Assembly: GCF_021869535.1 (NCBI RefSeq)
Contig: NW_026262615.1
Span: forward strand, 36,208,001-36,272,000
Length of the DNA stretch: 64,000 nucleotides
From: Mytilus californianus
Lineage: Eukaryota
Direction: 5' to 3'
The translations under genes were made by a program, and so were the position numbers. Below, one piece after another: positions 1-64,000 of this stretch. The first letter of the stretch is position 1, and each line of letters starts with the position of its first letter. The notes under the pieces are model-generated. The model did not search any database and had not been told where the DNA came from. It was given only the letters and a program-made list of their open reading frames with translations.

Positions 1-1130
1 ACAGTAATGGAGCTCTGTCATGAGCTACCTAGTGCAGGGCACCAGGGTATGTTTAGGACCATGGCTAAGGTTAAAACAAAGTATCAAAATGACCTCTGAC
101 ATAAGGACTTTTGTTGCAACATGTGCTGCCTGCAACAAGAATAAGAAACCCAACAGTTATAGGAGATGTCCTATGACCAAATACCATGATGGTTCCACTA
201 TGGAAAGGGTAAATTTAGACTTTAAGGCCCACTTCATAAGACCCAACATAGAAACGAGAATATCTAGATGTTGGTAGACCAATTTACAAAATGGACAGAG
301 TGTGTACCTTTTCCTTCACAAAAAGCAGAAGTTACAGCACAGGCGGCTGTCAACGATTTTTTCTCCAGATTTGGATATTCGTTTCAAATTTTCTCAGACC
401 AAGGTCGAAATTTCGAGAGTTCTCTGTTTGAGGCAGTTTGTGATCTCTTACAGATACATAAATTCAGGACTACACCATATAGACCTTCAGCTAATGGCCA
501 AGTAGAACGCCAGAACCGCAGCTTGATGAACATTTAGCTCAGTTAGCAGGGGCTTTACGATCTATATATAGCTAGTGCACAGGAGTACTGATTACACCCT
601 TAAACAAGTTAATGTGTGGCCGGGAGACAAATAAAAAAGCTGACTTGATGTTTTGTAAAACTGAGGAACCAAAGTACACTGGGACTGAGGAGTATATTAT
701 AGGCCTTTCAAAAGCTATTAAGAATGCTCATGAGATAGCAAGGAACACCTTGAAAACAAGCCAGGCTAAAATAAAAAAGGGTTATGACCTTCGAGTATTA
801 GAACGGCAATAAGCGGCCGGTGACCTCGTTTATGTTTTAGATACAGCTCAGATAAAGAGTAAGAGCAAGTAATTGAGCTCACGGTGGAAAGTGCCTGGTT
901 GATTATATGTAAAATTACTCTTTTTGTGTACAAAGTTAAGCTTCAAAGGGTGGTCTTCAACACAAATCGTGAAAGGTTGAAGCAATGCAAAGACAGGAAC
1001 ATTCCTGCATGTCTAAGAACCTGCCATGAACAGTTTACCCAAGGTATAGATGCCCTTGCCACAAAAACAAAAACTAGCACAAAACAATATTGTGTATGCA
1101 GGGGCCCAGACACCGGGGAAACAATGGTGC
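1..1130 (+). mobile_element. Decayed Ty3/Gypsy-type integrase (3' part of pol), frameshifted and with stops; ends in the start of a PHD-finger-like motif
   Basis: Frame 1 gives CHELPSAGHQG and, after a frameshift, CAAC (HHCC zinc module). ORF 268-537 holds the rve core (SDQGRNFES...RTTPYRPSANGQVERQNRSL). YDLRV...GDLVY...WKVP is a decayed GPY/F module with TAA stops at 810 and 868. C-terminal YCVCRGPDTGETMV. The 5' part runs off the window. Confidence 0.9.
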
Positions 1131-1132
1131 CA

Positions 1133-4100
1133 TATAGTCTAAAAGATCATTGAATTTTATGGCCATTAAAAAACCAGGAGGGTCCCACCGTCATCTAAGC
1201 GGTCTCCGGTAGATTTTCACTATATATTTTGAATATCAAACTGGCACTTTGAACCCTCCGTAAACATAGAGGAAAAAAAGTCCACCCGAATTCCTTTTGG
1301 GGTCATTTGCATCTTTATATTAACTAACTAATTTTATGAAGATTGAGAGATCAGGGGGGTCTAGCCATCGCCCTGTGCCCTTTTTCTTGAAATTTCGACG
1401 ATTTTTAGCTGAAAAGTGACAATGTAAGCCCTCTGTAGATATCAAAGATAACATTATTCTGGATAAATCCTTTTGATACGATCTGTATATATACATAGTC
1501 TAAAAGATCATTCAATTTTTTGGCCAATGAAAGACCATCGGAGTCCCACCGTCATTTAAGCGGTCTCCGGTAAATTTTCACTATATATTTTGAATATCAA
1601 ACTGCCACTTTGAGCCCTCCGTAAACATAGAAGAAAAGAAGTCTACCCAAACTCCTTTTGGAGTCATTTGTATCATGTATTAACTTACTATCTGTCTAAT
1701 TTTATGAAGATTTAGAGATCAGGGGGTCTAGCTATTACCCTTTGCCCTTTTACCTGAATTTTCGACGATTTTTTGCTGAAAAGTGACAATGTAAGCCCTC
1801 CGTAGATATCAATGATAACATTATTCTGGGAAATCCTTTTGATACGATCTGTATATATACATTGTCTAAAAGATCATTCAATTTTATGGCCATTTATAGA
1901 CCAGGGGGGTCTTACCGTCATTTAAGCGGACTCCGGTAGATTTTCACTATATATTTTGAATACCAAACTGGCACTTTGAACCCTCCGTAAATATAGAAGA
2001 CAAAAAGTCTACCCAAATTCCTTTTGGGGTCATTTGTATCTTTATATTAACTTACTATCTGCTTAATTTTATGAAGATTGAGAGATGACGAGGGGGGAGG
2101 GGGGGGGGGGATCGGCGGTTTAGCCATCGCCCTGTGCCCTTTTACCTGAATTTTCGACGATTTTTAGCTGAAAAGTGACAATGTAAGCCCTCCGTAGATA
2201 TCAAAGATAACATTATTCTGGAAAATCCTTTTGATACGATCTGTATATATACATAGTCTGAAAGATCATTCAATTTTTGGCCAATGAAAGACCATCGGGG
2301 TCCCACCGTCATTTAAGCGGTCTCCGGTAGATGTTCACTATATATTTTGAATATTAAAACTGGCACTTTGAGCCCTCCGTAAACATAGAAGACAAGAAGT
2401 CTACCCAAATTCCTTTTGGAGTCATTTGTTTCTTTTATTAACTTACTATCTGCCTAATTTTATGAAGATTGAGAGATCAGGGGGGTCTAGCCATCGCCCT
2501 GTGCCCTTTTACCTGAATTTTCGACGATTTTTAGCTGAAAAGTGACAATGTAAGCCCTCCGTAGATATCAAAGATAACATTATTCTGGGAAATCTTTTTG
2601 ATGCAATCTGTATATATACATAGTCTAAAGGATCATTCAATTTTATGGCCATTTATAGACTAGGGGGGTCCCACCGTCATTTAAGCGGTCTCCGGTAGAT
2701 TTTCACTATATATTTTGAATATCAAACTGGCACTTTGAGCCCTCCGTAAACATAGAAGAAAAAGAAGTCTACCCAAATTCCTTTTGGGGTCATTTGTATC
2801 TTTATATTAAATAACTATCTGCCTAATTTTATGAAGATTGAGAGATCAGGGGGGTCTAGCCATCGCCCTGTGCCCTTTTACCTGAATTTTCGACGATTGT
2901 TAGCTGAAAAGTGACAATGTAAGCCCTCCGTAGATATCAAAGATAACATAATTCTGAAAAATCCTTTTGATACAATCTGTATATATACATAGTCTAAAAG
3001 ATCATTCAATTTTTTGGCCAATGAAAGACCATCGGGATCCCACCGTCATTTAAGCGGTCTCCGGTAGATTTTCACTATATATTTTGAATATCAAACTGCC
3101 ACTTTGAGCCCTCCATAAACATAGAAGACAAGAAGTCTACCCAAATCCTTTTGATACGGTCTGTATATATACATAGTCTAAAAGATCATTCAATTTTTTG
3201 GCCATTGAAAGACCAGCGGGGTCCCACCGTCATTTAAGCGGTCTCCGGTAGATTTTCACTATATATTTTGAATATCAAACTGGCACTTTGAGCCCTTCGT
3301 AAACATAGAAGAAAAAGAAGTCTACCCAAATTCCTTTTGGAGTCATTTGTATCTTTATATTAACTAACTATCTGCCTAATTTTATGAAGATTGAGAGATC
3401 AGGGGTGTCTAGCCATCGCCCTGTGCCCTTTTACCTGAATTTTCGACGATTGTTAGCTGAAAAGTGACAATGTAAGCCCTCCGTAGATATCAAAGATAAC
3501 ATTATTCTGGGAAATCCTTTTGATACGATCTGTATATATACATAGTCTAAAAGATCATTCAATTTTGTGGGCATTTAAAGACTAGGGGGGTCCCACCGTC
3601 ATTTAAGCGGTCTCCGGTAGATTTTCACTATATATTTTGAATATCAAACTGGCACTTTGAACCCTCCGTAAATATAGAAGACAAGAAGTCTACCCAAATT
3701 CCTTTTGGGGTCATTTGTATCTTTATATTATCTAACTATCTGCTTAATTTTATGAAGACTGAGAGATCAAGGGGGATCTAGCCATCGCCATGTGCCCTTT
3801 TACCTGAATTTTCGACGATTTTTAGCTGAAAAGTGACAATGTAAGCCCTCCGTAGATATCAAAGATAACATAATTCTGAAAAATCCTTTTGATACAATCT
3901 GTATATATACATAGTTTAAAAGATCATTAAATTTTTTGGCCAATGAAAGACCATCGGGATCCCACCGTCATTTAAGCGGTCTCCGGTAAATTTTCACTAT
4001 ATATTTTGAATATCAAACTGCCACTTTGAGCCCTCCGTAAACATAGAAGACAAGAAGTCTACCCAAATTCCTTTTGGAGTCATTTGTATCTTGTATAAAC

Positions 4101-4943
4101 TTACTATCTGCCTAATTTTATGAAGATTGAGAGATCAGGGGGGTCTAGCCATCGCCCTGTGCCCTTTTACCTGAATTTTCGACGATTTCTAGCTGAAAAG
4201 TGACAATGTAAGCCCTCCGTAGATATCAAAGATAACATTATTCTGGGAAATCCTTTTGATACGATCTGTATATATACATAGTCTAAAAGATCATTCAATT
4301 TCTTTGGCCATTGAAAGACCAGCGGGGTCCCACCGTCATTTAAGCGGTCTCCGGTAGATTTTCACTATATATTTTGAATATCAAACTGGCACTTTGCGCC
4401 CTCCGTAAACATAGAAGAAAAAGAAGTCTACCCACATTCCTTTTGGGGTCATTTGTATTTTTATATTAACTAACTATCTGCCTAGTTTTATGAAGATTGA
4501 GAGATCAGGGGGATCTAGCCATCGCCCTGTGCCTTTTTACTTGAATTTTCGACGATTTTTAGCTGAAAAGTGACAATGTAAACCCTCAGTAGATATCAAA
4601 GATAACATTATTCTATGAAATCCTTTTGATACAATCTGTATATATACATAGTCTAAAAGATGATTCAATTTTATGGCCATTGAGAGACCAGGGGGGTCCC
4701 ACCGTCATTTTAGCGGTCTCCGGTAGATTTTCACTATATATTTTGAATATTAAACTGGCACTTTGAACCCTCCGTAATAATAAAAGACAAGAAGTCTACC
4801 CAAAATCCTTTTGGGGTCATTTGTATCTTTATATTAACTAACTATCTGCTTAATTTTATGAAGATTGGGAGATCAGGGGGGTTTAGCCATCGCCCTGTGC
4901 CCTTTTATCTGAATTTTCGACGATTTTTAGCTGAAAAGTGACC
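1133..4943. repeat. Satellite array, monomer ~361-370 bp: 9 full copies, one 184-bp half copy and one partial copy
   Basis: The anchor aaaagatca(tt), or a one-base variant, recurs at 1141, 1502, 1868, 2260, 2627, 2996, 3180, 3549, 3918, 4285 and 4655. Copy 3 (392 bp) has an expanded G tract at ~2093-2110. Confidence 0.97.
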
Positions 4944-6394
4944 ATCTCTTTATTTGGCTTTCCATAATTATTTCTATTTCTATTTTTAACTAATGTTACT
5001 AACTAAAAGTGATCGTTTGTTTTTGTTTCTAGAAATATCAAGTATAAAAGTACATCTTTGATTGCATTTTATTGAAAAAATCTATATTTCATAAAGACAA
5101 TGGGCAATTTACATAAGAGTTTATGAGAACAACGGGAATTTAAGACAGCTTGAAGGGGTCATAAAACGATTTCCTAGATATCTTTTTACTCCTTTTATCT
5201 ATGACTATCATGTTTTAAATGTTATCGAATATTTAGATTTTTATTATTTTCAAAAAAAAGTAAGAAATTTGAATATCAAAACGACTGCTAGCAGCCGGTT
5301 GGATATTGAATATCGAATAACGAATAACGAACCGGCTGCTAACTTCACATCCATGTCGAATGGTGTTCTCGACATGTCCTATATTTTTTTTAAAACTTGA
5401 AATATATTTATTGAAAATCACCTGATTATAATTTACCTTGTATAACCCAGGGTAGTATATACAAGGGGCCCTGTTTTTACAATGATTGATCGTCCAGGGA
5501 TAAATATACATTAAAAGACACACTACAATCTACACATTGCCGTTACTTAAAATTGACATTTAAATTTGTACTTTTAACACCTGGATTACATTGTAATGTG
5601 TGGGTTAGTGATTTTGATAGTTCACATGCTCGACGCTGTTTATTCATGTGTTCTATATTTCTGTGAGTGGATGTATAATAATCCAAATAGGAAAAGAAAG
5701 TAAGTACAAAATTGATAAGTCACTTATTAATGTATAAGGTTTGCTAGAAGTTTAATTTCAGCTACATATTTGTCTTTTATTTTGCAGATAATGATATATA
5801 TCCATAGATTCAATTAAACTACGCAGTTCCCGTTTTGCATAAGATATCAATTGGCTGGAAGTAAAACTTTTAGACTGATACTTGATTATATTCCTACATT
5901 TCCAAATAATCCATTTAATAACTCTATTCATAAGTGTGTTGGTGATGACATTTTTTTTTATTGTAAACGTACAATCCTAGTATGATAAGTTTCTCCTTCA
6001 TTGGAATATCTGCTGTATTATTCAGCACATTATACTTTTAAAACGCATCAAACATATGTTCCCAAACAATCTTTACAATGACCTATATATTCGACATGTT
6101 ACGATGAAAAATTGAGAGGTTGTTGAAAAACGTTTGATGTTAATATTAAACCTTACTACAATGTATTCTACATTAAAAAAAAACTGTCTAAATGTGTATA
6201 TTGACTCATCGTTGGACTTTGTAAATACAGTTGTTTCAAAAACCACGCTTCTTTCGGGGAGAAATTTAATATTCATAGAAATTTTGTTTTGTTATCTACT
6301 AGTTCCAAAATAAAATATATATGCTTCATCTCGTAGAGACATAAATCGAGAATGTTGCCAGTATAAATACACATGGATAGCGGCCAAATTTAAT

Positions 6395-6618
6395 ATACCA
6401 CTTTCGAGTTATGTCCTTCACCGGAAAGGTTCGTCAATTATGCGCGCCTTTATAATGTATTTTCCAGATAGAAGAGATCGCCTGCATCCCTGTATTCTAA
6501 GGTTTATCAAGCGTCTTCGTGATCGTCACTATGCAGGATAAACTAAAAATAATGTTTGTTCCGTAGGTACTTAATCACATTTCCCAAAAGACAGCAGTGC
6601 TGATTATCAATTATAAGA
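6395..6618 (+). repeat. Dispersed ~220-bp repeat; inverted homolog at 36087-36312
   Basis: ccactttcgagttatgtccttcaccggaaa...gtacttaatc is the diverged reverse complement of 36087-36312. Confidence 0.8.
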
Positions 6619-9600
6619 ATTTAATTTGCCGAATAACTGGTGCAATACAGCATTTTATTTTTGTAACCACTTGCTCAACATGGAAAGGAAATGACAATGT
6701 CCTTAAACGCACGAATGATGTTCACTTAAACCAACGTGTTTGGCGGAAATGTAACAAACTCTAAAGTTGAAGGCAGGGTTAGTACAGAATTTCAGTATAA
6801 GTATTAACTCTTTAAAGTTGAGGCATATAAATGTTAATACTATTCTGCACAGCCATATGTCTTGACCTTTGAAAGTAGAACATATACACTTTCCGTTCTA
6901 AGATATAATTTTTTACGAAACTGTTTAGTAAAAGTGGCACAGTTTCAGCCGTAAGGAGTTCCTATGAGAAATTACATTGTCTATATTTACAGAAGTGAAA
7001 CCTTAACGTTCAGTGGCAAATATTCCACACATAGTAGGGCGAAGAAACCCAGAAAAACGCACCGAACACATTTTTAAAGTTTTATTTAAATTTTAAATAT
7101 GATTTACCTAATTAGTATAAATTCTTTCAATTGCTGTTTCCCAACGATTATAAACTACCTCCACAGGAATCCTTTTTCATAGAATTTTCGCTTCTATGAC
7201 TCACATACAGAAACCTTAGATTAAAACTACCTCATCATGAGAAATGTAAGTCAATCTTTACTATCTGAATATATTGATGTATATGTTCTTTGTGAAATTC
7301 TAAAATTGACTGACTTGTGGTTTCGGTTGGATAATGTGTTATGTCTTATCGTTTCTGGTTAAAAGTCTGTACTTTCAGTACATTTCACATATGTCTTATT
7401 TGTCAGGATAGTCGAGTTATAATTTCCATTTTCCATGGATAAAGTATTGTGGTAGTCCAAATAAATATCACGTCGTCACAGGATTTATTCAAAATAGCCT
7501 TCAATACCGTCATTATCATGATAATTGTTTGGACTAGTATTGTGAAATAACTGTGTGACTTTCAAGATTACATATTCGTTATAAAGATACGTCACTGTTT
7601 GTGATGTTCTCTGCTCTCTGTTGTCAATGGAAGATGTTCGTTGTTATTCTGCGATTTACATTTGGAAACGACAGTTATGATATTTGTTTGTGTGCGTTTC
7701 TCTGTAATGATTCTTCTTGCATTTGTTTGTGCTGTATTTCTGTCACGTAGTGTTGTCATTATTTTGTTACATTGTCATATAAGCAGGAGTTTTGGCTAGC
7801 AATAAAACCAGGTTCAATCAACCATTGTTTCTTAAAATGTCCTGTACCAAGTTAGGAATATGGCAGTTCTTATCAAATAGTGTCTATGTTTGTTAGCGTT
7901 TGTTTTTGTCGCATTTCAGTGTTTCTGTTGTTCCTTTGCTTTCCTCTTACAGTTGATGCGTTTCCCTCGGTCTTAGTTTTTAACCCGGATTTGTTTTCTT
8001 TGAACCTATTTGTGTCTTTTGAACAAGAAGACGCCATCCTTGCAGACATAGTACCATATAATCCTGTCAAATCCAATGCCCTGCTCATTTTTCTTGTTGT
8101 TAATTGTTTCTAATGTATCATGTCCACCAAAAACTGTATGTTCAGTAAGTAATTTCTTACAAGCAACTGTTTGAATGAATTTTATTCTCAATGTTGATGG
8201 CTGCTTAAATGTCCGAGAAAATTAATGATCACGTTATTTTATACATAGCTAAATGCCTTTGTCAACCAATGCATATGAGTGAATATATATTATTTCTTCA
8301 AGTGTCAAGACCATGAACTTATTGGACATGTTTGGGCAGTGTCGTTGAAGAATTAGGATTCGAAAAAAAACATAATTTTATACACCAGGTGTATGTGTAT
8401 TGTATGTGAAACGAAGAATTACAAGCAATAACTATACAAAACAATCTTGTAATAGAGAGTTGTTTATTCAAATTAAAACACATTCACAGTTCACTATTTC
8501 AAGACACTATTTTGATATGCATACAAAACATGTTTAATCTATCTAATTATATATACGTTGATAACCTATGTCATAATCCTTTACTACACTACCCAGGTGA
8601 CGATAGGTAATCTAAAAAATAAACCTCCCAGCTGAATTCAGACGCAATTTGAAATTGTAAGTATTTATTAAAAATGTATTCTTCTGCACAACTGTGGTTG
8701 CATCTGCTGATTTAATGTATATACTTATATCTAGTAAGTTATTTATTATAATTTCACTGTCGATTAAAGGACAAAATATTTAATAAGTCAAAATAGTCGA
8801 ATATGTAAACATTGTAAGTAGCATCATGAAATGTAGGGCTGCAGTAAATGGAACAGTAGTATAACCATGCAAATTATTGTGTGTGATTGATGTTGTTTGT
8901 ATATTGACATAGAAGTGTTATCATTTTTCAGCAAAATGTTAAGTTTTTCATAATTAAACCAGAAAAAGACATGGTAATACACCGATTCATTTTGCTATAC
9001 AAAAACAGTGATAAGGTATCAATTTTGACAGAAAATAGACGTAATTAAGGTTCTATTTCAAATACAGACTACAAAACATCTTTTGAAAGTGTTACTGCGT
9101 CTTGAACATTTGAGATAATGGTATTTTTCCTGTGTTATCAAAACTAATTGCTTATAATTTGTCCCTCGGATATGCGAAGCTTACATCTAACATAACATAA
9201 CATGTTTAAACAATAGGACGATCTTTCTTACGAGAATGTCTGATCATAATAATGAAACACGATACTGTACACGATGAATAAATTAAGCATACGCCTTATA
9301 TATATCATTGTATTCATGTCCATAAAGTCTTGTGAATGCATACACATAAAATTAGGAGATATGGTATGATTATCAAAGACAATTATCCACCAAATGATAT
9401 ACATTATATGGATCAAAAGTAAGCAATAACAGGCCCGACTAAACCAGATTTGACGCTTTTGTTTTAACTAAAACGAAGAAATTAGTAATTATATTTCTGC
9501 ACGAAATTTTCATATTTAAAGCGAAATGACAAATTAAAGAATAATGCTAGCTACTTTTCATTCCTGTTTATAATTATCTGTGTGAAATCATAGAAATAAA

Positions 9601-9688
9601 GGAACAAGATGTATTCAATCGGTGTTTTAATTTATTTTGACAGATACAAAACTAGAACTTAAAAATGTAAACTGTATAAGTTACCACA

Positions 9689-12600
9689 ATGGACAACAGC
9701 TTAATAAGATGTGAAAGGGTGACAAAAGAGGATTATGAGAAAGTGATGGCTATTTTACCCCCATCTGAGATATATAATGGCGGTGACTATCTTCCTGATT
9801 ATTTCCATCTGCTAATTGATATGCCAAACAACGAGATGTATGCTGCTGTCATTGGAGATAAATTTGTATGATTACATTTTATTTAAGCTTTGTCAAAACT
9901 AGTGTTTATTCCTCTATTTATTCAATCATAAACAATGCATGATTTAGAATAAAAGGCTTGCGATAAAGAGAAACAAAAAAGAATCATTGCAACAACAAAA
10001 ATACGAAACACGACTTAAAGACAAACAACAATTTACAAAACACTTCATCAAAAACTAAAATCTGAGCATCAATAATCCAACCAAAAAAACTGGGTTATCT
10101 AGGGTTCTCGGAAGGATAAGGAGATCCTCCGCCATACTCATTTAAGATATGCATTCTACATTTCTCTGTTAGCTGCAACTGGTTTGTGACTTAATGACAA
10201 ATATGTGTAATTTCAGAACTTATCAGGATTGGAACACATGCGGATAAGGTATATTGTTCAAGCCAGATTTGTTCAACGAATCTTAATAAGAGTTGCTTGA
10301 CGGGCGTCACTGGTGGAACCAAAACTGCTGACTCATCGACAATGGACCGGACCATTGTTTGTATGGGGGTCGTGTGGCTTATCTTTCGTTCTTTGCTTAA
10401 TGGTTGATTTTTGTTTGTCAAATACTCGATTTGTTTGTAAGCATCATGGAAAAATGTATCTTTTGCTTGATAGTTTTTGATTGAGCTTCTTTAGTATTTT
10501 TGTCAATTGCTTGTTTTTTAAATAGATATGAAAAAAGTCGATTTAGGAGCCTGAGATTATAATGTTTATGATAGTAAATAATTATTTCATACTTTAGGTA
10601 GGATTTGCTTTAAAGACAACTATAGATGATGGTAGAAGTGTAGTTACTAGGGCAGTGAGAGTCTCCAAAGAATATGCTGGTAAAGGAATAGCTGGAATAA
10701 TGTCAAAATGGATGGATATAGGAGGACCTCTTTACCGACCGGAAGTAATATGGCATAAATTTTCAGGAAATAGAACTCATTCACCATTACTTCAACTGAC
10801 TGACAAAGGAATATTCAACAAAACATCAGAACAAGTTAGTTTATCAAGTCAGACCAAAAAGAAATTTATATGCTTGTTTCCTACCTCCAATCTTACAAAA
10901 TGGGATAGGTAGGGAAATCATTTTGTGTATTATGCTTATGAACTTGACAATACATCCAATTGAAATGTGCTATTAAAAAAAGGCGAAAATTATAAGAGGG
11001 ACATTCAAACCCATAAGTTGAAAATAAACTGTCAACGCGATGGCTAAAGAGAAAAAAGACCAACAGACACACAATAGTACACAAAACACAACATAGAAAA
11101 CTAAAGACTGAGCAACACAAACCCCACTAAAACTGGGGGGTGATCTGAGGTGCTCCTGAAGGTTAGGTAGATCCTGCTCCACATAGGGCACTCGTCGTGC
11201 TGCTCATGTTAGTACAAACACGTGAATAAGTATAATTTGGTAGGTTACATTTGGAAAAAGGGGACAAAATTGTATTGACATACTATAATAGTCAACCAAC
11301 TCGTGATTACGTCTGTAAACTTTACGAAGGAATGATTTTAATTTCACCACTTGAAACTCTTAGTCACATTCGGGAAAGGTCGGACGGGATTGTAGTTACG
11401 ACATAAGGAACATGTCCGCTATCATCTGTGAAACGGATATTCCATAACTGTCAACCAACTTCAGTAAAACGTATAAAGGGATGATTTCATTTTCACCACT
11501 TGGAACTCTTGGTTAAATAGCTTCCTTGTGAGCATCAATCCTCTATCATAATAGGAAACACAAACCTAAGGAAACTGTGAATTCAAATTTTGCTGATTTT
11601 GCCGGTGGAGCGATAGTACGCTCCGTTCAATGACTAGTTTAATTTGCTCAAAAATATCTTATGAAATAAGTGCGCCGTACAATTGACATTTGAGACGACC
11701 CCTTGCATATTACCTCACAGATTCGGACAACTTTTCCGCAAATTTCTGCAAATTCACTAAATATTATTCTGAGACATGAAACAAGCATATATTTCTTTCG
11801 GTCCGTATTTCTAATCTTGACACATTACTGATATTAAACATGGAAGAGAGTTTTGCTTTCAAAAGTCAAATGCTTTACAGGAAATGAAGACTTGTCCATA
11901 GCACGTGACTATAGGTGTGTGCTGGTTCTTCTGATATATTTCGGTTATTCCTTTTTATCTATCATTTGCCAAATTTGTTTCGATGGTGCTGTGAGGTTTT
12001 GGTTCGATGATTCTGTGAGGTTTTAGTAAATATTTTGTTGGTCTTTTTTCCGTTTTATTTTGTTAATAGTGTTGTCTTTTTCGACTTAATCTAATTTTGG
12101 ATGTTACACGTAATCTCATTGGCTGAAATTATTTTGTCTATCGGCAGCTCATAGACCTGATTTTTCCATGTAACCGTGACGTCATCAACGTTTTTCTATG
12201 ATTTACTCCTTAAAAATGGAACTTACAATTAAATTATCAGGATTGACTATAATATTTTTCTGTCTGTGGTGCACATTTTTACTTAACCAGCGTTCAGTGT
12301 GCACCACATTTTTTATGTTATTTCCTCATAGACTTTCCTTAAATATAATTTTAATTACTCAAAAAGCCATGTACACTCGGTGATATACTTTATAGTAGGT
12401 TCTTTTGTCGATGACCTTAATTGCATGGTTCGTTGACCAAATTCAATTTTGCGGGACTAGTGTAAAAATAAGTAGATGTGGTATGATTGCAAATGAGAAA
12501 ACTATCCATCAGTTCATAACTAGTGGACTAGCTAGGTATTTCTTTAGTTACTGGAATGTATGGAACTGTATACGGTCTATATATTGACTATTTTTAGTAA

Positions 12601-14866
12601 ATATAACATGAAATGCAATCAAAACCCTATGGCTATTATGATTCACTACCACAAAACTTCAGTTGTCAACAAAACGAAGAATTTAATGAAAATAAGAAGA
12701 ATTTAACCTTACCTGACTGCAGATTTGGTTTTCTACCGCTTCATGGGTACCTGTATCCGGTGGTGATGCTACACAGTGTACACTTATACATAGCAAAATC
12801 ATTTTTGAAAATAGTGCAAACAAGTTTCATTTTGATTTTTTCCGCAGTTCTTTCATGAAGTCCGCTTGAGGTATAGCCAACATCGAATTCCCTCACAAAA
12901 TCTAATCACACACTATAGTATAATACAATTCAATGTCTTATTAAAAAATTCACAAAATTGCAAAATGAAAGCAATCTTTACCATCAGTGCTCACAAGCAC
13001 TTTGATTAGAACATGTGAGCAAGGGCAAACTTCGCATTGAAATCTTTTCACCGTTCACAAATCATAATTTAAGGGTTTTTTTTATACCTATAGTAAGAAA
13101 TAAAACTGATCGAGAGACTTTCCTCAAACTAGTAAACCAGGTGAAATACATTAATTAAATCCTTCAAAATATTTGTTATGATTATAATAAGTACTACAGA
13201 TAATCGTTGCTCTCAGTCTACAAATGAAATAATACCATGTAAATTTCGTTTGGTCGAGGCGCATTTCTGGATTTTGTTTCATCAGGGACACTCACACGTA
13301 AACATGTTAAAGCCAGGGATGCGGAAAACAAGACATAATACTTGCTTTTCTGACGATACATCGATACATTGATGATATTTTGTATGAAGTTGCAGTACTA
13401 TCAGTTCGTATCAGTTTGATGACTAACTGAGGCAATGTCCCATAGGGCATGGTTCAATGACTTTGAATTAATTAGCTATTTTCAATATTAAGTTTTCTGC
13501 TAAAGGTAGTTTGATAGGATCTTCTTGTAACAGATCAAAAATATTTTGTGTAAAGTTGCATTACTATCAGCACATATCTGTTTGACGAATAATTTCGAGA
13601 CCCTGTCGCCTAGGGCATGATACACTGACTTTTAATTGATCAAGGTTCTGGTCAGTCATCGTTCAATTAGTAAAGAGTTTTAAATGCTAAGTTTTCTTCT
13701 AAAACAGTTTGATAAGAACTACTTGTGCCAGATCAATGATATGTTCTATAAAGTTGCATTACTGTCAGTTTGTCCTATGTTTAGGCCCTGTCCCTTAGGG
13801 CATGGTCCAGTGACTTTGAATTTATTAACAATTTCCATTGCTGAAGTTGTCTGCTTAAGAACTACTTGTGACAGATCAATGATATTTTGTTTAAAGTTGT
13901 ATTATTATCAGTTCATATCAGTTAAACTACTATTTTGAGGCTCTGCCCCCCTAGGACATGGTCCAGTGATTTTGAATTAATTAGCAATTTTCAATATTAA
14001 GTTTTCTGCATAAGTCAGTTTGATAGGAACTACTTACAATAGACAACAATATTTTCTACAAAGTTACACTACTGTCGGTACATCTCAGTTTTTCGACGAT
14101 TTTCAGGCCCTGCCAACTAGATCATGGTACAGCGACTGAACTAATAAGCAATGTTGCTGTAAATCGGATAGTTTTTTTCTGAATTATATACCGATATGCG
14201 AGACATATCTCTTTGTCAACAGTTTATTTGATAACTTCTCGCATTATTACCTGGGAATGTTAAATATAAATTATATGCTACAAATGATTCAAAAATATCT
14301 ATTCTTTTCAACAGGATTTTGTATTTTACGACACCCATAAAAGAACCCTAGAGATAAAGTACAATGTCATAGAGAATGAAAATCAATCTTCAAAAGCTGA
14401 ATATGTTGATGTTAATCTGCTTGGTCAAGTTCTAGCATCGACTGACCATAAGCATTACTTATTCCCTGATAATGAAATAGTTGCTGACGACGTACCGTAC
14501 AGTGCTATCAAATCTAATGCTCCTCTGATCGTTTCAAAACGAACTGCGGTTGTGGTGTCTGATTTGAATTGTCCACAAAGAACTTTACTTTCAATAAGTA
14601 ATTGCTTTCAAGCACCAATTGGAATGTTTTTTATTTTCAACGTTTATGGCTGTTTGTCTGAGAATATCAAAAAGCACCTCCTTTTACACTTTGCTAAGTT
14701 CCTTAGTCGGTCAATGAGTGAATATATATTACTTCGTGGTATATCAAGCAAAGGAACTAGTTGGACGTTTTTGGACAGCGCCGTCGAAGAATTTGGATTT
14801 AAAAGAATAGAATTTTATGGTACAGGTGTAGTAAGTGCCAGAAAAAGAATAAAAAACAAACTGTAA
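9689..14866 (+). CDS. Histidine N-acetyltransferase / NAT16-like GNAT, paralog A; join(9689-9865,10598-10834,14315-14866), 321 aa
   Basis: All introns are GT-AG and phase 0; the spliced frame is open to TAA at 14866. IYNGGDYLP and IDDGRSVVTRAVRVSKEYAGKGIAG match the NAT16/HISAT pattern (GGDYLP; acetyl-CoA motif A R-V-x4-G-K-G). An acceptor at 9643 implies an upstream non-coding exon. Confidence 0.85.
10978..11545 (+). mobile_element. Abundant dispersed element linked to the 3' end of an RT-type (possibly Penelope-like) retroelement; other copies 20500-20780 (-), 28430-28530, 59003-59215
   Basis: The block catagaaaactaaagact...ccccac...ggtgatct...ggtgctcc...agatcctgctcc recurs at these loci. 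The minus strand of 11400-11540 resembles the KLKxSxRK...LVDRYGISVSQ tail also seen at 46902-47123. Family assignment is from recall. Confidence 0.6.
13370..14225 (+). repeat. HINE-like element with ~5 diverged 143-198-bp core repeats in intron 2 of paralog A; same family at 41085-41510
   Basis: The anchor aagttgca, or a variant, occurs at 13387, 13553, 13751, 13894 and 14061. The 3' end gcgagacatatctct.tgtcaacag is shared with 41476-41500. Confidence 0.7.
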
Positions 14867-15689
14867 TACAAAAAAAGGAAATCGGATACAGCTTTTTGTG
14901 TAGTTTCTTTTTTGCATAAGTTTTCATGAGCAACAGTACCAAACCATCATATATGGCTACCTTCGTACGTTTCCTGTAGTAGCGAGCACATTACTTGAGT
15001 CTGCTTTCCAATCAATTTGACAGAGGGGAATTGTTCTATACATGAATTTAGATATATATTTATATTATATGTGTAATCAGTTTCATATGTTTATACGGAA
15101 TTGTACAAGTGTTGTCTGAAAACGCCTTTTTGTTTACTCTCTCTCCGGTCATAAATGTCGTTCATTTAAGACGTGTTTTTATGAGCTAGTTCCCAACCAA
15201 AACCTTAAGTTAAATGACGAGGCCCATATCGTCACATGGTGGAAAGACCCTTAAAAGCTTTTAAGTAGAAATTTACAAAATTTTGAGAAATATCTGTGCA
15301 GGTTTCAAGACACAATTAATTTATTTCTGAAAATGTGACCCCGTACACGAGTACTGGACACGTGGTTGTTATTCATCAATGTGACAGGACAAATTGGATG
15401 AATTTTGAGATCATTTTGACCAGTGACTTATACGGACAAATATTCATTTTATAACACAATTTATCCACACATACAAAGACATTTATCTTTACACATATGT
15501 CCAGAAATGCCTTTTTGTTTACTCTCTCTCTGATAATAAGTGTCGTTCATGTAAGACGTGTTTTCATGAGCTAGTTCCCAAACCAAAAACTAAAGTTAAA
15601 TGATGAGGCCCATATCGTCAAACAATGTAAGCCTCCTGTAGTAGAGAGCACATAATGACCCTGCTTTTCAATCAATTTGACAAATGGCA

Positions 15690-16300
15690 ATGTCAGCTTC
15701 TGCCATCCCTTGGCGTCCGTCATCCCTCCGTGTAGATCTGTTGTCCGGATTTTTTCTTTAAAACTCTTCAGTCCCGAAACTGTTCAATGGACTGACATCA
15801 AAGTTTGTCTGTTTCATCCACTTTATCCACTATGAAATTTGTGATTTTCGTTTAGGTTGATTAAACAACATGGCCACCGTGGCCAAGAATTGAACATAGG
15901 GGTAAAATTGCAATTTTAATTGATATCTCGAAAAGTATAGGAATAAGAGAATACTAACTGGGGAAAATGGCACAACAAGCTACATGTATTATCTACCCTG
16001 AACATTTATGAATAATCTATCAACATTTTTTGGAGTTATTGGCCCTGGAATGTTGATAGTTTGATATATTGACAGTTCTTGGCTATTGTTTCGAAAACTT
16101 TCGTAGCCAAGTTAAACTGCAAATTCAAAAATTATTCACATGGCAAGTTCTATCTATCTGAAACGTTTAAGAAAAATCCGAATCTCCTAAATGAGTTATT
16201 GCCCCCGAAATGTAAGTAGTATTTACCAATTATCACAGTTTTTGGACTGTTATGCTATCTAATAACTGTAAGATCTGTTACTGTTTTATGCAGTTTGGTT
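15690..16300 (+). mobile_element. Degenerate HINE/Helentron-type interspersed element
   Basis: Head ttctgccatcccttggcgtccgtcatcc with a GTCC-like microsatellite, then aacatggcc...gaacataggggtaaaa. Recognised from recall of bivalve repeats only. Confidence 0.45.
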
Positions 16301-17085
16301 TCTGTCTCAAACACTAAAAAAGCTAGATTAAACGCATAAATCAGAAATGATCAGCTACGCAAAAAATAACAGGTATGTTCATATAAAGGTCCTAATTAGC
16401 AGCAAGTTTCTAAAAGGTTAGCAATACAGGCACAGATGTGCCTCTTGTATATTTCCTTGTTCAATAGGCCCTTTTCATGTTACAAACTTTTGACACCGGG
16501 TTACCTACTCTGTGGTAGGAAATCTGATATTCGGTCAAGTACGAGCAACGAAAAAAAGTAAAATAAAACATATAAACGGTGCAATATCGGGGGAATGTTT
16601 ACTGTTTTCCGATGATTTGGTCTTGTTTAGAAAACATTAAAGAGTTATTTTTTCCCCAAATTGTACCGATTGAAAGCTTAATTCTTCTTTCAGTTACTCC
16701 TACGTGAAAGGGTACCATCAGGATGCCCTACTGCAGAGTAGGTAACCTGTCGAAAAATTATTATCCGGAGTCAAACGTCGGTAATATGAAAATAGTCTAT
16801 TGTGTGGTCATTATTTTGATAGTCGCAATGTGTATGTTTTTTATTGCGTGTTTTAGTTTTAAGTCTAGTGGTCTAGAAAGGAACAGGGTGGTTTTTGCAC
16901 ACGTAAAACTGAGTTTAACCACACGACGGTTTGTCTCTGTACGAAGTCAGTCTATCTGGTCCATGGGTTTTTTGTTGTTGTTCGTTTTTGTATGTCCGTT
17001 TTTCGGAAGAGCGAATTGTTGATGGTTGATATGGATAGTTGTACCGTATGGTATTTATCATTTTGCTCTTATCTCCTGTTTATGT

Positions 17086-17230
17086 ACAAGCCTAGTTGGT
17101 CGAGTAGTCTAGGGCGCTGGATATACAGCGCTAGACACAGTGCAAGTTGCCACGATGTCATAGAAGCAAGGGTTCGAACCAACTGAGGGGAAAAAAATTT
17201 GCTAACGCAAATTTGAAATTCAACATGTAT
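17086..17230 (+). mobile_element. Degenerate tRNA-headed SINE-like element (family of 25745-25920)
   Basis: agcctagttggtcgagtagtctag...gggttcgaacc...gagggaaaaaaatttgc aligns with 25745-25865. Confidence 0.55.
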
Positions 17231-17640
17231 ATATATATATATATATCTGAGTATGTTGATATGTTTTCTTGTGGAATATTATCTTATCATGTCTGTCTAG
17301 TACAAAACAGGATTATCATAGATCTATATCTCATTACATTTTACATGCACATAAAGGTATTAATAAAAATTCCAAACTTTCGACAATATCAACCAACGGA
17401 ACGAATGGAAATATTATGCATATTATTGTCCTGAAGATACTTTTAATATTATTTGCTGAACAAGGAACCTACGTGTTTCAATCAATCCATTAAATTGTAT
17501 GGGCGCAGCCATTTTATGAAGATAAGATAACATGGCATTCAGAATTAAGAGTATGGCTAAACTTGATTGGTCGATGTGTGCAACTGGTATTTTATCACTA
17601 GACACTTCGTGCACAGTGCACGGAAGCCGGTAATTGTCAG

Positions 17641-17842
17641 GGTGTAGTTTTATTTTTAAGTCGTTATAACGACTTAGCTAATAAGTCGTTATAACGAGTT
17701 ATGTAAGCTAAGTCGTTATAACAAGTAAGTTAAGCTAAGTCTTTATAACGAGTAAGTTAAGCTAAGTCGTTATAACGAGTAAGCTATGTCTTTATAACAA
17801 GCTAGATAAGTCGTTATAACGACTTTAAAATAAAACTACACC
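17641..17842. mobile_element. 202-bp foldback/MITE-like element: 36-bp TIRs enclosing 7 copies of an 18-bp palindrome
   Basis: The left end ggtgtagttttatttttaagtcgttataacgactta matches the reverse complement of the right end at 35/36. The core aagtcgttataacgactt is a perfect palindrome. No TSD found. Confidence 0.8.
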
Positions 17843-20156
17843 ATCACACTAACCCCACGTTCGTAACTCTGCTCTATACCAAAGGCAAAATAATATATTT
17901 TCCGTAGCCCTAATAGAAATGAGAATTCTTTCCTACGCTTTGATAAGACACGTGATTTTGAGTGCAAAATTGATAGGCAAGGGAGATAAGTACAAATTAC
18001 TGTAAGAAAAGCAACGGGAACATATCTTTTTTTGACTACAAAAGAATGTCCTATTAATTTTTCTTTAATTCTAGCAATGTTTCGTTCAAAAAATCAACTT
18101 TCTAAAGTCTGTATCCCGAAAAGGGCTACTATTGTCCTCTATGGGGAAATTAATTGGGTTTTTTTTGCAATCAACAGCTATTTCAGTTAATCAGTCAAAC
18201 AACAATTCATCCATCCATCAAATTTTATAATAAATCGAATTTATTCTTGCGTTAATTAAAGTCGCATGTTGTCTGGTTAATCTGAGTCAGATAAAGATGA
18301 ACTACTAGGTAAACATTTATAGGGTCTCATATTTAACGATATATTATATTTTTGAAAATTAAAATTATAAACAACGGAGCCTTTTATATTAGATCACAAG
18401 GATATTTTAATTTACTGGCACTACTGCCTGCGGTGGTTGACTGCTATTCGTCCCCAGGGGTATCATTAGCACATGAGTCGGTGCTTTGGAGCTTGGATTA
18501 TTTATAACATACCTTTCTCAAACTCTCTGCTGAAAAATGTGTAGACTAAGGTTACAACTCACTTCGGCAATGTTGACCTTAGGTGGGTTTTGTTTTTCTT
18601 TCTTTTTTTGTCGCTATTTTGGCATAAAACCCTCTAGTGTTCAAGTATGCACATTACATTAATGGAGTTTTCTCTCGTACTGTTTGGAGGCCGTAAAATG
18701 TTTCCCCTTGCTTGAGGTAGGCCGTTAAAAGTTTTACCTTGCTTAAGGTGTATGCTCTTCTGTACATTTAAAGTTATGTATTTTTATTCTTGAGATAACT
18801 TCTCTTATGTGTGCCACATCATTCTTTCAATTTTAGGAAAGTTTGCATTCTAAAATTTAAAAAAAGACGCACACATCCTATTACTTGCCCCCATTCCTAT
18901 CCACCTTACTATTTTCACTTTCAAACATTCATTGGGGGCGGGATCAATACACCGCTATTTACACATCAGACCGTACTGGTTACCGGAACTTTGGATGCCT
19001 GCAATATACCCGGTATGCCCTTAATTTTAGAATTCATTCATATATTTTGTATTATTCAAAGTTATCACTCAAAATGTATTCTACAAGGACCACCAGTCCT
19101 TCACCTTGACACTTGATACCTAAATTACCATAATATATTCCACATAGTTCTACGCTATTCCTGGTGCTTGGGACCTTCTTAAACTTGCAGTGAGGTGAAA
19201 GTTGTTCTGCTCCGTGTCGAAGGCCTCACTGTGACTTTGAGACGAAGAACAGCAATAAAGCGCCGTTTTTTGATTTTTTGTGTGTGTTTTTTTGCTGCGC
19301 ATGTACTGTTTTTGTGTAATTGATAGATACCCCATATCCTTTGTTTTTTTTCTAATATAAACATCTTTGCTTTTATTTTACCTGGTTAAGCTTTCCTGTT
19401 GAAGGAAATCCAGGAAAGGTCTTCGGAAGCACCAAAATAATAAAGACTTATATTCATTAAAACAACTTTACATAGGAATATAATCCTAGGTTGGAGTAGA
19501 ATTATTTGAAAATAATCACTCTGTTCAGAATTTTATATGCAAACAGACAAAAGATAATCATTAAAACAGTCTGACAGTGTGTGACATATATTTTTGACAT
19601 TGATTTCTATAATGAAAGTCGAAATTTTACCCATATGCTATTTTCGGATTGATAACTCTTAAATTTTAGATATAAACGCGAATTTAAAAAAAAACGTTGT
19701 CGCCTACGTATATATTACGCTCTGAAGCTCAGCCAACGTCAATTTTACTATCGCAGTGATAGGTAAACTTAATTTGAAAAACTAAAACCTGCAGATACGT
19801 TTTACGTAGGCCAAGCCTAATTCACAATACAGCTGTCTTCAAATGATAAATTTTGCTGATTTCCCTAATTACTTCCTTAAATTAGCTACTGGATAAAAAG
19901 AGTAAGAAGACACCAGAAGGACAATTTAAGGCAAAATAAACCAAAGGAAGAATCAAAAGTGCTAAAGAAAAAAACCTGTCATTCTAACAGTTGTATTTGA
20001 CAATCACTTATTCATTTCAACGGACACTCAGATGTGTGATCAGTTTCAAGCGAGATGACATAATCTGTGTTACAGAGTATACATTATCTATGTGCCTGTC
20101 CTAAATCAGGTGTATGTTATTCAGTGGTTGTTGTTTATTGTTGTATATCTTATTTG

Positions 20157-20375
20157 TTTTTCGTTATTGTTTTGTACGTTAATCAGGCCATTTATTTTCT
20201 TGTTTGAATTTGTCACGTCTGGACCTTTTTTTAGCTTGCTATGTTGCTTAAGTATTGTTCATTAATTTTTCGTTATTGTTTTGTACGTTAATCAGGCCAT
20301 TTATTTTCTTGTTTGAATTTGTTACGTCTGGACATTTTTTTAGCTTGCTATGTTGCTTAAGTATTGTTCATTAAT
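20157..20375. repeat. 109-bp direct tandem duplication inside a dispersed repeat
   Basis: cgttattgttttgtacg at 20162 and 20271; the copies differ at only a few positions. Confidence 0.9.
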
Positions 20376-20999
20376 GGAGTCCGAACAATGATCAATGGCT
20401 AACTTCTATGTCATAAAGACTCTCTTAAACAGATGTTCTATTGGCAATCATACCTCATTGTCTTATGTTTATATTAATATATTTTCAAAAGAATTGTAGG
20501 TGCAAACGTTACTGTGATAGTTGTATCATGTAATGTGTACAACTGGTACATGAGCAACACGACGGATGCCACATGTGGAGCAGGATCTGCTTACCCTTCG
20601 GGTGCACCTGATATTGACCCCGGTTTTTGGTGGGGTTTTGTTGCTCATGGTAGATTTCTAGTTTGTGTTTGTTAAACTTTGCTTTTTTTTTTTCTTTTTT
20701 TTTTTTTTTTGCCAAAGCCTTGTCATTTTATTTTCGACTTATGAGGTTGAATGTCCATTTGGTATCTTTCGCCTCTCTTCATCATCAGAATTCCTCCTTA
20801 AACATATAGACATTCATATTTGTAACAAACTGTTATCGATGCTTAATTATCTTAATTTAATTTTGGACATTTGAAAGAATAAACAATTACTGTAGGTGTC
20901 TTATAGCCATTTTCCCCCATGCTGATTTTTTCCAGAGGAGGAACTGGATCGTTCCAGTTTTCCCCCCGGAAAAAAAGAACAGGATCACACTTTTCCCCC

Positions 21000-21760
21000 A
21001 TAACGTGATAGACAGACTTGTAGACATGTTAATAGACTAGTGGACACATAGCTAGACCGTTGGGTGAACATGTTGACCGACTGGTTGACACGTAAACATA
21101 TACACTGTTATCAGGACTATCCTCCCACCTAGTAACACAAGAAGCTAATTTTCCCCTAGTAGTAACGTCGGCGACGTCATTTGGAAATAAATTAACCATT
21201 AAAGGATAGTTACCTTCTTTTAAATAGTTAAGCGTTACCACACAATCATCGTAAACACATAAAAATACCAGGAAATAGGTTCACAGACTTGTAGACAACT
21301 AGACAGGCTGCATGTGGACATGTTAACAAACTGTTGAACTCATAGACAGACTTGTAGACATGTTAATAGACTACTGGACACATAGCTAGACCGTTGGGTG
21401 AACATGTTGATTGACTGGTTGACACGTAAACAGACTGGCAAACACGTAGATAGACTGGTGAACATGTCGAATGACTGGTGGACACGTAGACAGACTGGTG
21501 AACACATATACAGACTGATGGACACATATACACTGTTAAACATGGATAGAGACTTGCGGATACCCACAGAGTGGTGTAGACAGACGTGAAGGCATGTAGA
21601 CAGACTGGTGAGTACATACAAAATATGGTGAACATGTAAACGGATTTCTGTACACACACAAATTGTAGACATGTAAACAGACTACTGAAAATGAAGACAG
21701 ACTAGTGAACATTGAGACAGACGAGTGGTCATGCAGAAATGAACTCAGATTTAATTTGTG
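21000..21760. repeat. Degenerate minisatellite region (gtagacagactggtgaacat-like units) with an internal ~90-bp duplication
   Basis: ttgtagacatgttaatagacta.tggacacatagctagaccgttgggtgaacatgttga occurs at ~21020 and ~21352; agacagactggtgaaca variants recur throughout. Confidence 0.75.
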
Positions 21761-22615
21761 GAAATGTGATGAAATCACCATACTATCTGGCATGCACAGG
21801 CTATTGGACACAGACGGCTGCACAAACATAAAATTCAATTTTTAATGTAGGGTCACTTCCTTTTAATAAGTTCTATACCGTTTTCCGTTTTTCAGAATGT
21901 TTAATATATAAACGAAGGAAAACTTTTAAAAGTCTTTCAAATGCCAATGGGTGGCAATTTATTAAACAATATATCAATTGGTCAAAATTTCATTATTTTA
22001 CAGTAGCATTTTATCATCCACAGTATTTATGAATAGGAACAGATTTTCATGTGCATGCATGATATAAACTATACTAATAAGTCGAATTTTTTTACATAGC
22101 CTATAATATATAAATGGGGGTATTTTTTGAATGCAAATGGCACCCTTATAACAAAATATAGGTGACCCATCCATACTTCCCGACCCCAGATCTTTCTTAG
22201 GACACGCGATGCGACAAAACGAACACAATTTGTAACTCCCATCATTTGCTTTATGTAAGCCACGCCGAAAAACAGATTATTTTAGCATTCCAGGGATCAA
22301 TCAATTTTAAGAAAATATGGAAAATATATGCAACAAATGGCCGTCCAACTTTGATGTATACCCATGTTTTAGGGGAATTAGTGGCTTGGGGAAAAAGTGG
22401 CTATATGTACACGTATTGTCAAATTTCCTCCGGGGAGTGAGTTAATGGCAATGATACAAAATTTCCTCAAGGGAAAAATGAGATCATGCCAGTTTTTCCT
22501 TTCAAGGCCCCAAATTCATATCGTAAAAAATGTGTTGTGTTTACAAAACAAAAACGATTATTCTGAGAATAATTTATTTCATCATGCTAAACTCGAGGGG
22601 TCACAATAATCATCT

Positions 22616-25600
22616 TCACGCAGTGGTTAATTGTCCACAAGTTTCATTTATCTCCTGTCGTAAGTCGTCGTCTATTGTGCACTGCTTACGTGTGTTCTTC
22701 ATTTTACGACTACATGTATATCTACCATATTTTCTATAGCCTTTTTTCTGTCCTGGTTTACGTTTGTTCTTTATTTTACGACTACATGTATATCTACCAT
22801 ATTTTCTATAGCCTTTTTTCTGTCCTGATTTAGGACTGCGACTAGCACTATCATCCTCATTAGCACTGTTATCTATAAGCGCGAGGAGTTTACGGCAGAA
22901 CGATTCAAGGGGAGAATCAATTACAGGATTGCATCCCGCAAATTCAATTGACGGGTCTTGGATGTTACAACCATCTGGAATGTTGCAAACAATTGGTCTA
23001 GTGGTCGGAACAGTGACTGAAATGATAAATATTTATTTTTTTCAAATGGATTCGATAAGTTAGCATATATGATGATTTTCAGTAGATTTTTTGCAAAAAA
23101 TAACTCATTCAGTAAACTAAAATCAGTAACAGCGGCTAAAAATTTTAAAATATTTTTACAACGTAATATTAATATCATTCGTTTACGGCAAAGACACAAG
23201 CACAGATAACTATACGACAAAATGTACACAGAAAGACAGACAGACAGACAGACGTGTGTTGATAGGTAGGTCTGTACTGATTTTTTTTAAATATATACAA
23301 TAATTTACAAATTTTAGTCGAAAGAATGTATTTATGGTATACTATAATTTTATTTAAATAAAAATAAAACAATAAAATAGAGTGTGTATTAATTATTTTT
23401 TCTTGAATGAAATATACTGGAATACTTTCTTATTCCGAAATATAAATGTAAAGATATTTACTTTTGGTATATATAGGCATTGTTTGTAATTGAAGGAGAA
23501 GCAGAAAACCTTGGCCGTGTCGACGCACTTATCTTCGTTCAGTTTTGATAATGCTATATTATAGCTTGTTTCGGTTGTTTTAATTGGACTAAGTCTTGTG
23601 AAATTTCTATTTTATATACTAAATACTACTAAATATTCGGTACAGACTATTTGCATGTGTAAGCAGTTAGTTTTTCTAATCGAGTACACTTATTCTAATA
23701 CTTTAATTTGCCTTTACTCTTAGAAATATTATAACCCATGGTACCGTTAATGCTATTAGTATAATGTCAATACTTGACGAGCTTGAATATCTTCGTACAT
23801 ATAATTATTAGTAAGCTTTTTAATTTAACATTAACTTTATATTGAAGTAAATTTATTTCAAAAAGATCATTGCTTGTAGCTACTCAAAACTTACCATTAT
23901 TTGGTCTAGCACTAAAGGCTGCAACATAAAGAAAGAAACTTATAAAAATATATATAATAGGCATGCGCAAAATAAGTATTTCTGGAATGAAATGTTGATT
24001 TTGTTTGTTGTCAGCACGTTTCTTATTCAAGTATGCATTTCAATTCACTTTTCGTGTGTTTTAAGGAGAATGTTCTCCTGAACTAGTCTACAAACACACG
24101 TTATGCAGGAAGTTGGCATCTACGAAGAAAATAATTACATGTTCAGGATGTTGCTACTTAATTTACATACGTTGAAATACCAGAGAAAAATAATAAATGA
24201 ACACAATACGCAATAACATTCATTTGGTTTACCTGCAAACAAATTAGTCTCACGTCAACATCAGTTACTTACATATAAGAAGTCTCACTTCAACATCGGC
24301 TACTTACATATAAGAAGTCTCACGTCAACATCAGCTACTTACACATAAGAAGTCTCACTTCAACATCAACTACTTACATATAAAAAGTCCCACGTCAAAA
24401 TCAGCTACTTACACATAAGAAGTCTCACTTCAACATCAGCTACTTATATATAAGAAGTCTCACGTCAACATCAGCTTCTTACAAATAAGAAATCTCTCGT
24501 CAACATCAGCTACTTACAAATAAGAAGTCTCACGTCAACATCAGATGGATTGGGAATTCCATTATCATTCACAGGTCTGCATATATCACAGAGAGGTGGT
24601 TCACTAGAATACAGTGTGTCTGGCGGTGAAAATGGATCTGAAACATTAGAGAGCATGTAGTATATAAACCAAAACGAAATAGTAAGCTATTATCAAGACA
24701 TTTGTTTAATTTCGAAAATTTGAAGTACACGTAATCAGGCGACATTTCAGATTTAGATGAAATGTTGTATAAGATCTACTTGAACTGCATATGAATATCG
24801 AAAAATAATATATGTAGCTTTTATGCATCCAGATATACAGTAATTAAACATTTGTGAAATAGGCCTTGATATGTAATATGATATGTATGTTAAAATCGAC
24901 GGAAATTTGCATTTTGTCTCTTTAAATAAAGATATGTGTCAAAAATCCGTCCACAGGATTTTGTTTGAAAATCATATTTTATTGCTATAAACATTTACTT
25001 TATCGATATGAAAATTGTCGCCATAATCGTGTTTTGCTGTCTAAATCATCTTAGTATGAGTGATGAATGAAAAATTATGAACAAATACGATTTCGCAGCG
25101 TGACGAATTCACGACGTTATAATTTTAATTGTATTGTTTTACCCTTTTTCACGCTTTATATCAAGACTTATTTATGTCTACAGAAAGAACGAATACGGTG
25201 ACTGCCTATCATTTCCATATCATTAAAACCGATAAAAAATATATTACCTGTTCTATTTAGCGTAAATGATGCAACTTCAATAAAATCATTAGAAATAACG
25301 CTAATTTTGAAGCACCAATAGAAATATTGACCATCTTTCAATGGACCCGAGACCCTGAAAAAAGTAATTATCGGTACACAATTGACAAATTCGTTATCGA
25401 TAGTATAACACAAGTTGTCATAGTGTTATATGACAGTCAAAGTTACGCTAAAACCCAAAACTTTGAAAGCAAACGGCGTATACGTAACTTAGCACATAAA
25501 TGTTGTATGACTTAAAGGGATCTAGACGGATAGCCAAATCCATCATAGGTCAACTTTGCCTGAGGGAGTCTCTAAATAGTTCTAAATAATTCTAAATAAT

Positions 25601-28600
25601 GTATATGTATATATACAATAGATATTTCAGCTGATCTGTAACAATTCCATCTTCATGCCTTATATATCATGTACTGTATTACGACGCTAGATTAAAACTG
25701 ACGAGGAAAGGTAACACCCGGCCACCGAAAGCTTTATTTTGTGAAGCCTAGGTGGTCGTGTGGTCTAGCGCGTCGGATACAGTGCAGGCGATTTGGTGTC
25801 ACGATATCTCAGTAGTATGAGTTCGAATCCCGGCGAGGGAAGAACAAAAAAATTGCGAAAGCAAATTAATCAGATCTAACATTGTTGGGCTGATGTTTAG
25901 ACGAGTTGTATATATACAAGTCGAAATTGAAAACAACGTTCAAACCTATGATTGCGTTGGATAAAAACCGCAATTTTTATACGTGTGCATGCAAAACAAA
26001 TGTCTTGTTAGAGGGGTCTAAATACATCACAAACAACATTTTCCAAAAGACAAAAAAAGTGAAAAAGTATATTTTAACAAAACGCATTTGACTAACAGGT
26101 CGAACAACAAATGCTCTTAATTGCTGACTGCCATTGGCGATTGCCAAATAAACGGATCACCGATGTAATAAATGGATCTTAATTATAAATTTAATACTAA
26201 ACAGAAAATAATAAACTTGCGGAAAAGATGGTATACCGCAAACAAATGGTGCAAAGGTTTTTGTACACCATATCCGGATTTCGACAATTAATGCCTCTTC
26301 AGTGATGTTAGGAATCGAAACGGTATTTGGAAAGTCATACAATTTACCTCAATTTAGGATAGACTCTTGAATTTTGAGGAGTCAAAATAGGATGAACGGA
26401 TCATATAAACCCGAAGGCAAATATAATACAAGCCTATATATATATATATATCTACGGACAATTTAAGAAAGGTATGGCATAATTCACGTCAGTATCGAAG
26501 CTCTGGCTACTGCATGTGGTACTAGCCGTAATGATACTCTTTGATATTGCGTATTATTTCAGAAAGCGGCTTATTGCCGATTTTCAATTGATGGGTAAAC
26601 ACAACAGGAGCAGATGACCTTTCCGGAACACACCCCGTCAGTATTTTAAGTGGGGTTCGTGATGTTCAGTCATTGGCTTCTATATTTTCTTTGGTTACAT
26701 CTTCTGACATCAGACTCGGACTTCTCTTGAACTGAATTTTAATGTGCGTATTGTTATGCGTTTACTTTTCTACATTGGCTAGAGGTATAGGGGGAGGGTT
26801 GAGATCTCATAAACATGTTTAACCCCTCCGCATTTTTGCGCCTGTCCCAAGTCAGGAGCCTCTAGCCTTTGTTAGTCTTGTATTATTTTTAATTTTAGTT
26901 TCTTGTGTACAATTTGGAGTTTAGTATGGCGTTCATTATCACTGAACTAGTATATATATTTGTTTAGGGGCCAGCTGAAGGACGCCTCCGGGTGCGGGAA
27001 TTTCTCGCTGCATTGAAGACCTGTTGGTGACCTTCTGCTGTTGTCTGTTCTATGGTCGGGTTGTTGTCTCTTTGACACATTCCGCATTTCCATTCTCAAT
27101 TTTATTGTAATTGTTGTTTGTCCTTTCGACGTTTTAACTTTTTCGCCATGGTATTGTCTGCTTTTGATTGGACTTTTGATTTTCGGATAACCTTTAAAGA
27201 TCTTCTTTCTCTCTTGTTTATACATCATATTTTTCTGCGATAAAACAGCTTTTCAACGGAGCTTCAAATGTCAAACTTTAATGAAGGGGAAATAAAATAT
27301 CAAAACGTACCTTAACATGTAAAAGTCCCCGTCACGTTCAATGCATTCAAGTTCAACTTGTTCTTCGTGAACTGATTGTATTGCAAATACTGCACCATTT
27401 TGTGGGTCCGCATTTGGTATCCCCAAAACATAACTGTTTTGATTTAAAACAATTTCTCCGTATGTGTTGCCAATTATTTCATTTGGAAAACTGCAGTTGG
27501 CATCTGGAAAACACAATTCAAAGCAAGTCACAAGAATAAAATATCTGTTAGAAAAGGGACTGTAATGAAATGGTCCATTTGATTGAGATATTCTTTTCAA
27601 AAGCTTATTCAATAAGGTCCTAATTTCAAAGACTAGTTAAAGTCACAGCTCAAAGACAAAAGAAAAATTGTAAAAAAAAAAAAACAATTACAAAAAATTG
27701 GGCTAAACTAATCAACGAGGCAATGTTTGACCATGAAGGCTTTGTTATGACGTTTAGCTTTCTTCTGAAAAATGATGGTGAACAATTATACCGTAGTATA
27801 GAAGTATGGTCATCATTTCAATTCTCCCGTCTGGTAATAAAACCCTTGCTGAAGTGGGCTGTCAGTTTTGACTGTACGAAATAAATTATCAGCCATGTCT
27901 GCATGGTCAGAATGGGGACGTGCACCTGCAAGTTAAGGAATCTTTGCAACAACTCTCTGGTGAGTCCGAAGATGACCTGAAGCGGGTACATTTTATATTC
28001 CTATCAAACATACCCTCATTGTCCAGTGGACCTACCTTGCAGAAACTACATATTGCATCAATTGGTTATTTCCCCGGCCTTAATATGCATGAAATCATTT
28101 CCCGTGTTCGTTCAGCCAGCAACAAACAATAGATCGATTATGGTAAATAATATACAGAGATTAAATATGTTAAGCAAATAAGAAAGTCTATGCAGTAAAA
28201 TTAAGACGTTTTCCTTGGCTTATGTTTACGGAAAAAGGGAGACATTTTTTGTACATGGTCTTATCATCTGCTATCAGTTCTCTTATAGAAAATAAGAGAA
28301 CAATAGAAAGAAGAGAAAAGTTTAATTAATCTTATTAAGAGAGGAAATACAAATTTCCGAATGAATTAATGTCACACAAGGGCCATTTTAAATTCATTTT
28401 TCAATCTTTTTTTTAAATTTACAGAATAAAAAAGAGAGGCGAAAGATACCAAAGGTATATTCAAACTCATAAGTCGAAAACAAACTGACAAAGCCACGGA
28501 AAAGAACGAAATACAACGAAAAGACATGTGTTACATGGATGTTCTTTGAGTTTTTTAACAATAGAAATGGTGAAATTCTGAACATGTAACCAACAAGGTT

Positions 28601-29203
28601 AAAAACTGCAACTGTTCAGAATTTTGAGTACTTTCCTCAAAAAAGAAGGAAGTTGTTAATGAAAGCTAAAATTATTTCGGCAGTAAATATCTGTTTAAAA
28701 ATAAGAGATGTGGTATGATTGCAACTCTCCACCAGACACCAAATGACCGATAGAAGTTAACAACTATAGGTTTAAACCGTACGGCAAAACACATACCGCA
28801 TAGTCAACTATAAATAGCCCCAAAATGACAAATGTAAAATAACTCATTCATTTCCTTTCAAGTATAAATCGATTCATTTTGAATAATGGTGTCATTTTAA
28901 TCAACATTTTACAAAAACATGCAAAATTTACAATATTGTAATAAAAATGTCCTTCAACATTGCTTTTTTTTTTATGTATTATATAAAATTATTGAAAATT
29001 TTTAAAGCAAATTATTTAGACTCTGCCATGTTCAGATTTTGACCAAATGTTTATAACAAATACATAGGAATTGGTTCTTCCTCTAACTGTTAAATGCTTT
29101 AACCTGTATTCATATACTGTAATTCAAACTAGCAAATTAAAATTAGTGTTATTAAAACCATACCTGAACCGACTATTAGGCTTGCTACAAAAAACAATAA
29201 CAT
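22616..29203 (-). CDS. Uncharacterised secreted Cys-rich protein with a duplicated cationic K/R/Y/G-rich tail; complement(join(22616-23016,24518-24637,25248-25354,27311-27503,29164-29203)), 286 aa
   Basis: Exons of 40+193+107+120+401 = 861 nt; all introns GT-AG with matching phases (1,2,1,1) and no internal stop. Hydrophobic N-terminus MLLFFVASLIVGSDA followed by NCSFP; 13 Cys; in-frame 72-bp repeat encoding GQKKGYRKYGRYTCSRK twice; TGA at 22618-22616. Confidence 0.85.
24246..24544. repeat. 35-bp tandem array (8.5 units) overlapping the exon 4 / intron 4 junction of the secreted-protein gene
   Basis: The unit agtctcacgtcaacatcagctacttacatataaga starts at 24246 + n*35 (checked at 24526). Alternating cacgtc/cacttc variants give a 70-bp sub-period. 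Confidence 0.97.
25745..25920 (+). mobile_element. tRNA-headed SINE-like element in intron 2 of the secreted-protein gene
   Basis: A-box-like tggtcgtgtgg (25753) and B-box gagttcgaatcc (25819); no closed cloverleaf. Confidence 0.6.
26684..27105 (-). mobile_element. Dispersed interspersed element (partial copy); near-identical inverted copy at 53394-53813
   Basis: The reverse complement matches 53394-53813 with only a handful of mismatches over ~420 bp. Confidence 0.9.
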
Positions 29204-29469
29204 CTTCGTTTCAAATGGAATTGATACACTGTTGCTAAAGAACTATTTTCATGCTTTATACCGATATTGCATTCACATCTGTTTAACGATTTCACTTTGA
29301 ACCTAATTAAATCACACACTTATACTTTGTTTTACAGTTACTAAAAGGAAAATAGTGACTTTTAAAATACATATTTTTCTTTAATATTTTAATTTCCTTT
29401 GTTATCTGTTAAATTATGGTTGATACAATGATCAAACAGACTATTTGTAGCACTACAAACAGCTTAATA

Positions 29470-29777
29470 ATATTACAGAAACTCATCCGACATGTTCTCG
29501 AAATATTGAAATGTTCAAATTGTCACTCAGAATATTACAGAAACTCATGCGACATGTTCTCGAAATACTGGAATGTTCAAATTGTCACTCAGAATATTAC
29601 AGAAACTCATGCGACATGTTCTCGAAATACTGTAATATTCAAATTGTCACTCAGAATATTACAGAAACTCATGCGACATGTTCTCGAAATACTTTAATGT
29701 TCAAATTGTCACTCAGAATATTACAGAAACTCATGCGACATGTTCACGAAATACTGAAATGTTCAAATTGTCACTCA
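29470..29777. repeat. 62-bp VNTR, 5 units, 270-570 bp upstream of the secreted-protein ATG
   Basis: atattacagaaactcatgcgacatgttctcgaaatac...gttcaaattgtcactcaga at 29470, 29532, 29594, 29656 and 29718. Confidence 0.97.
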
Positions 29778-30049
29778 TATCGTATGCTTCTTGGATTTTG
29801 TACATTCAATCAATTAATACTTAACTCTTCACAGATACAAAGATCCATATTGTTTACGCCAGTAATGAAAGCTGGTTTATTTAGTTGTGGAAACCAGTGT
29901 GACAATATACTGATGATTAATTCACTGCTACAGTCCCGATCTGAAATTCGTTCAAATTTTGTCTTTTTTTACTTTAATACCGACCGCTGAATGTACATTG
30001 AAATAATTTGACGAGTGATGCATGCAGGGTTAGAGAAGTCTACTGTGTC

Positions 30050-31200
30050 GACATAAAACTTTATTCGACTCTAAAATAGTTCTCATACTCAGTGCTCGAA
30101 TATATTCTCCACTGAGATCGTTTCTCGAAGATCGTTCTCGAGAATAGCGGTCATAAACTTTTTCGAGTAAGTTCAAAGTCCGAGAACGTTTTTCTCATAC
30201 GTGTAGGGCCTTAGTGCGATCCTCTTATTTCCGGTTATTCTATTTACAATGGATACCATTGCAGACGACCAGGGTACGACAGCAGTTGACGACAATGTCG
30301 GAAACTCAAAACAGAGAACCTTGTGGAGCACCGAACAGCAGGCCCTTTTCCTCTCCCTCGTTTTCAAAATTTTATTTGGTGCTGCAAAGAGGGACGGGGG
30401 AGACGGCAACATGAACACACTCAAGATTTTTATTTGCAAACCCCGTATAAGTTTTATCTCCCTTTGTTGACAGAACATTAATATCCGGCAACCTACAGGA
30501 TACATGTCAATAAACCTGGATGGTTGTTATTTGAAAAATTTTGCATACCCGCAATGTTAGATTAATTGATTGTTGGTTGCTTAACGTTCAGTGGCAAATA
30601 TTTCATGCATATTGAGGGCGAGGCAATGTTAGAAAACACAGCCGGGGTGTGCATGGTAGTTTTGCCTCTTTATTTATAAATTGCTTCGCCAATCCAAACA
30701 GTGACTTTCTCACGAGCTTCACTGTTCTTCCGACCCCCATCAAATGTTCAACCTCTTGCAAAAACACGCAGACAGGTCAATACTTAAAAACTGGTGTTAG
30801 TGCTTGATTCCACCCTGATTTGAGTAAAGAATTATAAATCAGGCTAGTTATGAATATGATTGTATCCGGGCGAAATCTGTATCGAGTAAACAACTCCTTA
30901 GCTGACAGGGATTCGAACGGTCTGCAAAAACTTGCGGACTAGGTGCTTGACGTCTCCTTTGCCGCCTTCTTATCTTTCTGTGTCCAGCAGCCTGCATTAT
31001 CGTGATTCGAGACAGGGGCTTGCCATTCTCAAATTTTTGAAATCTACTCAACAATGTTGAGCACGATTTACATATTCAAATATGTTATTTTCGAGCACGA
31101 ATTAGAATTTGGAGAATTGTTTTTGTACTCCGAGTACTGAGCAACGTTTTATGACCGGAAGGCCAGAGTTCATTAAACGTTACTCGGTACTCGGAGTACA
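30050..31200. mobile_element. Internally deleted, decayed PIF/Harbinger transposon: Myb/SANT-like start on + (30249-~30360) and transposase N-terminus on - (~31026-30680)
   Basis: Across frameshifts the minus strand reads RRRQRRR..VFADRSNP / ESLSAKELFTRYRFRPDTIIFITSLI...NQALTPV / LTCLRVFARG, matching the HARBI1-type N-terminus (VFRDRxNP...EELxxRYRF...ALxPxxQVLxxLRFFAxG). The plus strand reads KQRTLWSTEQQALFLSLV, Myb/trihelix-like. A ggtcataaa(a)c motif sits in inverted orientation at 30148 and 31157. Confidence 0.72.
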
Positions 31201-32049
31201 CATTTTGTGCTCGAAACACCAATTTAATAATATCTAGTATGGTTTTAATTTACTAATAACAAATTCAATAGCTATACCAATAAAACAATACTCAAAGATC
31301 TTATTACAGTGTTGGATTGGTAACCTTTTAGAACAAGTTTATTTAAAGGATTGATAAGTTTAGTAATACCTGGATCGTATCTAAAAGGTAAAATAACAAA
31401 AATACCGAACTTCAAGAAAAATTCAAAACGGAAAGTCCCTTAACAAATAACAAAATCAAAAGCTCAAACATATTGAACGAATGGAAAACAACTATCATAA
31501 TCCTGACTTATTCCAGGCATTTCCTTATGTAGAAAATGGTGGAGTTGACCTGGTTTTATAGCTAGCTAAACCTCTCACTTGTATGCAAGTCATATAGCAT
31601 TCCATTATATTGACAACAATGTGTGAGCAAAACAAACAGACATAATAGGTAAGAATTTCCGGGCTTGGTAAACAACATCACCATAAAAATTAGGATGTGC
31701 TTTCCCGTTTGAAATAAGTTTTTTCTATTTATACAAGTACATCCAAGCTTCCAAACCAAATCTTTGTATCTATTGAAGGATTAAGTAAAGGTTTTAAATA
31801 GTTTGGTAACGAAATCCCTGACTTAATAATTAACGCTCATTGAAATCCATTACGTCAGACACGGGGAGTTGGGATATATAAACACCGTAAGACAGTGCCA
31901 AAGGAACTTCACCGTCCAAAAAGGAAAATTAACAATAGGGAAAGAAAAATCGTCCCTTTTGTCGTAAATTTTCTTTATCAACGCATTAGCACATCACTAA
32001 GCACATAGCGTATATTTTATATTTTCATTACACATCTGGATGGAGAAGG

Positions 32050-32375
32050 TTTGGTACCATTAAAACGGTTAATCCCGCTGCAAATGTTTGCACCTGTCCT
32101 AAGTCAGGAATCTGATTACAGTAGTTGTCGTCTGTTTATGTAGTTCATACGTGTTTCTTGTTTCTCGTTTTTATGTAGATTAGACCGTTGGTTTTTCCGT
32201 TTGAATGGTTTTACACTAGTAATTTTTGGGGGCCCTTTATAGCTTGCTGTTCGGTGTTAGCCAATGCTCCGTGTTGAAGGCCGTACCTTGACCTATAATG
32301 GTTTACTTTTATAAATTGTAATTTGGATGGAGAGTTGTCTCATTGGCACTCATACCACATCTTCCTATATCTATT
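32050..32375 (-). mobile_element. Abundant dispersed element (aagaagatgtggtatgattgccaatgagacaactc family); copies also at 20050-20470, 43801-44130, 45171-45668, 52161-52523; partials at 28700-28840 and 60510-60645
   Basis: The shared blocks gatgtggtatga.tgccaatgagac...ggccttcaacaatgagc...cctgacttgggacaggcaca are seen directly at these loci. Confidence 0.85.
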
Positions 32376-35026
32376 AACTAAATAGAGAAAAATGGAAAAG
32401 GGGAGAAGAAATTAAGTGCAATAAATATTAAGAATAGAGGAAAATAGGCAAAAAAAAATAAAGAATAGATAATAAAGGGATGGGGAAATATAAATAATAA
32501 AAAATAAGGGTCAAAATAAATTAATAACAGAGAAAAATGGTCTAAAACGTTAAAGATATAAAGAAATGAAGGACTCTCCTTCCAAACTCTCATATAATGA
32601 TAGCGCCTTACGTCTTTAAAGGACGCAGGCAACATAATTCCTTAGAAAAATACGAAAAATAACGTATTTGTGTTTCGAGGAAAGGAAATGGTAAAATAAT
32701 TATAATGATGCACGCATTATGATCAGATAAAACTACTCATACAACAATTGAATATACCAATCCTTAATAAATTTTCTCATCTTTCTTTTTCAATTGTTGC
32801 ATTCATAATGGATGTATTATTTCTAGATCAGTATTCGTGTATTGATATACGCGCGAAATCTTCTATAATTTCGTCCTTTGATCTTTTAGACGAATAAATT
32901 GTCATATTAACCATCATCTTTTGACATAAATAACCAGATACCCTTTTAAAAAAAAATCTGTTACCTTAAGATCTTATGAATAATATCAATCGAGCTTTAT
33001 AAGAAGAATAAATCTTAATTAACCATACAGTGGAAATAATCAGAAATATACTTTTCTTTTGACATAACTAATTATACAGTTTTTTTTTTTTTTAAATGTC
33101 GTTTTTCTTATGATGTTATACAAAGTCATGTAAATAATATTTCGACTAGCTTTATAACAAATTTGAGGTATAAATACTTATCAACCATCCAGAGGAAATA
33201 ACTAGAAATAGACTTAAGGGCTGCATATTTTGTAGGGTTTGGTTGCAGTTTACAGAATAGAAAATAATGGGCAAAAAGTGCAGAATAAAGGGCAAAACAT
33301 ATATTAATAGAAACAAATAGGCCAAAAAAAGAGAATGGAGAATAATGGGGTACTAAAGTATAAAGAATAGAGAAAAAGTCATAATAGATAAAGAATAGAA
33401 AAAAGAATTGTCTTATAAGTTAAGGAATGAAGAAATGAAGGACCCCCTCCATCACCTTCCCCCAAATATTTTTTTTATCTTTCTGAAACACAAAATGCAT
33501 TTAACTTTTATATATATAGTGGATGCCAGGCATTAAATTTTTTCCAACTGGACAGGTAAGTCTGTACTCAGAGTAGCTTTTGATGTGGAAATACAGACAT
33601 TTTTGTCCATTTGTTATGATGAACCTTAACATATATAACAATTTGATCATTCACATTGCTTTTGGTGAAATACGCAGCATTTGTTAGCCTTACTGTGTAT
33701 TTATAAAAGTGAAAAAGAAAATCCTGTAATGATAAACACATTAAATTCACTATTAATACTGCCTTCAAATAACCGGACATTTAAATGTATTACACGTTTT
33801 TATGTTTACTTGTGTATACACACACATGACCTATAACCTAGAGTGACCAACGGTCAGATAAAGGTAAGACATGTCAAAATGGTTATATTTCTTTCTGATG
33901 TTAATCATCATTTACTGTCAGACTTATTTTACTGTACAAAATATTAAATAATCAAAACCTGTGGATTTAACGGGATAAACACGTTCGCTGGGAGATGTCA
34001 CCTTGTTATGCGTCCTACTAAAAAGGGGGCGTTCACTATCTTGTTTACATTAATTCAGTTATTGAGATGAGCCGTTAGCTTCAAGCTTGGTTCCGTTTCA
34101 TTTTAATATCATGCGTCATATTATATGATGGCAGTTTTGATTATAAGTTAGTTTAATAAATGCTATTTGAAAGATTCGACTATCAGCCAAATGTATAGAC
34201 GACATCTACCAAACAACAACTAGTCATGAGTATGCATGAAGTATTTGCCACTGGACGTTAATCAACCAATCAAACACCATCAATTAGTTTGGTATATGTA
34301 AATTGTATCATTAATTTTGTAGCCCATGCATATCCTTAATCAAAGTACAAATGTAGATTATCATATAACGTGTTCTTATATTTTTTTGCATTCAACTATT
34401 TTGATAATAAATCATATTCAATAATCAAAATACATGCATGAAAAAAGGATGAGTCACGTTAGATTCCACTTACTCACCCTACCACAAATTGTCTCCACCC
34501 TCGCTCAGTCTCCAGAATATAAGCAAAGGTCGGATTTAGATAAAATATATTTAACTTGCTCTAACGTACACTTAACATATAAACAAGATAAATCGAATTT
34601 GAATTATATATATTTAGATTATAAAAAGTGAGGTTTTCCACATTTTTGGGTTTAAGCGTTTTTGGTGAAGGTAGAGACCAGAGAGCGCTTTGGACACACC
34701 TTATTTACAAATTATAAAGTTAAATGTCTCGTATTGATTTTTTTAGTTTAAAAGTTTACTGAAGAAAATCATTATATTATTTTTTTAAAGAAAGAGAAAC
34801 AGCATAATTCAACATACACAGGGGTTGATCCAAGGTCCGAAGATAACAAAGTTGCCATTGTCCTGAATGGTGAAAATATTAGCGAGCCTAACGAGACAAA
34901 TGTTTTGGTGGAAGAGGATTTTCAAATCTTCTGAAATCCAATACTGCCGGTTGGTCAAGTCTAAAAATAGAAGTTTCCAGAAGTGTTTCCGTATCCTTTT
35001 CTGTACTTTACAATATTATAACTTCC

Positions 35027-35431
35027 TAAGCTGGTCCTCGACTGACTACTACACTTTGTTCATAGACAGCCGGTCAGAGCCGTTTTGTTGTAGAATCTGA
35101 TTAGTCAAGAGATTGTTTTCAATCTCCTATATTAGAGGTGAAGAATACATACAGATACATATTCGTCCAATCAAATTACACGTACTTAACATGGAGAAAT
35201 ACATAACTTTCACATTCGTGCATTTCCTGATTTTTTAAATGTCACAATGCTTATGTCGTTACGTCACAATGAGAGCCGAATGTTCAATGGCGCCATTTAC
35301 ACCGATGTGTTGCAATGTAACAACGAAACGTCAAATCTCGTTAAAATCCCGAGGGCAAAATTCTGCCTCCTACATTGGGCCGTACCGGCTGTCTATGAAC
35401 AAAGTGTAGTAGTCAGTCGAGGACCAGCTTA
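35027..35431. mobile_element. 405-bp MITE with perfect 48-bp TIRs and a 9-bp TSD (Mutator/MULE-like)
   Basis: 35027-35074 is the exact reverse complement of 35384-35431. ataacttcc flanks both ends directly (35018-35026 and 35432-35440). Confidence 0.92.
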
Positions 35432-37644
35432 ATAACTTCCATGCCTCATCTCGACAACGATTTGTGCATGATCGGTAATAAGTTTGTAAAATAGTGTCTG
35501 CATCATTTTATGAAAGACGGAGACACACATGTACAGTTACCTAAATTCGGGCTTGTATAGTCAGCAGTTTTTTACTCCAAAATTAAAGTTGCCAGGCAGG
35601 GGTGTGGATTGCAAAGTACGATAAGCAAGAAATATGAGAAAATCACAATTTTGCGAGGTTTGTTTACGTTCCTCCATGTTTGTTATTGAAATTGTAGAGG
35701 ACGCCCTAATATAATTTTCAAAACTAATAATTTACCTAATCAATATTAATATGCAATTTTAATTCAAATCCATTATTAACTGACAAATGATATCAAAATT
35801 ACTTTACAAATATCTCGTTTTTTTCATTAATTGCATAGCATAAACTGGGATCCGTTTGTATCTAACGGAATGAAAAACGTGTATAAGTCATCCGGGAACA
35901 GCTTTTGCAAAACGATGCATAAACTACAAAACATAAATCGGTTATTTATTCCGTTTTTGGTGTTTCGTCCTGACGCATGTGTTTTGTTAGTCCAAATAAT
36001 TATGACGTGTTGAAAGACTATCTAAATTTTTCTGTGGCGCCTTCCTACGAGTTAGTCCAAATGAGTTAGTCAAAATATTATGACGTCTTATAATTAATAA
36101 TCAGCATTGTGTCATTAGGGAATTGAGATTAAGTACATACGGAACAAACATTATTTCTAGTTTATCCTGCATAATGACGATCGCTCACGAAGACGCTTGA
36201 TGAACTTTGATAGTGCAGGAATACAGGCGGTCCCCTCTATATGGTAAATGACGTCATAAAGGCGCGCATAAATGACGAACTTTTCCGGTGAAGGACATAA
36301 CTCGAAAGTGGTCTATTGTTTTTTTTTTTTTTTTTTTTTTTTTCTTTTTTGTGATTCTTACTTATTTTGATGTGTTCTAGAATCATTGACGAGCATTTTC
36401 AACTTTTACTTAATGATGGAAAACGGACTTTTCTTTTTATACTTTCTTGTACAGAATTTTATTTGTTGAAGCGGAATTTCATCAGTCCTAGGGGGAAACC
36501 AGCAATTCCCTTTAGGGATTAAGAGTCTAGGCTCAGTCCCTGAAATCAATCCCCTCTTAAATATAATCAGTTTCAGTGTCTTCCTTTTTGGCTCTTACGA
36601 TACAGTACGACCTGGGAGATGCTCAGTCCATATCATCAGACGATAAAAATTTGAAATGTCTCACAGTCTGACATATGTTGTTACAATGTCGGTCCAATTT
36701 TCTTACACGAGGAAATGATTTTTTTAATAAAATTATTAGACTTGGTACCAGCAAATACAGAAAATGACTGGGTTTAAAACGTTAAAAAGTGCTCAAAACC
36801 CAACCCCTGACCAGCACAACATAAGAACAAACATAAAAAATCAGTTAATGAAGGATTTTGAACCGTTTTCAAATATGATAACAACTAACTATAACAGTTC
36901 ACGATTTATTGTCGGGTTAGTGTTGCTAAAATTTTTCTTTCCGAGGAAAATTGTCAACTCTCAAAATCTTCATTGTATATATTTTGCACTTTTCAAATTA
37001 TATTTATAATGAAACAAAAAAAACAAGTGACTGTGAACAACTACACCAATTCATGATTGATTGATTGATGTTGGTATTAAACCCCATTTTCAGCACACTT
37101 TACTAAAATCATGATGGCCGGTTGTCATTGACAAAAGAAGCCGGAATACTTAAAGTGAACAAGCACCTTCAACAGAAAAACTTTCAAGTGATTCCTAATT
37201 AATTCCTTGTCTATTTGCTTCCCTCAAGTTGAACATGCTGAGATGCAATGCATGGAACTATAGAAAATTTAATTTAAATCAACACTATTAGGAGATTTTT
37301 ATGTTTAGTTTAATCTTTTTTGGTGGAGACATGAGTGATTAGATTATTTGGGAGAAAAGCAACAATGGTACATAAATGTAGCAGGCTGGATTGGTGTGGT
37401 CTGCTTTCATTATTATTCAAGTTATCCGTTCATGTACCTTCTTCCACCTCAGAGCTATCAGCTCTTTGATTAAACTTATTTATACAAAACAATTGTTTTA
37501 TTTTTTTTCAAACCAAGAAGGGAGCGTACGCACGCTACGTCCCCACCTGAAACTATCGCTGATACACGTACTATCATAATCTGAAAGTAAAAGAATCCAT
37601 TCATTAAAAATATAACTGTAGTTTAAATTTTAATTAGCCAAACA

Positions 37645-40600
37645 ATGGACCATCAAGAAATGGACCACCAAGAAATAGGAATCAAAAGGGTAACAACGGA
37701 AGATTATGAACGAGTAATGGCGATATTACCCCCAGATGAAATCTATCATGGAGGTGATTACCTGCCAGACTATTTCCACATGTTGCTTGAAATGCCAAAC
37801 ATAGAGATGTATGCAGCTGTCGCCGGAGATAAATTTGTAAGATTTCTTATCAAAATTATTATTAGTTGTTTATGAAAGAGTAATTAGTAAAGAAGTATTG
37901 TACGTAAAAATGGAAACATTCAGAGAAAAAAAAACACTCCCCGAAAAATATATTCAAATTAAAAATTTGAAAAGAAAGAACGAAGCTTTGATTTTTATAT
38001 GACGATATTCAACAATATTTTGCAACAACACTTTTATTGTATATGAAAAAATGTTACAAGCATACTTTTGTCATTGATGTCGATAATTTGAAGCCATATC
38101 ATATCATAGAATATTGCACTCTAACTTTTTGTTACGCACTGTGGGAAATATTTCGTTGTTATATACAATAATAGTTTACAATATAGCCTTCGTATGAGGT
38201 CGACACGAGGATATATCAACCTGAAAGATGTATATCGACTGAAGACAAAGTATTTGGTCGATATATATCTTAAGGTCGACCTCATACAAAGGCTTCAGTT
38301 GTTATATTATTGCTATTTTTAATAAACCTAAAATTGAGCATGAAATCATTTGATTGGTTTGTTAAAATGGTGTCATAAAGGATTAAGGTTTTTAGATTTT
38401 AAATTTTGAAATATTTTGAAAACCATAATCCTTTATGGCACCATTTGCAATATCACATTTCTTTCTACGGTTTTCAGTATATTTTTGAAAATACAGGTGA
38501 ACACGTAACTCTTTGTGAACGAATCAAATAAGTTAGAATATACAAAATAATAATATAAAATAATACTATAAGATTTACCTGTCAGTGATTAAATTGATTT
38601 CCCAGGTTGGATTCAGTTTTATGAGCATAGTGGATGATGGTAAAACTGTAGTACCACGAGGCGGTCGAGTTTCGAAAGAATATTCTGGTAAAGGACTTGT
38701 CGGGCTAATGTCGAAATGGTTGGACGAAGGAGGACCACTTTACCGACAGGGATTTTTATATAGAGCCGCTATAGGAAATAAAGAAAATGCTCCACTGCTT
38801 CAACACGCTCGAAAAGGATTATGCAAAGAAATTCTTCAACAGGTTTATTTACAAATTTATGTTTATTTACAAATGTTCCATTTAAAATTTTTAAACAACC
38901 GTTTTCATTAAGTTGACAATTTTGTTATAATTTGACCGCAGTATGAAGATGTGAAAGTGTATGAAACATGTATGATATAGGAATAATTGATATTGAAAAA
39001 CATTGGAGAGATATGTTTAATATGTTTCAATTAATTTATTGTTGCTTTCTGATTGAGGCCCAGTGCCAATATGTCATGCATATAATATTGATACAAAATT
39101 AAGATAAAAAATCTTTCTATATCAATTGATACAACGTAGGATCTGCAATTTAGATAGATCGAGATAAGTGTAGGAATAATAAACGCAAAAGGAATCATAA
39201 GGGAATGTTCGATAGGAACACACATTTTTCTTTGCAATACGGGACAGTCAAAGAGTGTCTGTACTGGTTCCTTAGTGAAATATACCTTTTTTCATGGATC
39301 AGAGATAGTTTTTTACGTGGTAATCAGTTACTTTGTTACTAATATCAATTCATTTGTATACTATAATAGATAAATATAAAGCCGGGCTGTAAGGTGTACA
39401 CGTCCGGATGACATATTTAAAAAATGTCAACTGACCTTGACATTTTTTTGGATGTTCAAGGGTCAATGTTTCTTAACATGCTTACTACATGTAAAGGTCA
39501 GTTTATCATTTGAAAAGGTTAACTATATTTCGTCTTTTTATATTATAAGTATATGAGGTTTACATGTCTTTCTGACATGAGTTACCTGATCTTGACCTCT
39601 ATATGCAGTTAAATGATCAACGTTAATCATGTAAAGTTTTCGCGCATAAATCATTTCCCCTGATCTGATAAAACTGTGTTTATAGATCCTTAACACAATT
39701 CTAAACACATCTTATGTGCATTTTTTTACACGTTTTGTTCTAAACATGTCTCAGTTCTAAACAGACTGTTTACGTGGACAATGTGTTTAAGATTGTGTTT
39801 AGGATCGTGTTTAGCTTAGAAATAAGTGTTTTATTTCTAAACATTTTCTTTCTTAAACACATTTAAAAGTGTTTAAATTCAAGACGTGTACGTTTAATGT
39901 GCTTACTGAGAAATGTGTTAAGATATTAAATACAATCCTAAACACGTTAAGAACTAAACATGTAATACATGTGTTTATATTCTAAGCACCATTTTTACAT
40001 TGTGTGTAATAGGTCAGCTGTGGTCGATGCAATTGTTTGACGGGTAATATACTTTGAAATACCACAGTTTGATACGAGCAGTTCGGACACAATAATGGCT
40101 GTGTACACGTTTTGCCACAATTGTTAGGATAAATAATGTTTTTTCTATGGGTAACCAATCTAAAAACCAAAATAAAAACATAAAACTATCAGATCAACAT
40201 ATTGCACAATATTTAGCAAGTACACAAGCACGGTAATGTACACATTTTGATATCATGTTAAAAATAGCATGACAAAAACTTAAAATACAAATATTTCTAC
40301 ATTTCATATTTCATTTATTCAGTTTCAATTTTTATTTTGCAGGACTTTCGCTTTTACGACATTTGGAAATTCAATCTGGAAGATGAATTTAAGAAGCAAA
40401 GGGAATCAAACCAGTTTGTAAATGCACGATTTATCGAAAAAGATGAGTTTGGTCAAATACTAGAATCACGTGATCTTAGTCGATATTTTTTTCCAGAAGG
40501 CCGTGCTGTTGTTGACGACGTACCATACAAAACTATGCGATCAAATGCTCCACTGATATTTACAGAACGCACAAAAGTAGTAGTGACTGATACTAATAAC

Positions 40601-40894
40601 CCACACGAAGCCATTTTATCAATTAGTAATTTTTTCAAGGCCCCTGTTGGAATGATTGTAAATTTGAATATATATGGCTGTTTGTCCGAAAAAATCAAAT
40701 CTCATTTAATCTTACATGTCGAAAAACTGCTTCCCTGTTTAAGGAGCGACTTCATACTATTCCGTTGTATATCAAAACCAGATACAAATTGGGCAAATTT
40801 GGACAACGTGATGACTGAATTAGGTTTTAAAACAACACATTTTTATGGAACAGGTTTAGTTTGTGTGGAATGGAATTTAAAAAGCAAATTGTAA
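37645..40894 (+). CDS. Histidine N-acetyltransferase / NAT16-like GNAT, paralog B; join(37645-37836,38606-38842,40343-40894), 326 aa
   Basis: GT-AG, phase-0 introns at the same positions as paralog A; exons 2 and 3 have identical lengths (237 and 552 nt). IYHGGDYLP and VDDGKTVVPRGGRVSKEYSGKGLVG motifs; open frame to TAA at 40894. Confidence 0.87.
38185..38294. repeat. Inverted-repeat (hairpin) element in intron 1 of paralog B
   Basis: agccttcgtatgaggtcgac (38185-38204) matches the reverse complement of 38275-38294 at 19/20; further gatatatc/tcgac symmetry inside. Confidence 0.75.
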
Positions 40895-41084
40895 CTATTG
40901 ACAATATGATTTGATAACACTTAACTATTATCTTAAACTGCCGGTTAAACATGTTTAGAAAAAAATGGATGCAATGAACATACAGTTTTATCCAGAAATA
41001 GAATTGTTAGGTATGTTTGGCCCGAAATGTTTATCACAAACAAAAGTTACATGTATTAGATCTATTAGAACAAGTGATTTTTAT

Positions 41085-41510
41085 TTTTGTCTTGCTTGCG
41101 ACGAAGGTCGCGGAAGGCGAGATATGGGTGTGCTTTTCCGGCGGCGGCAACAATTGTTAAGTTTTCTGCTTAGGTCAGTTTGATAGGAACTACTTGTGAT
41201 ATATGAATAATATGTTCTATAAAGTTGCATTACTATCAGTACATATAAGTCTGACGACTATTTCGAGGCCCTTCCCCCTAGTCCAGTGACTTTGAATAAA
41301 TTAGCAGTTTTCAATGTAAAGTTTCTGCTTAAGTGAATTTGATAAGAACAACTTATGACAGACATTAATATTTTCTTTGAAGTTGCATTACTACATGTAT
41401 CAGTACATATAAGTTTGTCGGTCATTGTCCAGCAATTTTGAATAACATGTAATTAGCAATGTTGCTGTCCATCAGGCGAGACATATCTCTGTGTCAACAG
41501 TTTGTCTAGA
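41085..41510 (+). mobile_element. HINE-like element with 2 core repeats, downstream of paralog B
   Basis: Imperfect subterminal inverted repeat gtcttgcttg (41089) / caggcgagac (41473), a ggc microsatellite, and ~170-bp cores homologous to 13370-14225. Confidence 0.65.
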
Positions 41511-41745
41511 GGACGGATAATTTTAGTTTTCATAATTTCAATATTAAAATGCTTTCTTGCTTGCCTTCTTTTACTGCAATTGTCATAATTAATTTTATGA
41601 TGAATGAGATTTCCATTCTCCAAAATCCAATAGTCTTTTTACTTTTAAATGGTAAATAGGAACGGATTTATTAGAACATTTATATGATTGATTGCCATTC
41701 ATAGAAATTGAAAAACCGTGTAGAAATCAATTGTGTAACTAAGAT

Positions 41746-41975
41746 GGGGGTCTGGATGGGGTTTACAGAATAGAGAATATTGGACAACACGTGCAGATTA
41801 AAGGGCAAACAACATAAAGAATAGAGAAAAATAGGCAAACAAAAATTAGAATTGAGAATAATTGGGTGCTAAAATATAAAGACTAGAGATACCAGGAAAA
41901 AGTTATAAAAGAATAGAGAAACGTGGTCAAATAAAATTAAAGAATACACAACTGAAGGACCCCCATCCAGACTCT
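41746..41975. mobile_element. ~230-bp MITE-like element with AGAATAGAGAA-rich interior; relatives at 32378-32590, 33215-33455 and 49268-49457
   Basis: Perfect 12-bp TIR gtctggatgggg (41750-41761) / ccccatccagac (41961-41972). Related agaatagaga...gaaggac motifs occur at the other loci. Confidence 0.6.
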
Positions 41976-44856
41976 CTAAGATACCATTTGCTTGCACGAT
42001 TGCTAAGTTCAACGTTTTTCTATTCTGACAATCCTTAACATGATTGATTCAAATGCGTGGTCACCTTAAATTGAACACTTGACAGTATACATTCATTGGT
42101 ACCATGCGGCGGACAGGAAAACTGTTAGTTCATGTGCCTGTCCCATATTACCTTGTCAGTAACTGCTTTTTGTAATATCGTAATATTTTGGTCATTTAGA
42201 TATTTGATTGATTGTTATCAATTGCTTTACGTCATGTCGTAATTATGACTTGCATGTTCAGAACGAAAACAAATTAACAAATAATACAATGTAGGTATGT
42301 TCTGCAAGGTAAGGCAATATTACGGAAAAGGGGGGGGGGGGGGGGGATTTTGATAGCCATTTGTAAATGAGGGTAATATGTTGGATAAGCGCAGACATTT
42401 TACATGGAACAGGCCGCCTATGGACACTCAGAACCTTGTTGCAATGATTCTTTATAGTGGATCCGATTAAACGTCCACTTTCTGACCGGGCTTGACTTGG
42501 TATTTACACATCCCACAGAGACAAACTTAAACAAGGGTTTTTACAAATGGATTTTAAAAATCTACGAATGACCATGAAATTTCTATACTGCTGTGCCGGT
42601 GGCCACTTTTATTTTTTTAAATCAAGCTGCCTTGTTATGTAGCAAGGAAACCCTAGTTTCTTCCGTGCTGTATATTTAAAAGATCAACAACAACAAGGCT
42701 AAACGAAAAACAGTAGCCACCAAAACATGTGATCATTTTAAAGACTTTTTTTTATTGGATGCAGCCAGTTACAACTGCAACCAATGGAAATCACTATCTC
42801 TTGGATTCGAAATTCTATTTTAATCCGCCGAGGGTGGAGGAGGGGACTGATCGTAACCTTTGGCTAGCGAAGATGGTGAATAATATGATTTTCGATTTTA
42901 CTGAAATAATTTTATTGAAAATGGTGTAAGACATTCCAAAAACATATATCAAAGTTAAGCACAAAAATTAATAAAACTCTTAAGTTATAGATAGACCTTA
43001 TTACCTATCGACGTCATTGTAAATTCCTTAACATTGATTAAGATACCGATGTCTTAGCTCTGTGAGTTTACTTTACAAAAGAATAATAGAACTGTGGGCA
43101 CTTTATATGACTATTTGTCTTCGTGATTTTTTTTCCATGCATGAGTTGACTCTTTCTTGCTCTGTCTCTCACTCTTTTTGTATTCTGTGAGAGCTTAAAC
43201 TAGCTTTTGACAATGTCTAAGTTATTATATGACATTGCTGCCGGTGTAGAGGCAATTGCTGTCGACGTAGAGACCAGCCGTTTTTGACTGGCACATATAC
43301 ATTGTAAATTCAGGCCTAACGTCTTAGGCGAATTTTGAATTCTCTACATGTAGCAGCCCTTTAATTGGTGTTATGGCAACGTGACTTTCTTGATTACTGC
43401 AAAATCGGGAGTTATTTAAATATGGTTACTGTCCGAAATAGTGTCAAAATGTTGTATAAGTTAATATCCTAAATATAACAGAGGTCAGTTTGACAATCAT
43501 CATACTTAATAACCGTCCGGTGAAAAATTTGAAGTGGGTATAAATATAATAAAAAAATGTTTACATATCTGTAGAATATAAAAGATAAGCAATATGTCAA
43601 AAATGTTTGTTAAATATCTGTCACAATAGTAGTCTGTCAATGTGTCCATGTAAATAAGACATTCTTTGAATGTTTTAAAATGCGAGGACATATTATTTAA
43701 GATACAATGTAGCTATATCAGAATGTTGTTTATTTCTTCAACATGATGTCATCGCCGCTTAGATCTAATATGTTTGGTGTATTAGTAAATGCCATTTGCT
43801 CTTTTGTTGTGCAGTTACACCACTGTTTAACCCCGCCTCATTCTTTATGTGCCTGTCCCAAGTCAGGAGCCTATAGTTCAGTGGTTGTCGTTGGTTCATG
43901 TATGTCATAATTTGTTTTTCGTAAATTGTTTGTAATAAATTAGGTTGTTAGTTATCTCAATTGAATGGTTTCATATTTGTCATGTCGAAACCTTTTATAG
44001 CTGACTATACGGTATGAGGTTTTTCTCATTGTTGAAGGCCGTACGGTTGCCTATAATTGCTTACATCCACTTTATGTGAACTTTGGTGGATAGTTGTCTC
44101 ATTGGCAATCATATCTCATCTCCTTATTCTTAATGTTGGTTTGGACACTTTGATGAAGGATATCCTAAAATAATAAAACTTTAAAAAAAAGTAATGAACC
44201 TTTCTAACCTTTCTGATTTAGAATAAGCAAAAATTTTTAAAATGAGGTCTACATTAAAATAAGTGGAACGTTTTGACGTGTGTATAATGAACAAGGAAGT
44301 TTCAATTTAAAACCTATGTTATGGTTCAGTACAAACTATTCAATTGTTACAAATATAAGACGTGTTTACTTATATTTTTTTGTTTGCATACAAAGACGAA
44401 AATAAACCCAAGAAGTATATAAGTCAGTGGTATAGGCGTGATGTAATATTTGATAAATAGGTTTTGGTGTATTATTCTTGGAATTGGAAGCTAAACTTCT
44501 TTGAATTGGAAGCTTAACAACAAAACTTTTTCAGTGTTTCAGGACGTTCTTAATCACTAAATAGGTGAAACGTAAGTAATACTTATATATAATGTTATAT
44601 CATAATAACAGAAAGTTGGAAGGTAGTAATAAAAGTGAAATCGTTAAAACCTAAAATACACATTGATCAATTCATAAAAACAAAATACAAAAATTGATCA
44701 AAAGTTACAGACGGGTGCAATATTCTATAATATGTTCAATGTTTTCTTTTGCTATCTTTTTTGATACATTATATACATGATATATTGTCATTAGACGGTT
44801 GTCAAATGAGACCTACATTGCTATCACGTAGAAAAAAGTTTGAAGTGAGTTAAGAA

Positions 44857-45123
44857 GATTTGATTTGATTTGATTTTTGGTGTTTTAACGCCACTTTTAA
44901 GCACCGCTTTTGGGCTATTTCGTGGCGGCCAGTTTTTATTGGTGGAGGAAGCCGGAGTGCCCGGAGAAAACCACCGACCTTTGATAGGAAAACTGACAAT
45001 CCTAGTCAATTAAGATTGGAGTCGAGTGCACCGGCACGAGCGGGGTTCGAACTCACAACCTTAGTGTTGACTGGTTAGTGATTACAGTAGTAACTACTTA
45101 GACCACTCGGCCACCGAGGCCCC
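44857..45123 (-). mobile_element. tRNA-derived V-domain SINE (RUDI/BivaV-like), full length
   Basis: Minus strand: A-box tggccgagtgg, B-box gagttcgaacccc, V-domain-like ggtggttttctccgggcactccggcttcctcc and an (aaatc)n tail. ttaagaaga flanks both sides (44850-44858 and 45127-45135). Confidence 0.8.
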
Positions 45124-46899
45124 TAATTAAGAAGAGAATGACGAACAATTATCATACTGGTTATATAAAAATAAGAAGATGTGGTATAACTGCCAATGAG
45201 ACAACTCTCCACCAGAGACCAAACGACATAGAAGTTAACAACTACAGGTCACCGAACGGCCTTCAACAATGAGCAAAACCCATACCGCATGTCAGCTATA
45301 AAAGGGCTAGAAATGACAAATGTAAAACAATTCAAACGAGAAAACTAACTGCCTGATTTACGTAAAAAATCAATGAACGAAAAACAAATATGATACACAG
45401 CAACAAACGACAACGACTGAATTACAGGCTCCTGACTTGGGACAGGCACATACAGAATGTGGCGGGGTTAAACATATTAGCGGGCGCCCAACCCTCCCTC
45501 AACCTGGGACAGCGGTGTAACAGTACAACATATGAACACACTATAAAAATCAGTTGATAAGGACTTAACTCATCAGATCACAAAAAACACATAAAGGACG
45601 TGGCAGGGTATCTATACATCCCTAAAACAAACAAAAAAAGACACTAAGTACAGATCTGAGAGTACTGGCAGTTGTTTATAATTACAAGTTTTTTTTATAC
45701 AACCACAGCAATCAACTAAAAAATAACTTCATACTTATACTAAAAGTTACAATTTTAAAACTTCTTTTCATAGTTCCCGAGAGTGATACGAACGGTTGTG
45801 ACATCATTCATAACATACTGTCTGTTCATTTTCTGTCGATTAATTTGCAAAATATTCACAGAATAAAGTACCAACGTTCTCAGGCAATTTCAAAGTTGAT
45901 ATTAGACGGATTTGGTTCTTCTTTTCCTATCCCTTTTGTTCATATGGCTTCTCGCGTGTTAAATGATTTTAATTTTATCCAGAAAAGTGCGTTGATGTTT
46001 TCATTTCATAAACAATATTTAAATTGTTAATCTGAACATATACCTGATTTTTTTGTTTAATTCCGTTCCAAGTAATTACATTGTTAAAAAGAACTTAATA
46101 TGAACATTTTAGATATATATTTTCTTTCGTCTAAAGTATGCTCAGTCAGGATTCTATTTCGTCAAAATTATCTACCCATTACGCCTCCTAATTTTTTCAA
46201 TCGTTAAAATTGTTTGTCAGGGGAAATTTTCGAAAGTTCAAAAACATTTAGACAAAATTATAATTAGATATTTCGTGGAAAGGCAGAATAAACATTTTCA
46301 GACGTTGAACATGTTGAAGACTTGTAACCCTAGAAAACACACACATTTTTTTTAAGTTATATTTTTTTTGGATCCACGTGTAAAGTCTGTCGTCAAGTAC
46401 TTTTAGTTAAAAAAAAATGTTATTCCAACACGCTTACTCTTTTGTTATGACTCATTAGAAAGGTATTTCACTTGATCTTTAGTTTAGTTTGAACATATTT
46501 TATTTGCTTAAATATGCAAAAGGCATGAGACACAAGTTAATCTTATGAAGTCTTCTCCCATGAACAATTTATAACAATAGATTTTTTTACAAAGCATGCA
46601 CGCAAACAATACATTATATATATTGGATATGTAAAAAGATGATGTGTGATGATGTGAATGGTTGTACACAATATACATGTATATGGACTTTAGTGTGCTG
46701 TATTACACAATTAGAAACCTTTTTGACTCTTTAATAAATTCATATACTTTCTTTAAAATTCTTTCATTTAATTAATTAATGACGAATCACCGGATGTTCA
46801 AATTTAGTAGAGAGTTCTCTGGTAACCAGTTCAGATTATTAGATAGTTTGATTCTTATATTCGTATAATTAGGACATTCAAAAAAGAAGTGAAATGAAT

Positions 46900-47593
46900 C
46901 TTCACGCTTGATCTTTAACGTCACGGTAACTACATTGCAACCATTTATTAAAAATAGCAGCGGAAATCTTCGGTAGGTAACATTCGAGGTAAAGAGTACG
47001 GGATTGTGGATATGACAGTTGGGCCATATCTGTCGTTATCTGTGAAACAGATGTTCCATAACGTTCAACCAATATGTGATGGCGTCGGCAATATTTTCGA
47101 ATGGATAATTTCAACTTCACCACATGGAATTCTAGGTTTTAATAAAGATATCCGCACTTTTGACATAACTTATACTTAACCTAAGTATCAACGGTAGCAA
47201 TCGGCAATCTTCGGGTGAATCCGCTACTCTCCTTCTCCATAACGTTCAACCAATATGTGATGGCGTCGGCAATATTTTCGAATGGATAATTTCAACTTCA
47301 CCACATGGAATTCTAGGTTTTAATAAAGATATCCGCACTTTTGACATAACTTATACTTAACCTAAGTATCAACGGTAGCAATCGGTAATCTTCGGGTGAA
47401 TCCGCTACTCTCCTTCTCCATAACGTTCAACCAATATGTGATAGTGTCGGCAAAATTTTCGAATGGATAATTTCAACTTCACCACATGGAATTCTAGGTT
47501 TTAATAAAGATATCCGCACTTTTGACATAACTTAACCTAAGTATCAACGGTAGCAATCGGCAATCTGCGGGTGAATCCGCTACTCTCCTTCTC
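46900..47593 (-). mobile_element. Retroelement 3' fragment with a 181-bp segment triplicated
   Basis: Units start at 47055, 47236 and 47417 and are nearly identical. The minus strand encodes VKLKLSIRKYCRRHHILVERYGTSVSQITTDM, similar to the tail at 11400-11540. Confidence 0.65.
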
Positions 47594-47865
47594 AGTTAGA
47601 GGAACAGAATCGGCCGAGATTAGACGAGGGAACCAAGTTAGATGGAGGAACGGAATAAAGAGTTTAGACGAGTAGTAACTATGTAGCGTATTTTCCATGG
47701 GCGATAGCAAACTAAGATTGAAATGAATTATCTCCCGTTGAATAGATAACAAATTGAAACAAACCTTAACGGTACGAAGGAATTAAATGTATTTGAGATA
47801 TGGTCACATCCTTCAGTGAATTATGTATTATGCTTCAATTCGAGACGACTCATTTTGTATTTCAG

Positions 47866-48046
47866 AGATAACAAATTCAAAATGTCAAATATCCACAAGT
47901 CTGAGTAAAGAACTTTTCAATCGTAATTATTATAGACTTGCGTAACATTAGAAGAGTCGTGTGTGAATATTTATAGATAGACGGCACTAGTGAAGGCATC
48001 AGAAGTAAAAATCGTACACTGGAAATTGGATCCAAAGTGCCTAGTG
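47866..48046 (+). pseudogene. GLUL: Decayed duplicate of the first coding exon of glutamine synthetase
   Basis: Aligns with 50453-50625 plus flanking intron sequence. A frameshift after ATG 47882 gives MSNIHKSE*, and TGG>TAG hits the W of YLWIDG. The acceptor ttgtatttcag and donor gtg/gtaaat are retained. Confidence 0.88.
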
Positions 48047-48557
48047 GTAAATATCACAGTCGCATTAATTTGTACGCTATGGTAGTCGGGTCTTCCTCCA
48101 TATTTGACCGGGTTGGACGACTCCAAAACCGGCTTATATATAGAAATAAGAAGATGTGGTATGAGTGCCAATGAGACAAGTCCATCCAAGTATGAATATG
48201 ACGGTTTGTCAGGTGTGAAAGGTGGGTACCTTACTTGTGTAATCAACTCCTCCTACAGTTCTCAACCCAGATCCTTGAAACTTCACAGGAAGATTGCACA
48301 TATTTTGAAGCTATGTACCTGTTTTTATATCGAATTGTTTAAGGATTTTTTTCTCAATTTTCCAGACTTGGGAACTTAGTGATTTTTAAGCAAAATTAAT
48401 GAAAGAGAATACAAGATTTGTTCAATAAACTCGTACACTTTTCAACACAGATCCCTGAAACTTCACAGCAGGATTGCACATATATAGAGTTTGTGAACCT
48501 GCTATTATGGAATTGTTTGAGGATTTTTTTTCTCTCGTTTTCTGACTTGGGAACTTA

Positions 48558-48842
48558 GGAAACAACCATTTAACTTCAAGGGGGGGGGGGGGGGGGGGGG
48601 GTGAGTTATGGTTTTTTCCTAAAAAAATATTCTGATCCCCAATTTGAGGAAACAAATATTGTGGTCAAGCAGATGACAAAAAAAAATATTCTGAATCCAG
48701 ATTTTCCCCATACCTTGTAGTGTTAAATTTTGAAAAAAATAATTTGATTGATAGCGTAGAAAAACTTTAAAAAAACAAATTCTGACTCAGACAAAAAAAC
48801 CAAATCACCCCCTTTCCCCCTTGAAGTTAAATGGTTGCTCTC
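48558..48842. mobile_element. 285-bp Tourist/Harbinger-like MITE with TTA TSD
   Basis: caaccatttaacttcaaggggg (22 bp) is an exact inverted repeat near both ends; tta flanks at 48555-48557 and 48843-48845; 22-nt G run inside. Confidence 0.72.
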
Positions 48843-50468
48843 TTACTCATTTTTCAAATATTTAAATATTTAGTATAGAGTATTCTCCAATTGTTTTAGA
48901 AATATTCTGCGCAACCCGACCATTTGTATCTTTGATCTTTTTTCAATAATAAAATAGCAAAAAACAATCGGTTTAGAATTGTATTGAAAGAGGCAGGAAT
49001 ACAAATCATTCGTAAAACCTTTCGTTTTAATGAAAAAAATTATTATTACAACTTATTTTTATATATGCATAATATTTTGGGGAGATTTAAGGAAAAACAA
49101 AACAATTGTCACTATGAAATAAGAGGATCTGGAAGGGTGGAGGGGACGGTCATAGATATTTGAATTCTTTAAATTTTATGGGCATTTTTCTTTATCTTTT
49201 AAAAAATAACGCGTATTCTGTAAAATTCTCATGAAAATTGTTGCCTATTATTTTTTTCTGTAATTAAATGATTTCTTTATTCTGCACATCGTTCATTTCT
49301 GTAATCAGTATTTTATCACCTTATTTATTTATTTTCCCTCCGCAGTTATTCTTTATTCTTTCCCATCCAATTATTCTCTATTTTTTGCTAAATTTTTCTC
49401 TATTCATTATTTTTTTGTTCATTATCCTCTATTCGGTCAACTCCATGCAGACCCTCAAATGAAGACGATGTGAAGTATACGTCAACGACACAATCAAACA
49501 ACACAAATACTGAAGACATACAAAGGTCAATATAATGTCTTCAACATAAGTAACATGTCTACAAGATCGTTCAAGCTCTAAATCGCTCTGAGTCGAAAAG
49601 AGATACGAATACATTTACTATATATACTTTATTCTGATAAACCGCTGTAAATACAAAGGTACACAGAAGAACATAGACATTATACAATATTACAAAGGTA
49701 CATATGTTGAGGAAATAAACAATACAATAGAAATACATGAATATGTTTACATGTTAAAAATGTGCGGTGTATATTAAATGGAAGACCTTAAAATATGACA
49801 GAGGAGGGAGAAAGTTAATTGAGAAAAATTCAATCCACTTCATCGTTTATAATTCTAATTAAATTGCACAAATTTCTAAGCTTTGACTGTTTTGATATAT
49901 TCATAAGTTCCCTGAACTTAAGAATATTACAAATGGTTTGTGAATTTTTATCTAAATATTTATTTCTTTCTGTTGTAAAAAAGTTGCATTTGAGGAGACA
50001 ATGCTATTCATCACCAATATCACCATTTCATAAGACAATGCAGTATTGTTTCATAAGAATCCGTAATTTTGATTGGCTGACATAAATCGAATAGAACGCA
50101 ACATTCGTGATATCGTCAAAACAATACATTCGGAAAACAAACGAAAAATGTAATGTACATGTAATTTGAAATGTCATAGGCGTAGCATAAAAATTTAAGT
50201 ATAAGAATTGAACGTTTCTTTTTGTAATTTTGTGTGGTTGTTAAAACGTTGATCGTGTGCACGTTTCTAGGACGGCGCTTCATATAAAATATGTTTCGGC
50301 TAACGCTTTTGCATTCCAATAAAATTATAAAAAGACGCTTTCAATTCTTATAATTACATGTTTATGCTACAACCATGACATTGATAATTATATCAAATTT
50401 TTCGTTTGTTATCTCATGCCGCAAGTGTAAATGCCTCTTATATGTATTTCAGAAATATCAACTTCAAA

Positions 50469-50936
50469 ATGACAAATATCCACATGAGTAAAGAAATTTT
50501 TAATCGTTATATGGAGTTAAGTGATAATGCTAGAGTCATCTGTGAATATTTATGGATAGACGGTACTGGTGAAGGTATCAGAAGTAAATGTCGTACACTT
50601 GAATTTGAACCCAAAGTGCCTAGTGGTAAGTTTCAAGGTCTCATTATTCTGTACGCTATTAGAGTTATATGATTAAGATAAATAATAATAACAAAAAGAA
50701 AAAAGCTAGGTTTAGAATTTTAACGAAAAAAAAATTTTGAGGCATAAATGCAATTTCATTCCGTAGTTTTTTTGTTGTTTTTTTTCATTTGACTTAAGAA
50801 AATTATGTGATTTTATCTTATTATCACGACATTTTTACAAATACGGAATATATTCTAATGGATATAAAAAGAATAACATTTAATCTTATAATTGGAGATA
50901 ACTCAGATAATTTAATCTTATAAAGATAGTATATTA

Positions 50937-50977
<41 letters not shown>

Positions 50978-53900
50978 TATTCAAGCAAGAAAAACGTTTT
51001 TGAAAATAGTCTTCGTGACATATACTATTTATTTTATATCAAAACTGAACGATATAAAGACATTTTGGCAAATTTTGAAAACAAAATTTTATGTGTTAAC
51101 CCTATAGTTGGCAAATCAGTATAATACATGTACATTGTGTGTATGTTACTATTCCCAGATTGGTAGCATCCTAAGATTACTTGTACATAAAAGCAAACGC
51201 TGGAACATTTCTTAATTCTAAAATATTTATGAATTACATAATGTTTTACTTGAGCATATTTGAAACCAAAGTAGAACGTAGACGGTGGTTTATGAAAACA
51301 CTTTACGTTACACATGTTCGAAGGGCTAGAAATAACATGATATTTTATGTATGATTGTGTTTTGACATCTAATAAACTAAATGCATGTATTTTTTATATT
51401 TATTTATGCATGATTTTTTTCAATCTGGTTGTTAAGTTTATCTTTATTTTTGTAACGATCATTTATCACATGTAGATTGTCCAATGTGGAATTATGATGG
51501 AAGCAGTACATACCAAGCTGAAGGGTCAAATTCAGATATGTACTTGTTACCAGTGGCTTTGTTTAAGGATCCATTTAGATGTGGACTGAACAAACTGGTA
51601 CTGTGTGAGGTATTGAAATACAACAAGAAACCAGCAGGTAAGCAATCACGCATATGTACAGTAAAATGGACAAATGTGTCAAATAAGATGGGGCAAGTAC
51701 TAATTGGTGCAACGCCAACTGGAAACTGACAAAATATTCTTCGACAAAGTCACATAGACAGCGAATATATCATTCAAATGTGATATTGTTAATGAAACTT
51801 TTTAGTTTTCTATTGTTTTTGTGTTGCCTATCTGTAGTTGTCGTATAGGAACAAACAGATCGGTCGCGTTGGACTGCCAATTAAAATGTCGAAAATCGAA
51901 ACGGAGATAAACACTAAAAAAAAACAAATATCAACACAATCAACACAGTTAAACATACATGAGATCTTTTGGACATAGTTCGGGAATAAAAAAGATAACC
52001 ACGGAACCACGGAACCAGGAACACATGATTCACTAGTCGTATGTCATAACAGAGACGTTAATATATAATAACAAACAGTCAAGTTTGCTGTAGGAACAAG
52101 GCTTCTAAGGGAAATCTGTTTCGAGTCATCTAGAGATAGTTTTTAAAAGTAAGTATACAAATAAGAAGACGTGGTATGATTGCCAATGAGACATTTATCC
52201 AGAAACCAAATGACACAGAAATTAACAACTATAGGTCAACGTACGGCCTTCAACAATGAGCAAAACCCATACCGCATAGTCAGCTATAAAAGGCCCCGAA
52301 ATGACAAATGTAAAACAATTTAAACGAGAAAACTAACGGTCTAATTTAAGTACAAAATAATGAACGCAAAACAAGTATGATACACAGAAACAAACGACAA
52401 CCACAGAATTACAGGCTCCAGACTTGGGACAGGCACATACAGAATGTGGCGGGATTAAACATGTTAGCGGGCGCCCAACCCTCCCCTAACCTGGGACAGC
52501 AGTGTAACAGTGCAACAAAAGAACAAGGTCTGGCATTAATAGTTTACTTAATACATTAAGTACAAATAATTCGCAAAACATGTCACATGAAACTAAAAAC
52601 TCAACTCTCACTAATAAACGGTCCTGAACGTCCAACAAAACAAACCTAGCTGTCCCTAAACACATGTATCATCAAAGCTCCTACTTGACCAGTGTAGTAG
52701 CTCCCGTTGTTTATCTGAAGGCAATACTAAAATCTTGTAGATCTTAACGTCATGGTAATATGATTTTTGAGCGATGAGTCCGTATAATGAAACACATTAG
52801 GAATTTTATGTTTTTCTTTTATTAAGAAAGTAATAAAAGGCATACTTGTGCCAAAACTATGGTAAAAGCTAAAGACGCCCATCCATGGTTTGGAATAGAA
52901 CAAGAATATACATTGACAGATGTCGATGGACATCCATACGGATGGCCAAAAAGTGGATTCCCTGCTCCACAAGGTAAGGCTGTCTGAATTCAACCCCGAA
53001 TTCTATCGACAATAGTAGAGACATGCGTTGTTGTTCAGATACAATATATTTCACACTGTTGGCGGTTGTGCTAAATGCAAAAATATGTCTTCATGTGTTA
53101 ATCTGGAATCGTGTTTGTCATAGTGATTTTATGGTTATTTGTATGTAATATTGTTGAAAAATCCATCTGGCATATTGTAAAGATATTGAAACATTAGATT
53201 TAGTTCAGTTTCGAATATTACCCGTTTTGATTTCAAATACCATGAATCCGCAGCCCGCGGGGCAAATGGTAATACTAGTTCTTCTCTAGAAATCTCTTTT
53301 CTTTAAGAGAAAATGGAAATAATGAGCGGCACACTTATTCAAAGAGTTTAATAAAAACTGATATTTTATGTCATAATCTTAATGTAATAAATCAAAATTG
53401 AGAATGGCAGTGGGGAATGTATCAAAGAGACAACAGCCCGACCATAGAACAGACAACAGCAGAAGGTCACCAACAGGTCTTCAATGCAGCGAGAAATTCC
53501 CGCACCCGGAGGCGTCCTTCAGCTGGCCCCTAAACAAATATATATACTAGTTCAGTGATAATGAACGCCATACTAAACTCCAAATTGTACACAAGAAACT
53601 AAAATAAAAAATAATACAAGACTAACAAAGGCTAGAGGCTCCTGACTTGGGACAGGCGCAAAAATGCGGCGGGGTTAAACATGTTTATGAGATCTCAACC
53701 CTCCCCCTATACCTCTAGCTAATGTAGAAAAGTAAACGCATAACAATACGCACATTAAAATTCAGTTCAAGAGAAGTCCGAGTCTGATGTCAGAAGATGT
53801 AACCAAAGAAAATAAACAAAATGACAATAATACATAAATAACAACAGACTACTAGCAGTTAACTGACATGCCAGCTCCAGACTTCAATTAAACTGATTGA

Positions 53901-56900
53901 AAGATTATGTCTTCATCATATGAATATCAGGCACAATCCTTCCCGTTAGGGGTTTAGTATCATACCATCATAACATATATGAGAAGAACATAACCCGTGT
54001 CATGCCAACAACTGGTTTTTAAATAAATGTGTTTAGTGCCGATGCAAAGACCCTAAAAGTGAATCAATATTAATGCCAAAATATGCAATCTTTAATGACC
54101 TGACAACAGTATCGTAACTATATCCCTTCTTAATAAGTCTATTTAAAGGTTTTGTTAGCTTCAGAGGTGAATACTGACATTTTTGTGCTTTATAAAGAAT
54201 ATTTCCATAAAAAATTGGATGTGAAATACCTGAACGTATAAGAAGTCTGCATGTTGAGTTATATTTACGAATGATGTCCTTATACCGATATATGTTTTCA
54301 TTTTGAAAAAAAAATTACATAGTTTTTACATAGTTTTCTTTTATCGTCCAAGATGAAACTTTATAGCTTGTTTTCATTTGTGTAGGTCCATACTATTGTG
54401 GTGTTGGAACAAACAAGGTATACGGGCGTGACATTGTCGAGGCACATTACAGAGCATGCCTATATGCAGGCGTAAATATAGCTGGGGCTAATGCTGAGGT
54501 GATGCCTGCCCAATGGGAGTTCCAGGTCGGACCATCTGAAGGCATAGACATGGGAGATCATTTATGGGTAGCACGTTATCTGTTGCATCGTGTTGCCGAG
54601 GATTTTGGTGTAGTCGTCACGTTAGATCCAAAACCTGTCGAGGGAAACTGGAACGGAGCTGGAGCACACTGTAACTATAGTACATTGGGTATGAGGGAAC
54701 CAGGTGGAATCAAGTAAGATTTAATTAGGCATTAAAGCTTGTATGATTTATCCCAAGGGTGAATGGGGTATATAATTACGTCCCATGTGTATTTCTTCCT
54801 GTCACGAGTAAGGCACATTTGTTTAGCTGTGCGAGATGTACAAATACACAGCCACAGGTCAGAGTTAATCCAAAACTGTACGTTAAAGAACCATTGTTAC
54901 AACTCTTTAAGGGTCTGGAGGTGACTTGTTGTTAGGCTAAATTTCTACCTCTATCCAAATTACCCTTATGTCTAGTGGCAGTACAAATTTCATGCCCTTG
55001 ATTATGGTCGGTCTACCTTGTAGAACCTGTCTATCGTATTAATTGTTAATGGCTTATCGTCGTAAATATGCATGAAATAACTGCCTTTAAGGATCTTGTC
55101 AGGTCAGCTTTAGGAATTGTTGTCATATGTTCGGACTCCTTGGGTTTTTGCCTACGATACAGGGTAAAATATGTTGTCCCACTTTTCTTTTCATATACGA
55201 CTTCAATAGCTCATAAAAAGGTCATTACCAAAATTTTAGCAAATTCTTGATTTTTATGCCCCACCTAGGGGCATTATGTTTTTCGGTCGGTGCGTCCGTT
55301 AGTCCGTCCGTCTGTCCCGCTTCAGGTTAAAGTTTTTGGTCAAGGTAGTTTTTGATGAAGTTGAAGTCCAATCAACTTGAAACTCAGTAAACAGTCATGT
55401 TCCCTATGATATGATCTTTCTAATTTTAATGCCAAATGAAAAGTTTTGACCCCAATTTCACGGTCGACTGAACCTAGAAAATGATTGTGCGAGTGGGCAG
55501 GTTGAAGTTTTTGGTCAAGGTAGTTTTTGATGAAGTTGAAGTCCAATCAACTTGAACCTCAGTACACATGTTCCTTAGGATATGATCTCTTCAATTTTAA
55601 TGCCAAATTAGAGTTTTTACCCCAATTTCAGGGTCCACTGAAAATAGAAAATGATAGTGCGAGTAGGGCATCCGTGTACTATGGATAAATTCTTGTTTTC
55701 TAAGATTTGAGACCCAAATAATGCCAATGCTGGATATAAGATAAAGTCCGAGTCAGCCTTTTCCCGCCATTTTTTGAAAATTAAATATCTCAAAAAGGAG
55801 TTCCATAACCTATCAATATGTTTTGCTTATTTTGTTCCTTAACCGATGTTCTTCTGACTCATAGTTTCAATTTTAAATTCTATATTTTTTAAATTTCACC
55901 TTTTTAAATCTTTAAACAAGAATTAGTACTAGTAATAGTAATAGTCAGTACTCAATCAATTCTTTCTTATTCCTATTAAGTAAATTTTAAAGTTGCAACT
56001 CGCTTCTTGCATTTGTTCGAATTGTCTCTCCTTGAAGCGCGCGTCTGGCGCAAATATAAAATTTCAATCCTGGTATCTATGATGAGTTTATTTAGGAAGC
56101 TATCTTTTTATGTATATTTTCCTATTTATGATAGAAATTAGGTCGTCATGTAATTGTAAGGTATATGACACTAAAATATTCCTATACATACAAAACAAAG
56201 TAATAATAGATTTGTGATGAATATTGTTTTAATCCATTTACCTTAATCCAATTTACATAGGAATCCTATTAACAAACTCCGAAATATGTCCGGAACTGGT
56301 AAGGTTAGATTAAAACATCTCATAGATGCTTTCCAATTTATATAGTCATATATATTGGTTTGGTTAAACATTTTCGCGATAGAGTCTTTGAGTCGGGTTT
56401 AGTCTTTTATTTAGGAGAGGAGGACAAGATCGGGTATACAAAGCCGTGAATGTAGTAAGTATATTAGTCTGTGAACGTTAACCAAGACACACAAAGAAAT
56501 AGAGGTGAGAATCAATACAGCTATAATTCTGAGGAAGGATTAAGAAGCATTGTTCCTGAATAAGGAAAAGCGTTTATAAGATAATTTCATAAATGAGTAG
56601 CTGCTAAAGAAGCAATGGCGTCAAGCCTTGGATAAAGTTTAAAGCATTGACCCATTTTTAAGAGCATTGCCTTAAAAAGCAATTAAGAGCATTGACTGTA
56701 AAAAAAAGCAGTACACATATTACAAAATCAGAAAAATAAGGCATCTCCCTTTGTATCGATTGTTCACCACTACAACCCATGCTACTTTATTAGAGAAAAG
56801 AAGCTATAATCCCTTACTATGTCCGGTGAAATAACTCTGATACGAACTCAGAATATTACCTACCCCTTACCCCCGGTACGTGACAGATTTATAACAGAGC

Positions 56901-58306
56901 TTTCTTAGTTCCTCATTGATGAATTTAGAAATTAATAAAGAAAAACTACCTCAGACAAAGTTGATATCTATGAATATGGATTTAGCTATTATTTTCATGT
57001 TCTTTTTGGTCACACAGCTATTAACATGATTAACGTATTTCAATACTTATACATGTACATACTTGGCTTTCAAATATTTGGCTTTGAGCGATCCTAATGG
57101 AGGTAAATCTAGAAAAGCTCTTTGGACACCTATTATTTATTAAAAGTTATTTCCATTATTATGTATATGCATCCAAAATTTATTGAACAAATATAGGTCG
57201 CAACACTTTTTCCAATGTAAAAAAATCACAGCTTTATAGGCATGCTATTTGCGAAATTATTTTTTTATGGACCAAATCATATATCTTTAGAAATTGATTA
57301 CTTTTAGAGTCCATTATGAATATCAATCGGTTTTCAGGAAATTAAAAGGGAAAAGGCACTGTCTCCTATTAAAGAATTATAATTTAAAAGAAGACTTAAT
57401 GGGAATTGCTGTTTTAATAAACTGATGCAACGTATACAAAACCTAGCATGAATTTCAAAACCCTATTGATTTGTTATCATTGATTTGTTATCATCGAATT
57501 GTTATCATTGATTTGTTATCATTGATTAGTTATCATCGAATTGTTATCATTGGTTTGTTATCATTGATTTGTTATCATCATATTGTTATCATTGATTTGT
57601 TATCATTGATTTGTTATCATCGAATTGTTATCATTGATTTGTTATCATCATATTGTTATTGATTTGTTATCATCGAATTGTTATCATTGATTTGTTATCA
57701 TTGATTGTTATCATTGTTTTGTTATCATTGATTTGTTATCATTGAATTGTTATCATTGATTTGTTATCATTGATTTGTTATCATCGAATTGTTATAATCG
57801 AATTGTTATCATTGATTTGTTATCATCGAATTGTTATCATTGATTTGTTATCATTGATTTGTTATCATCAAATGTTATCATTGATTGTTATCATTGATTT
57901 GTTATCATTGATTTGTTATCATCAAATGTTATCATTGATTTGTTATCATTGATTTGTTATCATTGATTTGTTATCATTAAATGTTTACACGTCTGATAGC
58001 TATTGTTTAAATTTCAGAGAAATCGAAGATGCTGTCGAGCGTCTAGAGAAAGCGCATGAGCGTCATATCAAGGTTTATGACCCTAAGGAGGGGAAAGATA
58101 ACGAGCGTCGATTAACAGGCAAGCACGAAACATCCAGCATTTATGAGTTTTCTGCTGGTGTAGCGAATCGTGGTGCAAGTATTAGAATTCCACGTCAGGT
58201 AGCGGAAGACAAATGTGGTTATCTGGAGGACAGACGACCATCTTCAAATTGCGATCCCTATGCTGTTACAGAAATCATTGTAGAAACTACTCTTTTGTCA
58301 AAGTAA
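50469..58306 (+). CDS. GLUL: Glutamine synthetase type II; join(50469-50625,51476-51637,52827-52973,54386-54713,58018-58306), 360 aa
   Basis: 157+162+147+328+289 = 1083 nt, GT-AG, phases 1,1,1,2. Signature motifs [76 protein letters not shown] and [11 protein letters not shown] are all intact. Confidence 0.97.
53394..54290 (+). mobile_element. Longer copy of the interspersed element at 26684-27105, in glutamine synthetase intron 3
   Basis: The first ~420 bp match the reverse complement of 26684-27105. The right boundary is approximate and based on recall of the family. Confidence 0.75.
55252..55697 (+). mobile_element. HINE (Helentron-associated interspersed element) in glutamine synthetase intron 4
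   Basis: T-rich flanks, subterminal inverted repeat atgccccac (55256) / gtagggcat (55663), a (gtcc)n microsatellite, and two 175-bp cores at 55325 and 55500. Confidence 0.75.
57465..57977. repeat. 14-bp minisatellite (~37 units, atcattgatttgtt and variants) ending 40 bp before the last glutamine synthetase acceptor
   Basis: Direct reading; variants include atcatcgaattgtt, atcatcatattgtt and atcatcaaatgtt. Confidence 0.97.
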
Positions 58307-58745
58307 TTTGATCCACTCAATCACAAAGTCAACATACTAACTGTTCAAACACTGACCAAAATTTTAAGTATGGCCATATTTAGTATTATAGCCGACATTT
58401 ATGTAACTATATACATATATACATATTGGTGAATGGTACTCAGTATAATTTTGTTTCCGTGTTATTGCATCGGTTTATTTGTAACGCTTTTGAATGATAA
58501 TATGTGTTCTGGACAGATGAATATTAAAAATTATTACATTGGTTGCAATGAATTACATTGATTTCCCAGTGAAATAAAAACCGATAATTTCACATGTGAA
58601 ATAGAAATAAACGTGGTTATTTCACTCCTCTGACGTCATACAACAATAGGCGTTGTCAAGACGTCGATAACGTCGGATCAAAACAAATTGTGAATGCGTA
58701 GAAAAAAATATAGTTCCTAACATTTTCTACTTTAATTTTATAAAA

Positions 58746-58871
58746 AATTCAAATCTCGAAAAATATTCAACTCGTGACCGAACAACATTGATAATTAACT
58801 CAAGCGCTACGCGCATTCGTGAGTTAATGTGTTGTTCGGTCAGTCGTTGAATATTTTTCTGTATTTGAATT
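58746..58871. repeat. Long imperfect hairpin element downstream of the glutamine synthetase stop
   Basis: aattcaaatctcgaaaaatattcaac..tgaccgaacaaca...attaactc pairs with gagttaat.tgttgttcggtca..gttgaatatttttc...atttgaatt around a 19-nt loop. Confidence 0.7.
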
Positions 58872-59237
58872 CTTCGATTAGTTATTCTATAAATCTACCG
58901 TAGCTTATATGATCAACAGGCATACATACTATAAACCATAGAGATATACTCTATATTGACATTCTGAAAAAATCGAGGAAGAAACTTTATGATAATATAA
59001 GATATAAAAGAGGGACGAAAGATACAAGAGGGACAGTCAAACTCATAGATCAAAAATAAACTGACAACGCCATGGCCAAAAATAAAAAGACAAACAGACA
59101 AATAATAGTACAGATGACACAACATAGAAAACTAAAGACTAAGCAACACCAACCCCACCAAAACAGGGGGTGATCTCAGGTGCTCCGGAAGGGTAAGCAG
59201 ATCCTGCTCCAATAGTTGTAGTGTTGACACAACACAA

Positions 59238-59357
59238 CACAAGTCCTGATACAGTTCGTTATAATATCACAAGTCCTGACACAGTTCGTTATAATATCAC
59301 AAGTCCTGACACAGTTCGTTATAATATCACAAGTCCTGACACAGTTCGTTATAATAT
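59238..59357. repeat. 30-bp tandem repeat, 4 units
   Basis: cacaagtcctgacacagttcgttataatat at 59238, 59268, 59298 and 59328. Confidence 0.97.
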
Positions 59358-60085
59358 TCATTTTATTTTCACTTTTGATATGTGTCTCACCCATTTAATG
59401 AACTTCGTGTGTATACATTAAATCATCATCGTACCTTGTGGGTTTTCGGGAACATTCATTTATTGGACTAATGTTGAAATTATGTCATTTTTTATGCATT
59501 ACCGCTCTATGTCAAACAATTAAAATATCATCAATCGTTAATTATACTCTTCTTTTAACATGATTTGTTCATATACTGTGATTTGTCTAATATGTTATGA
59601 TTTTTTTTCTTTTTGAATTTGTTAGTGAATAGTGTTTTTAAGTATGCAGACAGTTTTTGCAGTTGTCCTTCCAGTTTTGAAAAACAAAAAATTTAAAACC
59701 AGAAAAAAACAAAGAAACAAAATATTAAAATTTTAAGCAATTTTCAGATATAAGATTATGCTTCTACTAAAAGAAAAACAATTGTCTTTACGCCAAGTAG
59801 GAGGAACAGTAGCTGTGATTCTTGTTATTAACTTGTAATAACCAAATTAACATGATAAATGAAGTTTAGTTGATTCAGATTGCTTCGGGGTTGGTACTTT
59901 TCTTATACAAATGCATACTTGGAAAATGTAGAGAAAGTGTATTTTTTACTCGTAATAGCAGTATATAGTGTTGGTTTTTTATCTGCTTATTATAATTACA
60001 AAAGAATGGATTTTTTATATTATGATGTTTTATGATATTTTTATCGTGTGTTTTACAGTCTCTCATAACTCTTTTTTAAAGTGGT

Positions 60086-60505
60086 TCTTTTATAAATTGA
60101 TCTGTTATTATCTATTTTATATTGTGTTATATATCAAATGTTTTAAAGAAGTGAGACTCTAATAAAGTATTTGTTTATTTATTTGTTTGTTTGTTTGTTT
60201 GTTTGTTTGTTTGGTTGTTTGTAAATAGGGTCTTTTACTCTTCTGGTGGCAATGAGTAATAGGTCACTTCTCTTTTAAATCCCAAATGTTTCCCTAAATA
60301 TTGGCATGCACCATCTCTTTTATAAATTGATCTGTTATATTGTGTTTTATATCAAATGCTTTAAATAAGTGAGATTCTAATTAAGTATTTGTTAATTTGT
60401 TTGTTTGTTTGTATGTAAATAGGATCTTTTACTGCTCTGGTGGCAATAAGTAATAGGTCACTTCTCTTTTGAATCCCAAATGTTTACCTAACTATTGACA
60501 TGCCC
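60086..60505. repeat. ~230-bp tandem duplication containing a (tttg)n microsatellite
   Basis: tcttttataaattgatctgtta at 60086 and 60316; the copies differ mainly in microsatellite length. Confidence 0.85.
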
Positions 60506-62327
60506 CCCTAATAAAAATGTGGTATGATTGCCGATTAGACAACTATCCGCCAGAGCTCAAAATGACGGGGATATACGCAATTATAGGTCACCGTATAAGT
60601 CTTCAACAATGGAAAAAAGTACTATCGTATACTTAGCTATAGAAGGATAACCCTTTACTCTTTCAATATCAATCAAATCAGCTATCAATGCTAGAAGTAT
60701 GTTATTAAATTGAAAAAAAAAATCTCTTACTAAAACACAGACATGTAAGAGTTCATGTAAGAAGACAGCTGTAATTGCATTATAGTCCCTTAAATTTGGC
60801 CATGTATTACTGAATCATTTGGTCTTTAACCAAGGACCTAATGAACTTAAGTCACAACTCTGCCAATTGGGGTTAAGAAAAACGCATAAAGCCACGGTTT
60901 ATAAATAAATGATGTAACTTTTGCGACACAAAGCTGAACTAAAAACAGTCCTAGTACATACATGTATGAGAGGATACAATGAATAGGAGTAGTTCTTTAG
61001 CCGTATATTGGAATACCGTCGTGGCTGGTATTATGGGTGAATGCATTTACCAAAGATTGAAAACGTATGTTAACATTCAGCAATCTATTACACAAACCTA
61101 AGAATGTCTTTTTTGGGATTTGTGCACATCTATGCATAATAAAAACGCTAACTGTAATATAATACCTTGCATCTTCCTCTATTCATATTTTATGTTTTAT
61201 GTGTCAAAAAGTTGTTACCTATTTACTAAACATTGAAAATATTATCGCATTTGATAGCTGATGTTTTACATTTAAAAAAAATCTATTTCACGGCACCCCC
61301 TTTTTCTAAAAGAAAAATCAAAACACGAAACAATGCAAAAAACAAAAGTAAAACAAAAACACAAAAAAGTGTTTTCTATACATAATACGAAACAAAATAA
61401 ACTACTTCTTTCAGAGGTTAGCATATGATGTAAAGGGCTTGAAACCCTTATATAGTACACAATTTACAAAATTTCCTCAGAGAAGGTATTGGCAAAAATC
61501 TGGATCGTATATATACGTATTATATACGTTTGTAGGGTTTTTGGCATTTTTCGTATTTTTTGAAGTTGTGATCTGCACAGATTAAAATTAAAAAGTGCCA
61601 AAAAAATTTAAACAACAACTCAGTGATAAAACGAGTCTTTATCATGGTTTCTTCCTGATAACAAACACAAATTTTGCAAAACTTTGAAAATATCCGGATT
61701 ATTATACCTTTTTCATGAATCAAATTTTACATATAAGTTTTTATAGTAAAATATTTAATCTAACCGCAGTCTAGTTATTACAGTCTATTTTGTTGGGAAC
61801 ATAGCCCTCGTCGGGACTGAGTGAAACCCGAACGTACATTGAGGCGACGGGATTAAATCTTAGATGAAACTATTCCCTTTTCTCTAGCTCCTAGTAATGT
61901 TGTAAGATATAAGGGGGATGGCTCAGATGTAAACAATAAACTTGAGTTTAACCCCGATACATTTTATTTTCGTAAACGTGTCTGTGTCCCACGTCAGTGA
62001 GGAACGTTGTCGTTATTGGTCGTATGTCATATCGTCATGTTACCCCCCCCCCCCCCCCCTCCCCTTATTTAGAGAATTGAGTGTTAATAGCAGATCTTTA
62101 ATTATTTCTGTTGAATTTATTTATATGTGTCATGGAATCGAGACATATTGTGTAAGTGTGGTCACCTATCTATTTGTCGAAGACTGTATGTATACATCAA
62201 GATTTTTTTTATTCGTTTCTGTCGTCGGGCTGTTGTTCCATTGACGTATAATTCCCCTCTGATTCTCCTTCTATTTCATACTTAATTTTTCGTGTACAAT
62301 GCTGGCTGAAAAAATATATAATTTTAT

Positions 62328-62575
62328 TAATTGATTGACTGGTGTTTAACGCCACTTCAACACTTTTGTGCTATTTCGTGCATGGCGGTCAGTTTTTATT
62401 GACGGAGGAAGCCGGAGTGCCCGGAGAGAATCGGTAGGAAAACTGAAAATCCTAGTCGATACAGATTAGAGTCGAGTACACCAGCCCCGTGCGGGATTCG
62501 AACTCACAACCTCAGTGTTGACAGGCTTGTGATACAGTAGTTCGACTACTTAGACCACTAGGCCACCAAGGCCCC
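62328..62575 (-). mobile_element. Second V-domain SINE copy with TSD
   Basis: Homologous to 44857-45123; flanked by gaaaaaatatataa (62308-62321) and gaaaaaaatatataa (62576-62590). Confidence 0.8.
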
Positions 62576-64000
62576 GAAAAAAATATATAAATCTGACAGC
62601 ACTTATAATACATATTGTTAAGACACATGTCTTTTGTTTAAGATTACACTTCTCCCTCTAGATGTCTCTCGGTTATTTCTGTAGTTGGGTTACTGTCTCA
62701 TTGACGTATTCTAGTACTTCACATCTCCTTTTATTCGCGCATCACCTAATTTTCCGTGTGCACAGATGGCTGAAAAAAATAAATTATCATATAAATCTGA
62801 TAGAACTGCCAGTTTTGCTTTGTATCACATATAGCGGATTGATTTGAATGTTTTCTAATTAAAGTCTTGTAGCAAATATTTCATGCATATTCAAGAGTAC
62901 TACAGTAATCCCAAGACCTTTGAGAATTTGATACCAAAATTACCCATGTTTTTGTACTTTGTGACAAAGTTACTGCGGCAGTTATTAGTCGTTCTATACC
63001 TTCTATATCTTCTGGTAGTCAAGTCAAGCGCGAAATAAAAGAATTTACACACAAACCATTTTGGGAAATTAGCACAGACGTCCTTGCACGCTCTATGTAA
63101 GTCTTACTAATTTTCTGGAGACAAATTCAAATGAGCGAAAAGTATTTATAATTTCGTGGCTCTAAAAAGAGCCGTTTTCAATATACAATTGTCTTTGTTC
63201 TGTAATATTCTGTCAGGGTTCAATCACTTTAACTGCTTCTTCGACAGTGTTATCTGTTGATTCTTTCTCTTACACTGCAGTGTAGACCAATTTCTCAGAT
63301 CCTCTACCAGTTTTTCCATTAGACCACCGATTAAATTGACTTCCTCACTGCATGGTCAACTTAGTGGATTTTTCTCCATATTCCAGTTACATCTGGTAAC
63401 ATCGTGATGTCAACTTCGTCTTACGACTGTTTTCTCCCTCACGGAATTGTTATGCAGTGTTACTCTGACTTCGACTGAAAGCAGACTTTAGCAGTTTTAA
63501 TCGTTTACGATGAAATTATAATTAAAGTCTCTTTTTCTTGGAAATAGTGTAAGCTAAGTCACATAAAATGGGGAGGCATGTCTATTCGGATTTTCTTTTC
63601 CCTTTCCTGTTTGTTGAAATAAATGTGTAGTTTACCATTATCATAAATTAGAGATTTTTTATTGCAAAACAATATTACTAGATTGTAGTGAAGTTATTTG
63701 TTTGACAGTTTGTTTGTGTGATGTTTCTACATGTAGGTATTTACTTATCTTGAAGACTTTGGGTCTCCTTTTTTATTTACAATGTGATAGATTGTTTAAT
63801 CATCAACGGTCCTCATTGTGTGTTTTTGTTTCACTGTTTTTGTGAGAATACGTCTTTTCTCGTGTTTGATTAGATTGTTTTTTGCTTTAATATATGACCT
63901 CGTGAAATAATCGTAAAATAATCTTTAGTTTTATCGTAATACTACTTGATACTTTTCATAGTTTTATTGCATTTTAGTTTGTTTATTTAACTGATGGGTT

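What the first reader, a model, noticed from the sequence alone, without database searches (positions are those of the whole stretch)
22616..29203. Hidden five-exon gene: secreted Cys-rich protein carrying a doubled cationic Lys/Arg/Tyr/Gly tail
Seen: five phase-consistent exons give a 286-aa protein. It has a signal-like MLLFFVASLIVGSDA, an acidic Cys-containing body (NCSFP...LECIER...YWCF...LCDIC...CNIPDGC...GC...FC), an acidic Ser/Asp linker (DNSANEDDSAS), then an in-frame 72-bp duplication. The second unit, KPGQKKGYRKYGRYTCSRKIKNKR, has 11 of 24 residues K/R, 3 Tyr and no acidic residue, and is bounded by dibasic RK/KR sites. A short acidic end follows. The ORF track shows only unrelated-looking fragments of it. 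Established: mussel adhesive (mfp-3/mfp-5) and many shell-matrix proteins use K/Y/G-rich cationic segments, and acidic pro-regions often neutralise cationic defence peptides. Inference: this is a modular secreted precursor whose tail is a releasable antimicrobial-like peptide or a DOPA-modifiable adhesive/biomineral segment, with repeat number varying by unequal crossover. I recognise no named family.
Basis: partly seen in the sequence, partly recalled or inferred. Interest (0 to 1): 0.85.

Follow-up and report, generated by a model that had tools for sequence, protein, structure and literature searches.

The report
Mussel secreted barrel protein, doubled cationic loop
This is a real California-mussel gene, already in RefSeq as a 5'-truncated "uncharacterized protein", for a secreted protein of a mussel-only family whose function is unknown; it has a probably lipocalin-like barrel and a strongly positive low-complexity segment that this species alone has doubled.

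Summary

**Gene model**
- It has six exons, not five.
- The window is Mytilus californianus. RefSeq lists the gene as LOC127723576 (XP_052086208.1, 219 aa), which lacks exon 1 and therefore the signal peptide.

**Relatives**
- Full-length relatives in M. coruscus and M. edulis confirm the N-terminus, the micro-exon and the cationic segment. M. galloprovincialis models, N-truncated and chimeric, confirm the last two.
- All relatives carry one cationic unit. M. californianus alone has a 72-bp duplication plus a 6-nt insertion that adds Thr-Cys.
- A second Mytilus subfamily (about 26-30% identity) keeps the same layout. Its basic block is almost Tyr-free and has no Lys-Arg site before the final Cys pair.

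**Fold and family**
- No Pfam family matches.
- A moderate-confidence model of the N-domain is a lipocalin-like barrel. It is closest to predicted DUF7042/7043/7044 structures.

**Reading**
- The cationic part is an internal loop ahead of a conserved Cys-bracketed helix, not a free tail.
- I read it as a charge-based tether that changes in length, rather than a DOPA adhesive or a clearly releasable antimicrobial peptide.
- Function is untested, so interest is modest.
- The scan had not found this gene on other DNA.

The parts
29255..29260 (-). TATAAA box 52-57 nt upstream of the start codon
   Evidence: Read directly from the sequence. Conserved in the M. coruscus ortholog but not in the M. 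edulis relative.
29164..29203 (-). Exon 1 (40 nt): start codon and the first 13 codons of the signal-like peptide, ending in phase 1
   Evidence: GT donor. The first 13 residues are identical in M. coruscus P0005, and M. edulis P0002/P0009 start almost the same way. The RefSeq model P0001 lacks this exon.
27311..27503 (-). Exon 2 (193 nt): signal-peptide cleavage region and the first half of the barrel domain
   Evidence: AG/GT borders. Aligns to orthologs.
25248..25354 (-). Exon 3 (107 nt): second half of the barrel domain (YWCFK motif)
   Evidence: AG/GT borders. Present in P0001, which is 100% identical to the window's last exon.
24518..24637 (-). Exon 4 (120 nt): Pro-rich stretch with LCDIC
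   Evidence: An RNA-seq contig of run X6 covers 24518-24640 with no mismatch and then leaves the intron.
23895..23918 (-).
   Evidence: ttgcag/gtaagt borders, in frame. Present in P0001 and all relatives. Conserved in L001 and L003. The X6 contig has 23 letters between the flanking exons.
22616..23016 (-). Exon 6 (401 nt including the stop codon): Cys module, acidic linker, two cationic units and the C-terminal Cys-bracketed helix
   Evidence: 100% identical to P0001 residues 88-219.
22874..22987 (-). Four-Cys module, C-x5-C-x11-C-x11-C, ending in the helix FCRKLLALI
   Evidence: All four Cys are invariant across both subfamilies. Helix seen in the low-confidence whole-protein model.
22841..22873 (-). 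Acidic Ser/Asp/Glu linker
   Evidence: The equivalent block in subfamily 2 is longer and rich in Ser/Glu.
22760..22831 (-). Cationic unit 1 (24 aa, 11 K/R, 3 Tyr, 1 Cys)
22688..22759 (-). Cationic unit 2 (24 aa, 10 K/R): one of the two 72-bp tandem copies, of which other Mytilus have only one
   Evidence: The DNA alignment A3 shows 78 extra nt relative to M. coruscus and M. edulis.
22619..22687 (-). C-terminal acidic helix bracketed by two Cys (C-x13-C)
   Evidence: Both Cys and their spacing are conserved in both subfamilies. Helix in model.
22573..22578 (-). AATAAA poly(A) signal 37 nt after the stop codon
   Evidence: Conserved in L001 and L003.
24246..24544 (.). 35-bp VNTR (8.5 copies) that starts in the last 27 nt of exon 4 and repeats its splice donor
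   Evidence: Also present in M. edulis and M. coruscus. It is the subject of another note, s1-330684.

Best explanation
Shown: this is a six-exon, 294-codon gene of Mytilus californianus (RefSeq LOC127723576, annotated without its first coding exon). It belongs to a small family found only in Mytilus, with two subfamilies.

The protein has these parts in order:
- a signal-type N-terminus;
- a roughly 100-residue beta-rich domain;
- a Pro-rich stretch;
- a four-Cys module ending in a helix;
- an acidic Ser/Asp/Glu block;
- a Lys/Arg/Gly-rich basic block;
- a final acidic helix bracketed by two conserved Cys.

M. californianus has doubled the basic block by a 72-bp tandem duplication. This came after, or together with, a 6-nt insertion that adds Thr-Cys to each unit.

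Inferred: the beta domain is a lipocalin-like (calycin) barrel, akin in predicted fold to the uncharacterised DUF7042/7043/7044 domains of arthropods and molluscs.

Inferred mechanism: the acid-then-base stretch is a disordered loop that stays in the mature protein, held between two probably disulfide-linked helices. It acts through bulk charge. The basic block tethers the barrel protein to polyanionic extracellular material such as sulfated mucus, byssal or shell matrix, or microbial surfaces. The acidic block partly neutralises it. Loop length drifts by slippage or unequal crossover, so charge rather than sequence is what is conserved.
For: Gene model:
- Canonical junctions and one open frame.
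- P0001 = XP_052086208.1 is 100% identical to the window's last exon and contains the micro-exon.
- The M. coruscus gene has exons of 40, 196, 107, 120, 24 and 323 nt. The M. edulis gene has 40, 220, 110, 120, 24 and 323 nt. Phases are the same as in the window.
- One RNA-seq contig joins exon 4, about 24 nt, and exon 6.

Family range: three searches of 1.8 to 5.8 billion proteins returned only Mytilus-named proteins and three unnamed Logan contigs.

Conserved layout in subfamily 2 at about 26-30% identity.

Duplication specific to M. californianus.

Loop rather than tail:
- The C-x13-C after the basic block is invariant in both subfamilies.
- Subfamily 2 has no Lys-Arg before it and about 3% Tyr.
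- A Logan relative, P0015, carries a long Gly/Ala/Ser insertion at the same place.
- The units are hydrophilic and not amphipathic.

Barrel:
- The N-domain model has pLDDT 57.9 and pTM 0.55, with an antiparallel meander.
- The best Atlas shape matches are DUF7042/43/44 clusters: TM 0.64 and 0.63, about 119-120 residues aligned, rmsd 3.1-3.2.
- Language-model features point to the same clusters for two paralogs that are about 26% identical: 0.90 and 0.80.
- The unfiltered PDB scan lists lipocalin-like barrels: Tp0751 Z 8.9, BT_0846 Z 6.8, APCDD1 Z 6.1. APCDD1 barrels bind lipid (PMC10193966).
Against: - No functional or tissue data were obtained.
- M. californianus raw RNA reads (X23, about 6% of the run read) put nothing on the exons.
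- The only RNA support is one contig at depth 5, from a relative that lacks the 6-nt insertion.
- Both structure models are weak: whole-protein pLDDT 40 and N-domain 57.9 in only one of five models.
- Pfam HMMs for DUF7042-44 or lipocalins do not match, even at E <= 10.
- PDB Foldseek rows are all E >= 0.03, and Z values of 7-8 are common by chance (note).
- Disulfide pairing of the two helices is assumed.
- Subfamily 1 does carry furin-like RKRR/NKR motifs, so processing is possible.
- dN/dS of about 0.65-0.72 shows weak constraint, so part of the loop may have no function.
Confidence: 0.45

Rival explanations
1. Defence-peptide precursor. Proprotein convertases cut at the basic motifs and release one cationic peptide (two in M. 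californianus) that acts on microbes, as molluscidins or myticalins do. The acidic body and acidic C-terminus serve as neutralising pro-regions.
For: Charge layout: body -18, basic segment +23, C-terminus -4. Subfamily 1 has KNKR, RKRR and NKR motifs just before the C-terminal part. Mussel myticalin precursors pair a cationic Pro/Arg/Tyr peptide with a Lys-Arg site and an anionic extension, and molluscidins are unstructured peptides full of dibasic repeats (PMC5577615). Fast evolution (dN/dS 0.65-0.9 in the N-domain) suits immune genes.
Against: Subfamily 2 has no Lys-Arg before the C-terminal helix. The upstream boundary is a single Arg. Dibasic pairs are unavoidable at 42-46% K/R, so they are weak evidence. 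A conserved 205-residue folded body and a conserved Cys pair after the segment differ from myticalin precursors. In those, the peptide directly follows the signal peptide, the gene has three exons, and the acidic extension is 35-75 aa (PMC5577615). The units have 8% non-Tyr hydrophobic residues and muH 0.18.
Confidence: 0.2
2. Adhesive or matrix protein. The Lys/Tyr/Gly segment is hydroxylated to DOPA in a foot gland, or deposited by the mantle, and bonds to surfaces or mineral like mfp-3/mfp-5 or Lys-rich shell-matrix proteins. The adjacent acidic Ser block would allow self-coacervation.
For: The YRKYGRY-type motifs place Tyr next to Lys/Arg. Acid and base blocks sit side by side. P0015 has a silk-like Gly/Ala/Ser run in the same loop. 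Repeat-number change is typical of mollusc low-complexity secreted proteins. The new Cys in each M. californianus unit could cross-link.
Against: Tyr is 11-13% of the segment and 4.3% of the mature protein, against 20-30 mol% DOPA in Mefp-3/5 (PMC6680511). Tyr is nearly absent from the subfamily 2 basic block. The segment is only 22-48 residues of a roughly 280-residue globular protein. No accession or peptide of the family appears in the searchable literature.
Confidence: 0.12
3. Neutral low-complexity drift. The duplication and the 6-nt insertion are recent slippage events with no functional consequence, in a weakly constrained, lineage-restricted gene. Only the barrel and the Cys modules matter.
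For: dN/dS is 0.72 against M. coruscus (16 non-synonymous to 6 synonymous changes) and 0.65 against M. edulis. All three differences between the units change an amino acid. Loop content varies freely across the family.
Against: A basic block following an acidic block is kept at about 26-30% identity across two subfamilies. The frame and both Cys after the loop are preserved in all intact members.
Confidence: 0.15
4. Two-chain maturation. The acid-base stretch is excised like a connecting peptide, leaving the body and the C-terminal helix joined by disulfides.
For: Cys-bearing helices flank the loop on both sides. Basic residues lie at the downstream boundary in subfamily 1.
Against: There is no basic pair at the upstream boundary. 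Subfamily 2 has no Lys-Arg downstream either. There are no data on disulfides.
Confidence: 0.05

Closest known systems
XP_052086208.1, uncharacterized protein LOC127723576 (Mytilus californianus, RefSeq)
   Same: The same locus. It is 100% identical to the window's last exon and includes the micro-exon and both cationic units.
   Different: The RefSeq model starts at the Met inside exon 2 (219 aa). It therefore lacks exon 1, the signal peptide and the first 60 residues of the barrel, which orthologs show to be coding.
Mytilus relatives: CAC5371209.1 (M. coruscus), XP_071144192.1, XP_071142562.1 and CAG2253439.1 (M. edulis), VDI28750.1/VDI28751.1 (M. galloprovincialis)
   Same: Same six-exon structure and phases, as verified for M. 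coruscus and one M. edulis gene. Same Cys pattern, micro-exon, acidic linker, cationic unit and C-terminal helix. Identity is 94% (M. coruscus) down to about 70%.
   Different: They have one cationic unit of 22 aa without the Thr-Cys insertion. The M. galloprovincialis models and one M. edulis model are chimeric with neighbouring genes.
Subfamily 2: XP_052076699.1 (M. californianus LOC127714665), P0012 (M. edulis), the second half of P0013 (M. galloprovincialis)
   Same: Same overall layout, from the CSFPNE start to the C-x13-C end, with an acidic block followed by a basic block.
   Different: Identity is about 26-30%. The acidic block is a long Ser/Glu run. The basic block is KGKKQ-type with almost no Tyr and no Lys-Arg before the last helix. 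Repeat number again differs between species.
Pfam DUF7042/DUF7043/DUF7044 domain proteins (arthropods, molluscs, rotifers)
   Same: Best predicted-structure matches to the N-domain (TM 0.64 and 0.63). Best language-model neighbours for two paralogs. They are eukaryotic and uncharacterised.
   Different: No Pfam HMM match at E <= 10. Nothing like the Cys-helix module or the charged loop was detected for them: there was no named neighbour for the C-terminal part. No paper mentions these DUFs.
Lipocalin-like (calycin) barrels, e.g. Treponema Tp0751, Bacteroides BT_0846, APCDD1 barrel domains
   Same: An antiparallel barrel of similar size: Z 8.9, 6.8 and 6.1 over 89-110 residues. APCDD1 barrels hold a lipid (PMC10193966), which suggests a ligand pocket.
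   Different: Sequence identity is 4-6%. Foldseek E >= 0.03. The model confidence is only moderate. There is no lipocalin Pfam match. This shows a similar fold only, not family membership.
Myticalins and molluscidins (mollusc linear cationic antimicrobial peptides)
   Same: A secreted precursor (myticalins) with adjacent blocks of opposite charge. Tyr/Arg-rich or dibasic-rich unstructured cationic stretches (PMC5577615).
   Different: In myticalins the peptide follows the signal peptide directly, a Lys-Arg site is conserved, the acidic extension is 35-75 aa and the gene has three exons. [quoted passage not shown] Here a folded 205-residue body comes first, the C-terminus is 21 aa with two Cys, and the gene has six exons.

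Membership tests
Pfam DUF7042/DUF7043/DUF7044 | Match to the Pfam profile at or above the gathering score | tested here: not met
   hmmscan of P0005, P0002, P0008, P0009, P0001 and the exon pieces at E <= 10 gave no such family.
Pfam DUF7042/DUF7043/DUF7044 | Same predicted fold as family members | tested here: met
   Atlas shape search: the top two rows are DUF7042/43/44 clusters, TM by query 0.64 and 0.63, 119-120 residues, rmsd 3.1-3.2. The query model has pLDDT of only 57.9.
Pfam DUF7042/DUF7043/DUF7044 | Nearest neighbours by sequence features | tested here: inconclusive
   Scores were 0.90 (187 shared features) for the P0005 N-domain and 0.80 for paralog P0012, both to the same clusters. 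By the tool's own calibration, 0.8-0.9 also occurs by chance.
Lipocalin / calycin superfamily | Eight-stranded antiparallel beta-barrel | tested here: inconclusive
   The model shows six long strands plus short ones. VIA Z is 8.9 to Tp0751 and 5-7 to many lipocalin-like barrels. Foldseek E >= 0.03. Model confidence is moderate.
Lipocalin / calycin superfamily | Lipocalin sequence signature (Pfam Lipocalin families) | tested here: not met
   No Pfam hit. The PDB profile search gave only innexin-6 at E 0.058, which is noise.
Myticalin-type antimicrobial peptide precursors | Signal peptide directly followed by the cationic peptide, then a conserved Lys-Arg and a 35-75 aa anionic extension; three-exon gene (PMC5577615) | tested here: not met
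   The cationic block starts at residue 221, after a folded body. The C-terminal part is 21 aa. There are six exons. Lys-Arg is absent in subfamily 2.
Myticalin-type antimicrobial peptide precursors | Antimicrobial activity of the released peptide | not testable with these tools
   This needs peptide synthesis and assays.
Mussel foot proteins mfp-3 / mfp-5 | Small protein with 20-30 mol% Tyr/DOPA (PMC6680511) | tested here: not met
   Tyr is 11.3% of the 53-aa basic segment, 12.5% of each unit and 4.3% of the mature protein.
Mussel foot proteins mfp-3 / mfp-5 | Expression in foot glands and presence in byssal plaque | not testable with these tools
   Read tools are exhausted. The paper listing the newer M. 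californianus foot proteins (PMC5493799) is not held.
Mollusc shell-matrix proteins with repetitive low-complexity domains | Detection in a shell proteome or mantle-specific expression | not testable with these tools
   No accession or peptide of the family was found in the searchable literature.

The most novel reading that the evidence does not exclude
The family could be a mussel-specific class of secreted effector. A lipocalin-like barrel would carry or sense a small ligand. A built-in, self-neutralised polycationic loop would dock it on microbial or mucus polyanions, or be cut out as a defence peptide. Loop copy number would be tuned species by species: both subfamilies are expanded in M. 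californianus relative to the M. edulis copies.
Probability: 0.12. Interest if true: 0.6.

Novelty: new variant of a known kind. Interest (0 to 1): 0.33.

Why it matters
- The annotation can be corrected. The RefSeq protein lacks its signal peptide and would be scored as non-secreted.
- The work defines a small, uncharacterised, Mytilus-restricted secreted family. Its layout joins a likely ligand-binding barrel to a charge-patterned loop of changeable length.
- If the loop tethers the protein to mucus, matrix or microbes, or is released, the natural one-unit and two-unit versions in sister species give a ready comparison of how repeat number changes function.
- As it stands this is one of many lineage-restricted mussel secreted proteins, with no expression or activity data.

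Tried and rejected
- Pfam on exon pieces and on full-length relatives found nothing.
- A PDB sequence profile search gave only noise.
- The whole-protein AlphaFold model had pLDDT 40 and was not used for fold search.
- Foldseek against PDB with the N-domain model gave no row below E 0.03.
- The Atlas feature search of the C-terminal module found no usable neighbour.
- Read laying on 22500-28499 was swamped by high-copy repeats in introns 1 and 2. Only one informative RNA contig emerged. Run X1 looks like DNA because its pieces run into introns. M. californianus RNA run X23 showed no exon reads.
- Logan contig L002 turned out to be genomic, not a transcript.
- Literature searches for accessions, peptides and DUF7042-44 found no papers.
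- The DeMartini 2017 foot-gland paper is not held.
- No paralog exists elsewhere in the window.
- A second 24-nt candidate micro-exon at 24119-24096 (weak gtttgt donor) was rejected, because the annotated proteins carry the 23918-23895 sequence.
- The full 294-aa protein could not be submitted to the search or fold tools. It has no single reference, so relatives P0005 and P0002 stood in for it.
Full report
**Observation.** They join in phase into an 861-nt ORF of 286 codons.
- The start MLLFFVASLIVGSDA has a 10-residue hydrophobic core and small residues at -3 and -1 (Ser, Ala).
- The body up to the linker has pI 4.07 and charge about -18.
- The 53-residue basic segment has pI 11.2 and charge about +23. 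The last 21 residues are acidic again.
- Tandem Repeats Finder reports a 72-bp unit in 2.0 copies at 96% identity, at 22686-22832. In frame the units are 22831-22760 and 22759-22688. They differ at three bases, and each difference changes an amino acid.
- A TATAAA box lies 52-57 nt upstream of the ATG. An AATAAA signal lies 37 nt after the stop.
- The window holds no other copy of the gene.

**Correction of the model.** A HMMER search of 1.8 billion representatives with the last exon returned three proteins. The first, P0001, is 100% identical. It is XP_052086208.1, 'uncharacterized protein LOC127723576' of Mytilus californianus, so the window is M. californianus.
- They come from a 24-nt micro-exon at 23918-23895, with a ttgcag acceptor and a gtaagt donor.
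- The same micro-exon, with the same signals, is present in the M. edulis locus L001 and the M. coruscus locus L003. It is in every relative's protein model.
- Exon lengths are 40, 193, 107, 120, 24 and 401 nt here. They are 40, 196, 107, 120, 24 and 323 nt in M. coruscus and 40, 220, 110, 120, 24 and 323 nt in M. edulis.
- The protein is therefore 294 aa, and the direct 24518/23016 junction is not the form seen.
- P0001 in turn starts at the Met inside exon 2. It lacks exon 1 and the signal peptide.

- The useful result is one 411-nt contig, at depth about 5, of a run recorded as RNA-seq ('mollusc metagenome').
- It matches 22758-23017 and 24518-24640 with 23 unplaced letters between the two pieces and 7 unplaced letters beyond 24640.
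- That fits exon 3, exon 4, the micro-exon and exon 6 joined together.
- Its six gaps fit a relative that lacks the 6-nt insertion, so it is not from M. californianus itself.
- Raw RNA reads of the window's species, with about 6% of the run read, put nothing on the exons.
- Expression in M. californianus therefore rests on the RefSeq model. It was not verified here.

**Family.** Three large protein searches found only Mytilus-named proteins plus three unnamed Logan contigs.
- Subfamily 1 holds the window's gene, its M. coruscus ortholog (94% identity), two M. edulis genes and M. galloprovincialis models. Some of these models are chimeric with neighbouring genes.
- Subfamily 2 is about 26-30% identical. 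It has members in M. californianus (LOC127714665), M. edulis and M. galloprovincialis.
- Subfamily 2 keeps the whole layout: the CSFPNE start; the Cys of the beta domain; C-x5-C-x8/11-C-x11-C ending in an FC..LL helix; an acidic block, here a long Ser/Glu run; a basic Lys/Arg/Gly block; and a C-x13-C acidic helix at the end.
- No accession or peptide of the family occurs in the searchable literature.

**The duplication.** A DNA alignment of the last exons shows that M. californianus has 78 extra nucleotides relative to M. coruscus and M. edulis.
- These are the 72-bp duplication plus a 6-nt ACATGT insertion (Thr-Cys). The insertion is present in both units, so it came before or together with the duplication.
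- The cationic unit is otherwise well conserved across species, so it is not a recent read-through.
- In subfamily 2 the M. californianus copy has more KGKKQ repeats than the M. edulis copy.
- One Logan relative has a long Gly/Ala/Ser run at the same place.
- The region between the two helices is thus a hotspot for low-complexity gain and loss.

**Selection.** Nei-Gojobori estimates give dN/dS of 0.72 against M. coruscus (16 non-synonymous and 6 synonymous differences) and 0.65 against M. edulis.
- In the M. edulis comparison the ratio is about 0.9 in the beta domain and 0.24 in the Cys module.
- Counts are small. The gene is intact in four species but weakly constrained or partly diversifying.

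**Fold.** The whole-protein AlphaFold model was poor (pLDDT 40). It showed only a beta-rich N-half and two helices flanking the charged stretch.
- A second job on the N-domain, using both subfamilies, gave pLDDT 57.9 and pTM 0.55 in the best of five models, with an antiparallel meander.
- A shape search of the ESM Atlas put a DUF7042/7043/7044 arthropod cluster first and a mollusc DUF7042 cluster second (TM 0.64 and 0.63).
- Independently, the language-model feature search had already named the same clusters for the P0005 N-domain (0.90) and for the distant paralog P0012 (0.80).
- An unfiltered scan of PDB representatives lists lipocalin-like barrels: Tp0751 Z 8.9, BT_0846 Z 6.8, APCDD1 Z 6.1, then many at Z 5-6. 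Foldseek on PDB gives only weak lipocalin rows.
- Pfam profiles do not match, and no paper mentions these DUFs.
- I conclude that the N-domain is probably a calycin-type barrel and possibly a remote relative of the DUF7042-44 group. That group is itself uncharacterised. APCDD1 barrels bind lipid (PMC10193966), which is a hint, no more, of a ligand pocket.

**What the cationic segment is.** Four points argue that it is an internal loop acting through charge.
- It is followed in every intact member by a helix bracketed by two Cys at fixed spacing, and preceded by a Cys-bearing helix.
- What the two subfamilies share is an acidic block followed by a basic block. They do not share the sequence, the Tyr content (12.5% against about 3%) or a Lys-Arg site before the last helix.
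- The units have 8% non-Tyr hydrophobic residues and a helical hydrophobic moment of 0.18. This is unlike membrane-active helical peptides.
- Tyr content is well below the 20-30 mol% DOPA of Mefp-3 and Mefp-5 (PMC6680511).

The antimicrobial-precursor reading keeps some weight. Mussel myticalins pair a cationic Tyr/Arg-rich peptide with an acidic extension, and molluscidins are dibasic-rich unstructured peptides (PMC5577615). Subfamily 1 also has furin-like motifs. But the layout differs in every defining respect that I could test. The adhesive or matrix reading could not be tested for tissue or proteome presence.

**Verdict.** The gene is annotated, but 5'-truncated.
The protein is modular, secreted-type and without a named family, its cationic block is conserved, and the copy number of that block varies.
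- The specific claims of a releasable peptide or a DOPA adhesive are not supported by comparative evidence.
- My best mechanism, a retained charge-based tether on a lipocalin-like carrier, is an inference at about 45% confidence.

Noticed in passing
window 24246-24544: A 35-bp VNTR (8.5 copies, 88% matches) begins in the last 27 nt of exon 4. Each unit repeats the exon end plus a gtaagt donor and a tag acceptor. Using any later donor would add 35 nt and bring in a stop. The array is old: it is also present in M. edulis (L001 8366-8638, 7.8 copies) and M. coruscus (L003 7143-7251 and 7341-7543).
   Followed up: partly
window 29469-29777: A 62-bp tandem repeat (5 copies, 95%) sits just upstream of the gene's TATA box. 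It is conserved in M. coruscus (L003 2421-2731). It creates the 159-aa plus-strand ORF at 29511-29990, which is probably an artefact of the repeat.
   Followed up: partly
window 25500-27300 and 28300-28499: High-copy repeats in introns 2 and 1 attract very large depth on both strands in RNA and DNA runs. Reads and contigs repeatedly join 26434 back to 25910 (45 raw RNA reads in X23). Elsewhere, therefore, this element occurs as tandem or rearranged copies.
   Followed up: no
window about 28440-28475; M. coruscus P0008: The longer M. coruscus isoform inserts 12 residues (IYCRNEFEYTFD) after the signal peptide. The matching window sequence lies inside the intron-1 repeat and ends in a GT. This looks like exonisation of a repeat, or an annotation artefact.
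   Followed up: no
window 40337-40894 (+): A 185-aa ORF matches Pfam Hisat_C (histidine N-acetyltransferase C-terminal domain, E 2e-23). M. galloprovincialis models VDI28750.1/VDI28751.1 fuse a member of the family studied here to such a domain, which suggests an old neighbourhood or a merged gene call.
   Followed up: partly
window 57968-58306 (+): An ORF with a weak, sub-threshold match to the glutamine synthetase catalytic domain (Pfam Gln-synt_C, E 0.0098, 15.4 bits against a cutoff of 24).
   Followed up: no
M. californianus LOC127714665 (P0003), another chromosome: The subfamily 2 paralog is also annotated as N-terminally truncated (139 aa). It also has more basic repeats (KGKKQ x3-4) than its M. 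edulis counterpart, so both subfamilies are expanded in M. californianus.
   Followed up: partly
window 22616-29203 (Cys count): The mature M. californianus protein has 13 Cys. M. coruscus has 12 and M. edulis P0002 has 11. The two extra Cys come from the Thr-Cys insertion in each unit. Odd counts imply a free thiol or a disulfide-linked dimer.
   Followed up: no
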